A stretch of DNA of 64,000 nt from Gekko japonicus. Lineage: Eukaryota. A program made the translations under genes and the position numbers. Below, in pieces: positions 1-64,000 of the stretch. Each line of letters starts with the position of its first letter. The stretch's first letter is position 1. The stretch is from the NCBI RefSeq assembly GCF_001447785.1, contig NW_015167593.1, forward strand, positions 186,001 through 250,000, written 5' to 3'. The notes below the pieces were generated by a model. It saw only the letters and a list, made by a program, of their open reading frames with translations. It did not search any database and was not told where the DNA came from.

Positions 1-80
1 GTCAACAGGAACTCTGAGATGGAGCTGAAGTACGCTTTCCCCTCCTCCTGGTTCTGTACCAGCTCCATCACGTACAAGAC
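1..80 (-). CDS. EDC4: EDC4 coding exon 12 (partial, runs off window edge)
   Basis: Acceptor TTCCAG|GTC at 81-82; translates VLYVMELVQNQEEGKAYFSSISEFLL, matching recalled vertebrate EDC4 WD40 region. Confidence 0.93.
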
Positions 81-445
81 CTGGAAGGTGGGCAGCAGAA
101 AGACAATACCTGTAGCAGCATCAGCCATGGCAGACTGCCCCCAGGGGAAGAGTGTCTACATACCCATACCTTGGGCTAGGAGGACAGTTAGGGAGAACAG
201 GAAAGAAAGGACAAATTATCCCCCACACATACAGTTTAGGGGAACTGAAATGAGTAGTGGGGACAAACACCTTTTCGGAAAAAGTGAGATCTTTCAGTAT
301 TTACAACCAGTGCAGTCGTTATATAGTCCACGTAAAAGAAAACTAACGCTTTTCCCCCCTTAGTCGAGTGACTAATCTGCTAATCCCAGATTCATTTACA
401 GCAGTCATCTTATCTTTGCCTTATCTCACTTCTGCCACACAGTTG

Positions 446-897
446 TAACACAATAAATAAATAAATAAATCACAACAGTCACTAGTGGATGGTTTATATA
501 AACATGAAGAATCTAACCAATATTGGAAAACACATAAAACAACCCTCAATGTATGTAAAAAATACCAGTGATACAAAATCAGGCGTTCATGAAAGATACA
601 GGAAATAATAGTGGTACAAAAACAGGCATTCATGAAAGATGCGTCTATAATATGCTCGTTTTTCATCATACAAGCATCTTATATTATAGACACATCTTTC
701 ATGAACGCCTGTTTTTGTACCACTATTATTTTCTGTATCTTTCATGAACGCCTGATTTTGTATCACTGGTATTTTTTACATACATTGGCTCAGTAGTCAG
801 AGGGTTGTTTTATGCGTTTTCCAATATTGGTTAGATTCTTCACATTGATATAAACCATCCACTAGTGATAGTTGTGATTCATTCATTTATTTTGTTA
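446..897. repeat. Long near-perfect inverted repeat (~205-215 bp arms, ~28 nt loop) in EDC4 intron 11
   Basis: 446-652 is the reverse complement of 681-897 with scattered mismatches and a ~12-nt indel. Confidence 0.9.
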
Positions 898-982
898 TAT
901 GCAGTTTTGTTTGGAGGTTTGGTCGTCTACTGTGTATTTTCCCCCCTTTTTTGGCTGCACTTACACAGTTGTGGATGCCTAC

Positions 983-1085
983 CTTTCGCTGCACGTCGCT
1001 CAGGATCAGGTACTCAGCCGAGAGGTCCAGGCAGGCCTTGAGGCTGGGAAGGACACTCATGGAGCTGAATATATCTGGTGAAAAT
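983..1085 (-). CDS. EDC4: EDC4 coding exon 11 (103 nt)
   Basis: FSPDIFSSMSVLPSLKACLDLSAEYLILSDVQRK; acceptor GGAAG|A, donor AAG|GTAGG; phase fits neighbours. Confidence 0.93.
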
Positions 1086-1333
1086 CTTCCATTCACACAG
1101 CGAGAAAGTGGTGAGAACAGTTATTAATAGGTTGCCTAATGTTAAGATTTATTTTACCTAATCCTGTTAAAGTAACTGTTACTAAAATCTCAAAGGGTGC
1201 TTTTAAAAAAACCAAACAAAACTGTTTATTAAGACATAAGATATCACTCACTGCAAAAAGGGCCCACGTTTGATCATTTAGCTAGCTGATGGAATACAAG
1301 TTGGAGAATTTAGGAAGCTAGATCGGAACTCAC

Positions 1334-1429
1334 CGGATAGTCTGCAGACAGGTCCAGGATACCGTGCACCACATTTTAAGCTCTCTGTTTTGATCTGCTC
1401 CTGTGATGAGGAACCTCCAGAAAGGAACT
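1334..1429 (-). CDS. EDC4: EDC4 coding exon 10 (96 nt)
   Basis: VPFWRFLITGADQNRELKMWCTVSWTCLQTIR; CTGCAG| and |GTGAG. Confidence 0.95.
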
Positions 1430-1667
1430 CTGCAGAGAAGGGAAGGAACCGTCGACTGCCAGATAAAGGCTCTTCTGCCTACCCTTCCTGAGAACACAAA
1501 CTTGGAATACTGCATGTTGGGATTCTAGGCCTTCCTCTCTCACTGTCACACACGCAGGACACTTCTGCTTGATATTTGCTAGCCACCACATCAAAAAGCG
1601 TGGCTGGCTTTGTCTGTCCAGCCCAAAGTACTACAGGATTCTAGGTGGTAATGTGAATCATACACGA

Positions 1668-1865
1668 AGCTGCCTAATACTGAATCAGACCATCTGTCCA
1701 TCAAGGTCAGCATTGTCTCCTCAGACTGGCAGTGGCTTCTCAGGGTCTCAGGCAGAGGTCTTTTATACCGCTTACTGCTTGGTCGTTTTAACCTGAGATG
1801 CCAGGGATCGAACCAGGGAACGTCTACATGCAAAGCAGAGGCTCTTCGACTGAACCACAGCCCCT
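1668..1865 (-). mobile_element. tRNA-derived SINE (related copies ~4725-4905, ~23258-23455, ~38130-38335)
   Basis: tRNA-like A/B box head (GTGGxTCAGT..GGTTCGATCCC) with a shared body in several copies. Confidence 0.7.
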
Positions 1866-1897
1866 ACCCACAGCTCATAAAGTAGAGCCCCTGCAGC

Positions 1898-2104
1898 CAA
1901 TGTTCCCTCTAAGCTGTGGAGTCCTGTGAGCAGAAATTCTACTTTGTGAGCTACTGGCATTAAAGTTGTGAGCAGGTAGTTTGGCTGCTGCATAAAATTA
2001 GTTTGCTCTGGAGCCATCCTTCCTGAGCTAAGACAAAAATGTGTGAGCTGGAGGCCAAAAAACTGTGAGCTAGCTCACACTAACTCAGATTAGAGGGAAC
2101 ACTG
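1898..2104. mobile_element. hAT-type MITE (TIR CAGTGTTCCCTCTAAG family)
   Basis: Terminal inverted repeats; 8-bp TSD CCTGCAGC; related copies at 7445-7614, 30800-31001, ~45614-45819. Confidence 0.85.
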
Positions 2105-2571
2105 CCTGCAGCTGTGCTCCCCTGTGCATTCCAAAGAAGGGACTTAGAACGGTACAAAGGAGACTGTGCACCATCCCTGCTGAGGAGTGGAGTTCAGCTA
2201 TTGTCCCCCTTTCCACGTCCTACACCGGGAGGCATCTCCAGTGCTCCTGCTTCGGGAATACCTGCCTCTGATCCCCCCCTCCCCAATCTGGAAAAAGCAT
2301 CTCACAATCTTATAAAAATCCTGGTGTTACAGCCCCTCTCCAGACACATGCCCTGTGCTCAGAGACAAGATGCAAGGGGGCACACGGCATACAAGAGCTG
2401 TAAAAGCGCTTATCGACACCACCCAAGGGTACCTCTCTTCGGGTTCCCTGCACTACAGCAGTGAGCTGGGCTTGGAGCTCACCGACATTTTATCCCAAAA
2501 GTTCTTTACCCACAAGGGTCTTTCCGGTGAAAACGGAACGAGCTTCCTCACAAACTAAAACCACGTCTTAC

Positions 2572-2655
2572 TCTGGGTCTTGTTTTTTGTGATTGTCGCA
2601 GAACAGCAAGCAGGAGAGGGGCCTGCCGTCATGGGGCTTCCACTCGTGAAGGCAC
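2572..2655 (-). CDS. EDC4: EDC4 coding exon 9 (84 nt)
   Basis: CLHEWKPHDGRPLSCLLFCDNHKKQDPE; CCTAG| and |GTAAG. Confidence 0.95.
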
Positions 2656-2798
2656 CTAGGGAGGAAATCAAGAGAAACCGTGACCCACAACAAGCCTGCC
2701 CTTTCACAAGCACAGAGGAAATGCCCAACGGCCCAAGGAAAACTGCAGGCATGCTCGTTCTCAGATAGATCCCACCCCCTCGCTGCCTTTGAAGGTAC

Positions 2799-2908
2799 CT
2801 TGGTTCATCTTGCCCTTCTATGTAGATCTGCCAGAATTTGACATATCCGTCGTGGCTTGCTGTGGCCAAGACCGTTCCATCAGGGGAAAGGGCTCCTTCG
2901 CTCAGGCG
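2799..2908 (-). CDS. EDC4: EDC4 coding exon 8 (110 nt)
   Basis: RLSEGALSPDGTVLATASHDGYVKFWQIYIEGQDEPR; TTCTAG| and |GTACC. Confidence 0.95.
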
Positions 2909-3445
2909 CTAGAAAGAACCAAACCAGAAAGGCCCACGATCTAGAGTCAGTCTTTAACCCACCAAGAAAACCCCCAGCAACTCAGCTTCAGAGAGATGTC
3001 ACATAGCTGGGCGGTAGAGAAAGAAATGGGTGGATCCATATTCCACATAAAGATGGAACATGCTGGTAACTGGCCTGCTCTTTTGCCACTACTCTCGCTA
3101 CAAGTGCTAAGGTATCACACGGGTCAGTTTTGCTGCTAGAGAAGACAGGAAACACACATTTCTGTTCCTCTCTGCTTATTCTGGCCTGCAGCTCTGCTCC
3201 TGATAATATCTGCTCTTCCATAAAGACGGAATGACAAAGCTAAGATTTGGAGTCCCCCACACACAGTGTTCTCAGCAAGTGGACAGAGCCAGATGCTTCT
3301 TCAGAACACTGAGGCCTGTGTGCACACACGTGTGTTGAGGAATTAATTAAGCTACACAGCAAATGGGTCGGGTTCCAGCACCTGGCATAAGAAAGGTAAA
3401 ATGGGACCACCTGCCCCTAAAACAAGAGAGCGCCACAGTGGGTAC

Positions 3446-3550
3446 CGTGCTGTGTCCTTTCACGACGATGAAGCCCTCTTTGATACTGGTCACCTCCACC
3501 GGCCATGAACTGTGGTTGGCTCGGATTATGTCAAGGTCCCAAACCTCTGC
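3446..3550 (-). CDS. EDC4: EDC4 coding exon 7 (105 nt)
   Basis: AEVWDLDIIRANHSSWPVEVTSIKEGFIVVKGHST; TTGCAG| and |GTACC. Confidence 0.95.
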
Positions 3551-5144
3551 CTGCAAAACAAGGAGATGTTCAGACACTCACCACATACCGAAGTACTCTC
3601 AAGGAGCAGCTTAGGGGACCAGCCATCTTCATAAACTGCTTGCTCCATACTCTACACCACCTTCTGTCTTTATTCCTCAGGGCTGTAATCCATCCAGATA
3701 TAGCACAAGGGTATTGACTCGCTACTACCTCCTGAATTCTTTTCTCTTCCCTTTTTGCTTTCCATCATATTTGTTTAATAGATTTTTTTTTAATAAACAG
3801 GGTCCTGGTCTTTTATTTACTTAAGGTCTGCCAAGTACCATGTATGGCGTGGCTATGTCATAATAAATGATAGCTACAAACTACAAAATGATAGCTACAA
3901 GAGTCACACAGACTTTTCATGATTGCAACACGCAACGTTAACTTTCATATCCAAATCCAAAACCATTAACAGAACTTTTGTAGCATCCACTGCAAGTCAG
4001 TCCATATACCCAAGTGGCCATTCATAAACTGCTGAATGCACCAAACAATATATGTGAAAATGTACTGGAGCACAGTGCGATATTAAAGTAAGAACTACAG
4101 AGGATGATCACTTACATCCTAACTATACATTACACTGACCTTCAGGGGTATTATTTCGGGGTGCAAAGAAGAAATACTTGGGGAAGCAAAGAATCTAAGC
4201 CAGCAATTTTACCCTGTGGCCTTAACATTGATTACAGGTCAGCCATTCCCACCCAACATGGGAGTGCCTGCCTTTGAACACTACATGCTCAGGTGCCATC
4301 CCCTGCAAAGGGACACCGGCACTTACTGTGAGGGCTCCTCCTACTCTGGGGGAGGGTCTTCCTGTCTCCTTGTTTACAATTTCTTCGCTTCAGAGCTGTG
4401 CCATATTTCCCTGGCATGTTCAACCTTTTTTATAGTTTTTCCTCTCTGAGTTCTAGGAGAAGTTATTACAAGGCTTGGGGAGCACCTGAACTTTGGAGTA
4501 GGGTGACCCCAAACACTAGGAACAAGAACAAAGCCCCCGCCTCCTTAACTGGTTGGTGGGAATCACCCATACTAAGGTACCATCCCCCTCAGAAAGAGAG
4601 TGAGGGTTCACTGGGTGTCTCCGCAGTGTGGCAGCATGGGATGGGGGGGGGAGTCATGCCTGGCTGACTCTATTCGACTCTCACAGAACGGTCTGGGAGA
4701 CAGGCAAGGCTCTGACTTGAACACATGATGCTGCCTTATACTGACTCAGACCCTTGGTCCATCAGTATCATCTGCTCAAACCGGCAGAGGCTCTCCGGGG
4801 TCTTAGGAAGAGGTCTTCTGACCTACTACCTGATAACTGAATACGCCAGGGATTGAACCTGGGACCTTCTACGTGCCAAGGGGATGCTCTATGCCACAGA
4901 GCCAGAGCCCAGCAGCCAGGCAGTGATGCCTCTGTGCCGGGGACAACTTCGAGACTCACATATCGCCCTCCTACACCCCCTGCCTCATTACTTGCCAGGA
5001 CTATTTTCTCAGCCTTCAAAAGAAAGCATTCCTGTTTTTCCAGGGGACCTAGTCGGACAGAACTCATTACGAGCACTGGCCTTTTAATCACTTCTGTGCT
5101 TCTGAGGGTCCTGACGAAAGACTTCCTTTTGCAGGGGGTCTTAC

Positions 5145-5292
5145 CCTGTCCTCGTGCAGAAGTGCCAGGGTCTGGCTGCCTTCCTCGCAAGCCTCCTCGT
5201 TCTCATCCGGGATGAAGGGACACCAAATGATCCTCCGGAAGCTGTTCAGAGGAGTCCCGTCAGGTCGCTTGATGTTCACCAGGATCTCCTCG
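5145..5292 (-). CDS. EDC4: EDC4 coding exon 6 (148 nt)
   Basis: EEILVNIKRPDGTPLNSFRRIIWCPFIPDENEEACEEGSQTLALLHEDR; ATCAG| and |GTAAG. Confidence 0.95.
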
Positions 5293-5387
5293 CTGATAGC
5301 CAAGTTGAGGAACGGGTACAGATCGCCTTGCTTTACATAGCCTCCAAAATATTTACTGAAATCGGGGTGGGGGGCGGGGCTATTTTT

Positions 5388-6360
5388 CATAGAATCATAG
5401 AGTTGGACGGGACCTCCAGGGTCATCTAGTCCAACCCCCTGCACAATGCAGGAAATTCACACATACCTTCCCCTCTCCACACCCCCAGTGACCGCTGTTC
5501 CCCACCCAGAAGATGACAAAAACCCTCCAGGATCTCCAGCCAAACTGGCCTGGAGAAAAATTGCTTCCTGACCCCAATGGTTGCCAATAGCGTACCGGAT
5601 TCGCTTCAAAGTGCTGGTTCTTACCTATAAAGCCCTATATGGCCAGGGTCCAGCCTACCTGAGGGACCGCCTTTCCCCGTATGTTCCCCCAAGAGCACTA
5701 CGGTCAGGGGCCCAAAATTTGTTAGCCATCCCGGGCCCCAATGATACCAAGCTGGCTGCTAATAGGACCAGGGCTTTTTCGGTGGCGGCTCCTACCTGGT
5801 GGAATGAGCTCAGGGGAGATCCGGGCCCTGCGGGATCTTATGCAGTTCCGCAGGGCCTGTAAGACGGAGCTCTTCAGCCAGGCCTTTGAGTAGGAGCCGC
5901 TGCCTCTACTATACCACCACCGCCTTGTATTGGATGAAGCCCTGAAGAAACATCTTAATATTGAGCCGTGGGAAGTACCACTCGGAACTTCGGACCTACG
6001 ATCTGCCATCTCTGGAATTATGCAAGTTATTGAGCACCATGTTTTAATTCGGGATGTTTTTAAGATTTATTATATGTTTTTAAATCATTATGTAATATTA
6101 TGTTTTATTATGGCAAGGTTTTGCCTTGCCTCTGTAAGCCGCCCTGAGCCTATCGGGGAGGGCGGGGTATAAATGTGAAAAATAAATAAAATAAATAAAC
6201 AATGTGGCGATCAGCATTTCTCTGGGCGTGTAAGAAAGGGCCACGAGAACTAAGCACTGAGGCGACCCTTCCTGCCCTCCCTCATGATCTGCCTAAGTTC
6301 ACACAATCAGCATTGCTGACAGATGGCCAGCTAGCCTCTGCGTAAAAATCTCCAAAGAAG
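5388..6360 (-). mobile_element. CR1-type LINE 3' portion, interrupted by an L2 insertion
   Basis: catagaatcatagagttgg...ggtcatctagtccaaccccctg is a typical CR1 3' end; continues after 6200. Confidence 0.65.
5577..6200 (+). mobile_element. L2-clade LINE 3' fragment
   Basis: WLPIAYRIRFKVLVLTYKALYGQGPAYLRDRL..RAFSVAAPTWWNEL (L2 ORF2 C-terminus); (TAAA)n tail. Confidence 0.8.
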
Positions 6361-6552
6361 GAATACTTCCAACATAGAAATAAATGCAAAGGACTTGCTC
6401 TGGCTTTCCCCTACAGCAACCCAGTAAAGACCCAGATGGACTGTACCCCCTTCCTCCCAAGATTCAAAGACACCAACTCTGTGGCCTGGAGCTTCACTCT
6501 AACTTTAATTGAGAAGCTGTCTTTCTATTTCACAAAAAACCTTCCTTTCAAC

Positions 6553-6912
6553 CGGGGGTCATTTCGTAGAAAAAGAGGTGCAGGAGCTCATCAGCATAAC
6601 TTATTTGCATATGCCACACCCCGTGACATCACCGGAAGTGTGTCAGAAGGCAACACCCACCACACAGGCTCCACTGGACTGTTTTGGATTGCTAGCTATG
6701 GGGGGGGNNNNNNNNNNNNNNNNNNNNNNNNNNNNNNNNNNNNNNNNNNNNNNNNNNNNNNNNNNNNNNNNNNNNNNNNNNNNNNNNNNNNNNNNNNNNN
6801 NNNNNNNNNNACTGAGGGCTGCAGGGAGCAGGGCTTGTTGCATGTGCCCACCCCCTGGGCTCCTTACTGCCGGAGCTCCACTCCTGTGCGCTCCCGCAGG
6901 AAATTACCCCTG
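6553..6912. mobile_element. hAT-type MITE (CAGGGG TIR family, octamer-bearing), contains N gap
   Basis: 8-bp TSD CTTTCAAC; related copy at 54836-55148. Confidence 0.8.
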
Positions 6913-7444
6913 CTTTCAACAGAGATAGAAGAAAAGGATCTCTCGATCTTTACCCCTCGCCCACTTCAATCTTACAACCAGCTTCTGAACATTAAGCATA
7001 AACCCTTTATCTTTACACCCACTACTGGCCCCCGTTTCCCTTCTTCATCTTTCCTGTCACTCAAAACGTTCTAAAACAGCAGCCAAGTTCTAGGAGACAT
7101 CTCTGGTGTCTCTTTTTGTTGTGTACCCTTGTTTGCCTGGTTGCCATTTGCTTACTGGTGCATAGCCATATTTCTAATGCTGTGGTACTATTCAGTAGGA
7201 GACAGGTGCGAAGTATCGGCACTTTTTGCATTTCTAGAGAGGCCCAGATTGCAGGGCCATAACTCAGAAGCCATAAGAGGAAGCCAAACCCAAAGCATCA
7301 TCACAGGGAGGGAAATCCCTGATAGGAGGGCCAGAAGAACTCAACGATTTAGAGAAATGCTTAGTGACTGGATAAGAGCAATGCCATGCAAAAACATACA
7401 ATGCCCAGATCCTGAACAGCAGAAATAAGTAAAATACCACTGCA

Positions 7445-7614
7445 CAGTGTTCCCTCTAAGCTGAGTTAGTGTGAGCTAGCTCACAGTTTCTTAGCCTCCA
7501 GAGCAAACTCATTTATGCAGTAACCCAATCGCTCGCTCATGACTTTGATGCCAGCAGCTCACAAAGTAGAACTTTTGCTCACAACAAGACTCCACAGCTT
7601 AGAAGGGAGCATTG
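7445..7614. mobile_element. hAT-type MITE, same family, opposite orientation to 1898-2104
   Basis: TIRs; 8-bp TSD CCACTGCA. Confidence 0.85.
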
Positions 7615-7775
7615 CCACTGCATAACTGCAAAGTCTGAATGAGGGCACAGCAACCTGCTTCTTACGCATCGCGGCATCACCTGGCCTAATCAAGTGAACC
7701 CATGAAACCACCCACGGGGGCACCGACACCACAACCACCCCAATCCACAAAGCTTTGCCCGAGAGATAAAGATAC

Positions 7776-7965
7776 TGGATCTTTCCGTTCTCCATGGCCA
7801 GGTGCCACACAAAGAGGTTGCCAGCTTCATCCAGGCAGGCTAGCTGGTTGGAGTTGAGGTGGGCAAAGGCCAGGTCCGCCACGCCACCCGTGAAGCCTTT
7901 CAGCAGGGTCCGCTCGGCCGTGCTGATACTCAGGACCCGCACCATGGCAGAGCCGTTGCTGGCAA
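7776..7965 (-). CDS. EDC4: EDC4 coding exon 5 (190 nt)
   Basis: VASNGSAMVRVLSISTAERTLLKGFTGGVADLAFAHLNSNQLACLDEAGNLFVWHLAMENGKI; CCGCAG| and |GTATCTTT. Confidence 0.95.
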
Positions 7966-8159
7966 CTGCGGAAGAGGGGCAAGGAAGAGGTCAGCCAACA
8001 GGGCCAGGTTAGCACCCTTCGTACACCGGGGGGGGGGGGGGGGGGAAAAGGGGGCAATCCAGGGGCTCAAACAGCTCAACACAGAATAATGAAGAGGAAA
8101 GATAAAGAAGCCCATCCAAGAAGGTGCAATTTGGTATTGCAGAAAGACAGGCACCTCAC

Positions 8160-8259
8160 CTCTAATGGCATACGCCAGGTAGGCATTTGACACGGCGATC
8201 AGGTTGCCATAGTAGTATTTCTGCTCCCAATCATACCTTGCTACTGGCTGGATTTTTAC
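8160..8259 (-). CDS. EDC4: EDC4 coding exon 4 (100 nt)
   Basis: VKIQPVARYDWEQKYYYGNLIAVSNAYLAYAIR; CCCAG| and |GTGAG. Confidence 0.95.
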
Positions 8260-8334
8260 CTGGGGGAGGTTGACACAAAGAGCAATTAGAATGTGGATCA
8301 GCAACATGTGCCAGCAACAGTGGCACCCCAAGGC

Positions 8335-8541
8335 GGGAAGCGCCATCAAATTGCAGCTGACGTACGGCAACCCCAATGGGTTTACAAGGCAAGAGGCAGA
8401 GGTGCTTTGCCATTGCCTGCCTTTGCATAGCAACCCTGAAGTTTGTTGGTGGCCTCCTGTCCAAATACTAACCAGGGCCAACCCTGCTTAACTTCTCAGA
8501 TCTGATGAGATCGGGCTAGCCTGGGCCATCCAAGTCAGGGC
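8335..8541 (-). mobile_element. 5S rRNA-derived SINE (related copies ~32674-32870, ~55945-56605, ~44172-44320)
   Basis: Reverse complement CCCGATCTCATCAGATCTGAGAAGTTAAGCAGGGTTGGCCCTGGTTAGTATTTGGA resembles the 5S internal promoter region, followed by a non-5S body. Confidence 0.7.
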
Positions 8542-8713
8542 TCTTTGTACCCTAATGTTGGCCAAATACCATCAACGGCATTAACAGTCCCACGAGATGG
8601 CATGGTGGGTTGGATCGAGACAACAATTTCCACTAACAGACCGGGTTTTCACCGATTCCGCCCCTCCCATTGTGATCTCCAGTTCACCCTTCCCTGTGTT
8701 GTCCCTCGTTTAC

Positions 8714-8825
8714 CTTGTTGCTTCCTCTAGCTTTGCTGGTGATGCTGGAGTCGCTGCTGGCTACTATCTCAACATCTTTAGCTGTTATCACCACACAGGT
8801 GGAACTGTCATCACCAGAAAGGCAG
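8714..8825 (-). CDS. EDC4: EDC4 coding exon 3 (112 nt)
   Basis: CLSGDDSSTCVVITAKDVEIVASSDSSITSKARGSNK; CTTAG| and |GTAAA. Confidence 0.94.
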
Positions 8826-9446
8826 CTAAGAAAAGGGGTGGGGTGGAGAGAAAGAAAAAGCCAAAAGCATAAGAGATGAAAAGCTGAAGCGGCCAGTGGT
8901 TCAAAGGGTTGTAACTCAAAGAAGTCTCCAAGTTAAGCAGGAAACAGAAGACTGCAAACAAGGGATCTTCAGCATCTCACTGAGCAGAAATTCTAACAAG
9001 GCCTTTTTACAGGGAAAGATCTTTTGCTACGACACGGTGGATGCTGTTTGTGCCACGACTGTAACCAGTATTGACTGACTGCTTTAATCCTACGCACTTA
9101 CTCAAGATTCTGGGTTTGCTGTTCCTTCTAACCTTAGATTCCTGAATCAGGAAGGAAGGGAGCCATCCTGACAGATGTGTGGTTCTTAGAAGGAAAGCGA
9201 CTCTGAAGGGAGAAAACGGCAGCTGTAGCAGAAAGCACGGCAAAAGGGGCCTCAGTAGAACAGCTCCTGGAAATGCCAAGACTTTTGCTTTGCAACACTG
9301 CGTTTATTCACTTAAAAAGCTTCCATCCTAACTTTCTGAAGCTCAAGATAACCAACAATCAAAACTTAACACTTCGTGCAATAAGTGATCAAAATATTAA
9401 TGCGTGTCTACAATAATCACAGCAACAAATATAATAATAATAATAA

Positions 9447-10490
9447 TTATTATTATTATTATTATTATTATTATTGCATTAGCAAAAAAGCCATAGCAAC
9501 TGTACAGGGTAAAATAAAATAAATTAAAAAACAACAACAACACACACTTNNNNNNNNNNNNNNNNNNNNNNNNNNNNNNNNNNNNNNNNNNNNNNNNNNN
9601 NNNNNNNNNNNNNNNNNNNNNNNNNNNNNNTTCCCTATTCCACTTAGGACAAGAAAGCATTATATGATCTATAGTTTCTATCATCTCTTGTCCACAGTCG
9701 CAAACACGTTCCGAAAATGGAAGTCCCAAGAAACAACCAGAGAGCACCTTAGAGGGGAAGGAGTTAAGTCTCGCCAAGGTGAACGCTCTGCGTTGTCTTG
9801 GGATCTTTAAAGTGTAGCAATATGACGGAATAGCCTCGGGGGGGGCAAGACCCAAGGATAGACCAGAGCAAGTACGTCGAGCTCTTTGGAGGGTACTGCT
9901 GAAGTCAAGATCCTTTAGTTTTGATTTAATTTCTCTGAGCGACTCGTTTAACAATGAAGCTGTTATATCAATCCCCAAGGTTGTTAATTTCTGTGTAATT
10001 AGCTTTGATCGACTGCTCTTGTAGGTGTCACAGGGGATTAAATGTGAGAAACCCACTTTATTCGCAGCAACAAATATTACTCCCACAAACAAGATCTCAG
10101 CACCTCTAAAAGAGGTTAGGTCAGCCAGTGACCAATGCCCTGTGGAACACAACTGCCTTGCAAGCTTTCTGAAAAGCCACCAGGCTAATCTGGGTAATCC
10201 ATTCTATAAAGTCAGGGCTATGATGGAAAAAGCCCAAGAATGGGCTTAGGAACCATGAAAAATCCAAACTGGAAGGGGGATGCACAACAAGCAGAGACTG
10301 CTCAAATGTCCATATATAAACCTAGCCATGGCTGTAACTGTGATGCAGCCACAGTTCACCATTTATGTTTCCTGTTGCAGCGACCTAAAGACAATATGTC
10401 CAGAAGGAATGAACAGAGATCGGCAAGAATCAGGAATTGTAAGCCCCCATCTGGATCACTGGCAATGAAAACATCCAATCTGTTCCCACT
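9447..10490 (-). mobile_element. Non-LTR retrotransposon 3' fragment (RTE-X-like, clade uncertain)
   Basis: RRAFTLARLNSFPS..ERVCDCG..ETIDHIMLSC C-terminal CCHC knuckle; (AAT)n tail; N gap 9550-9630. Confidence 0.65.
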
Positions 10491-10945
10491 CTTGGCAGGG
10501 ACTATATAACTCAGTGGTAGAGTGCATGCATGGAACAAAGAGGGCCCCACTCTAAAGTCCTGGAATGTCTGCTTAAAAAGGGATCTCGAGTAGCAGGGCT
10601 AGGAAAGATTTTGGGGAGCCACTGTACCCAAAAAGCAGAAAGACCATTGATCTATCTAGCCAAGTACAGAGAACAAGGCTTTATAATGAACCCCTCATCT
10701 GCTGGGCAGCACACTAGTTTAAATTTCGATTTTTCCAGCGCCAAAGCTGCAAGCAATACCAAGTAAGCTTTAAACCAGTGGCCAAAGGACAACCTAGAAA
10801 CTTAGTCTTTGCAGGAGCGCTTTTCTGCTGAGCCACTATCCAGCAAGTGTTAAGCTTAAGTCTTTTGAAGTGGGTGTGCCACGTACAACTTTCTTCCTCA
10901 ATGATTCCTTGGGTTCTCACATTCCCCACCCAAGAAGATACCTAC

Positions 10946-11102
10946 ATGACTTGCTTCTCTTGCAGTGTTCCCAAGGGAACTGTCTGAGGCACCGACTTGG
11001 CCAAAGAAGCCCCATCTCCACCTGCTACGGGATCCGGCACCAGCAAACCATTCAGGTCTCCGTTGTATGAACTGGGTGGTCTTTGGTTTTCGTTCACTGA
11101 AC
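10946..11102 (-). CDS. EDC4: EDC4 coding exon 2 (157 nt)
   Basis: SVNENQRPPSSYNGDLNGLLVPDPVAGGDGASLAKSVPQTVPLGTLQEKQV; ATGCAG| and |GTAGG. Confidence 0.93.
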
Positions 11103-11935
11103 CTGCATGTGAAAAAGGAACCAACAGCCACATTTACTTAAGACTCTGAAAAGGGTCATGTCTCTTTCCAAGCCTGGAAGGGCTCCACTGTTCAAAGTGA
11201 CAAAGAGTGTAACAAGGGGTGAAACAATCTCATCTAGGAGAACTTGAAGGTTCCCTGGATGAAGCACAAGGTAGGCACTTTCCTCTCTGTCCATAATTTG
11301 ATACCCTCTTGTTAACTGAAGCCCTAGAAAAGTAACAACATTCTGAATGAAGATTATGTCCACAGCATCTGAACATCAGTGCCCCACCCTTCTTCCAAGG
11401 ACTTCAGGGTGGCATACATTCACTGCCACAGGAGGTGGTGGCAGCTACAAGCATGGACGGCTTCAAGAGGGAATTAGATAAACATATGGAGCAGAAATCC
11501 ATTAGTGGCTATTAGCCACAAGGTATAGATAGGAACTCACAGGCTGGGGCAGGTGATGGACCCTTAATTCATTTTCTGGAAAGAATGCAGTAGAAATGAT
11601 ATGTAATATGAGTCACATTCTTCTTATGTCTTGGGCCCTGCTTCTACATAGGATTACATGGACATCAAAGGAGGAAGTAAAATTTTGAATAACCAGGTAT
11701 TTCACTGTCTATTCTATTTATTTTTTAAAATAAAAGATGATTGCAAGATTTAAAAGCATGGTTTCTAACTCTGGTTTGCTGGCCAGTCACAAACCATAGT
11801 TTGTCAGTCAAGACAGCACCACAAACCGTGGTTCCTTAACTGAGCTTACCGGTATACCTGTTACATCTCATACAGACACATGCTAAAGAGGAAGCAAATT
11901 CTCAGAGGGAAAGAACACCGGAAATCTTCAAAACT

Positions 11936-12000
11936 GATTGTTCCACAAGGTGACTTTGATTGTTCCACAAGGTGACTTTGATTGTTCCACAAGGTGACTC
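11936..12000. repeat. Tandem repeat, 22-bp unit x3
   Basis: TGATTGTTCCACAAGGTGACTT repeated three times. Confidence 0.9.
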
Positions 12001-12585
12001 CACAAGTGAAGCAAGTTCAGAATCTTGCATGTGGACGGTCACATCCCCAAATCACAGAAAACAATTTTTAAAAGGCAACTGGAAAGTCACACAAAATGCT
12101 AAGAATCAACTTTAACTTTCGTTTCATTCACACTATCCCGACTATAGGCACAACTGAAACACAAAGTTCATGTCTGCTGAAGGAACAGACAGCCCAGATA
12201 CAAGCATCTTCTCTTTTCTCAAAGGTTTCGTGAAAAGGAAGAGAATAAATAGCAAATATGCTTCCCCTCATTTCTTGCACAACAAGCAACTGTGCAAACT
12301 GAGCTCATGCCCACACTATGCTGCCCCCCCGCCTTCATTCATCCTTGAAGAAAACACTGATGTGACCACCCCACACTCTGTCTAAGCCAGGGATTCGAAT
12401 GAGGTAATTCCTTCCTGCAACTCTGGAGAGAGAATTAGAAATGGAGAGAGAGAATATTATCAGCAGTGCCTTTGGTCAAGTGCAGGAAAACACTTTGGTG
12501 CACACAACAGCAACCAGCACCCCCACCAAGCACAACAGTGAGTTTGTCTTAAGAAATGCCACCGCTAGCACAGCACACGACTCAC

Positions 12586-12600
12586 ATGAAAAGGCTGCTG
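12586..12600 (-). other. Candidate 15-nt in-frame microexon in EDC4 intron 1
   Basis: CCTGCAG|CAGCAGCCTTTTCAT|GTGAGTC with a 119-nt AG-free pyrimidine-rich zone upstream (12603-12721); no transcript evidence. Confidence 0.45.
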
Positions 12601-15600
12601 CTGCAGGCACCATGGAAACCACGGTATTAAAGAACAGAGATGGACAAAAGGGGAGGGAGGCAGACAGAAGACAGGCAGAGAAATCCAGAGGAAAACCCAG
12701 ACAGTTTGGCCCCCAGCATTTCTTCAGAGAGGTTTTCTTGGTGACTACAGTACAGGCATTTTTAGGCACCTTTCCTCTTAGAGAAATAAATACAGTCAAG
12801 CTTTTCAAAGCTATTGCCTCCAGACATCTAACATCCAATATTCCAGAGTTTAAGGCTTCCTGCTGATTTGCAATTAATCGGTTTAAAAATAATTTTAAAA
12901 CATGGTAATCCACTTTGAATATTATTACTCAACAAGAAGGACACAATGTTTAGAACAATTAATAGAGTATGTGCAGCTATTTTTATACCAGCTGCAAATG
13001 ACAGCAAGAGAGTCTTACAACTCAATCCAAACCAGAATTACACCTTTCTAAATCTGCTGTCTTCAATGGACTGAAAACAGCATAACTCTACTTAGGTTTG
13101 CATAGTTAAGCACCAGTGGGTCTTGGCTATGGTTTAGTCTAACAGCGACAGATTCCAAAGGCAGAAATACTGCTGTTTTGGCCTCCAAAAAGAGATATCA
13201 AAAGCAGGTACACTGTACCATGGATGTGGGGTAGAATATTTTCTTGTGCTATATTTTTAATGGAAAAATTCTGGCCCCACATATGTAAACCTATTCTATC
13301 TAGAGTTGTTGGTGCTGTTGTGCTGCAAATCAATCATGTCAGATCAGCTAAATATGGGATTTGTTGTTGCTGTTCAGTCGCACAGTCGAGTACGACTCTT
13401 TGTGACCCCATGGACCGCATGAAAACCCCCAATGATTCTACATGGTACAGTTTTGTAGATGGTGTATTTGCCTTCTTTTATCATTATTTAAATTGGAATT
13501 GGAAATTTTTCCAATTCAAATATTCCCAGAGAACCCACATCACTACTCTGTACTATTCAAGAACATGGACTCCTTTGCCAATAATTTACCCAAAAGGTAG
13601 ATGACCCTGAAAATTAGATGACCTCCCCTTAAAAATGTGTACAAAAAAGGTTTTTAAAATTACTATACAAATTTGTATGCAAATATAAGATTACCTCCCC
13701 CCTTTTGACAGCATAGCTGGGGGTGGTGGTAGAACCTAGTCTTCCTTTGGGGTCAAATACAGTAACGCGTCCACTCTTAGTTAAAGATGAACCTAAAGAA
13801 GTTAAAGATGAACTCTCATTCTCTCTAGAATAGAGAGTCTGGGGCAAAACTCCCCCTCCCCTTCCAAGGGCTTTCTGTCCATTTTTCCAATGGAAAAACG
13901 GGAAAATACGGAGCATAAAAAACTTCCTATGAAATATTTTCTCTTTTAGAATGATTAAAATGCTTAAGGCAAGGTTTTTCACACTCAAGATGTGTAACAC
14001 TGAAAAGTCAAAATGCTTTCTCAATCTTTCCAATGAAAAAATTGGAAAATTTGGGGGAGCACTTAAAAAATTATACTTTAGTCATACAAGTATTTTCAAG
14101 ATTTTGTTTTTATGAAAATAACTGTGGCAACAATTAATGTACTATAACGTGTTTAAGAATAATACATTATTAAACAGTTGCATTTTCAATGTTTAAAAGT
14201 TTAGCTTAATATCCAAACGTGCTGGCAGTACTTCTATTGTAACTCTATGAGAAAGTTTCTTTCAAACAATACATTTTCTTTTCTTTACAACATAATTTGT
14301 TTTCTGCTTTTGACTTATTATTTTTTCCTACCTCTCAGATGGTAAAAATTAAAGATACATGTGCTATGGTAACATAGGGTACAACAGTTTTCAACTCCTT
14401 CTCAGGTATTGGGCATACTTGCAATTCTTATAGAAATTGGAGATATTTACACTTTTAATTTCCCTATGTATGCCAAATAGTACAATCTTATATGCTAAGT
14501 TGTGAATGATGCTTTTTATGTTATCACTAAAATAAGTTTAGGTCTGACAAGTATAATGCATATATTTCAGTTTTTCTCCACATTTTCCATTTTTTTCTGT
14601 TGGGGCCCCCAAAAAATAGTCACCAAAGCAGCTAGTGGTGACAAGCATACTTCACCCCAAGTTTTTTCAAGAAGCCACTGACAACACAGAAAAACTGCAC
14701 CACTGTTATAGAACAGCCTGGTTAACGTCTTGTACTACGATGCTGCATCAGTGTCACAGGTTGGAGGGAACTACTAGAAAGAAGACCTCACATTCCTCCT
14801 TACTTGGCAGTGGGAAGAAAAGGGACACACCTGCCTCCGTAGATCAGGAAACAAGAAAGCTGAGTCTCAATGGCTAACGAAATGCAACAGTGGATTACCA
14901 AGAGCCAGCAAAATGTGTGGCTCTCTGGAAAATGACATAGTCTAGCGGCTAAGGTGGAAAACTAGCTTTTAAGAGGAATAGAAAGTTACATTTGGGGGAA
15001 AACCCTAAGCAAATAAATTCTGCTTCTGTATAGATTTGTGGACAACAAAATGAGAGCTAGAGTAGCAAACAGTGTTGGACTAGGATTTCAAAGATCCAGT
15101 TCAAATATCCACTCTCAGCCTAACCTACCTCACAGGGCTGTTGCAAGGACAAAATGAAGGAAAGGAGAATAATATAAGCAACTTTGGGTTACCACTGGGG
15201 AAAAACACACGGCATAAATTAAGTGATTAAATAAATATGCAAGCACAAAATACAGTTAATTTTAGGTCTGTTTAGTCCTCCTTCTGGCCTGTCAACTAAC
15301 AAGTATATAAAAATTAGAATGGTAACTGGATTTGACACAAGGAGGAACAGGACTACAGAAGAAAAACAATGAAAAATGCATCAAGGAAGGGCTAAATCAA
15401 AGCGTAGTTTTCTTACAGTGCTAGAAAGCCATGCTGAATCTCAGGCTCATTGCCAGTTTGGCTAGCCAGACACCACCCTAGAGCAGCTTGTGTTCCAAAA
15501 AGCTCTAAACTTTGCTAGCATCACCAGACACATGGCTCCACTGTCTGTCTCGCAGTCTTTAATTGCTGCTGAAACACTGCTTAAAAAACCAACAGGTCCA

Positions 15601-15949
15601 AAATCAAACCAGTTGTCTGCCACATTTAAAGGATGAAGCAGGAAAGTATCAGTAAAAGATCGGGGGTGGGGGTGAGAAGATACAGATGCCCCAATGACAC
15701 TGGAGAACAAGGCAGCCATGTAAAGGGCAAAAGTGTGTGTGGGGGGGGAATGGGGTGTGTGCACACATACACACACTTTTTATTCAAACAGACTTTTTCA
15801 TTTGCTTGGCTAAAACTCACAGCTGGGTCTTATCAATGCAATGGGATCCCAAAGCAGCTTATAACGTTATTCTCCCTTCCTCAGTTTTACCCTCACAGCG
15901 ACAATCCCCTGAGCTAGTCCTGGTTGAGAGTGATTGCCCCAAGTCACCC

Positions 15950-16800
15950 AAGCGAGCTTGCAGAGCGGCGATTCGAACTCGAGTCTCCGCGGTCCCAAGC
16001 CCAACTCTCTACCCGCACCGCACGCTTCTTCGGAATACGGAATTGAGTGAAGTATAGCCCCAAGAGATCACAACGGTCCTATGCAACAAGACGCTCCGTT
16101 CGCCTCCTCGGAGACAAGCCCCACTGCGTAAGAGCGGCAGGAGGCTCCCTCCCAAGAAACGAGCGCGCAGGGCTGCAGCGGAACAAGCCAACCCTCCGAG
16201 GATTTATTCGCACTGCAATGGGGGCTTACTCCAGAGTAAGCAGGGCTGCAATTCGAGCTCCAGCCGCAGCAGCAGCCCTCGGGAGTCGCCCTGACTGCCG
16301 ACGACACCCCCACGCGCCAGCCGACCGGGCCTGCCCCCACGGCCGCGTGCCAGGAGGAAAGCGGGGTGCCTCGGCTCAGGACGCTCACTCGCTCGCTCCC
16401 CGGTCCCAGAGCAGGAGGCCGGAGGCAAGCAATGTTGCCGAGCTCCCCGCAGGGTCCCAGTCCGTCCGCACGTCTCTCACCGCCCGGCCGGTCCAGCTTG
16501 AGGATGTCTCGCAGGTGCTGAGTCGCGTCCTCGATGTCGATACTAGCGGAGGCCATTGGAGCGCCACCCAGGACGCCTCCGCCGTCACCAGCGCAGCCGC
16601 CACCCGGACAGGCCAAGCCCTAACTAGCCGCCCCTACTTCCGTTTCCGGTCCGGTTCCCTCCGTCCTCCTCTGTGGAAACCGCTGCTGCGTCGCTGCCGT
16701 TCCGCTTTCCTCGGAAGAAAAATGCGAGGCTCGGGAAATAAAACGGGGGAAGAGGCTAAAAGAAAAGAGGCGAGCGTTCTTCGTCTTTTAAAGGGGCTGC
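15950..16800 (-). promoter_or_regulatory. EDC4 CpG-island promoter with ETS-like motifs (CTTCCG / TTCCGG at ~16636-16655)
   Basis: CpG-rich stretch spanning exon 1; no TATA seen; boundaries approximate. Confidence 0.75.
16481..16556 (-). CDS. EDC4: EDC4 coding exon 1 (76 nt; enhancer of mRNA decapping 4, P-body scaffold)
   Basis: MASASIDIEDATQHLRDILKLDRPG, the characteristic EDC4 N-terminus; donor G|GTGAG; all 12 exons join in frame. Confidence 0.96.
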
Positions 16801-17023
16801 TGGTCTTTGGGAACTGGAAATTAGGCTCGGGAAGCGTGGGAGGTGGGCTGTTTGCAAAAAAAAAAAAAAAAAAAAGTGTCTGTCCAGCTGCGAGGTTTTG
16901 TCAAGAACTGATCCTTCTGGCTTTTGTTTTGAAGCAGAGTGTCAACAAAACAGAAAGGGGATGGGTTGGACGTGGCTGCTGTGCGGCAAAAAAACAAACC
17001 AGCCCGGCATGCAGGGGAACACA

Positions 17024-18820
17024 GGCTATGGCAGGCTATGGCAAATAAAATGCAAGTCTCTGGTCAGGCAGGCAAAAAGGGAATATGAGGAGCATATAGC
17101 AAAAAACGTAAAAACCAACAATAAAACTTTCTTCAAATACATTAGAAGCAGGAAACCAGCCAGGGAGGCAGTGGGGCCCTTGGATGACCAAGGGGTAAAA
17201 GGAGTACTGAAGGATGATAGGGAAATGGCTGAGAAGCTAAATGCATTTTTTGCCTCCGTCTTTACTATGGAAGATGAGAGGTGCTTGCCCACTCCAGAGC
17301 CGCTGAGTTCGGGAGGGGTGTTGAAAGACCTGAGTCAGATTGAGGTGACGAGAGAGGAGGTCCTAAAACTGATAGACAACTTAAAAACTGATAAATCACC
17401 AGGCCCAGATGGCATACATCCAAGAGTTCTGAAAGAACTCAATTGTGAACTTGTGGATCTCCTGACAAAAATATGTAATCTCTCCTTAAAATCAGCCTCC
17501 ATTCCTGAGGACTGGAAGGTAGCTAATGTCACTCCCATCTTTAAAAAGGGTTCCAGAGGAGATCCGGGAAATTACAGGCCAGTCAGTCTGACGTCGATAC
17601 CGGGTAAATTGGTGGAAACCATTATTAAGGAAAGAATTAGTAGGCACATAGATGAACAAAACCTATTGAGGCAGACTCAACATGGGTTCTGTAAGGGAAG
17701 ATCTTGTCTCACTAACCTGTTAATGTTCTTTGAGGGGGTGAACAAACATGTGGACAAGGGGGATCCAATAGATNNNNNNNNNNNNNNNNNNNNNNNNNNN
17801 NNNNNNNNNNNNNNNNNNNNNNNNNNNNNNNNNNNNNNNNNNNNNNNNNNNNNNNNNNNNNNNNNNNNNNNNNNNNNNNNNNNNNNNNNNNNNNNNNNNN
17901 NNNNNNNNNNNNNNNNNNNNNNNNNNNNNNNNNNNNNNNNNNNNNNNNNNNNNNNNNNNNNNNNNNNNNNNNNNNNNNNNNNNNNNNNNNNNNNNNNNNN
18001 NNNNNNNNNNNNNNNNNNNNNNNNNNNNNAGACAGATCAAGAGAGAGATCTTGAGTTGTAGTAGATAACTCACTGAAAATGTCGAGACAGTGTGTGACTG
18101 CAATAAAGAAGGCCAATGCTATGCTGGAGATTATTAGGAAGGGTATTGAAAACAGATCAGCCAATATCATAATGCCCCTATATAAATCAATGGTGCGACC
18201 TCATTTGGAATACCGTGTGCAGTTCTGGTCACCACACCTTAAAAAGGATATTATAGCTTTGGAAAAAGTGCAGAAAAGGGCAACTCGAATGATAAAAGGG
18301 TTGGAACACTTTCCCTATGAGGAAAGGTTAAAGTGCTTAGGGCTCTTTAGCTTGGAGAAACGACGACTGAGGGGTGACATGATTGAGGTTTATAAGATTA
18401 TGCATGGGAAAGCACAGGTAGAGAAAGAGGTACTTTTCTCCCTTTCTCACAATACAAGAACTCTGAGCGGTCGGGTTAGAATGGATAAAAGGAAGTACTT
18501 CTTCACCCAAAGAGTGATTAACACATGGAATTCACTGCCACAGGAAGTGGTGGCAGCTACAAGCATGGACGGCTTCAAAGGGGAATTAGATAAGCATATG
18601 GAGCAGAGGTCCATCAGTGGCTATTAGCCACAAGGTATAGATAGGGACCCTGGGGCAAGTGATGCTCTTGGTGCTTGGGGGGGTCAACAGTGGGAGGGCT
18701 TCTAATGTCCTGGCCCCACTGGTGGACCTCCTGATGGCACTGGTATTTCTGGCCACTGTGTGATAGTGTTGGACTGGATGGGCCTTTGGCCCGATCCAAC
18801 ATTGGCGTCTCTTATGTTCT
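17024..18820 (+). mobile_element. CR1 LINE, 5'-truncated (ORF2 RT region and 3' UTR)
   Basis: KSPGPDGIHPRVLKEL, GNYRPVSLTS, QHGFCKGRSCLTNL, LEKVQKRATRMIKGLE; possible TSD GAACACA; N gap 17774-18028. Confidence 0.92.
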
Positions 18821-19813
18821 GAACACAAAAATGGACATTTCTTTACTTAAGTTACTGAATTGCACAGCCAACATATGCCATGATAGGCACTATGTTCGAT
18901 AGCTTTTATAAAAAGATTTAGACAGGTTCATAAAGGAGAGGTCCGTCAGTTCCTACCAGCAAAGACAAAAAGGAACCTCTAAATACCTGAGATGGGAAAC
19001 AACATAAAGCCCTTGGCCTCTGTTCCGTTTCCTGGCCCTCCTGGCAGGCCCGAAGCTACAGTGGGGCCTTTCGGGGCCTCCCCCCCCCCAACTTCCTACC
19101 AAGGCCTCACAACTTCCATCTAGCTCAGCCCCCCCCTCGCTGCCGCTACCCCTTCCCCAAGCGTGGCTTGCTTCCACAACTGACGTCAGTGCTCCCCAAC
19201 TTATTTAAAGCCCGCCCCCCAAATTACAAAATCCTGGCTATGGGCCTGCCTCCTGGGCATCTGGCCATGGTATGAAACAGGATGATAGACCAGTTGGACC
19301 ACCAATCTGATCCGGCAGGGTACCTCCTACATTCCCCCCATCAGTGTTTCTCTGTGGTAAGATTTTGGCCCAGCAAGAGCCTTTAAAGCAGGGGACTTCA
19401 GCTATTTCGCAGAGCATTAGTGATCACCTGCAGAACCACAAACCTCTATAGTTCCTCCCGGGGGGGGGGGTGTTTTGGGTTTTTTGGGGGGAAGATCTGC
19501 ATGAGCCTAGAGAGCAAGGGAACCACAGCTCGTGCCTCTTTTCACACACACACTGCATGCCCAAGTACAAATTCTAAAGACCTCACATTGTTTATGGATC
19601 CACTGCTAGAACTTTCAACCAGACACGAGTTGTGAGTTCCCTACTGAAAGCTCAGATCTCAGGAGTGCTGGGGTCCAATTCAGACCAGGAGCATGGTATG
19701 TGGGGGCAGGCAGCCTATGCCTTGTCGCATCACATTTTCCCTATGTGAAACACACTACGGGGGTGCTCTTTGCCCCATTAGGGAAGCATGAGTATAGTGC
19801 GTTAGTACACATA

Positions 19814-19940
19814 GGCCACAGTCACACACTAAATAATCCACCTTCAGTGCACATTTGAACTGGATTTTAGTGTGTGAACTGGCAAAATCAAGTTTGAAAG
19901 TGCATTGAAAGTGGATTATTTAGTGTGTATGACCACAGCC
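19814..19940. mobile_element. Palindromic PIF/Harbinger-like MITE
   Basis: Ends GGCCACAGTCACACACTAAATAATCCAC / GTGGATTATTTAGTGTGTATGACCACAGCC; 3-bp ATA flanks; related sequence ~46905-47045. Confidence 0.65.
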
Positions 19941-21318
19941 ATAGGGGATAAGTAACATAACCCATGCAATTTTAGGTCAGGAAAGCTGCAGCGGGGATGC
20001 CTAGCCCCCCTATTCTATCTAACACACCCCAAGTATGAATTAGGCCTCCCCATGCCAGGGAATGTAGTTCCAATGCGGGACTTTGCAACTCACATCTTGA
20101 GAGTCCTCGTGTCAGAGCTAGAGATGGCCTGAAGACTCTATGCCACTCAGGCCCAAGAAGAGCAGCAGGACCACAAGGCAAGGACAGGACTTCTCCATGG
20201 CTCTGACACTTGGCTTGTTCCTCATTACATACACCTGGTATTGTTTGGGTTTCCTACCTTGTCCTGCTACCCATAACTATAGTTTTGCCACTGGTGAGAT
20301 CATACTTCTGACACTCTCCTTTTCTGTTACATGATTTCCCAACCATATACTTGCACCTCAGTGGATTGGATGCTGCTGCCAGTGTATGTGAAAGGGGGGT
20401 CCTAGGTCTGGGAAGATGCAAGATAGTGTGAGGAAGGGAGCAGTGAACATTTATGAAGTTCTATACCAACATTCTACTTTGGCTGGTAGCAGCTCTCAAA
20501 GGTCAAGCACAGAAAGATGTTTCCCAAGCCTGAGATGCTTCTGCATATAAAGTCTGCATTATGCTACTGTTCTACAGTAGCAGCCACAAGCCCTGCAGGA
20601 AAACATGCTTTTGTTTGCTTTGCTATCCTAATCAATACCAGACTTTCTTCTTCAGGACAGAAAGGGAGGCTCTTTGCACAGCAATGAACACACAAAAAAG
20701 GAGGGGAACCAGCGTACCAGAAAAGGTGCAAAACACAAGAGACCGCTGGCTGAAATCACTTGAAGTGAACAATATATATATACCTAGGTTTCATCCAGTT
20801 ATACTGATAGTGAACTCTGCATTTAATATTATTTGTGTGTGTGTGTATACACACACACACACACACACAAATTGTTTACTTCAAGTAATTTCAGCCAGCG
20901 GTCTCTTGTGTTTTGCATCAGCAATGAATACAAGCAAAATCTACATATACAGTTTCTCCATTTACTTGTTTAACATTTCTCATTGGCTGTTCTTGCGAGG
21001 GCTGGTAATTGCTACAAGAGTTTAATGCCATGCTACTGCATGGGAAAGTAAAACATGGAGAATACGCTTTGCATGTACCCACTGCTCAACTTATGACATC
21101 CCCAGTTAACAGTGAGCTCAGGTAGCAAACCATGGAAAGACCTCTGCCTGAGACCTCAGAGAAACTGCTGCCTTTCCAAGTGAACTACAGGGTTGAGGGG
21201 AACTTTATATCCACAGACAAATTCAGGGTACAAGCTCTGGACTGGAATGATTACTTTTGTAACACAAAAAGCACCTCTCAATTTCACGGTGTCCCTCTTG
21301 GCTTAAATCCACTTCAGC

Positions 21319-21871
21319 TGTCCCATATGTGGTGGGAATGCCCAGAGGTCAGAGTTTTCTGGACAATGATATTACAAATTATAAAAAAGACGTGTAAAGT
21401 ACCATTACCCATTGACTTTAATTTAATGCTAATGGGTATAGTAGGTAACCCAGCAATAAGCAAAGAGAACCAAGCTTTGTTTAAAGCCATGATACTAGCA
21501 AGTAAAGCAGTAATAGCTCTAGGCTGGAAGAACAAAAATAAATGGACAGTAGAAATCTGGCATAATTATTTGTTTGATCTCATACAGTCCGACATAATCG
21601 AAAAGCTGGAACGTAAGGCCACATGGGAAGATAAGACTACGGGGATCACGATGAAGTGGAAGACTTACCTGGAATGGATACCTACAGAAGGAAGAAAAGA
21701 CATTCAGAGCAAGATTCGGACTTTGTGCCCGTGACTGGGAATATAGGACTAAAACACCGGGATAGCATAGGGGGGAGGGGGGAGGGATAAAAACTACTAT
21801 GTAATGCATGGTCAAAAGATAGTATGTAAAATTTGTGAAAAATATTAAAAATAAATATATATATTTTTTAA
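21319..21871 (+). mobile_element. L1-clade LINE 3' fragment (ORF2 C-terminus)
   Basis: HMWWECPEVRVFW..ASKAVIALGWK motif; AATAAA and A-rich tail; 14-bp TSD AAATCCACTTCAGC. Confidence 0.85.
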
Positions 21872-22460
21872 AAATCCACTTCAGCCGTGTGCTGGTCTTG
21901 AAGCCCTTGCAAATTGATGTAACTTCGGGTTCACATTGTACAACATGGGATGCCTACACAATTACACACTATTTATTATCCAAGTCTGACATTTTGCAGC
22001 ATACATAACTGAGGAATAAGCCTAAGCAATTAGAGGCAGGGGAAGTCAAGTTGAAATAGGCAAGGTTAAGACTAGAAAATAACAGCTTCCTCTGTCTCGT
22101 AGCAGGACACACGCATCAATTACCAGACAGTGCACTTTCCTTCAGTAGGTATGCAATACTGTATTCTGAAGGGACACACTATGTATCGTGGTTATGACTG
22201 GATAAAGTCTCACTATTTTACTAGAGCAGACTCTTTCCAGGAGTCTTATTATCATCAAATTGATTTATATCCCGCCCTCCCTGCAAACGGGCTCAGGGTG
22301 GGTCACAACAATATAAAGTTTCAATAAAGAAAAAACCATCACAGCAGTAGTGATAGTTACATACAGTACTGCCCAAACTCCTTTTGTCGCAGGAAGTGGC
22401 ATGAAGAACCAGTGGCTACCAGCAAGAAGGATTAAACAGATAATTTAAAGAGACAAATAC

Positions 22461-23160
22461 AGGCTGTGGTCACACGGAGCATTAGCCACGCTGCATAGAC
22501 GGAAGATAGGCGGACTTTCCGGGCGCGATCTCACCGCAACATCTGGGGAGCGTAGAGCTCCCGTGGCTGACCTGTAACTACCCTCTGAAGACGCGCAGTA
22601 AAAAACTAGTACCTCGGAGGTACTAGTTTCCGGGAACCACGCGGCAAGAGCGGGCACCTGATCGCATCCCTGCCGGACTCCCGTGGCATCGGGCGCCCGC
22701 CGGGTTATCCCCCCCCCAATGCCTCCAGAAGGCGCCCAACAGCGCATGCGTACAAAGACGTGCGGCGTCGTTGGAGTAGCGGGAAGGCCACGGGAGGCTG
22801 CGATGGGGGTGAGCAGCAGCGGCCAGACGGAGAGCGGGCCGTGTGTCCCGGGGAGGGAGGGCGGGCGGGCTGCTGGGGGAGGGGGGATCTGGCGGGTTAC
22901 TCCCCCCTCCCCCCCATTGTGAGCGGCCCACGGACCCTGCCTGGAGTGGGCTGTGCACGGCCCTCCCAGAGGCAGTGGCTCGTTCCGTCCCCTTCCCATC
23001 GGCCGGATGGTCTCGGTGGAGGTGCGGATACTCTGTGATCGGCACCTCCACCCTAACCATGGCACCTCGCCGGGACATCTGATCCCGCAGCAGAGCGGTA
23101 TTTTGCCCCGGGGCAAACAGCCACGCTTCCCCTCTGCATTTTCCTGGCCGTATGGCCCAG
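22461..23160. mobile_element. CpG-rich repeat, Harbinger-like (related to 56742-57092)
   Basis: Shared GTCACACGG..TCCGGGCGCGATC..CAACATCTGGG..TACCTC..TACTAGT blocks; right boundary uncertain. Confidence 0.55.
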
Positions 23161-26100
23161 GCCATAGTCTATTTTCTCATCTGCTGCTTCCCTAAAACAC
23201 ATCAATGCCCACCATTTCCCCTAAATTTCCCGGGTTGGGTTTAAAGCAACAATATGAAGTAGTCTTATATGGATCAGACCAATGGTCCATCAAGGTCAGT
23301 ATTGTCTACTCAGACTGGCAGCAGCTCTCCAGGGTCTCTGGCAGAGGTCTATCACATCACTTATGACCTGATCCTTTTAACTGGAGATGCCGGGGACTGA
23401 ACCTGGGGCCTTCTGCATGCCAAGCAGATGCTCTACCACTGAGTCACACCTCCCTCTGATAATATGGTTAACAATCTTTATTTATACATTTACCAGATAC
23501 AATCTTAAGAGGTCAAGATTATGCAGTAGATACTGAACAGGTAGGCTTTCTGTTCCGTGTAACTTCAGCATTTTGGCAAAACCAGTACTGTTCTACAACT
23601 GAAGTACTAAAACATTACCCAGAAATGTTTGCTTTTCTTCCCAACTACAGTGGTATGCCATAAAGCATTACATAAATCTCTTGTAATCTGAATGCAGCAG
23701 AAAGGCTGTGAAGTGATAAGCCAAGTTTCACAGTACATAAAGTTATCTATGCATTTCTTTAATAGCCAGCAAGGAAAAGATCCTAAACCCTACTGCCAGA
23801 CTATGCACCATGACACCCTATTAACCCCCAGCAGGCCACTTGGAGCTTCATAAACATTCCAAATTTGCTTCTTGTCCAGGATTGCAAGAACGGGAAGTTC
23901 CCTAAACACCTGAAAAGCTTTCAAGCAAAGCTGGTTCAGCTGCATCGGGTGAGACACAAGGTGTGCACATTTGCTTTAAAGATTCCTTTAAGCTTGGTTA
24001 CATTTAGCCCTCCTATGTCAAGAGAAGAATTCGCACCATTTATTTAACAAGCTGTTTACCAGCCTTCGTTTATATGAGCACATCTTCAAACAATCCCAGA
24101 TCAGACATCCTCTCATCACGTAGAAGCTTCTAATGCCTCAAGGGACTTTGTTTACCTTTAAACATACCTTAGTAGGCAAAAAGAAATTTATCCATTAGAG
24201 GTTGCAAGCTGGATGAATTCTCTAACCTCCCACTTGGGCTGTTCAAGTTCTTTGTCTCAGCTTGGCTACATGAACTTCTTCCATTTCTAGTCTTATTACC
24301 GGGGTGGGGTGGGGGGTAGATTAAAAAAACCTTAATATCAGCAGATTTAGCACTGGGAGGCACATGTTGATGTGCAATTCAATCTATAGTGGAAATGATC
24401 ACTTCTCCCTTAACAGACACAGAAGCAAAAGCGGCTGTCTGCAGCTTAGTCAGCAATTATGTTCCCTGTTGAGGAGTTTTTCTTAGTAAGGCATTTTGAT
24501 TTCCTATGGCTATTAATACTGTTCCCATTAAGGCCGATGCAACATCCAACTCAAAACTCGGTAGGATGGAAGGACCACCACTTTCTTCAGATGTGCTGGA
24601 TGAAAGATGATCACCTGTGATATATCAGGTGCATGAAAAACTTTCCCCATCACCTTGGGAAGGGGAAAGCTGTCTTTCCCCATCACCCTGTTTCCAAGGT
24701 AGCAATCCAAAGCAAACTTGGGATGTTCTATTGAGACCGCTGGGACTTCTCAAAGTAAAGCTATATAAATGCACGAAGATACGGATGCTCGCCTAAACTC
24801 CGTGGCCCAAGTAAGTTTACATAAATGGCTGTCATTAAAGCGCTTGCCATGAAGCAGCGACACCAATGGACACACAGCTCCATTTGTCAAAGGTCTGAAA
24901 ACCACCAGAATTCCAAAAGAGTGGTAATCCTCTGAACCTCTTACAGATGGGAGACAAAGGATCTGTGTAAAGAACCCACCAGGCAGTTTCAGGGGCTTTA
25001 GAAACAAATGTTAGGAACCAGCTCTTTGGGTTGTTCTTTGCTTACAGACACCGACCTGGCATGGACCGCTGCCACCTCTGGGCAGTAGGCAGAGCCTGAT
25101 TTGATTAGCAGACCCAGCCTACTGGATGCCCTTCCTCAGTTAAAAGCTGCACTCCTATTTCTTACTGCTGCTTAGAGACACTTGGAACTAAATGCAGAGC
25201 AGCCACTCAAGTGCCCAGCGCAGCTTGAAAACAGCTCCATTTAAGTTTGGAATATATACTCTGGCCACCGTGAAGCTGTGGAGACTGCTCAGCTCACGTT
25301 AAGTGCTGGATCTTGCTTTCCATTTCAAAAACCTGCCTCTTCACTACCCACCCAACCCGCTGCTGCCTACACTGTTCCCAGAGAATCAGTCCTACAAGGG
25401 AAAGTGCACTCGTCTGAACGGCTTTCTAAACATTTTGTAAGTATGGCACTATTTATCCTACTGAAGTGCATCTGCCAGTGGCATGTGGCTGCTGCAGCAC
25501 AAATGCTAAGCAGATGCTATTTGGACCAAGCCATGGGAAAGAATACAGTGATGTAGTCACACCACTATCCCAGACTTGTTAGAGCTTATTTCCGAACAAA
25601 AGCCCTGGACGGGCAAAACTCAGTAAACAATTCAAGATGCCAGGTTTTATACGGACCCAACACTTGAACACCAATGTGAAATAAATGGGCATGAACGCAC
25701 CACACCTGAAGAGCTTAGTGCTGAGAAACAGGTCAGTCAAGTAGGACATGCTCCCAACTCTGTCATTTGTATGCACCGTCTTCCATCTAAGTCTGAAGAA
25801 AATGCTTTGCGGTTCAGTGTCATTGTCTAATTTGCACAAAACATGCGTCTCAGTTATGATGGTTTCAGGGGAAGGAATGAAGTCCTCCCCCCCCCCCCCG
25901 GATATATGGAGCACATTCTTTAACAATTAATACAGATTTAAAGCCTTTAAACAATGGCAAAAAGTAGCACCACACACCTGTGACGGCTTTAAGAGCTGGA
26001 AAAGGTTTGTCCAGCCACTTGTTCCCAAGCCAGGTATTCAGACAGCGTAGGAAACTCTCTAATTAGAGACTGAACATCCAACAATTTAAACTGTTAGGAA

Positions 26101-26540
26101 AATGTCATGGTTTTATTGTATAATGTAGCACTGAAACATCTGAACAAAAAAAAAAAACCACCCCAGTATCTGAGCTGCATTCAGGCTGATGTTCTTTTCT
26201 CTCCTTTTTTTGTTTCTTTGGGTTATTTAGAGAAACTTGTCAGTACAGAAACAAAACCCTTTTTTTGCATTATGGATGCTTCCCGAGGCATGCTGGTAAG
26301 ACACACATTTCCCTTGTCAAATGCAGCTAAGTCTAAACTTCCAAACATCATGCACAAGGAACTCTTCTAGTGACACAACATAAAACTCTTCAGGAGGGCA
26401 CGCTGGCAGAGATCTCGCTCGCTCGTCCACTCGCTGTGGTGTTGCGGGTTTGTGTATGATATTTGGAATGTTCCGTTAAGTGTGATTAATATCTGTAAGG
26501 AGGAGAAAAGAATAATGACAGGTGCCTCGGGGATGCCGTC

Positions 26541-26654
26541 TCAACCAAAGTTGTGCAACGCTAGCCTGAACATGTCATTGGTGCAAACCCAAGCATCATT
26601 GAAGTTCTTTAATAGAAATATCTGGTGGAATCCCATAATAGGATCTTCATCGGC
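26541..26654 (-). CDS. NUTF2: NUTF2 last coding exon incl. stop
   Basis: [37 protein letters not shown]; TCACAG| acceptor. Confidence 0.97.
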
Positions 26655-29600
26655 CTGTGAAGAGAAAGAAAGAAGTTTTAGAACCTCTCTGCCGCAATAG
26701 ATAAATTCTAGGAAGGAAATGCCTTCTAACATTGCCATGCATTCTTCACCCTTCATCAACAACAGCTGAGGTTCTGGCATGCCACTTACAATCCTGATGC
26801 AGAACTACAGGGAAGACTCGGTAGCACCACAACAGTGATACACACAGCCATGTGCAGCTCTTCTGAGCTCTGTTCCACATGGCACTTGCCCCATGTTCCA
26901 GAAGAGTGGGCAGTTTCTTTAGAAACTGGAATAATTTCATCATTACTATGCGCCCAAGATACCGCTGTCTTATTTTTAAAACACAACTTATCTATGATGA
27001 TTACAAGAAGGTTGTGCAGATGTGGGGGTTTGGTGTCTGAGGCTAGGATGGGGCATACCAGTGTTGAATACTAGCCAATTAAAAACACTCCCCAGTAGTG
27101 GGGAAAGATGTCTGCAGATGCTCAGAGGTACTCCAATAATTAAAAGGCTTACATCATATATTCCCATGCATTTGGGGTGATGCACAGGACATACAGTAGT
27201 TAACACAGCTCTTTCTGTTGATGGAGATGGTAAATGTGGCTTTCCATGATCCACAGAGTGGATCTGCACTGTGAACTAGGTGGTGATCCACGATCCCTAT
27301 CAGTATTCAATGCATTCACAGCAGTGAATAGCTCTGTTTATGGAAGACTACGAATTACAATGTTTGGAGATCCAGGGCAGCATTTTAAGAGCCATCAGAA
27401 GAAGCAGTATTGGGCTTGGCCAGGAGTAGTTAGTGCCAAACAGAATTAAGTTTAGCTGTCACTTGCAGAAGCTGGAAGGCTTCTTCGAACACTGATGAAT
27501 TAAAGGATGAGAATCATCTGTTCCCACAAGTCACATCTGTGGCCCTGTTGAAACAAATCTGCTCACACACTAGGAGCACAAGGCACAGAACACACAAGAG
27601 GCATGGAGAACTGCTGTATATCCAAGTATTTGAAATTGGGGGGTGGGGGGGGAATGGCATCTCTCTACCAGAACTGCCAACATCTTTCTCTGGGATAAGG
27701 CAGGCCATCAAGAACAGGACCAACATCTTTCCCAACTAGATTCTAACAAAATCTGCTACAGCAAGTCTGGAAGATGACACTTTTTATTTAAGACCCACCG
27801 AGGCAAAAAAAAACCACCACGACTTTTAAGCTGCCTCTGAATTACCACCATCTTTATTGCAGAGGAGACGGAAATGCATGTAGTACCCTACAGTTCAACT
27901 TCCACAGTTTTTTCTCGTGCAAACATAAAGCCTTAGTTGATAAACGAATGCGGCAGGCCTGGTGTTCAGAGACTTTGTGTCTATGAAAAGGACAGGAAGC
28001 AAGCTGCAGTCAGATCTTCAGAAGGCTTCTGGAATACCTTTGCAGTCAAATATAATTATACCTTGAACTGGACAGAGTCTCTGCACTGGTTCTAATGAGC
28101 CTGCATCTCTCAAGGCAAATATAAAACCAGACATCACTTCAAAAATACAAACCTGTTGCATGCATTTCCACACCCCTTACACACGTATTCATTTATGTCA
28201 CTTATATCCATCCCACCTTTTCTCCCCAGTGGGGACCCAAAGTAGCTTACACTGTTCTCCTCTCTTCCCCCTCCACTTAATCCTTAACAAAAATCCTGTG
28301 AGGTAGATCATGTGGAGAGGATGTGACTGGCCCAAGGTCATCCATGGCAGAGTGTGGAGTTGAATCTGGGGCTCCCAGATCCTAGTCAGAGACTCTAACC
28401 ACCACACCAAGCTGGCACATAAATGCACGGATATTGTATGGGAGCCCTCTCTGTTCAGAGGATGGAACGAATCAGAGTGCTGCAAGAAGCACTGACCTGC
28501 AGAAGAAGCAATACAAAAGTGGTTCCTAAAAAGCAAAGCCCTTACACACAAGCAAGGATTTCATACAACCGCACAACTTCAGTTCCTCTCCCAGATTATT
28601 AGCAACCACATCAAGGTGCAGGTAGCCACTGCTTCATGCTGCATATTCCAAGAGGTCTTTTTATGCAAACTCACTGGCTTAGTCTCCTCGTTCTCAAAGC
28701 CACCTGACACCAAGGCCCAGGTTGGCGTAAATGCATTTGCCTACATTCACACCTTGTTTGCCTGCCACATCCTTCTGTTGCCTCCCTAGCAGTACTGAAA
28801 CTCAAAAAGGTAAGCCTCTTGGAGCAGGGAGGTGTCTTTCCGCTTGAGCTCCTCTGCACAACACCATGCACATGCAACCCATGGTTTGTATCTAACCTGC
28901 CCCTGGCTCAGGTACGTCTCCCTGAACTACAAGAACAATTGCAGACACACCCACGGAAAACAGGCTTAAGATCAGACAGTTTCAAACACAAAAGACACAA
29001 GTGCTCACTGTGCACAGAACTTCTCAGATTTCTAAGCAACTGCTAAGTCTAGGATAAGTTAAGCAAGCAACGGAATGCTCCAGCATGAAGAGACAAATAG
29101 ATATGCAGCTCTGCTGAATTAAATCCATAGCCGCTGCTTCCAAGGAGAAGGGGGCATCTGCTTGGTTCAGAAGCCGCAATCCTTCTTCAGTAACACACAA
29201 GCCACGGCCATGCTGTTCAGACTGAAGGACCAACCGCGGTAAGCAGCAGCAAGCGGAGTGCTTCTTACTCATTGAGGACTGCGAAGATCAGAGGTAGGAG
29301 GAAGCTGGAGGCTAAACATTGTGGAGTGCTAGCCTGAAGACTTCATTGGTGCACACCCAGGCACATTGTAAGTTTTTCAACAAAAAGGTCTGATGGAAGC
29401 CTAAAATTTGGTCATCATCTGCCTGAGCAGAACAGGAGAGAAACCATTACTAGACAGATACGATCTGAAGTTGCAGAACGCCACTGCTCTTGCTGGATTC
29501 TGTTATGAGAAGGCTGCACTGTGCATATGCAAAGCCTGGATGCTCCCCTGGCAACATGCAGAGACACCTCTTAGGAGCCTAATCTTAGAGAAGCACTATA

Positions 29601-30799
29601 GGGAGAAAGCAGGGATAAGATAAAATGTAATTCTACAGCATTTTGTTCATTACTGCTCCTATCTTTTATTGCCAAGCTGCAAGACCTTTTTTGACTGCAT
29701 TCATCGTTTTACTGTAATTTTTATAATGGGTGGATCTCATGCTATTTTGGCATTCATGATAATAAGCCTTCCAACAGTTTACAGATAAGCCGCCTGTGAC
29801 CAGGCCACCCTCAAATTTTGATTGGTGTGTCTCTGAAGTTTTGAATGTCCACCTTACACTGAGTCAGATCTTAAGTCCATCTAGCTCAGTATTGTCTACT
29901 CTGGGGGAAGCACCTCTCCAAAGGCTCAGATAAGGACTCTGCCAAACCTTTGAGCTGTGATCCTTTTAAATATACATAACACTGATTAAATCTGGGGACA
30001 GTCTGTGTGCAAAAAGAAGAGACTGGATTTATACCCCGCTCTTTACTACCTGAAGGAGCCTCAGAGTAGCTTACGATCTCCTTTCCCTTCCCCTCCCCCA
30101 CAACAGACACCCTGTGAGGTATGTGGAGCTGAGAGAGCTCTTTTTAGAACTGCACTGGAGAGAACAGCTCTGAAAGAAATTATGACAGACTGACCCAAGG
30201 TCACACCAGCAGGTGCATGTGGAGGAGTGGGGAATCAAACCCGGCTCTCCCAGATTAGAGTCCACACACTTAACCACTACACCAAACAGGAATTGCCACC
30301 ACTGAGCTGTAAGTATTTTTCCCTGTCACTTGCTTGAATATGAAAAATGAAGTTCTAAGAAGTTAGCATAATGCTTACAAAGGAAAGACGGATGTTTATC
30401 CGTGAAGGCAGCTTAGATGTCTTGATCTGCCAAACAAGACCCACCTGGCACTGCAACAGATACATTCTGAACAAAACCACCAGTGGTATTGCACCAGCAG
30501 CCGCTGAGACAGGGCAACGTGCAGAAGGGACGGGAAGCTCTTGACTCCAGAGAAGCTTGAAGCAGCAGAGTCTCTCATCCCATGTTTCTCAGTCTTGCCT
30601 ACGACCACTTGCAGAGGTATGCATATCTGATGTGCATTCTATTCCCTCCTTCTTTTACGTACCACATTTGAATGGCACTACTAGACACAGCTGAGACCAT
30701 CAGAAGGATGAGAGGCGGCGGCAGCACCAAGTCAGGCCCTCCCTAGGCTGTGCCTGAACCCAGACCTAGCATCTGAGGACACTGGGGAGGGGGTGCCAC

Positions 30800-31001
30800 C
30801 TGTGTTCCCTCTGAGTCAGGGTGAGCTAGCTCACAGTTTTTTAGCCTCTGGCTCACACATTTTTTATCTTAGCTCAGGAAGGATGGCTTCAGGGCAAACT
30901 AATTTATGCAGTAGCCAAATCGCTCGGCCACAACTTTAACGCCAGTAGCTCACAAAGTAGAATTTTGCTCACAAGACTCCACAGCTTAGAGGGAGCATTT
31001 G
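30800..31001. mobile_element. hAT-type MITE, same family
   Basis: TIRs; 8-bp TSD GGTGCCAC. Confidence 0.8.
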
Positions 31002-31997
31002 GGTGCCACCCAGGCCACCCTTCGGTCCACGGCCAGATGAAGACTCAAGATCTCGCACCTTAAGCAACTGCCCAGGTTTGTCTAGTGGTCAGGCTGGCCC
31101 TGCTTTACGGTCCTACTAGTTCCCTCTGTCCCTGCTGGCCTGGGAACCCACAATCCTCTTCAGTAGCTGGCACTTGCTTCCCCAAGCAACCCACTCAGTG
31201 GACGCAAATGCTGTGGCAGCTCTAAATGTGGAAAGGGACACCGGAGAAGCTTCTTCAATTCATTTCCCATGCCCCTTCTGCTCCTTGCCGGGGAAAAGAG
31301 CAGTCTTCGCAACTCTTGCAGCAATGCTGCATTCCTAGCACTAACCTCGTGAAGCTGCATCATGTGAGGGGGTCCAGAAGGTGAAAATGGCCACATCTAC
31401 AACCAAGTGCCATGACAGTATGCGGTAGAAATGACATGCCTTTTCCCCAAAGTACCTGCAGCCTTTGTTCCGACTGGAGCGCTGACAGACAGTTTGCCTT
31501 CAGCTGCCAAAGCAGGGGGCCAAGACTTCTGAGAAGAGCCTCGCAGCCCTGCCTGATCATGGCAGAAACTGCCGACAGGAAATGACAAAATAGCAAGTCA
31601 CTCTGAGCCTGGCCTTGCACAGAGGTTCCCGTTCAGCTCCTCCTTGGCAAGGAGGGCCACAGCTGTAGATCGAAGCCTCAACGACGCCCTCGGTTCACCC
31701 CGCTGAGGCATGAGAATCTTTCCATTCATTCTCTCAAGACGTACTATAACCTCTGAGCAATCCTTCCAAATGCCTCTTTTTCAAAGGCGGCCCCTTGCAA
31801 AAGCCGACTGGGGCAAGAACCTCTCTGATCAGGAAAAGCGAATCTTCCTCTCAACCAGGCATTGGCTCTTCCCTCACCCGTCAACCCGCACGACCCAATA
31901 GCAGACGTCCCTCAGAGTGCCGAAACAACCTGCCCCAACATACAAGTGGTGCTCCAAACAGCAACTCACAGGATTCAGAGGTTGAGGAAACATTTAC

Positions 31998-32096
31998 CTT
32001 AAGCTGTCCAACTACCATACTGAGTATACAGCTGTCGGGTGTGGGCTGATGGTCTTGTGCTGTGATGCTGTGCTGTATTTTCTGAAAAGGAAGGCT
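31998..32096 (-). CDS. NUTF2: NUTF2 coding exon (99 nt)
   Basis: [33 protein letters not shown]; GACAG| and |GTAAA. Confidence 0.96.
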
Positions 32097-33279
32097 CTGT
32101 CATGGAGGAAGAGGGGAGAGAGAGACTGAGTAATTGGGAAGCAAAATTCCTCAGCATTTATTTACAGCAAGGAAGTTAGTGGTCAAGTGTGACACACACC
32201 TCTTTGGAAAAACTGCAAGTTCACTTTTTCTACCTTGATCTGGTTATTGCTGGGGAGGGGTTTTCCACTTTCTAAAAACAGCAGCAACAAAAATGTTTAC
32301 CCGCTCTAGGCAAGAAGTAGTGATAGTCAACTACGGGAATGTAAACACAGGTCAAACACTGGGATGCCTTATACTGTTTAACAGCCCAGTAATGCACGTC
32401 ATGAATCGCTATGGTGCAGACAAGACATTAAGTGACTAAGTGTATTTATACCAGATGCTTCACTGATGAACTGTGTGCTGAGTTTCACCATGTACCACTC
32501 TTAGAGCCACTGGAATCAAATGGCCTTAGGAGCTGTAACACTGCTCGATTGTGGCTTAAATATTTAGCTATTAAAGAACAGCCAAGCTTGTGTCTCAAGA
32601 GACAGCAGCAGCAGACTTTGGAAAGCATGTTGTGATGAACCCTGGAAATTTAAGTCCCTCCAGTCCATCTGCCCTGACCCAGATTGACCAGGCTAACCCA
32701 ATCTTGTCAGATCCTGGAAGCTAAGCAGTGTCAGCCCTGGTTAGTACTTGGGTGGGAGACAATCAATGAAGTCCAGGGCTGCTTCACAGAGTCAGGCAGT
32801 GGCAAATCACCTCTGTTTGTCACTTGCATTGAAAACCTCATGGGGTCACCATAAACCAGCTGCGAATAGACCACACTTTCCACCATCCCCAAAATGTATC
32901 CACTCAACCACTTTAAACCAGCTTGTGTAAAGCATTCTGATAGTGATTCATGGTTTCCCCCCAAACTGAATTCAGCATTGCAAGACACCATGCTGGTACA
33001 CTACCCTTCTCAGCCAAAATATGGATGCAAACAGGGTGTAAGTCCCGTTGATTTAAATAGGACTTTCCTCTTAGTAAATACGCTTCGGATCACTGGACGT
33101 CATTTCAGCTACGCAGATTAGAAGCCCCGCCAATGCAGCGTGCCTTGTAATGGATTTGCCCCAATCACCTTCCCAGAAATACCAAAAGTAAAACTAGAAA
33201 CTATCTTGCGTGGAATCATGTCGTTTCGGGGGCGAACAGAAACAGAGTGTATGAAGCTATTAATATTGGAGAGACTTAC

Positions 33280-33351
33280 TGAGAGTTTTTCAACAATAGC
33301 TGCTTTGCCCTGAAATTGCTGTCCTTCCCACGTAAGGCATGAGGCGTCTAT
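33280..33351 (-). CDS. NUTF2: NUTF2 coding exon (72 nt)
   Basis: [24 protein letters not shown]; TTACAG| and |GTAAG. Confidence 0.96.
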
Positions 33352-33497
33352 CTGTAATAAAGAAAGAGATATGTGGTCACGGTCTGCTTGGGAAAGGAAG
33401 GGGACCTTTACACAAAATGGCAAATGATCAGGCTACAGTCCTCCACGTACTGGCAAATCAGCTGAGAAGCAAGCGCAAACCATGTTGGGAGGGCATA

Positions 33498-33845
33498 AAG
33501 GTAAAGGTTCCCTTGCTCGAAAGCCAGTCGGATCCGACTCTAGGGTTGCGGTGCTCATCTCCGTTGCAAAGCCGAAGAGCCAGCACTGTCCGAAGATGTT
33601 TCCGTGGTCATGTGGCCGGCATGACTAAACACCAAGGCGCATGGAAGGCTGTTACCTTCCCACTGAAGTGGTACCTATTTATCTACTTGCAATTTCTTGC
33701 TTTCGAACTGCTAGGTTGGCAGGAGCTGGGACCAGAGACGGGAGCTCACTCCGTCATGCGGCACACTCGGGTCTCAAACTGCTGAACTACCGACCTTCCA
33801 CAGCCTGCAGTTCAGCGTCTTAACCACTTGAGCCACCACAGCTCC
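33498..33845 (-). mobile_element. Sauria SINE, full length
   Basis: tRNA-like head, (ACCTTT)n tail, 14-bp TSD GTTGGGAGGGCATA. Confidence 0.88.
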
Positions 33846-34732
33846 GTTGGGAGGGCATAGAAAAGTGTTAAATGGCTCGTGAATGGAATTCCTCCTACCC
33901 AAGACAACTACGCAGCCGGAGTCCTGCAAGGGTCACACTTCCCTCTCCCTTCATCGCAGGCTGCCTGCCTCACACTCTGCCTCAGCCAAAGCAATAAAAT
34001 GATGTCACGGAATATTTCCTCCCGGGGGTTTTCTCGAACCTGAGCACTTATGCAGCAAAAGGCAGCTCTTGGGCTAAATCTAGCTCTCTTAAGGGTGTTG
34101 CCCCACCCCCACCCCCTGTGCCATTTCTCAACCGAGCAACAAAGATGGTGGAGAAAATGGTATCTGCGAGAACAGATATTGCTGGCTGCCTTGTAAAACA
34201 TGGTATATACCTTGCCGACATTAAAGACGAGCTACATTATACAGCAAATTTCAGGGTTAAACTTACTGGGGATGAAGATACCAAAATAAAGAATTAATTG
34301 ATTTACCAGATGATCAGTCAACCACCAACCTGATTACAGCCACTCCACTGGTTTCCCTAAAGCATTCACCACAAAGGTCCCCCCCCTTTTAAAAGCAGCT
34401 GTTGAGCAGCTCCTTTCTCACAAATTTTTACAACACAGATGCCAATTGTCATTCAACACCAACAGGAAAAAAGCATGCCAGTTGTTCTAAGCAGCTGCAA
34501 TCTTTCTCTTAGCCTTGCTTTTCCAGATTTTTATTTTTATTTACAATCTCCACACCAGCTGGTACTTAAAAGAATTCAGTGATGAAGCATCAGATACTCT
34601 GCTGTGAGCGGAATGCCGCAAGTAGTATCAGGAAGTCTTCTGTCCTCATGTGTGTCGCCCAATGAGCGTAGTGATTTCCCACACATTTTGAGAGCAATCA
34701 AATTATTTTGAAAACAGAGTGTTCTCAAATAT

Positions 34733-35392
34733 TATGGAATACTGTGTGCAATGCTGATCACCACACCTCAGAAAGGATATTATAGCATTGGAAAAAGTGC
34801 AGAAAAGGGCGACTAGAATGATAAAAGGGTTGGAACACCTTCCCTATGAAGAAAGGTTAAAGCGCTTGGGGCTCTTTAGCTTGGAGAAACGACAACTGAG
34901 GGGAGACATGATAGAGGTTTACAAGGTTATGCATGGGACAGAACAGGTAGAGAAAGAGGTACTTTCCCCCCTTTCTCACAATACAAGAACTCGTGGGCAC
35001 TCAATGAAATTGCTGAGGGGTCGGGTTAGAACGGATAAAAGGAAGTATTTCTTCACCCAAAGAGTAATTAACATATGGAATTCTCTGCCACAGGAGGTGG
35101 CGGCGGCTACAAGCATGGACGGCTTCAAGAGGGAATTGGATAAACATATGGAGCAGAGGTCCATCAGTGACTATTAGCCACAAGGTATAGATAGAAACTC
35201 TCGGTCTGGAGCAAGTGATGCACTGTATTCTTGGTGCCTGGGGGTGGGGGTAACAGTGGGAGGGCTTCTAGTGTCCTAGCCCCACTGCTGGACCTCCTGA
35301 TAGCACCTGGTATTTTTAGCCACTGTGTGACAGAGTGTTGGACTGGATGAGCCACTGGCCTGATCCAACATTGCCTTCTCGTATGTTCTTAT
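34733..35392 (+). mobile_element. CR1 LINE 3' fragment (same family as 17024-18820; another fragment ~11417-11557)
   Basis: LEKVQKRATRMIKGLEHLPYEERLKRLGLFSLEKR..; shared 3' UTR. Confidence 0.9.
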
Positions 35393-36944
35393 GTGTCTTT
35401 TTAAAATTCGCTCCAGGAAATTGCTGTCAGGTTAAGTCAGAATTTCCTGCACTGCTCCCTAACTCTCTGCATTTTGGGTTGCTCAGAGCTCTGCAAAGAC
35501 AATTCCCTTTATTCAACCCACAGCTACACAGCTCAGTTGGTAACACCTCCTAGGGGCAAAACATTAATGCTTTAGGCCATTGGTTCTAAACTTCTTGAAG
35601 TGGGACTCCCTTGCAAAACTTACTCCACCTTTTCAGGATCCACAACTGAAGCTGGATCTCAGCTAAGACTAGCGTGGGTTCTCGAGGTAACAGACACAGA
35701 TTATGTCAGTCCTTTCCCATGCCCGTGGCAGCTGGGAGGGAGCTAGCTGAGTTTCTGCAGACTGGTTAGTGCCTGCATGGGAGTCCACCAAGGAAGTCCA
35801 AGGCTGTTATGCAGAGGACAGTAATGGCAGATGACAAGGCAGGGGCTTGACTTAGACTGACCCATGGCACTGTGGGTCAGGAGACAATGGCTGCAGTTCA
35901 TGCCTCCTGTGCCACAGATGGCACCATCTGAGCCCTTGGGAAATGAGTGGTACCCGCAGGGGAAAGGGGGGCAGGAGAAGACAATGGGGGCAGCTCTGCC
36001 CCCCTCCTCTTCTTCTTCCACCCCATGGAACTTGGGGGCCCAAAGCCTCATGGTGCAGTTCTGAGCCACAACCACAGGTGCAGAACCATGCCTTAAGGCC
36101 AAACAGCTAAACCACTTCTCTAGGGGAAAATCTGCAGAAGCCAGAGGCGTGAGTTCTAAAAACCTATGCCTTTGTCTCCTACCCACTACATTCACTGTAC
36201 TGCAATCACCACATGTAAGGACTGCAAACCCTTCTGCCTTCTAATGCACACAGGCAGTTTCTGGGCACACTCTGTTCCCTCAAGCTTCTTGATTCGGAAG
36301 ACGCTCAAGTGCTGCTTTTAACTAAAGATGTTCAACAGACAGAAGGGCATTCTGACCCTCCCCGTGCTTGCTGACAGGTAAAGCAATGCTACTTGCCCAG
36401 TCTCAAACAGGTAAGAGAAAGCCCTTCCAAAGGGGGGGGGGGGAGAAGCAACATTTGGTAAAATTTAAAATCTTCGACGTTAGCTCTTCACTTTAGCTGA
36501 AGTACTGCAGAGACTTCACTCCCTTGTTTCACAATCCACGGGCCACAAGAGGACAGAAGTCCATTCTGTCACGTTCCCCTAGGCAGCAGAGCCTAACCAT
36601 AACCAGTTCCACAAAGACTCATGTAGAAAACAGGAGCTCAGCCATCCCTTTGGCCAGTGCTGTGTCTGGACAAGAAAAGCTTATGCAGAAGCCCTGCACA
36701 TGTTAGGGGGCACACCCAGTCATGCTTGTACTTCCACTGTTGCAGGTAGCAGGTTGATCAATGGGACAGAGATCATTCTGGACTCCTTCCAAAACAAAAC
36801 ATTGTTGGGGTGCTTACTGACCTGTTTACTTTCATTCTTTCCCAATGAAACAGATGCATTTGTAAAAAAAAAAGCAAAACAAAAAACCCTCAGTGAGCAA
36901 CCATTCAAAAGAGCCAAAGGAATCCCATCCCAGGAACTACTTAC

Positions 36945-37043
36945 ATATATTGCTCCTAACTGAGTCCTGTCTGTATCGAATAACTGGTAGTAATGCTGTA
37001 CAAAGCTAGAACCGATCTGCTCCCAAATGGGCTTGTCTCCCAT
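36945..37043 (-). CDS. NUTF2: NUTF2 first coding exon (nuclear transport factor 2; exon starts ~37069)
   Basis: [33 protein letters not shown]; four exons sum to 127 aa, the known NTF2 length. Confidence 0.97.
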
Positions 37044-38594
37044 TCTGAATCCTCAGCTGGAGCCAGCAACTGAAATAAAAGAAAGAGCAATGAAAGTGGA
37101 CGGATTAGACAATGGGATCCCGTGACAACACAATGGAGCTGTTCAGGTTTTCGGTTAGCTGTAACCCTTTCCCCCTCCAGGGGATTTGAGCATCCGGAGC
37201 GGCAGAGAACTTTCTCCAGTTTGCATTGCTGCACTGAAGCCACCCGACTGCAGCTTGTTTGCAGACACTGGTATTTAGGTACTCCTTATGCCCTGGCACT
37301 GAAGAACGTAATATCCAACAGCACTAAGAGGATGATGCTTTTGCTCCACGGCAGGTCTCCTTATGAGTATTTTAAGCCACTCTCCAGCTTCCGGAAGTCA
37401 AACTGAGAATCTAGGGCTGAGTCACTCTGGATGCAATGCAGACGACCCTCACACTTATTCAGTTATAGCAAAGCAGTTGTACAATTTCACTCATCTGATA
37501 TGAACACTGAATGCCTTCAATTGAACGGATGTGGCAGGGTTGTTGCGTCGCTCCCCTGACTGCCTAACTAAACACTCTTGCTAGTGGAATATAATCTGTG
37601 GTGCTTGTAGTGCAAAGGATAGATGCCAGCCCTGAAGCTGGGACAGACTACCAATCCTGGCCCAAGTCATGAAGATACCACACAGTGCTCACAGCATTCT
37701 TATCTTTTGCCAGTGAAGACCTACAGCTTTTAGGCCAAGAAAGCAAGAACACACAAGCAACTGCCATAATGATGTTCTGGTTTCCATTTTTTACTGTCAC
37801 CCTCTACGCACGAGAGCAGCTGTGCTGAGCAACACAGTGTGCTGCCCTAGAAACAGTAAAGCGGGGGGAGATATAGGGGAGCAGGAGGTCAGCGCCAGTT
37901 TCCTGTATTTGCAAGACCTAATTAAAATCAGAATCCATCAACGGATTCAAAAGAGTGCGTGGTTCGCTTTTCCAAGGTTGATTTTTAGTGTACAAATAGG
38001 TGAGATGGGAGATAACTTCACACTGGCAGAAGCAGCATTGGCAGTTACTGTGGCTTTGTACAATAGTGTATATCTAAACGCACAAGTCGAGGGAAATCCC
38101 AGTGATCTCAGAGGGCAGCTGTGACTCAGCAGGGGAGGGGCTGTGGCTCAGTGAAAGAGCCTCTGCTTTACATGCAGAAGGTCCCAGGTTCGATCCCCAG
38201 CATCTCCAGTTGAAAGGACCAGGTAGTAGTTGATATAGAAGACCTTTGCCTGAGATCCTAAAGAACCACTCCCAGTCTAAGGAGACAACGCTGATGGTGA
38301 TGGACCGATGGTCGTATTCAGCATAAGGCAGCTTCATGCACGTGGTTATTGCTTCAGTTGTAAGAGAAGGAAACTGAGAAACAACTCATCAAGAACAAGA
38401 CTAGGAGCAGCAACTTCCCTACAATGCAAGCTTCCAGACAAAACTTTAGCAAAGAGTGAGGATGAAGCAACCATTTTTGTGCAGGACCCAGAAAATGGAA
38501 ACTCATATTAAAGAGTAAGCGGAGCATTAAAAATGCTGCATTGCTCTAGGAGATCTGAAGATTAAAACTGAAGACTATCTGCTGTCAGCTACAC

Positions 38595-38974
38595 TGCCAT
38601 TGTAAAGGGGGGGAAGGCAGGAGGCTGCTGGGTGAACATCTTAATGTGTTGGAATGTTAACTTTTCATTTATTTCACTGTGCCTTATCTCTTAACTGGGC
38701 TTCTGACCCTGGTACCTCGTTCCTGTTGCTTCGCTGGGAATCTGAACCCTGGGAATCCGAACCCGTTAGTTTAGGTGCGTTGCAGCTCATCCTCTGATTG
38801 GCCTTATTCCATCAGGGGACCCCACTTTGAATCCGGTATAACTTCCCCTCTCCCACCCTTGTAGTTAGATCTAACACTGAATGTCTGGACAGATGACCTA
38901 CCTTTACTGTACTCAATAAACCTGATCCTTCTGAAGGAACGTTGTTGAAACAGATTCCTGTGGGACTCTTGACA
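38595..38974 (+). mobile_element. Solo LTR-like element
   Basis: TG..CA ends, inverted CCAAT (CTGATTGG), TATA-like box, AATAAA; homologous to 43827-44171; TSD not evident. Confidence 0.65.
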
Positions 38975-41571
38975 CCTGCTCCCTCAAGAAACTAGTACCC
39001 TCTGCCAGGACAATATACTCCCTCTCTTCCTTCAAATACCTCTCCAAATCCCACCTTTCTATGAAGCATCTGGAACACTTTTAGTACTCCTCTAAAGATG
39101 CAAAGAACCGAAATACACACACATTCCCCCCCCACACACACTCAGGAGCTTTTTTATTATTGGGGGAAAAAATGAAATTTTGGGGAGCCCTGAATAAGAA
39201 TTTTGGGGACTGAGTGAAATACTATTCAAAAACAAGTTATTCCCCCAAAATGTAAAGTATGACCATTCTTATGTAGGACAATCTACAGCACGATGATTCC
39301 TGTGTGTACTGCAGACACCACTTATTTCCAAAGATGTTACAGGGATTGGAAAAGAAGTCCCCCGCCCATTACTTCAAAATTTCCAAATAGGTCACATCTC
39401 CGTCCTTGTCTCCTAACTGAAACGAAATAAATGCTTCTTTACTGAATGCACCATTTTCTCTTGCCTCCAGCTCCCCCAGCCTTTCTGTTGCCTCCCTTGA
39501 TTTTTGCATTGTAAGGTTCTTGTAGCAGGGACCCTGTTAGTACAGTCGGCATTTTGCAAAGCAGTGGGCACACTAAGAGAACTATATAAATACATGAAAT
39601 TAAAATTATATCACCCCCCCCCCCAGAAAGCATTTTAGAAAGGCATGCCTAACTAGCACAGATGGACACTATCAAGCATGCCCTATTAAAGCATCACACA
39701 GCCATACATGCAATGAGCAGCAAGATAAATGTGTGTGTGGGGGGGTGTCAACTATCTCAGAAGCGCATGCAGAAAGCATCGAGTTAGTTCTAGTGGCAAT
39801 AAACATTTCTCAACTATAGCAAGAACAATGCAGAGAACTGAGACTGCTGAAAGAAAGCTCTGGGCAAACAGCTAATCTGCCATAACCTTTTCCGAGAGTG
39901 AGTATACACAGCTTGACTTGCACGGTCATTTTAATCTGGGATTAATGCGACCATGGAAACATAGTCCATTCAGAAGGCTAAAAGGGTCTATGGGTTTTGA
40001 ACGGATGCCTATTCTTTCCTGCGCTGCACAGAAGGACGTCAGAAAACTATTTCATCCCGTTTCCAGAAACATAGGCTATCAACTACCGAGCAAAGGCGTG
40101 ACCTAACCAGTTCCTGGATGACTTCCCCCCACTGAAGGAGAACAGGATTCGGGATTGGTACCCAAAGAACAAAAAAGCAACTGCCCTAAGTGCACACCCA
40201 GGTGTTCTCTGATGCTCCACATCTGTTGAACTCTCTTTCCCTGACAAATCTGAAAAGCTCATTAGCTCATTTTCTGTAACATGTTACAGGAGTGGCTTAT
40301 TTGCTCTCTTTTTATTCCAGATGTTTTGTCACTAACCTAATGCTACTTGCCCAAAGTAGACAGAAATATAAGTTCTACATAAAACCTTCATAGTAAAAAA
40401 AAACCCCACACCTCAAACACTATTGCTGCCTCTTTGTTACTTGTAAGCAGCAATTTGATTAGCCTGCAGATTAAGATAACAGCTCCTTTGCTTCAGTATC
40501 TTCCCCAGAACACGGCTGCCCAATGCAGATGTCCTTGGTAGCGTAATCCTAAAAACACTTCCCTGGGAGTAAACCTCACTGAGCAAGAGATTCTTACTAA
40601 AAGGCAACACTAATTCTTACTAAAAGGCATACCAGGTTCCATAAAAAGTGAACCCCAATACACAAATCTCAAAGATGGCAGCATTTCTATGTTCTTAGCT
40701 TATTTGGAAAATCAGAGTATTCACAGTTTCACTGGCACACAAAGCTATATTGTTTCCACAATGATAAGTGTCATTCCAATTATTTATGAGTTTTTGTTTT
40801 ACTCCCTTTAGGACGGCACTTGTCATCTGATTTCATGCCCTTGCAGAGCAGGTAAGCCGCTCTCTCTTTTCAGCATTCTGTTTCTCCTCTTCTTAGCACG
40901 CTCCTTCTAATGTAAACCGCACAGGCAGCCATGTTCGGTGCCACATGGGCATTAGGCAGGCACTCAAGCTTAATGCTTGCCTTGAACCAAAACGTCAGCT
41001 GGGAATGTATACAATGTACACCATTGTTCAGGGAACCCTCGATGTCTAAATGGAGAAGGCTTGGAAGCGTGCTACCTTTCCCTAATGCAAGGTCCACTTC
41101 AGCTTAAGATCGTCATGGCTGCTCCCAGTCTCAAGGCTGGGCTGAAATACGTCTTCAGTATGTTACAAAAATGCACGACACTCTGGAATTTGACCAGCAC
41201 CTTGCCAACAAACCCCACAGAACAGTACTAGCTGTAGCATGGCTGCCCTCACATACTTATGTTTTTATGCATTGATCTTAAAAATTTCGATCCCGCCTTT
41301 CTCCCCAACGGGAACCCAAAGCAGCTTGAAGTCCCATTCTCTCCTCCTCCATTTTTATCTTATCAACCATCCTGTGAGGTAGGTTCAACTGAGATAGAGC
41401 AACTGGCCCAAGGTAACCCAGCGAACTTCCATGGCGATGTGGGGATTCAAACCTGGGTCTCCCAGACGCTAACCTGACGCTTAGCCGTTAGACTACACTG
41501 TACATCTGTCATGCAACTTCCTCCCAAGTAGAATACACCCCATTTTCCTCTTCTCTAAGGAATCTCAAAGC

Positions 41572-41791
41572 TAGGGTTGCCAGCCTCCAGGTGGGGCCTG
41601 GAGCTCTCCCGCTTTTACCACTGATCCCCAGCAGGCAGAGATCAGCTCCTCTGGAGAAAATGGCTGCTTTGAAAGGTGGACTCTATGGCCTTGTACCATG
41701 CTGAGGCCCCTCCCCTCCCCAAACACCACCCTCTCCTGGATCCACCCCCAAAGTCTCCAGGTTATTTTCCAACCCAGAGCTCGCAACCCTA
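41572..41791. mobile_element. hAT-type MITE (TIR TAGGGTTGC)
   Basis: TIRs TAGGGTTGC / GCAACCCTA; 8-bp TSD CTCAAAGC. Confidence 0.85.
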
Positions 41792-43826
41792 CTCAAAGCA
41801 GCTTACAATCTCACCTTCCCTTCCTCTCCCCACAACATGTACCTTATGAGGTAGGTGGGGCTGAGAGAGCTCTGAGAAAACTGTGAATGGCCCAAAGTCA
41901 GCTGGCAGGCTCAGTGTGGAGAAGTTGGGAATCCAACCTGGTTCTCCAGATCAGGGTCTGCTGCTCTTAACCATTATAGCAGTAAATTTCCTAACGTTTC
42001 CATGCCTGATCACCTGGAGGAGATTTTTACTTGCCAGGGAAGAGTGGCTGTTTACAAACCACCTTTCTGGGGAAAGCAACAGTTCACTCTGGCAGAAACT
42101 CTCACGTCTCCTCTCGCACTATTTCTAATGGTAGGCAAACCACCACTGGCTTTAATACCAATACCGAACCATTAAGTTGCTACAGTAGTGCAGATGTAAC
42201 AGCACAAAACGTTAATTTCAAGGACAAGTGTTAAGTCTGAGGGAAATCCAGTTTTCTATATGTGTTAGAAGTCACAAAGAAGACTCTGTACCATGGAAAG
42301 CAACTCTTTTGTACCAAATATATGTCCCAGGGAAGGCAAATGCTGGCAATGTTAGTTCAAGTTTTAGTATTATATGAAATGCCAATGGCATACTGCACGG
42401 ACTCTTGGTTCTATCCCTAATGCTCCTGCTTCAATGACTGTTCAAATTGAGTCAAGGATATGACATTTACACAGTCTCCCCTGTCCCACTGAACAAAGCC
42501 ACAAGCATTTTAGGATCATTCTTCACAACTCTATGGAGTCTGCCATGACTACCTTTTCCCTCTGCATTTTCTGCTAGCAGTTCCTCCCAGGGCTATACCT
42601 TATACTACACATAAAAATTTTCACGGGGGGACAGTGGAATGCCTCCTTGGGTCAATTTCACTTACACTAACAAAAGCAATAAAATAAGAATTTTACAATG
42701 CTCATGGTTCACTGGAGTCTCATAGCTTCCAAAATACTAATTTTTTAAAAAAATCACAGAGGTTTTTGAAATAGCAGAGGCAACAGTATGAGCAAAGGGA
42801 ACAACTTCATCAGTATTCACTTTTGGGGGGCTTTGTTTCTGGTTAAGGGTGTACAGAGCTGTGCCAGCAGTGGTACAGCTATGGAAAATAACATTATACC
42901 CCACCCTGAGCCTGCTTTGGTGGGGAGGGTATAAATTAAATAAACAAACAATGTGAAGCAGCCAGAACTGAGGATAGTCACATGTTTCAGTCTGGGGAGG
43001 GAAAAAATCTAGTTCTGATTTTGTTGTTGCTGCTGTTTGTGACAATGTCGGTCTTACTAAAACCCCAGTTTGGGAAAGGTCTCCACCCACCTAGCAAAAG
43101 AGACATACTAATGCTAAGACACTCCCCACCCACCCCCCGCAAAGAAGGGAATTTCTGGTTCCAGAACACAAGGACCAAAACTCAAATTGTTAGCCTTCTG
43201 AAAATGTTAGCCTTCCTCAGTCTCTCCTCTCCTAGATGGATCGCGGCACAACAGCTTAAATGGATAAGGAGGTTTCTTGAGGAGCTGACATTTGTTTCTA
43301 GACTATAAGTTTTGGACACAGAGCTATTACACACCACTCTTCTAATGTAAACACCCAATGGTGTCCTCTTGTACAGCATTCATTCACTCCCTTCTAGTCT
43401 GACTTGTACTTCCCTTTGCGGTACCTTTCTTTAGTTCTTCTAGTTACTTCCCTGAAAGAGATTACACACATGAAGTGAGCACTTGGTGAGTCTGTACGAA
43501 TACAGTTGGTTCCCTTACTTTCCTATTTGTTATCCCAGAAAATAATGCTGATCTTTTAACTTATTAGTATATACCTCAACAGCCTGAGAGACCATCAACA
43601 TCTTCTGTGCTTTAAATCATCATCAGAGCCCATGGAGCAGTGACCAGAAGTCCCAAGAAACACCTGGAGAGACTGGGCATTGAGCAAATAACACCATCTC
43701 AGGTCCAGAAGACAGTGTTGCTTGGAACAGCAAGAATCCCGTGAAGATACATCTGCAATTCCCAAAAACCTGCAGAACACCATCTACCAATCAAATCTAT
43801 GGTAATTCATAATAATAATAGTGTGC

Positions 43827-44171
43827 TGTCATTGTATGGGGGGGAGGCAGCTGGGTGAGCGCCTTCATGTTCTGGAATTTTAGCCTTCACTTCTTCTACT
43901 GTGTCTTATCTGTTAGCCTGACCTTGGTACTTCGTGCGCTTTGCCTTGCCTGGGAACCACCCCATTATTTTCGGCACGCAAGGCTTGCACCTCTGATTGG
44001 CTCAGCTCCATCAGGGGGGGTCTCACTTTGAATGTAGTATATCTTCTCTCCCGCCAGGAGAGTTAGCTCTAACAAAGAATGTATGCACGGATGAGCTGCC
44101 TTTCCTATCTTCAATAAACTTGATCCTTCTGAAGAAACGTTGTTGAGACTGATTGCTGTGGGACTCTGGCA
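43827..44171 (+). mobile_element. Solo LTR-like element, diverged relative of 38595-38974
   Basis: TGTCATTGTA start, CTGGCA end, shared CAATAAACxTGATCCTTCTGAAG..AACGTTGTTGA block. Confidence 0.65.
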
Positions 44172-44542
44172 CTCAAAGCAACCCTAGGGTGATGAGATGA
44201 GCAAAGGTGATTTGCCATTCCTGTCCTCTGCATAACAGCCTTGGACTCCCATCCAGGTACTAACCATGTGGGACCCTGCTTAGCTGCCATGGTCTGATGA
44301 CACGTGGGGTTTATTCAGGCTGCTACTTTGAATGCTACTATACAGATTTTCATATACCATCATCCTGCCTCCCTGCAGGAAAAATCCTCAGCATTTAAAC
44401 ATGCTGACACCTAGGAGAGTGATAGAAATCCCAATACCACCAAATTCAATTTATGGCATAATGCACTTATGAACATTCAGTTTTGCAAGCATATCTCCAG
44501 TGGTTTAGTAATTTATTTACTTAGATTTACTGGGGATTTACT

Positions 44543-44884
44543 GCGGTGGCTCAAGTGGTTAAGACGCTGAACTGCAGGCTGTGGAAGGTCAGTAGTTCAG
44601 CAGTTCGAGACCCGGGTGCCGCATGATGGAGTGAGCTCCCATCTCTAGTTCCCGTTCCTGCCAATCTAGCAGTTTGAAAGCAAGAAATTGCAAGTAGATA
44701 ATAAATAGGTACCACTTCGGTGGGAAGGTAACAGCGTCCGTGCGCCTTGGTGTTTAGTCATGCCAGCCACATGACCACGGAAACGTCTTCGGACAGCGCT
44801 GGCTCTTCGGCTTGGAAACGGAGATGAGCACCGCAACCCTAGAGTAGGATTTGACTGGCTTTCGAGCAAGGGAACCTTTACCTT
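44543..44884 (+). mobile_element. Sauria SINE
   Basis: Near-identical reverse complement of 33498-33845; 17-bp TSD TTTACTGGGGATTTACT. Confidence 0.88.
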
Positions 44885-45613
44885 TTTACTGGGGATTTAC
44901 TTAGGATTTCATTTGTGTGCATACTTTTGTATCATGTGCAAGTTTCACCACCTTACCCTTGTGTGTTTTTACAGTGATTAATTTGTTAACAGGAAAGATC
45001 CTAGCCCAAATACTTAGGCCAGAAGACTTCCTCACATTGATTTACAACAGACTGTTGTTTAGCATCACTCAAGGTTTAAAGAGGTCCCTTATCTGCCTTG
45101 AAGGACTTCATCAAGGCTTTCTAATGAACTACTCATCCTTAACAGCATGTTCGACAATCATACCTGAAGTAGAATTTTAAAAACCCACATCAAGTCTTTA
45201 ACAGATTGTTGTTTCCAATTTCTTTATTTATGCCCAGACCCAATGGGAACCCAAAGTGCCTTATCGCGATAAGTTATTGCATTCTCCTCTCCTCCAATAT
45301 TACTCTTTCAACAACCATGTGAAATAGGTTAAGCCGAGTCTGTATGACTGGCCCAAGGCCACCCAGCAAGCTTCCATGGCAGGGAGGGGATTTAAAGCTG
45401 TGTGTGCCAGAACCTAGGCCAACACAGCCATTTAGAAGAAGTCACAGGCCCCGAGTTCTTTGATCTAACCTGCAGCAACAGTCCTATCTTTTTATTTTAA
45501 AAAATGCTTGTTGCACTTTTAGAACCCCACGTGAATGGTGCATAACTTACAGAAACACAGAAGAAAGGCCCGTCAAACTCACACAAACAGGCAGCTCCCT
45601 AGGCAGCTCCCAG

Positions 45614-45819
45614 CAAGTGTTTCCTCTAAGCTGAATTAGTGTGAGCTAGCTCAGTTTTTTAGCTTCCGGCTCACGCCTTTTTGTTTCAGCTCAGGAAAAA
45701 TGGCTCCAGAGCAAACTAATTTATGCGGTAGCCAAATCGCTCGCTCACAACTTTGATGCCAGTAGTTCACAAAGTAGAATTTTTGCTCACAAGACTCCAC
45801 AACTCAGAGGGGAGCATTG
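45614..45819. mobile_element. hAT-type MITE, same family
   Basis: Sequence match to 7445-7614; TSD not clear. Confidence 0.75.
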
Positions 45820-46099
45820 CAAACAGTCCTGAACCTGAGGCAGTGCTCCGGATATTCGGGAGGGTTAACGAACGGGGGGGGGGGGGGGGGGGGGGGGAGA
45901 GCAAGCGTTCCCCCACCCCGGCCAATACTAAAAAGAGAATCCGGAGGCACTTGCAATGTAAGCCTGATGAAGTAAACTCTGACTCAGAAAAGTTTATACT
46001 GAAACAAAAATGGATTCGTCCGTAAGGAGCCAAAAGACTCCAGTTTCATTCGGCTGCAACAGACTTAACACAACTCTATCCTTGTTGCGAAATTGTCCA

Positions 46100-46880
46100 T
46101 TTTAAAACACCAGAAACTTAGGCGCTCGTATGCCTGCGGAAGGGCGCTTCCGCCACAACCCGCGCACGTGGTGGGGCCCGGCGCTCGAATGCACGCGGGA
46201 AACCCGAGGGGCGTAACATCTTCAGACGTGAGCACCAAAAGCGACAGAGAGCGAGGCTTGCACCGGCGTATGAGCAAGAGGAAAGCTGTCTGCGCTGCTC
46301 GGCCACAAAAAGCCAGGCACAAAAGCCCCGCGCGGTCCGCTCCTGGCTCGCCGGCACACCCACTGCCTCGCCCTTCCCCGCTCTTAGAGAGGCCTTTTGG
46401 GGAAAAGGGGGGGGAGGGGGGACGGAGACCAGGCGCGCCCCCGCTGGCCAGGCCGAGCCCACGACCTCCAGGGAGCCGGGAGACCCGCCCTGCTACTTCC
46501 GTCCACCCATCCCGCGCCTGTTGGAAGCGCGTCGCAGAGGCACTCACCTCACAGCTCCCACTAGGCTAATGGCGGCAGCGGCGGCACCGAGAGCGGCCCG
46601 AACCCACTGAGCCCCCCTCTCTCTCGCTCCCTCTCCCTCACTCTCTCTGGCCCCCGCCTCTTCCGGGCCACGCCTCGGCCGCCGCCCGGCATGCTGGGGA
46701 AGAGAGTCCCGCCGGCGGAATGCGCGAGCCCTTTCTGGAAAAAGGGTGCACTACAAATCCCGTCGCGCATCGCGATGAAAGGCTTCTGGGCTTGACGGGC
46801 CGCAAAGCATTGTGGGGAAGCAAAGCATTGTGGGGAAGCAAAGGGTGGCGCTTTTTTTTTTTTGCTGGCGGTGCCCGAGG
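46100..46880. promoter_or_regulatory. NUTF2 CpG-island promoter with ZNF143/THAP11-type sites
   Basis: ACTACAAATCCC at 46750-46761; tandem 18-mer (reverse complement TTCCCCACAATGCTTTGC) at 46802-46843; CTTCCGG ETS-like motif. Confidence 0.75.
46548..46650 (-). other. NUTF2: Probable NUTF2 non-coding exon 1 (5' boundary approximate)
   Basis: Strong donor GAG|GTGAGTG at 46547 inside a CpG island; YY1-like GCCGCCATTAG within the exon. Confidence 0.7.
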
Positions 46881-47047
46881 GAGGGGGGTAGCAGAGCACT
46901 TCTGAAGAGTTTCGCTCTTTCACAGACATTGAAGAACGCACTTTCAGTCCGCGTTAACAGTGTTTCCAACTGGATGTTGCTGTTTTCACACGGTAAAATC
47001 CAGTTGCAACGTGTGTGGAAAGTGCATTATTCAGCTGCATGTATGAT

Positions 47048-47720
47048 TTGTTGTTGTTGTTGTTGTTCAGTCGCACAGTCGAGTCCGACTCTTCGCGACC
47101 CCATGGATCATCTCCCGCCAGGCCCTCCTGTCTTCCCCCGTCCTCTGAAGTTGGCTCAACTTCATGTTCGTTGCATCTATGACACTGTCTAACCATCTCA
47201 TCCTTTGGCGTCCCCGTCTTCTTTGACCTTCAATCTTTCCCAGCATCAGGGTCTTCTCCAGTGAGGGCTCCCTTCTCATTTGGTGGCCAAAGTATTGGAG
47301 CTTCAGTTTCATTATCTGGCCTTCCAGGGAACAGTCAGGGTTGATTTCTTTTAGGACTGACTGATTTGATCTTCTTGCAGTCCAAGGGACTCTCAAAAGG
47401 TATCTCCAGCACCATAGTTCAAAAGAATATTCTTCGGCGCTCAGCCTTCCTTATAGTCCAACTCTCGCAGCCATACATGACTACTGGGAATACCATTGCT
47501 TTGACCATGCGGACTTTTGTTGGCAGGGTGATGTCTCTACTTTTTATCATGCTGTTTAGGTTCGCCATCGCTTTCCTCCCAAGGAGCAGGCGTCTTTTAA
47601 TTTCATGGCTGCAGTCACAGTCTGCGGTGATCTGGGATCCCAGGAACGTGAAGTCTGTCACTACTTCCACGACTTCCCCTTCTATTTGCAAAGGAGTGAT
47701 GGGGGCGGATGCCATGATCT
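47048..47720 (-). mobile_element. BovB (RTE clade) LINE 3' fragment
   Basis: EVVTDFTFLGSQITADCDCSHEIKRRLLLGRKAM..YGCESWT..GKIEGQRRRGRQRMRWLD; (CAA)n tail. Confidence 0.9.
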
Positions 47721-49224
47721 AGCCAAAGCAAAAAATGGAGATTCACTGCATGGAAAAAGTAACAAAAGACCAGAAACCCGTGAATATAATAACGAAGAAT
47801 TTATAAAACTAACTTGTAAATAATTATCAAACGTTCCAATCTGAATAAAGAATATTATACAAAATGTCTCTGGTGTCAGTCTAATACTGAAAACACCTCC
47901 AACTCCCAACAAATTTCCTCTCTGAGACAGTCCTTCCCAGTAAAGTAACAAAGTCCGATGTTGAAGGAGACAAGGCAATCCTGTTAACGGGACGGGTAAT
48001 ATCCCGATTCCACGGTTCTTCAGGAAGAGGTACCATGCAACCGAACATAATCCGTATTGTATTTAATCTTGCTGCTTCCTAGTTTGGTCTGATAAGAATA
48101 CTGTAATGTAATAGTAGAACACAATGTAATTTGGAATGCATTTCTCTGGTCTGAGGACAGAGGAGATGCATGGCACAGCTGACTGCATCGCCTCAAAGAA
48201 GAGGATGCTGCACATGCTTAATACAATCTTTTTGGGATGTGTTCATGCTTTAATGCAAGAACCAATTGAGAGGCAACAACATAAGAAACGCTGATGCAGA
48301 GACATTAAAATGCTGCTGTCCATATGCATTTGAGATTAAAGATTCTTTATTACTATAATTGGCTAAGAACAAGGCTCTGGAATTCTGATTAATTACCATG
48401 ACTGTCAGTTTATCACTGTAATGGTGAATGAGGCCGTTAACGGAGTCAGAAAAACTGGAGAGACTTGCATCATGGGCTCATCTTGGGCACAAACAAACCA
48501 CAGAATTACTTCACAATTTGTAAAACTGAAATGACCAGTTTACACACAGCTTCTTTAGTGGATGAAAACAAAGGCCACAATCTAAAGTACAGACTTTAAT
48601 GCTAAGTTTTCTGTGAAACTTTAAAAGACAGTTGCATCTAGACAGTATTATTATGAATTATTAAGTGATGGGAAATCACAACCAGGCCTTGAGATTTTTC
48701 TAGTGTAATTGATACAAGGACTGTTTCTCCCTTTCTCAAGTGGCTCAGACATTTAGTTAAAAAAATATACCAACAAGTCAAGAAGTTGCAAAAGGTTTGT
48801 CTAGTTCTAATTCAGGGGTGTCAAACATAAGACCCAAGGGCCAGAACCAGCACTTCCAGGGCTCCTATGCAGCCTGTGAACAACTACTAGTGCAAGTGAG
48901 GGAACAGGAGATTGCTCAGGGGGAGTGGGCGGAGCCACTCCAATTGTGGCTTCAGCATGGCGGAGCAATCTCGTCTGCAGGAGTCAAGCAGTATGGGAGT
49001 GTCTGCCCAGTGCTGCACTGCTGGCTTTCTAGTCTGACCATATGGGTTTTCCTTTGCATCCCCCTCCCAGCCCATGGGGCCTGGTGATAAGGATACAACA
49101 ACTTTGAGCTTACCAGCTGCTGCCCTTTATACAGTTTCTTTTTTAAAAAATAATCTATTTATTAATTTTCAGACACATAAGCATAACCATATCGTTGAAT
49201 ACATCGCAAGAATAATCAATAAAT

Positions 49225-50996
49225 AGAACTTACGGCCACGGCGGCGCGTATGGCGGCCAGCTCTCGGGACTCTCCCGGAGTTGGATCGCCCACACGTGGA
49301 GTGGGGGGGATCCGCACAAGCGGAGACCCTAAGGAGCCTTGGGAAAAGGCTCCGAACCAGGGGGCGCTTAGGGGAGAAGCCTCTTACCGGCCAGAAGGTC
49401 GGAAATTGAGGCTCTCCCTCTGCCCTGACGGCCCCGCTGCGCTGTGCCCCGAATGGGGACCTAGCAATGCCACTGGAACATCGGAGTGATGAAGCGATGA
49501 AGTGAAAGTACAAAGAAAGAGACGAGCGGCTAACTGTGAGTTGGAGATCAAATTACAAGCTACCGGCTAAAGCACACTCCGTCCCCCGGGAAAGCGAGAG
49601 GGAGGAGGGAGGATTCCCCCCCACACTCGAGAAAGAGACTTTTTGAAAGCAGAAAGGGGGGGCGAAGTGAAGTTTGGAAAAAGCAAATTACCTTTTGGGA
49701 GAGAGCTGAAAACGGAGAACAGGGAGTGATCCCTATGCTGCGCAGCACAAACTTAAAAAAAGTAAACAAAAACTGAAAATGGCGGGGCCGAAAAAGTTCT
49801 TGGAGAGGCAGACAAAGAAGACGGGAGGAACTTCCGGTCTTAGCCCTTCCCCTGCAGGGGCTGCTGTCAATCAGCAAGAAAGTGAGATGCTGCGCCCTCT
49901 GCTGGATGAATTGTAGAAGATCAATCAAAAGTTGGATAGCATGGAAAGTGCCTATAGTATTCAACAGAAGCAGATGACAGAGACAGCCAAGAAGGTGGAT
50001 GAGATCGCAAAGAAATGTCTGGTATCAACGGAAGAAATACAGAAAGTCAAGAAGAAGGTCAGTAAAGTGGAAAAACACAAAGAGAAGCAGGATAATAAAT
50101 TATTATTGCTTCAAATGGAAAAATCAAATTTGACTCTTCGATTTCAAGGGATGAAAGAATTTGAAAAGGAAGACCTCAGAGACATCCTGGCGAATGCGTT
50201 GGCACCACTGACTGGCAGTGAAGCGGGAAAAATAAAAGATGAGATGGATTTGGCATATAGAGCCTACTCCAACTTTACAAGGAAGAATAATCTGCCAGCA
50301 GAAGTGGTTGTGAAATTTACCAAGCAGCGTCTCAGAGATCAAATTTTAAAAGTAACATCATCAACACCTTTGAAAATCGGAGACCAGACTATTAGAATTC
50401 TGAAAGATGTTACATTTGAAATCAGAATGAAGAGAAAGGAATATAAAGGGTTGACCATGTTCTTGCAAAGTCACCAAATTAATTATAAATGGTTGATACC
50501 CGAAGGACTCGTCTTTAAGTTTAAAGACAGAAGAGAAAAGATAGACTCCATCTTCAAGGCTCAAGACTTTTTGAAGAGGCACGCCAGCTCAGAGGTCGAG
50601 GCAGAACTCGCTAAGTGGATGGTAGGAACTAGCAAAGAAGACAGCAACTCGGAGGAAGAGGTGAAAGATGAGGAAGACAAAGGAGCGGCTAGAGGGCCAA
50701 AATACAACAAGAGACAAAAAAGGGAAGCACCTCAACGTTTGAGAACTAGTTCGGAAAGCGCAATAAAAGATAATACTAATCCCAAAGGGATTAACTAACC
50801 GGTTTTGAAAGATATAGAAGAAAAAAGTACTGTCCAGCTGCAGAAGAAGATTTTGACTTTGACTTTACTAATAAAGGATTAATATACTAATTTTTAACAT
50901 CACTCAACACTTTTCTTTACCCCTCTATATACCCTCCCTAACTTTCTGAAATGTAAAAGCAATAAAATTCTCTCCTTTTTAGAAGAGGGGGAAAAA
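49225..50996 (+). mobile_element. ORF1-only L1-type retroelement 'B' (HAL1-like)
   Basis: 17-bp TSD AAGAAT(A/C)ATCAATAAAT; GC-rich 5' UTR; ORF1 49779-50798; AATAAA at 50961 and A tail; no ORF2. Confidence 0.82.
49779..50798 (+). pseudogene. L1-type ORF1p (coiled coil, RRM, CTD), 339 codons with one premature TAG at 49914-49916
   Basis: ATG 49779 is in frame with ORF 49932-50798; motifs LRFQGMKE, DLAYR, LPAEVVVKF, IRILKDV..RMKRK correspond to L1 ORF1 motifs LRIIGIPE, ERAHR, PRPIIVKF, I..DLS..ARR. Confidence 0.8.
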
Positions 50997-51215
50997 AAGA
51001 ATCATCAATAAATTGACAGACATAATTACACTTTCATTACATTTCATATTCTTTCCCCCTATTTCTATCATTCAAAACCAAATTCATTTTACTGATGTCA
51101 ATATTAATATTAGATCACCATATCAATTCATATAGCAAAGACATTTATACTATTAATTAAACTTCATAGTAAAGCTATTTTCTTAATCACTTGAGCGTCT
51201 TTTGTTCTATTTCCT

Positions 51216-52905
51216 TTTTTTTTTTTAATCCCCTGAAGACAGGGTAGCTTTATTAAATTTTGTTACACCTACGTGACTACAGAAAGGGAAAAAAAAGGGA
51301 AAAGGGGAAAAAAGGAAGGGGGGGATAGGGGAAAAAAATAACAAACTAAAATAACAAACCCCGGGATACAGACAGTACAAAGAAAAAGGAACCCACACTA
51401 TAACTAAAAACCCAAGAAAGGAAGGTCATTACCAGTTAGTATACAGTTAGTCATAAAAATTAAAGCTTTCGTTTGAGTCAATGAATTAGGGAGATTAGTG
51501 AGTCCATTTTAGTAAATGTCTAATTTCTTCTCAGTATGCACAAAGACTTCATCCAGTTTGTTCATAAATCTTTTAGAATATAAGAGCTACTTGGCAACTC
51601 TTAGCCGCAAATCATATGCCTCTCTGGCCGTGCCTCCTTCTGCTCCTATTAGGTCTCCGTCCGTCTCGTCCAGGCTGGCTGCCTGGCCTCCACCGTCTTG
51701 CTGCTCTTCCTCTTTCGATCCGAAAAACTGCTTCAACCATTCTTCCGCTTTGAACACCGAGTTGATTTTTTCTCTTTTGTCCTTATACTTAAACTGCACC
51801 CCCTCTGAAAAAAGCCAGGCGTATTGAATCTGGTTGATCTGAAGTGTTGAGATAAGCTCTTTATACGCTTTTCTTTTCTGTCGGACCTCAAATGGAACAT
51901 CCTTTAGGACCCTGATAGTTGTTGATCCCAATTGCAGGGGTCTGGCTGCTGTCGCTTTAAGAATATCATCTCTTGTCTGTCGTCGGAGAAATTTGACAAC
52001 AATCTCGCCCGGCAAGTTGTTTTGCTTAATATATTTAGAGTAAGATCGATATGTCACTTCGATCTCTGCATGCGCTTCAGCCGGTGTACTGCCGAGCGAT
52101 AAAACGATTAACTCAGCTGCCACATCTTTCAAAATTTCTCCTGCTATTTCAGCCACCCCTTGGAATCTGAGAGTTTTGTTTGCTTTTTCCATTTGTAGGT
52201 TCAGTAGCTTCCTCTCGTGCAGATCCTGCTTTTGTTCCATCAGACCAACTTTTTTCTTCAGCTTTTTAGCATCGTGTGCTGTCTCTTTAAGCTTTNNNNN
52301 NNNNNNNNNNNNNNNNNNNNNNNNNNNNNNNNNNNNNNNNNNNNNNNNNNNNNNNNNNNNNNNNNNNNNNNNNNNNNNNNNNNNNNNNNNNNNNNNNNNN
52401 NNNNNNNNNNNNNNNNNNNNNNNNNNNNNNNNNNNNNNNNNNNNNNNNNNNNNNNNNNNNNNNNNNNNNNNNNNNNNNNNNNNNNNNNNNNNNNNNNNNN
52501 NNNNNNNNNNNNNNNNNNNNNNNNNNNNNNNNNNNNNNNNNNNNNNNNNNNNNNNNNNNNNNNNNNNNNNNNNNNNNNNNNNNNNNNNNNNNNNNNNNNN
52601 NNNNNNNNNNNNNNNNNNNNNNNNNNNNNNNNNNNNNNNNNNNNNNNNNNNNNNNNNNNNNNNNNNNNNNNNNNNNNNNNNNNNNNNNNNNNGGACCGAT
52701 TGGGGCAAAAAGGAGCGCCTCAATTCTCCGGCTTCAAGCCATCGAAGAGGCCGCCCCCCAAGCGCCCCCAGCTTGGAGCCTCCACTCTGAGGCTCACCTG
52801 GGGGTGCCACTTGAGGCGGCACCCCTCCAACACCCCTGGAGCGCAGAATGCCTCCCCTGTTCAGGAGAGAGCCTCCGCCATCGCTGAAGCCACAGACCGG
52901 AAGTC
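51216..52905 (-). mobile_element. ORF1-only L1-type retroelement 'C' (HAL1-like); N gap 52296-52692 hides the ORF start
   Basis: 17-bp TSD CTTTTGTTCTATTTCCT at 51199-51215 and 52906-52922; 5' GACTTCCGG..ATGGCGG; open ORF1 from the gap to stop at 51587; AATAAA and poly(A). Confidence 0.82.
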
Positions 52906-53028
52906 CTTTTGTTCTATTTCCTGTTTGAACTATCTACTTCCAATTTAAACTAGCCCAACCAAAAGGTAAATCTGTCTATTGGAGAACAAAGACAGTAGGT
53001 ATCAAAACCCATATATCTTATGTTTAAC

Positions 53029-53426
53029 CAGGGCTTTTTTTTGTAGAAAAAGCCCAGCAGGAACTTATTAGCATAATAGGCCATACCCAACTGCAGAAAC
53101 TCATTAGCCTATTTGGCCACACCCCTGATAGCACAGCTCATTAGCATATTAGGCCACGCCCCCATGTTACCAGAAGTGTGGTTATCCAGCCACACCCATC
53201 TTTTGCTTCTTATTCTGTTTACCTTGTTTGTTGTCAAAACCCAGGGCTTTTTTTTGTAGTAGGAACTCCTTTGCATGTTAGGCCACACACCCCTAATGTA
53301 GCCAATCCGAATGAGTGTCTGCTGTTGGGTGTGGTCTGTTATGCTAATGAGCTCCTGCTGGGCATGGCCAACTCAGGAGCCAGCCGGAACTCCGTTCCTG
53401 TGCGTTCCTGCCCAAAAATAGCCCTG
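53029..53426. mobile_element. hAT-type MITE (TIR CAGGGCTWTTTTT) nested in element A
   Basis: 8-bp TSD TGTTTAAC. Confidence 0.85.
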
Positions 53427-53615
53427 TGTTTAACAATCCTGCATATACCTCACTGCTAATTTACTTTTTATTATAAACTATCTTAAGTAACACCACTTAC
53501 TCTACTGTTAGGCTCATCCAAATATTTATCAATCTCCAGACAACATTTACACATTAACAAAAAACCCCAAGAAACTACAACCTTAAGGCTCTGCTACCTG
53601 CTTAGTTGTTCTAAA

Positions 53616-53618
<3 letters not shown>

Positions 53619-53657
<39 letters not shown>
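53619..53657. repeat. (TG)n microsatellite
   Basis: Direct reading. Confidence 0.95.
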
Positions 53658-53662
<5 letters not shown>

Positions 53663-53756
53663 ATCGCCTATTGATCTTCACTGTATACTTCAAAAAGAAA
53701 AAAGAAAAAATTAACAAAGACCAACACCTAAATCTCATAATTCCTCACTCTCTCCT

Positions 53757-54092
53757 CCACCATCCGTCTCAGTCTCTCATGGCTATAAACCACATTAACA
53801 AAATAAACCTTATTACAAAAGGACAAAACAGACCCACAAACAGAAAATATATAATTACAAAACATCACTTCTTCCTTCATTACAGCACAATCTCTTAGTA
53901 TGTTTTCAAAAGCCATATAAATTTCTCCACCATCCATCTCAGTCTCTCATGGCTATAAAGCACATTAATGAAATAAACCTTATTACAAAAGAACAAAACA
54001 GACCCACAAACAGAAAATATATAATTACAAAACATCACTTCTTCCTTCATTACAGCACAATCTCTTAGTATGTTTTCAAAAGCCATATAAAT
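53757..54092. repeat. 170-bp tandem duplication abutting an N gap
   Basis: Two copies with about 5 mismatches. Confidence 0.8.
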
Positions 54093-54835
54093 NNNNNNNN
54101 NNNNNNNNNNNNNNNNNNNNNNNNNNNNNNNNNNNNNNNNNNNNNNNNNATTTTTGTATTCATGAATTTCCATCTTTGAAACTCGTCTTCCATAATTCAA
54201 ATGATTAGTCCTCAATCTTCTATTCGGTTTAGTCTGTTTAACCCATACTTTTCTTCCTCTTTTTCTCTTTTGTCTCTTTGCCTTTTTTTTCTTCTGAAGC
54301 AACTGTGGTGACTTTTTTTACATCTTCTTTTTCTAATACAAGGTCTGCTGTATATTTTGTCCAATCTATATCTATCTCCTGATTCTCTTCTTTCTCGGGT
54401 TCCGGTTGTTTATCCGCCATTTCTCTCGTCCCTTCCGAAAAGCCGTCCCTCTTCTCACCAGCAACCTGAGTCATTTGGGTTTGTTCTTCATTATTGCTTA
54501 TATCCTGACTCACATTTTGTGAGGTTTTAAGAAGATTATTACAGACAGCTCTGAAGGCTTGTGATATTTCCCTTACCAGTAAGTTTTTAAACTGTTCTGC
54601 TGTGAGAGTTACAATTTCAGTGTCCGGATCCCATTCCTCGCTGCTCTTTCCCAACTCCATTTTAACGTTTCACGTTTCAACATGCAGGTTAACTTCTAAG
54701 TCTTTTAATCAAAGCCTGAATTGTCCTTCAACTTCAGACACACACTAGCTCAAACAGGACAGAATAGATTTTCCTTACCCCTTCCTTTTTTGCAACATGG
54801 CCGTTTTCTATAATATTGAAGTTGTTTGTTGGGGG

Positions 54836-55148
54836 CAGGGGTCTTGTTGTAGAAAAAGAGCTGCCGGAGCTCATTAGCATAACTCATTAGCATAACTTAT
54901 TTGCATATGCCATGCCCCCTGACATCACCGGAAGTGACAGAAGGCCACACCCCCTGACATCACCGGAAGTGTGTCAGAAGGCCCGGCTACTTACCCTCCT
55001 GCTTCATCCTCATTCCCAAACGGAATGAGGATCGAAGCAGAGGGCGGGGTAAAGAAGGGGGCGGGGCTTCACCACGTGACCACCCCGCCCCCTAGAGGTT
55101 CTCTTCCGGAGCTCCGTACCTGAGAGCTCCCCCCCGACTAGAGCCCTG
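54836..55148. mobile_element. hAT-type MITE (octamer-bearing family) nested in element A
   Basis: 8-bp TSD GTTGGGGG; matches 6553-6912. Confidence 0.85.
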
Positions 55149-56000
55149 GTTGGGGGTATTATAATCCAGTGCTCTTCCAGGTAATCTCTTGATCTTTCAA
55201 ATCCTTCTTTTTACGATGTAATAGTTCCAAGAAAAAACAAACAGCAGTTTAAAAAAACGGATGGTCAGGGCTGCGTGGAAAACATGGAGACCATGTTCCA
55301 CCCCTCTCTTCGTCCCTGCTTCAAGGCACTATTGGACATCCCCCCGCGATGCCAAAGCGGGGAGGGGCCAACAAAAAGCCCCCTGCCGTCAGCTCTCCCT
55401 CCAGGAGATCTGGCGAGGCTCCCCGAGACCGGGAAGCACTCTAAAAGATGAAAAAGGATCGGGCGTCTCGGGAGCCACCTGAGAAACTGCCCGTTGCCCT
55501 TGCCGTACCGCCTGGCTTCCCCCTTTATACAGTTTCTATCTCTGGTAACAAGCAGTGTGTTTTATGGCACACATGGCCCAGCCCGACAATGGACATTAAT
55601 GTCAGATCCGGCCCTCATTACAAATGAGCTTGACACCCCTGTTCTAATTCATCCGGCTTACTCAGTATTCCCACAGTGGCTTTAATTTTACTTGTATCAC
55701 TCCTTCACGTGACACACATTATCTACCCTCCCCAAATAAATCAAATACAAACTGAAGCAATGCAGTAGTTTTATGCAGTAATGTTTAGGTTATTGGAAGA
55801 GTTAGAAACCCACTCTTATGAAAGTCATTAACATGTGCCTCCGCACAGGCTCGAATAACAGCATTCTGTAGAACAGAGAACAACCACCTGCACAGATTTC
55901 AGATGCTGTAGCCACTCTACTACCTTATCTTGTGTGTGTGCATGCACATGCATAAAGTGCCATGAAGTCACAGCCAATTTATGGCAACCCCATAGGGTTT

Positions 56001-56431
56001 CCCAGTAGTCATGTATGGCTGCGAGAGTTGGACTATAAGGAAGGCCGAGCGCCGAAGAATAGATTCTTTTGCACTATGGTGCTGGAGAAGACTCTTGAGA
56101 GTCCCTTGGACTGCAAGGAGATCAAATCAGTCAATCCTAAAAGAAATCAACCCTGACTGTTCCCTGGAAGGCCAGATAATGAAACTGAAGCTCAAATACT
56201 TTGGCCACCAAATGAGAAGGGAGCACTCCCTGGAGAAGACCCTGATGCTGGGAAAGATTGAAGGTCAAAGAAGACTGGGACGGCAAAGGATGAGATGGTT
56301 AGACAGTGTCATACATGCAACGAACATGAAATTGAGCAAACTTCAAAGGACGGCGGAAGACAGGAGGGCCTGGCGGGAGCTGGTCCATGGGGTCGCGAAG
56401 AGTCGGACCCGACTGTGCAACTGAACAACAA
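56001..56431 (+). mobile_element. BovB (RTE clade) LINE 3' fragment inserted into a 5S-derived SINE
   Basis: MYGCESWTIRKAERRRID..RWLDSV; (CAA)n tail; 10-bp TSD CATAGGGTTT. Confidence 0.9.
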
Positions 56432-56741
56432 CATAGGGTTTTCAAGGCAAGAAATGAAAAGAGGTGATTCGCCATTGCCTGGCTTTGCACAGCTACCCTG
56501 AACTTTGTTGGTGGTCTCCCAGCCAAGTACTAACCTGGCCTTGACCTTGCTTAACTTCTGAGATCTGATGACAGTGGGCTAGCCGGGGCCCTCCAGGTCA
56601 GGGCACATAATCTTAGCATATTGCATTTCCCTACTCCAGTCTGTGCGGCACTTGCTGCTTAACTTCTGTTCTTAACTAGTGTCCTGAATATTTATAGCCT
56701 CGCTTTTCTTAGACTGCATGATTGTTGTCAGTGAAGAAATG

Positions 56742-57092
56742 GGCCCCCCAGTCACACGGCAAAGTTGCCGCGGGAGAGGCACGGAAGGTGGGTGGATTAT
56801 CCGGGCGCGATCACACCCCAACATCTGGGAAGTGGAGCGCACCCATGGCTTACCGCCGACAATGCACGTTAAAAAACGAGTACCTCCAAGATACTAGTAA
56901 ACGTTTGCCACGGGCTGCCTCCAGACGCCCGTGGTGTGATCGCGCGGCATTCCCCTCGTTTACCCGCCGGTGCAGAGGGAAGGACCCGTGGTGTGCCGCT
57001 GGCGCGTCTGATCGCGTAATCACGAATCAAACTGCGCCGGGGCAATTAGCCACGCCTCCCCCCCGCGATATCCGGCATGTGTGACCGGGGCT
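56742..57092. mobile_element. CpG-rich Harbinger-like MITE
   Basis: Inverted ends GGCCCCCAGTCACAC / GTGTGACCGGGGCT. Confidence 0.6.
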
Positions 57093-60000
57093 GGCATGTT
57101 TTCCTGCAACGGTTTAATACACTGTTAACAGCGAACAGTGACATCTCTCTTTTGCTAAATGCAGTTCTTCAGCAAAGCTTGTCTGAAACACTTCCTCAGC
57201 CTTCATGTCCATGAAGGAGTTAGCTTTATTGGTTAAATAGTAATAATTAGTACCTTGATTCTGTACACATTGTATTTAATGAATCCAACTCAGTATGTTA
57301 ATGAAAGTGCTACTGAGATGTTTATGTCCAAAAATACTTTTATATATTGAAGAAAATCAGAACACTTTCCTGGGAGTAAGACCCATTCACAGAGGAGAAC
57401 ATTGTAAACCACTTTGAGTCCCTTGGGAAAAAGGTGGGGAGTATAAACAATGTTAAATAAATACAATGTCACTTTCAAGAATAGATGCCTAGAACTATGT
57501 TCTTAGTTGCAGTCATAAGAGGTTCTTAAAGTTCTGCCAGTGACCTAAAATATCTAATTGATGAGAATGTTGAACTGGCACACAATGGTGAAACTCCCTT
57601 CTTGTGACAAAGATCTGGTTAAAAATATTTAGGTAACGTTAATATTATTAGGTAACAGTTATGATCAGTTAGTACAGTAATAGACAAGACTGCATAATCT
57701 GCACTTATTGGACTGAGAAACTGCATAGGTTATACAAATGAAGCATATATGCATAAGTGTACTTATTTTGCATACCTTATTTGCTCCACAGACAGAAGGA
57801 GCTAGGGAGATAGTTTCCCCAGCTTCCAGACTCCCAAGATTTCAGCCAGCCTTTCAAAGACTACCTTTGTATCCATGCAGACTATAAATGTGAGTTTAAA
57901 GACTTGATTCTCAGGGTGCAGCTCCTGACCTAACTATATACAGGAAGATACGTATGTGACTATTAAGTGCCATTGAGTCACTTCCAACTTATGGCGACCC
58001 TAACTTTCTATTAATTAAAGTAAAAAATCAATAATATAAATGATGCAGAGTTTATTTGTTTGACTGCTATCTGCAATTCATACTTCCCAGAATGCAAGGC
58101 AGCCCATCTAGCAACTGTCTGAGCTCACCTCTTTGCACGGTATGGGAGGATGGAGAGCCTGGATCACTTTGTATCAGAAGAATGTGTGTGTGTGGGGAGG
58201 GGGGGGTTACTGTTCACCAGTACTGCAGTCTGAATTTCCAGTATAAATAAGGGGGGATGGGACAGGGTTAAACCAATTTGCCAATTCAGTAGTGGAGCAA
58301 GTAGGGTAAGAAAATCCATTTTTATTCCAAAGGCAAAACTGATCACAGTGCTACTGGATACCATAGCAATTTCCACCGATTGACATTTTGGGGGGAAATA
58401 TTCAAGGGAACTTGGGACGTCTGTGCAACCTGGACAAACAGGAACCCTATGTCTACCTGCACCGCTCATCAAAAAGATGATTGTATGAGCTGGCTTGTAA
58501 TCATACCTCAGCTTGAGAAAAGTGTGTTGCATACAAAAGCCTTTTGATTCTGACAGTAGATTCCCCACCACCACCAAAAGCAGTGAAATGGATGATATCA
58601 GCGTGGTGACAAGTAATGTTCCCCCGCCCCCCCCTTTCCAGGACAATGTAAAAAGACCTTCCATGCAACACTGACAAATTGTGCAATCCAAGATAAAACA
58701 TAACAAAACAAAATAGACTTTATTCAAATTAAGCATGTTTGTTAGCACCTCAGGATAACCAGGAAAATAGAACAGTCCAACAGAGAAACCAGTCCAGCCA
58801 TCTAATCAACTGAACATGTTATTTAGTGCAGAATGATGGTAGAAAAGTACCACGACCGTCACAACACACACTTTCAGAACACTCTCAGCCAGCTACAATG
58901 CGCAGTCTTATTTACAAAGAGAGAAAACCAGTGTGCTGCCCAGTACCTCCGTGGCTGCAACAGAGCAAAACGAGAGCTACGTGACGGAAACATAACCTGT
59001 ATCTCAGACGGTCTGGAGCAAATCTGTCTGTAACTGCCTTCCCCAGCTGCTAAATTTGGACAAAAGTTAGCTAGAAAATCCAAAAATAATTATTAAAATA
59101 ACAATTGGCATTCTAGCAACTTAACAAGTGGATACAGTTGACAATGTTTTTCAAAGAACAGACCAATTCTTCAGTGGTTACAGCAGAGAATCCATGAAGT
59201 CCAACATAAGATTAAGGTTTATGTTCCATTACCATATCCCCCTGATCAAGCACAGAGTCAATCAACACAACAAGCCTTGGAGATAGAAAGAATTAAGACA
59301 GGTCTTATGATCTATATGTAACAAAAAGGGACAAAGGATACGTAAACTGCATAAGGAAATATATATTTAAATTATTAATTGGGGGGTGATGAATTAATCC
59401 CACCCAGGCCATGGGGATGGGGGAGTCTTTTGTTCTTTGCTGTCATGGTGGATGTTGAACAAATTTAAGCTTGCAGTTGTTAATTAAAATATTTTTGATA
59501 TCTCAACAAAAGCCAAAAATAAAATAACTGGACAGGTGGCTATCTAGACACTCACCAATCCCAGCAAATCTCAGCTCCCACTAGAGATGTCTTTTTGTAA
59601 TGCTCAAAACCCATGATGTCCAAACCATGTGATCTAATCCCCTCTTAGAGAAGTGTGAATTTTAGTTTAAAAGCAGAAAGGCAAATCAAGACTCCAGACA
59701 ATCATTTTCATAGTTCTTCACTGTCTCAGTGAAAATTTAAAATCTGGGCAACATCTGCATAGTTGTGTGGAGTGAATACCATGGTGGACTGCTTGTATCA
59801 ACCACTGCACTGAACACATTAAACAGAAGCTTCTATTTAATACTACGCAACGGAACAGCCAGAGAAGGGTCATTGCATTTTTTGATAATGCCAAGCCAGA
59901 CTGTAGAACCGTCCCTTCTTTTACTCTGTCCCATCTTTAATGGGGGTAATGTCCACAGAAATGCAAGCCGAGTATTACCCATTCAGATGAGAAGAGTGCA

Positions 60001-61298
60001 AGCTCTGTCTTGCAAACACACTCAATTAATTCATGCTTACAGCATTTTAAAAAGTTTTCTGGGCCACAAAGCTGCTACTAAACTTTCGTGGATTTAGGGA
60101 GGATCTGCAACCGCCACTGGAAATTAACTTCATTCCTCTTCTGTTGTTAGCCAGATAACACTTCAGATCACTCTAAGTGAAAATTAAATATACCGTACAG
60201 CACTGGTTACACCAGAGTAGACTTAGGTATTTGCAGCACTGAAATAAGAAGCAATTGTTGAATGCTACGCAGGGCATGGAACTATCCAACTATGGCACAG
60301 CCACGATAATGCCTACAAGATGGGAAAAAGAAACAGAGTGGGAGAAAAACAGCAACTACAATTCAAAGATACCAACTACATACTCCAGTTGCCCTCTTAA
60401 TTGTAAGAATGAAATTTGACACCAGAAATGACACAAGCTTTCTGCTGGGGGGGGAGGGGGAACCAATTGTCCACAATTTTCTATTTTTTTTTTTTGTCTG
60501 TCATAAAGAGGGGCAAACAGAATGCACCAATGACCATGGTTTCTAAGGCATCAGTCCATAAGATGTTGACTGTAGATTAATCCTGGTATAAATGCCATAA
60601 ATACCATTGCAACTTCTGTTAAGAGTACTCCAGCGTACTTGGTTTACAGCCCAGGTGTGCTTCTCTAGGAAATCACTCTCTCTGTTTCCCTAAATGCAAT
60701 CTGACAGCTGGTGGCATGATGTCATAGCTTTACTGGGTTGCTTGAAATGGACCAGTTTCATCAGCATCACTAAGAGTACCAGACCAGCTGCTTGTCTGAC
60801 ACCAATGCTCTGAACAGTTAAGCAATGCAAAGACTACAGCATCACTGGGGAACCAACAACCCAGATGCGACCCAGTTTAGTTCAAAAGAGCTGTGATTGT
60901 AGCTAAGTCTGGTTGGGCCGCTCTGGGGGGTGTGTGTGGAGAATGTTTAAGTCCAGTTCACTGTGGGCCTGCTCACATGCCAGCCTGGGCTTCCTTACAG
61001 AAGATGAATCATTGCCAGAGCATAGTCTAGAACTGGCATGGTGCCTGCCAGGCATCAGAGTTGTAACTTAAGGAGCAACGCCACACTGTGGCCGCACAAG
61101 TTGTCCTCACAACGGCCTCCTGGCCACAGAGCTTCTTTGGCCTGCCCTTGCTGTCGCAACCAATTCCAGATAAGTCTATATGTGCCCTGTCCTGCAGAGA
61201 TGAGCAACTTGTTGAAGACCAGGAACCCAATCATGTGGCAAGTGTGCATTACGTGTGTGAGCGCGTGTTGGAAAGCGAGGGAAGTGTCAGGCACAGCC

Positions 61299-62027
61299 TC
61301 AGAGGCCGTGGCGCTTGCGAGCTCCCCCGATGCCGCTGGCGGCGTGCAGCAGGCGGTCCTTCTCGCGGATCTCCTCACGGAGCTGGGCCTCGGCCAGGCG
61401 CAGGCGCCGAATACTGCCCTTCATCTCCTTCATCTTCACCTCCAGCAGGGCGATGATGTCCCGCTGCTCGTTGAGCTTGCGCAGCAGCTCCTCCGAGGTG
61501 GTGCCCGAAGACAGCGAGTACGAGTGGTCTGGCGGGCCCCCGCCGTCCAGCAGGGGCCCGTTGCCGGCCAGCAGGGCCAACCGGACCGGGGTGCCGACTG
61601 CGGTGGCGGCACCAGCAGGACCCCCCAGCTCCACCTGCACGGTCAGGTCGATGGGCTTGACGTCCTCGGGTCCCCCTCCTCCTCCGGCTCGCGGCCCTTG
61701 CCCGCCCTGCTCGACGGCTCCCTCTTGCTGCAAGGTGAGCAGCACCGCGGGGGGCTGCTGGGCGGCGGCGGCGGCGGGGGGCTGCTGGAAGATGGTGGGC
61801 ACGCGCACCAGGTAGGACTTGCGCCCGCCGGGGAAGTGTTCGGAGCAGACGCGGTGGCCGGTGGTGGGCTGGAAAGTGCTGAAGCAGCCGCTCACGCCGG
61901 CCCGCGACACGTTCTTCAGCCACAGGCGGCGCAGCTCCGCGTCCTTCGGGAAAGTGTAGAAATGGAGCGCCTTGTCCCGGTGCGAGTTGTTGTAGCAGCC
62001 CGGCACGCAGCACGTGAACCCGGGCAT
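61299..62027 (-). CDS. THAP11: THAP domain-containing protein 11 (Ronin), single exon, 242 aa
   Basis: [30 protein letters not shown]2CH THAP domain ending VPTIF; HCF1-binding motif DHSY (61518-61529); C-terminal coiled coil [23 protein letters not shown]; syntenic with NUTF2 and EDC4. Confidence 0.97.
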
Positions 62028-62029
62028 GG

Positions 62030-62640
62030 CGTGTGTGTGTGTCGTCCCCCCACCCCGCCCGCTACTCCGCCTTCTCCTCCCCCGGCGGTCCCGTGGCGGC
62101 CGGGACTACAGATCCCACAAGGCCTCCCGAGGCTGAGCGCGACAAGGGGGCAGCCCCGCTATCGCCGTCGCCGCTACTCCTGCCGCCGCCACCGCTGCGC
62201 CCCGCAGCCCCACAGGAAGCGGAACTACCCGCCCCACAAAGCATCGCGGCGCCGCGCACCGGAACTACGTTTCCCACAAGATCTAGCGCGGGGCGGGAGC
62301 GGGCCCCGCTTTCTCCACTGGATGCATAAGTTTAAAGAAAGTGGGAGGACAAAAGTTAAGACTCTCATCGAGCCAGGCAGCCCGCCTGAGGCTCTTTCTT
62401 TCCTCGCGGCCCTACACACGATCCTCCCGGTGTTTAAGGTTTCCCATAATCCATCTCTTTGTAGTCCTTTATTTTGCCTCTCCAACCGTTAAGGACTACT
62501 CGTACCATAATGCAGTGGGAAGCACGGAACTACGCTTCCCACAATGCCGTTTGCTCGGTAGTTCTACCCTCTTCGATGTTTCACCCGAAAGGGGGGCGAG
62601 ATGTTTCCGTCTATGGTTGCTGTGGCAACCCTACTCCAGT
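62030..62640. promoter_or_regulatory. THAP11 promoter with five co-oriented ACTAC-N3-CCCA-type (ZNF143/THAP11) motifs and a palindromic X-box-like site
   Basis: Motifs at 62105, 62224, 62264, 62495, 62529; GGTTGCTGTGGCAACC at 62615-62630. Confidence 0.75.
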
Positions 62641-62799
62641 GGCATCCCCCCCACACACTCACAGAGTTTAATATTTATTGCATTTTTTTATATTATTGCT
62701 ACCCGTCTTGGGTCCTTATTTGTCAGGAGAAAGGCGGGTTTAACAATCTTTTAATTCAACAAACGTTGTATTAAAATTGTAGTTTAATAAAACACAGGA

Positions 62800-63112
62800 G
62801 TGAGGCCACTCGTACCTGAAAGATTAAGACTATAACAGATTTATTCCAGCATCAGCTCTCGTGAGTCAGCCATTAATACAGACCTTTTGGAATATGGTCA
62901 ATACAGGCCTTTCTGTGGTAACTAGCATCCCTTCATGCATTGCCAGGGGGAACAATATTTCATCTTTATCTTCACAAAGGTCCCTGACTGATACTGGAAG
63001 GGAGCTGGTCGAGTCAGATGCATAATTCAGTTAAAAAAAAATGAGCTCTGACTCATGAAAGCTGATTCGGGAATAAAAATACTAATATTCTTTTAGATGC
63101 CTTTGGACACTT
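62800..63112. mobile_element. Penelope-like element terminal fragments in inverted arrangement (others ~45960-46040, ~63372-63450)
   Basis: TTAAGACT..TTTATTCC..AGCTxTCGTGAGTCAG and its reverse complement; recalled similarity to reptile Penelope pseudo-LTRs. Confidence 0.45.
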
Positions 63113-64000
63113 GTGTTATTTTGTTGTTAAAGACGGAGCAGTCCAAAGCGGGCCTTTTCAGAAGTAAGTGGCGTAAGCCCCATTTTACTGAATGGGTCTT
63201 ACTCCCAGGAAAGTGTTCTGAGGATTGCAGCCTCACATGGCCCTTTTGGCAATCACAGAATCTCTTCCTCCGGCATTTTTTGGCTGCTGAATTGAAGCTG
63301 CCAAAACAAAGTCTGCTGGAGCTCAAAGCATTTGACTCATAGGATGTCTTAATGGTTGGAAAAAACAATATTTGAGTCCACCTTTAAGACTAACACAGTT
63401 TCATTCCGGGTATAAGCTTTCCTGTGCATACACACTTCTGCAGATATGTAATAGTTGGAAATAAAGGATACAACATCCATTATCTTTTAAGGAACCGTGA
63501 TGCCCCTGACCTTAAAAGATGGCCTTAATAACTTTCTTCTTAAGCATCCTATGATTATTATAAAGCAAACTGGAGCCCTGTGCCATGTTAAAGACAATTC
63601 TAGAACAAGCGTTCAAGGAGGACAGCAATATTAAACACACTTGCCAGGGGGAAAGCCCTACTCAACTGCTTCTGGGGACTGGACTGTAAGATATTTGCAT
63701 ACTAAGTTTCATTTAGTTCAATAGGATGTGCTCCCTGAGGTAAATATGTATAGTATGCATAGAACTGCAGCCTTAAACCCAATTGGAGGTTGGTTGTAGC
63801 CTAATGAACATAGCTATAGTAATGTATAGTTTCCTATATGTTTAACCTTTTGACAGAAAGTACCCCAATAGCACATGGCTTTTGATTAGGTATGAGAGCA
63901 GGATTTCCCCAATGGAAACAGAAATGTTTTATCTGTCAACAACTTTCAGTATGCTTGGTAAACTGGATTCCTGCTTACATCCCACACTTCTGAACATAAA

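What the first reader, a model, noticed from the sequence alone, without database searches (positions are those of the whole stretch)
49225..52905. Two divergent ORF1-only ('half-L1') retroelements: a candidate non-autonomous, protein-coding retrotransposon system in squamates
Seen: B (49225-50996, +) and C (51216-52905, -) are each ~1.7 kb with their own 17-bp TSD. Each has a GC-rich 5' end starting (A/G)ACTT(A/C)CGG..ATGGCGG (ETS/YY1-like internal promoter), one L1-type ORF1, a 200-360-nt 3' UTR, AATAAA and an A tail, leaving no room for ORF2. B's ORF is 339 codons with a single premature stop; C's visible ORF is open. The proteins align without gaps but at only roughly 45% identity by eye, so they are separate lineages with the same architecture. 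Established: ORF1-only HAL1 elements are described mainly from mammals and need L1 ORF2 in trans; an L1 ORF2 fragment with the same TSD style lies at 21319-21871. Inference: long-lived parasites of L1 that keep their own RNA chaperone under selection. I cannot tell whether these families are already in Repbase/Dfam.
Basis: partly seen in the sequence, partly recalled or inferred. Interest (0 to 1): 0.75.

Follow-up and report, generated by a model that had tools for sequence, protein, structure and literature searches.

The report
Lizard half-L1 jumping genes lacking ORF2
Two short, highly repeated jumping genes carry only the RNA-binding gene of LINE-1 and likely borrow the copying enzyme from full LINE-1s, a parasitic design known from mammals that I could not find reported for lizards, the likely host here.

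Summary
Observation confirmed with small corrections. B and C are separate insertions with 17-bp target-site duplications (B 16/17, C 17/17). Each has a homologous L1-type 5' end, one L1 ORF1 (model matches human ORF1p, Foldseek E=3e-11), a 198/371-nt L1-type 3' UTR, AATAAA and an A tail. C holds a 397-N gap, so its length is an estimate; the gap lies upstream and cannot hide a normally placed ORF2. Both are repeat families end to end in two DNA runs. A shared run-on sequence was listed at C's gap edges but at neither poly(A) end, though only 24 of 2,529 loose-end rows were shown. The ORF1s are 48% identical with saturated silent sites and group together apart from endonuclease-linked relatives. 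Best reading: HAL1-type non-autonomous families mobilised by L1 ORF2 (about 0.72). One long-lived ORF1-only lineage is plausible but unproven (about 0.4). No whole genome was held, so the genome-wide copy test is still open. Seven literature searches showed no reptile HAL1; Repbase/Dfam were not checkable. The scan has no earlier look-alike sequence, but noted ORF1-only elements in two other genomes.

The parts
49208..49224 (+). B left target-site duplication (A-rich, 17 bp)
   Evidence: 16 of 17 match to 50997-51013
49225..49778 (+). B 5' UTR, 554 nt; first 256 nt 65% GC with 20 CpG; starts with the L1-type ACTT(A/C)CGG..ATGGCG motif; likely internal promoter
   Evidence: homologous in register to C's 5' end over about 210 nt, 0 of 500 shuffles
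49779..50798 (+). B ORF1, 339 codons: coiled coil, RRM, C-terminal domain, acidic tail
   Evidence: start matches relative P0001
49914..49916 (+). Premature stop at codon 46, private to this copy
   Evidence: about 97% of contig depth in both DNA runs reads another base at 49914
50799..50996 (+). B 3' UTR, 198 nt, 32% GC, C/T tract, AATAAA 50961-50966, weak hairpin 50971-50992, short A tail
50997..51013 (+). B right target-site duplication
51199..51215 (-). C 3'-side target-site duplication (17 bp, perfect)
51216..51586 (-). C 3' UTR, 371 nt, 34% GC, long C/T tract, AATAAA 51249-51254, 5-bp hairpin 51231-51244, 11-A tail
51587..52294 (-). C ORF1, visible 235 open codons plus stop
   Evidence: 58% identical to P0002 over its whole length
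52296..52692 (.). 397-N assembly gap hiding C's ORF1 start and part of its 5' UTR
   Evidence: other copies run on into the gap from both edges (table 7)
52693..52905 (-). C 5' end, 213 nt, 65% GC, starts with the L1-type motif
   Evidence: resembles the anole clade 1 5' consensus in PMC5381506
52906..52922 (-). C 5'-side target-site duplication
21319..21871 (+). 5'-truncated ordinary L1 (ORF2 C-terminus, G-rich 3' UTR, 14-bp TSD); shows L1 machinery existed in this genome, not shown to be the partner

Best explanation
B and C are decayed copies of two repeated families that carry an L1-type 5' end, ORF1 and an L1-type 3' end but no ORF2, and they likely spread as HAL1-type parasites using ORF2 made by full L1s. 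Inferred cycle: the GC-rich 5' end drives a transcript of about 1.7 kb that is polyadenylated at the terminal AATAAA. The element's own ORF1p coats that RNA. ORF2p from an autonomous L1 nicks an A-rich target and reverse-transcribes from the A tail, leaving a 17-bp duplication. Being short, most copies would insert full length with their promoter. Shown: anatomy, ORF1 fold, repeat status, purifying selection between B and C. Inferred: the 3' end of most copies, trans-mobilisation, promoter activity, origin by loss of ORF2 from an anole-clade-1-like L1.
For: TSDs beyond chance. ORF1 fold: profile of 88 relatives hits human ORF1p at E=1.7e-15; model pLDDT 87.6 matches 2yko at E=3.4e-11. Summed contig depth in every non-gap bin of B and C exceeds the spacer between them: 10-238x in X1, 2.5-83x in X2. 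C's 5' end is about as deep as its ORF (82-128k vs 53-94k in X1), as expected of short full-length inserts. Shared run-on sequence is listed at both edges of C's gap in both DNA runs (7, 18, 9, 17 contigs) but at neither poly(A) end. Anole clade 1 L1s share the 5' motif, have inter-ORF spacers of -46 to 110 nt, and 3' UTRs of 194-570 nt, 22-40% GC, with C/T tracts and AATAAA (PMC5381506). The 198- and 371-nt tails (32%, 34% GC) therefore fit a 3' UTR, not a spacer. pS 0.77 vs pN 0.33 over 192 gapless codons. No longer, fused form of these ORF1s was found (weak evidence).
Against: No whole genome was held, so copies were never counted or read to their ends. Only 24 of 2,529 loose-end rows were shown, flank repeats dominated, and the ranking rule is unknown. 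Contig depth is not a copy number. B's 5' bins are shallower than its ORF core (14-51k vs 85-148k in X1). The 5' motif also starts opossum and several zebrafish L1s, and anole clade 2, frog and fish L1s do have 257-1,032-nt spacers. B has five AATAAA signals, so premature polyadenylation is possible. No ORF2 remnant and no significant shared 3' tail with the window's L1 fragment were found. Two RNA runs show no element-specific transcription.
Confidence: 0.72

Rival explanations
1. B and C are prematurely polyadenylated retrocopies of ordinary autonomous L1s whose inter-ORF spacer holds a poly(A) signal; they are by-products, not self-propagating families.
For: Lizard L1 ORFs carry many poly(A) signals and some vertebrate L1s have long spacers (PMC5381506). 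Three ORF1 relatives run on into endonuclease-like sequence, two of them in the same 42-row clade as B and C. Depth over a spacer would be as high as over ORF1, so depth alone cannot exclude this.
Against: No shared run-on listed at either poly(A) end while gap edges gave one. Anole clade 1 spacers are at most 110 nt, and clade 2 spacers are about 46% GC and G-rich, unlike these C/T-rich tails. Two such by-products of sister families with the same layout would be needed.
Confidence: 0.17
2. Same HAL1 mechanism, but two independent losses of ORF2 from two related autonomous L1 families; the purifying selection between B and C then belongs to the autonomous parents. This competes only with the 'one long-lived lineage' part, not with the HAL1 label.
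For: HAL1 arose several times in mammals (PMC5753468), and rat HAL1 is 98% identical to active L1 at its 5' part (PMC2241872). The protein library is clustered at 50% and has no genomic context, so autonomous parents could hide behind P0001 and P0002. B and C 3' UTRs differ in length.
Against: B, C and P0002 form one branch (SH-aLRT 99, stem 0.66) with no endonuclease-linked row inside. The 3' UTRs align weakly in register just after the stop codons (4 and 8 of 500 shuffles). Both 5' UTRs are shorter than any anole clade 1 5' UTR (554 nt for B vs 792-1,465).
Confidence: 0.4
3. Assembly artefact, or processed copies of a domesticated L1TD1-like host gene.
For: The assembly is gapped, and C contains a gap. 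L1TD1 is an ORF1-derived host gene in mammals (PMC4161310).
Against: B is gap-free from TSD to TSD. Both have own TSDs and L1-type 5' ends. All parts are repeated in two independent DNA runs.
Confidence: 0.04

Closest known systems
HAL1 ('half-L1') of mammals (Smit 1999; Bao and Jurka 2010, seen only as cited in PMC5753468, PMC5786205, PMC2241872, PMC13756887)
   Same: L1-derived, encodes ORF1p only, keeps the 5' promoter region, L1-type 3' end and TSDs, repeated.
   Different: Host is likely a lizard; the papers seen place HAL1 in mammals. The ORF1 is only 17-19% identical to human ORF1p in structure-based alignment. Two sister families at 48% identity. Elements are about 1.7 kb.
Anolis carolinensis L1 clade 1 (L1_AC1-AC15; PMC5381506)
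   Same: 5'-terminal motif, ORF1 length near 1 kb, AT-rich 3' UTR with C/T tracts and AATAAA.
   Different: No ORF2; 5' UTR shorter (554 nt in B); longer gap between the two parts of the 5' motif. ORF1 could not be aligned to the anole consensuses because the supplement's FASTA was cut at 400 nt.
HeT-A (Jockey clade) and Ag-Sponge (CR1 clade), ORF1-present non-autonomous LINEs (PMC5786205)
   Same: One ORF1-type protein, dependence on a partner's reverse transcriptase.
   Different: Other LINE clades, insect hosts (recalled); HeT-A is telomere-specific, whereas B and C are interspersed.
L1TD1 (PMC4161310)
   Same: Derived from L1 ORF1.
   Different: L1TD1 is a domesticated mammalian host gene; B and C are repeated, TSD-flanked insertions.

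Membership tests
HAL1 | Encodes an L1-type ORF1p (coiled coil, RRM, CTD) | tested here: met
   PF02994 in 19 of 88 aligned relatives, though not in B or C alone
HAL1 | No ORF2 between ORF1 and the poly(A) tail in the element | tested here: met
   198 and 371 nt from stop to tail, stops in all frames; no endonuclease match by tblastn
HAL1 | L1-type insertion marks (A-rich TSD, AATAAA, A tail) | tested here: met
HAL1 | Repeated family over its whole length | tested here: met
   depth and 921 variant sites; no copy number can be read from it
HAL1 | Most copies share the ORF2-less structure and 3' end (propagates as such) | tested here: inconclusive
   no run-on listed at poly(A) ends, run-on listed at gap edges; only 24 of 2,529 rows visible; no genome
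HAL1 | ORF1 under purifying selection within the ORF2-less lineage | tested here: inconclusive
   pN/pS 0.42 (bootstrap 0.35-0.52, silent sites saturated) between B and C; cannot be assigned to the ORF2-less phase
HAL1 | Derived from an identified autonomous L1 by loss of ORF2 | tested here: inconclusive
   relatives with endonuclease exist but are distant; no ORF2 remnant
HAL1 | Mobilised in trans by L1 ORF2p | not testable with these tools
   needs a cell assay
Autonomous L1 (anole clade 1 type) | ORF2 with endonuclease and reverse transcriptase directly after ORF1 | tested here: not met
Autonomous L1 (anole clade 1 type) | 5'-terminal motif as in PMC5381506 | tested here: met
   close in C, two changes in B; not exclusive to lizards
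Named Repbase/Dfam family | Sequence match to a deposited consensus | not testable with these tools
   no repeat library on hand

The most novel reading that the evidence does not exclude
One ancient ORF1-only lineage lost ORF2 once in a lizard ancestor and then survived long enough to split into families whose ORF1 proteins are under half identical, with silent sites saturated. It would be a self-standing clade of protein-coding L1 parasites outside mammals, with ORF1 selected purely for its own RNA, perhaps outnumbering its helper's full-length copies.
Probability: 0.4. Interest if true: 0.62.

Novelty: new member of a known kind. Interest (0 to 1): 0.42.

Why it matters
It would extend the HAL1 way of life from mammals to reptiles and show that dropping ORF2 while keeping ORF1 is a general outcome of L1 evolution. 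If B and C descend from one ORF2-less ancestor, they give a natural experiment on what ORF1p does for its own RNA when ORF2p comes from elsewhere, which is an open question in L1 biology. Practically, such copies can be mis-annotated as host 'L1TD1-like' genes or as truncated L1s.

Tried and rejected
Whole-genome copy search: no genome held. Pfam on B and C alone: no ORF1 family. Related loci with context: none in metagenome or viral contigs by protein or by a 3'-end pattern; these collections hardly cover vertebrates. Source names for the relatives could not be looked up. Run search: no RNA holder listed. RNA reads laid: in X21 both strands are about equal, and RNA/DNA depth over B and C (mostly 0.1-2 x 1e-3) is no higher than over unrelated flank repeats (1.2-1.9 x 1e-3), so no element-specific transcription was seen; tissue unknown, so this is neutral. 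X22 had too few reads. A 3' stem-loop as recognition signal: z -1.0 (B) and -2.0 (C), not significant over 100 nt; kept as a lead only. ORF2 remnants after the stop codons: best 68 of 2,000 shuffles over six frames, rejected; an endonuclease-start resemblance at B's end found no PDB support. Shared tail with the window's L1 fragment: B 5 of 500, C 179 of 500 shuffles, not accepted. The depth peak in C's last 30 nt (282k vs 105k twenty bases away) could be short truncated copies, a shared tail or poly(A) mis-mapping; not used. B and C as one composite element: rejected, each has its own TSD. No empty-site joint was among the 15 of 152 joints shown.

Full report
Observation. B (49225-50996, +) and C (51216-52905, -) lie tail to tail, 185 bp apart between their TSDs. 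B's TSD matches at 16 of 17 bases and C's at 17 of 17; 0 of 400 random position pairs at that spacing reached 14 of 17. The 5' motif occurs twice in the 64-kb window, exactly at the two 5' ends, against 0 of 100 shuffles. B has a 554-nt 5' UTR, a 339-codon ORF with one stop at codon 46, and a 198-nt 3' UTR. C has 213 visible 5' bases, a 397-N gap, 235 open codons and a 371-nt 3' UTR. The gap sits at the ORF start, so it makes C's length uncertain but cannot hide an ORF2 in its normal place.

Protein. Pfam does not recognise B or C alone, and single-sequence PDB search gives human ORF1p only at E=0.009. A profile search of 1.84 billion representatives found 489 relatives. A profile of 88 sequences (B, C and 86 longer ones of the 150 listed) hits human ORF1p at E=1.7e-15, and 19 of the 88 match PF02994. 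The model of B residues 47-339 (pLDDT 87.6) shows a long helix, an RRM and a C-terminal domain and matches the human ORF1p trimer chains at E=3.4e-11, TM 0.77 over the target. The Atlas agrees (0.94). The ORF is an L1 ORF1.

B and C are relatives in every part. ORF1: 92 of 192 residues identical, no gaps; codon positions 1, 2 and 3 are 57, 74 and 43% identical; pS 0.77 (saturated) and pN 0.33. 5' ends: aligned in register over about 210 nt, 0 of 500 shuffles. 3' UTRs: weak in-register similarity after the stop, 4 and 8 of 500 shuffles. In a quick tree of 116 of 152 rows (36 dropped for not covering the core, P0001 among them), B, C and P0002 form one branch with SH-aLRT 99, inside a 42-row clade that also holds two rows running on into endonuclease-like sequence. 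Of 152 proteins, 4 had tails over 130 residues and 3 carried endonuclease motifs (motifs recalled; P0137 confirmed by Pfam). None of the three is among the 22 closest to B or to C. The rows were chosen by a profile built from B, C and P0001, the library is clustered at 50%, and there is no genomic context, so a close autonomous parent may be hidden.

Are they families, and where do copies end? No genome was held. I laid 2 DNA contig sets and 2 raw RNA runs, 4 of 24 listed. Every non-gap bin of B and C is deeper than the spacer between them (10-238x in X1, 2.5-83x in X2); the tool warns this is no copy number. Most laid contigs are 90-95% alike, and B's stop is private to this copy, so both window copies are fossils of moderate age. 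Shared run-on letters were listed at both edges of C's gap in both DNA runs; by eye, those at the ORF side read on in frame like P0002. No such row was listed at either poly(A) end. This is what the HAL1 reading predicts, with the gap edges as a positive control. However, only 24 of 2,529 rows were shown, flank repeats took many of them, and the ranking rule is not stated. C's 5' end is as deep as its ORF; B's is two- to six-fold shallower. RNA depth tracks DNA depth as in unrelated flank repeats, so no dedicated transcript was seen in these runs.

Comparison with lizard L1. Boissinot and Sookdeo 2016 (PMC5381506; abstract, passages, methods, supplement parts 1, 5 and 6 with FASTA cut at 400 nt) give anole clade 1 the same 5' motif, spacers of -46 to 110 nt, and 3' UTRs of 194-570 nt at 22-40% GC with C/T tracts. 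Clade 2 has 270-384-nt G-rich spacers and another 5' motif. B and C thus read as clade-1-type head plus ORF1 plus L1-type 3' UTR. The motif also begins opossum and some zebrafish L1s, so it does not fix the host. The lizard host is an inference from this resemblance and from the CR1- and RTE-like repeats in the window (labels recalled).

Mechanism. Likely HAL1-type: own promoter and poly(A) signal, own ORF1p in cis, ORF2p borrowed in trans, target-primed insertion at A-rich sites. The steps borrowed from established L1 biology are not tested here. Rivals: premature polyadenylation of full L1s (0.17); two separate ORF2 losses (0.4, compatible with the HAL1 label); artefact or host gene (0.04).

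What is known. HAL1 is described as an L1 derivative encoding only ORF1p that arose several times in mammals (passages of PMC5753468, PMC13756887, PMC2241872, PMC4161310, PMC8535693). HeT-A and Ag-Sponge are the counterparts in other LINE clades (passage of PMC5786205). Bao and Jurka 2010 was not held, so I have read none of it. Seven searches listed no reptile HAL1, and the main texts of PMC5381506, PMC5203782 and PMC6050309 do not contain 'HAL1'. Subscription papers, Repbase Reports, Dfam and unread supplements may still hold these families. The scan holds no look-alike sequence but has unchecked notes on ORF1-only elements in two other genomes.

Verdict. Real, probably HAL1-type families in a new host group: new member of a known kind, interest 0.42. 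The bolder reading, one ancient ORF2-less lineage that diversified under selection, has probability about 0.4.

Noticed in passing
window 50971-50992 (+) and 51231-51244 (-): Both elements have a small hairpin between AATAAA and the A tail; it could be a 3' recognition or processing signal, but folding z-scores are only -1.0 and -2.0.
   Followed up: partly
window 51014-51198: B and C inserted independently only 185 bp apart, tail to tail, in an AT-rich stretch; chance or a local hot spot is unexplained.
   Followed up: no
window 51216-51257: Contig depth rises about 2.7-fold in C's last 40 nt: short truncated copies, a tail shared with another family, or poly(A) mis-mapping.
   Followed up: partly
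window 54238-54669 (-): A 143-codon acidic/basic open frame next to an N gap and a 170-bp tandem duplication (53755-54092, probably an assembly overlap); no Pfam or Atlas hit, no match to the ORF1 profile.
   Followed up: partly
window 16760-18820 and 34735-35389: Reverse-transcriptase frame (RVT_1, E=4e-7) with a second 3' fragment 85% identical; CR1-like by recall.
   Followed up: no
window 47058-47490 and 55999-56433: Two 94% identical fragments of an RTE/BovB-like LINE (label recalled).
   Followed up: no
window 455-892: A 440-bp self-inverted repeat (86%), MITE-like.
   Followed up: no
window 53036-53200: An extremely abundant repeat directly beside C, about a hundredfold deeper than B or C in the DNA runs.
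   Followed up: no
window 61299-62105 (-) and 7559-8487 (-): Host genes: an intronless THAP11-like frame and EDC4-like exons (names recalled, not tested).
   Followed up: no
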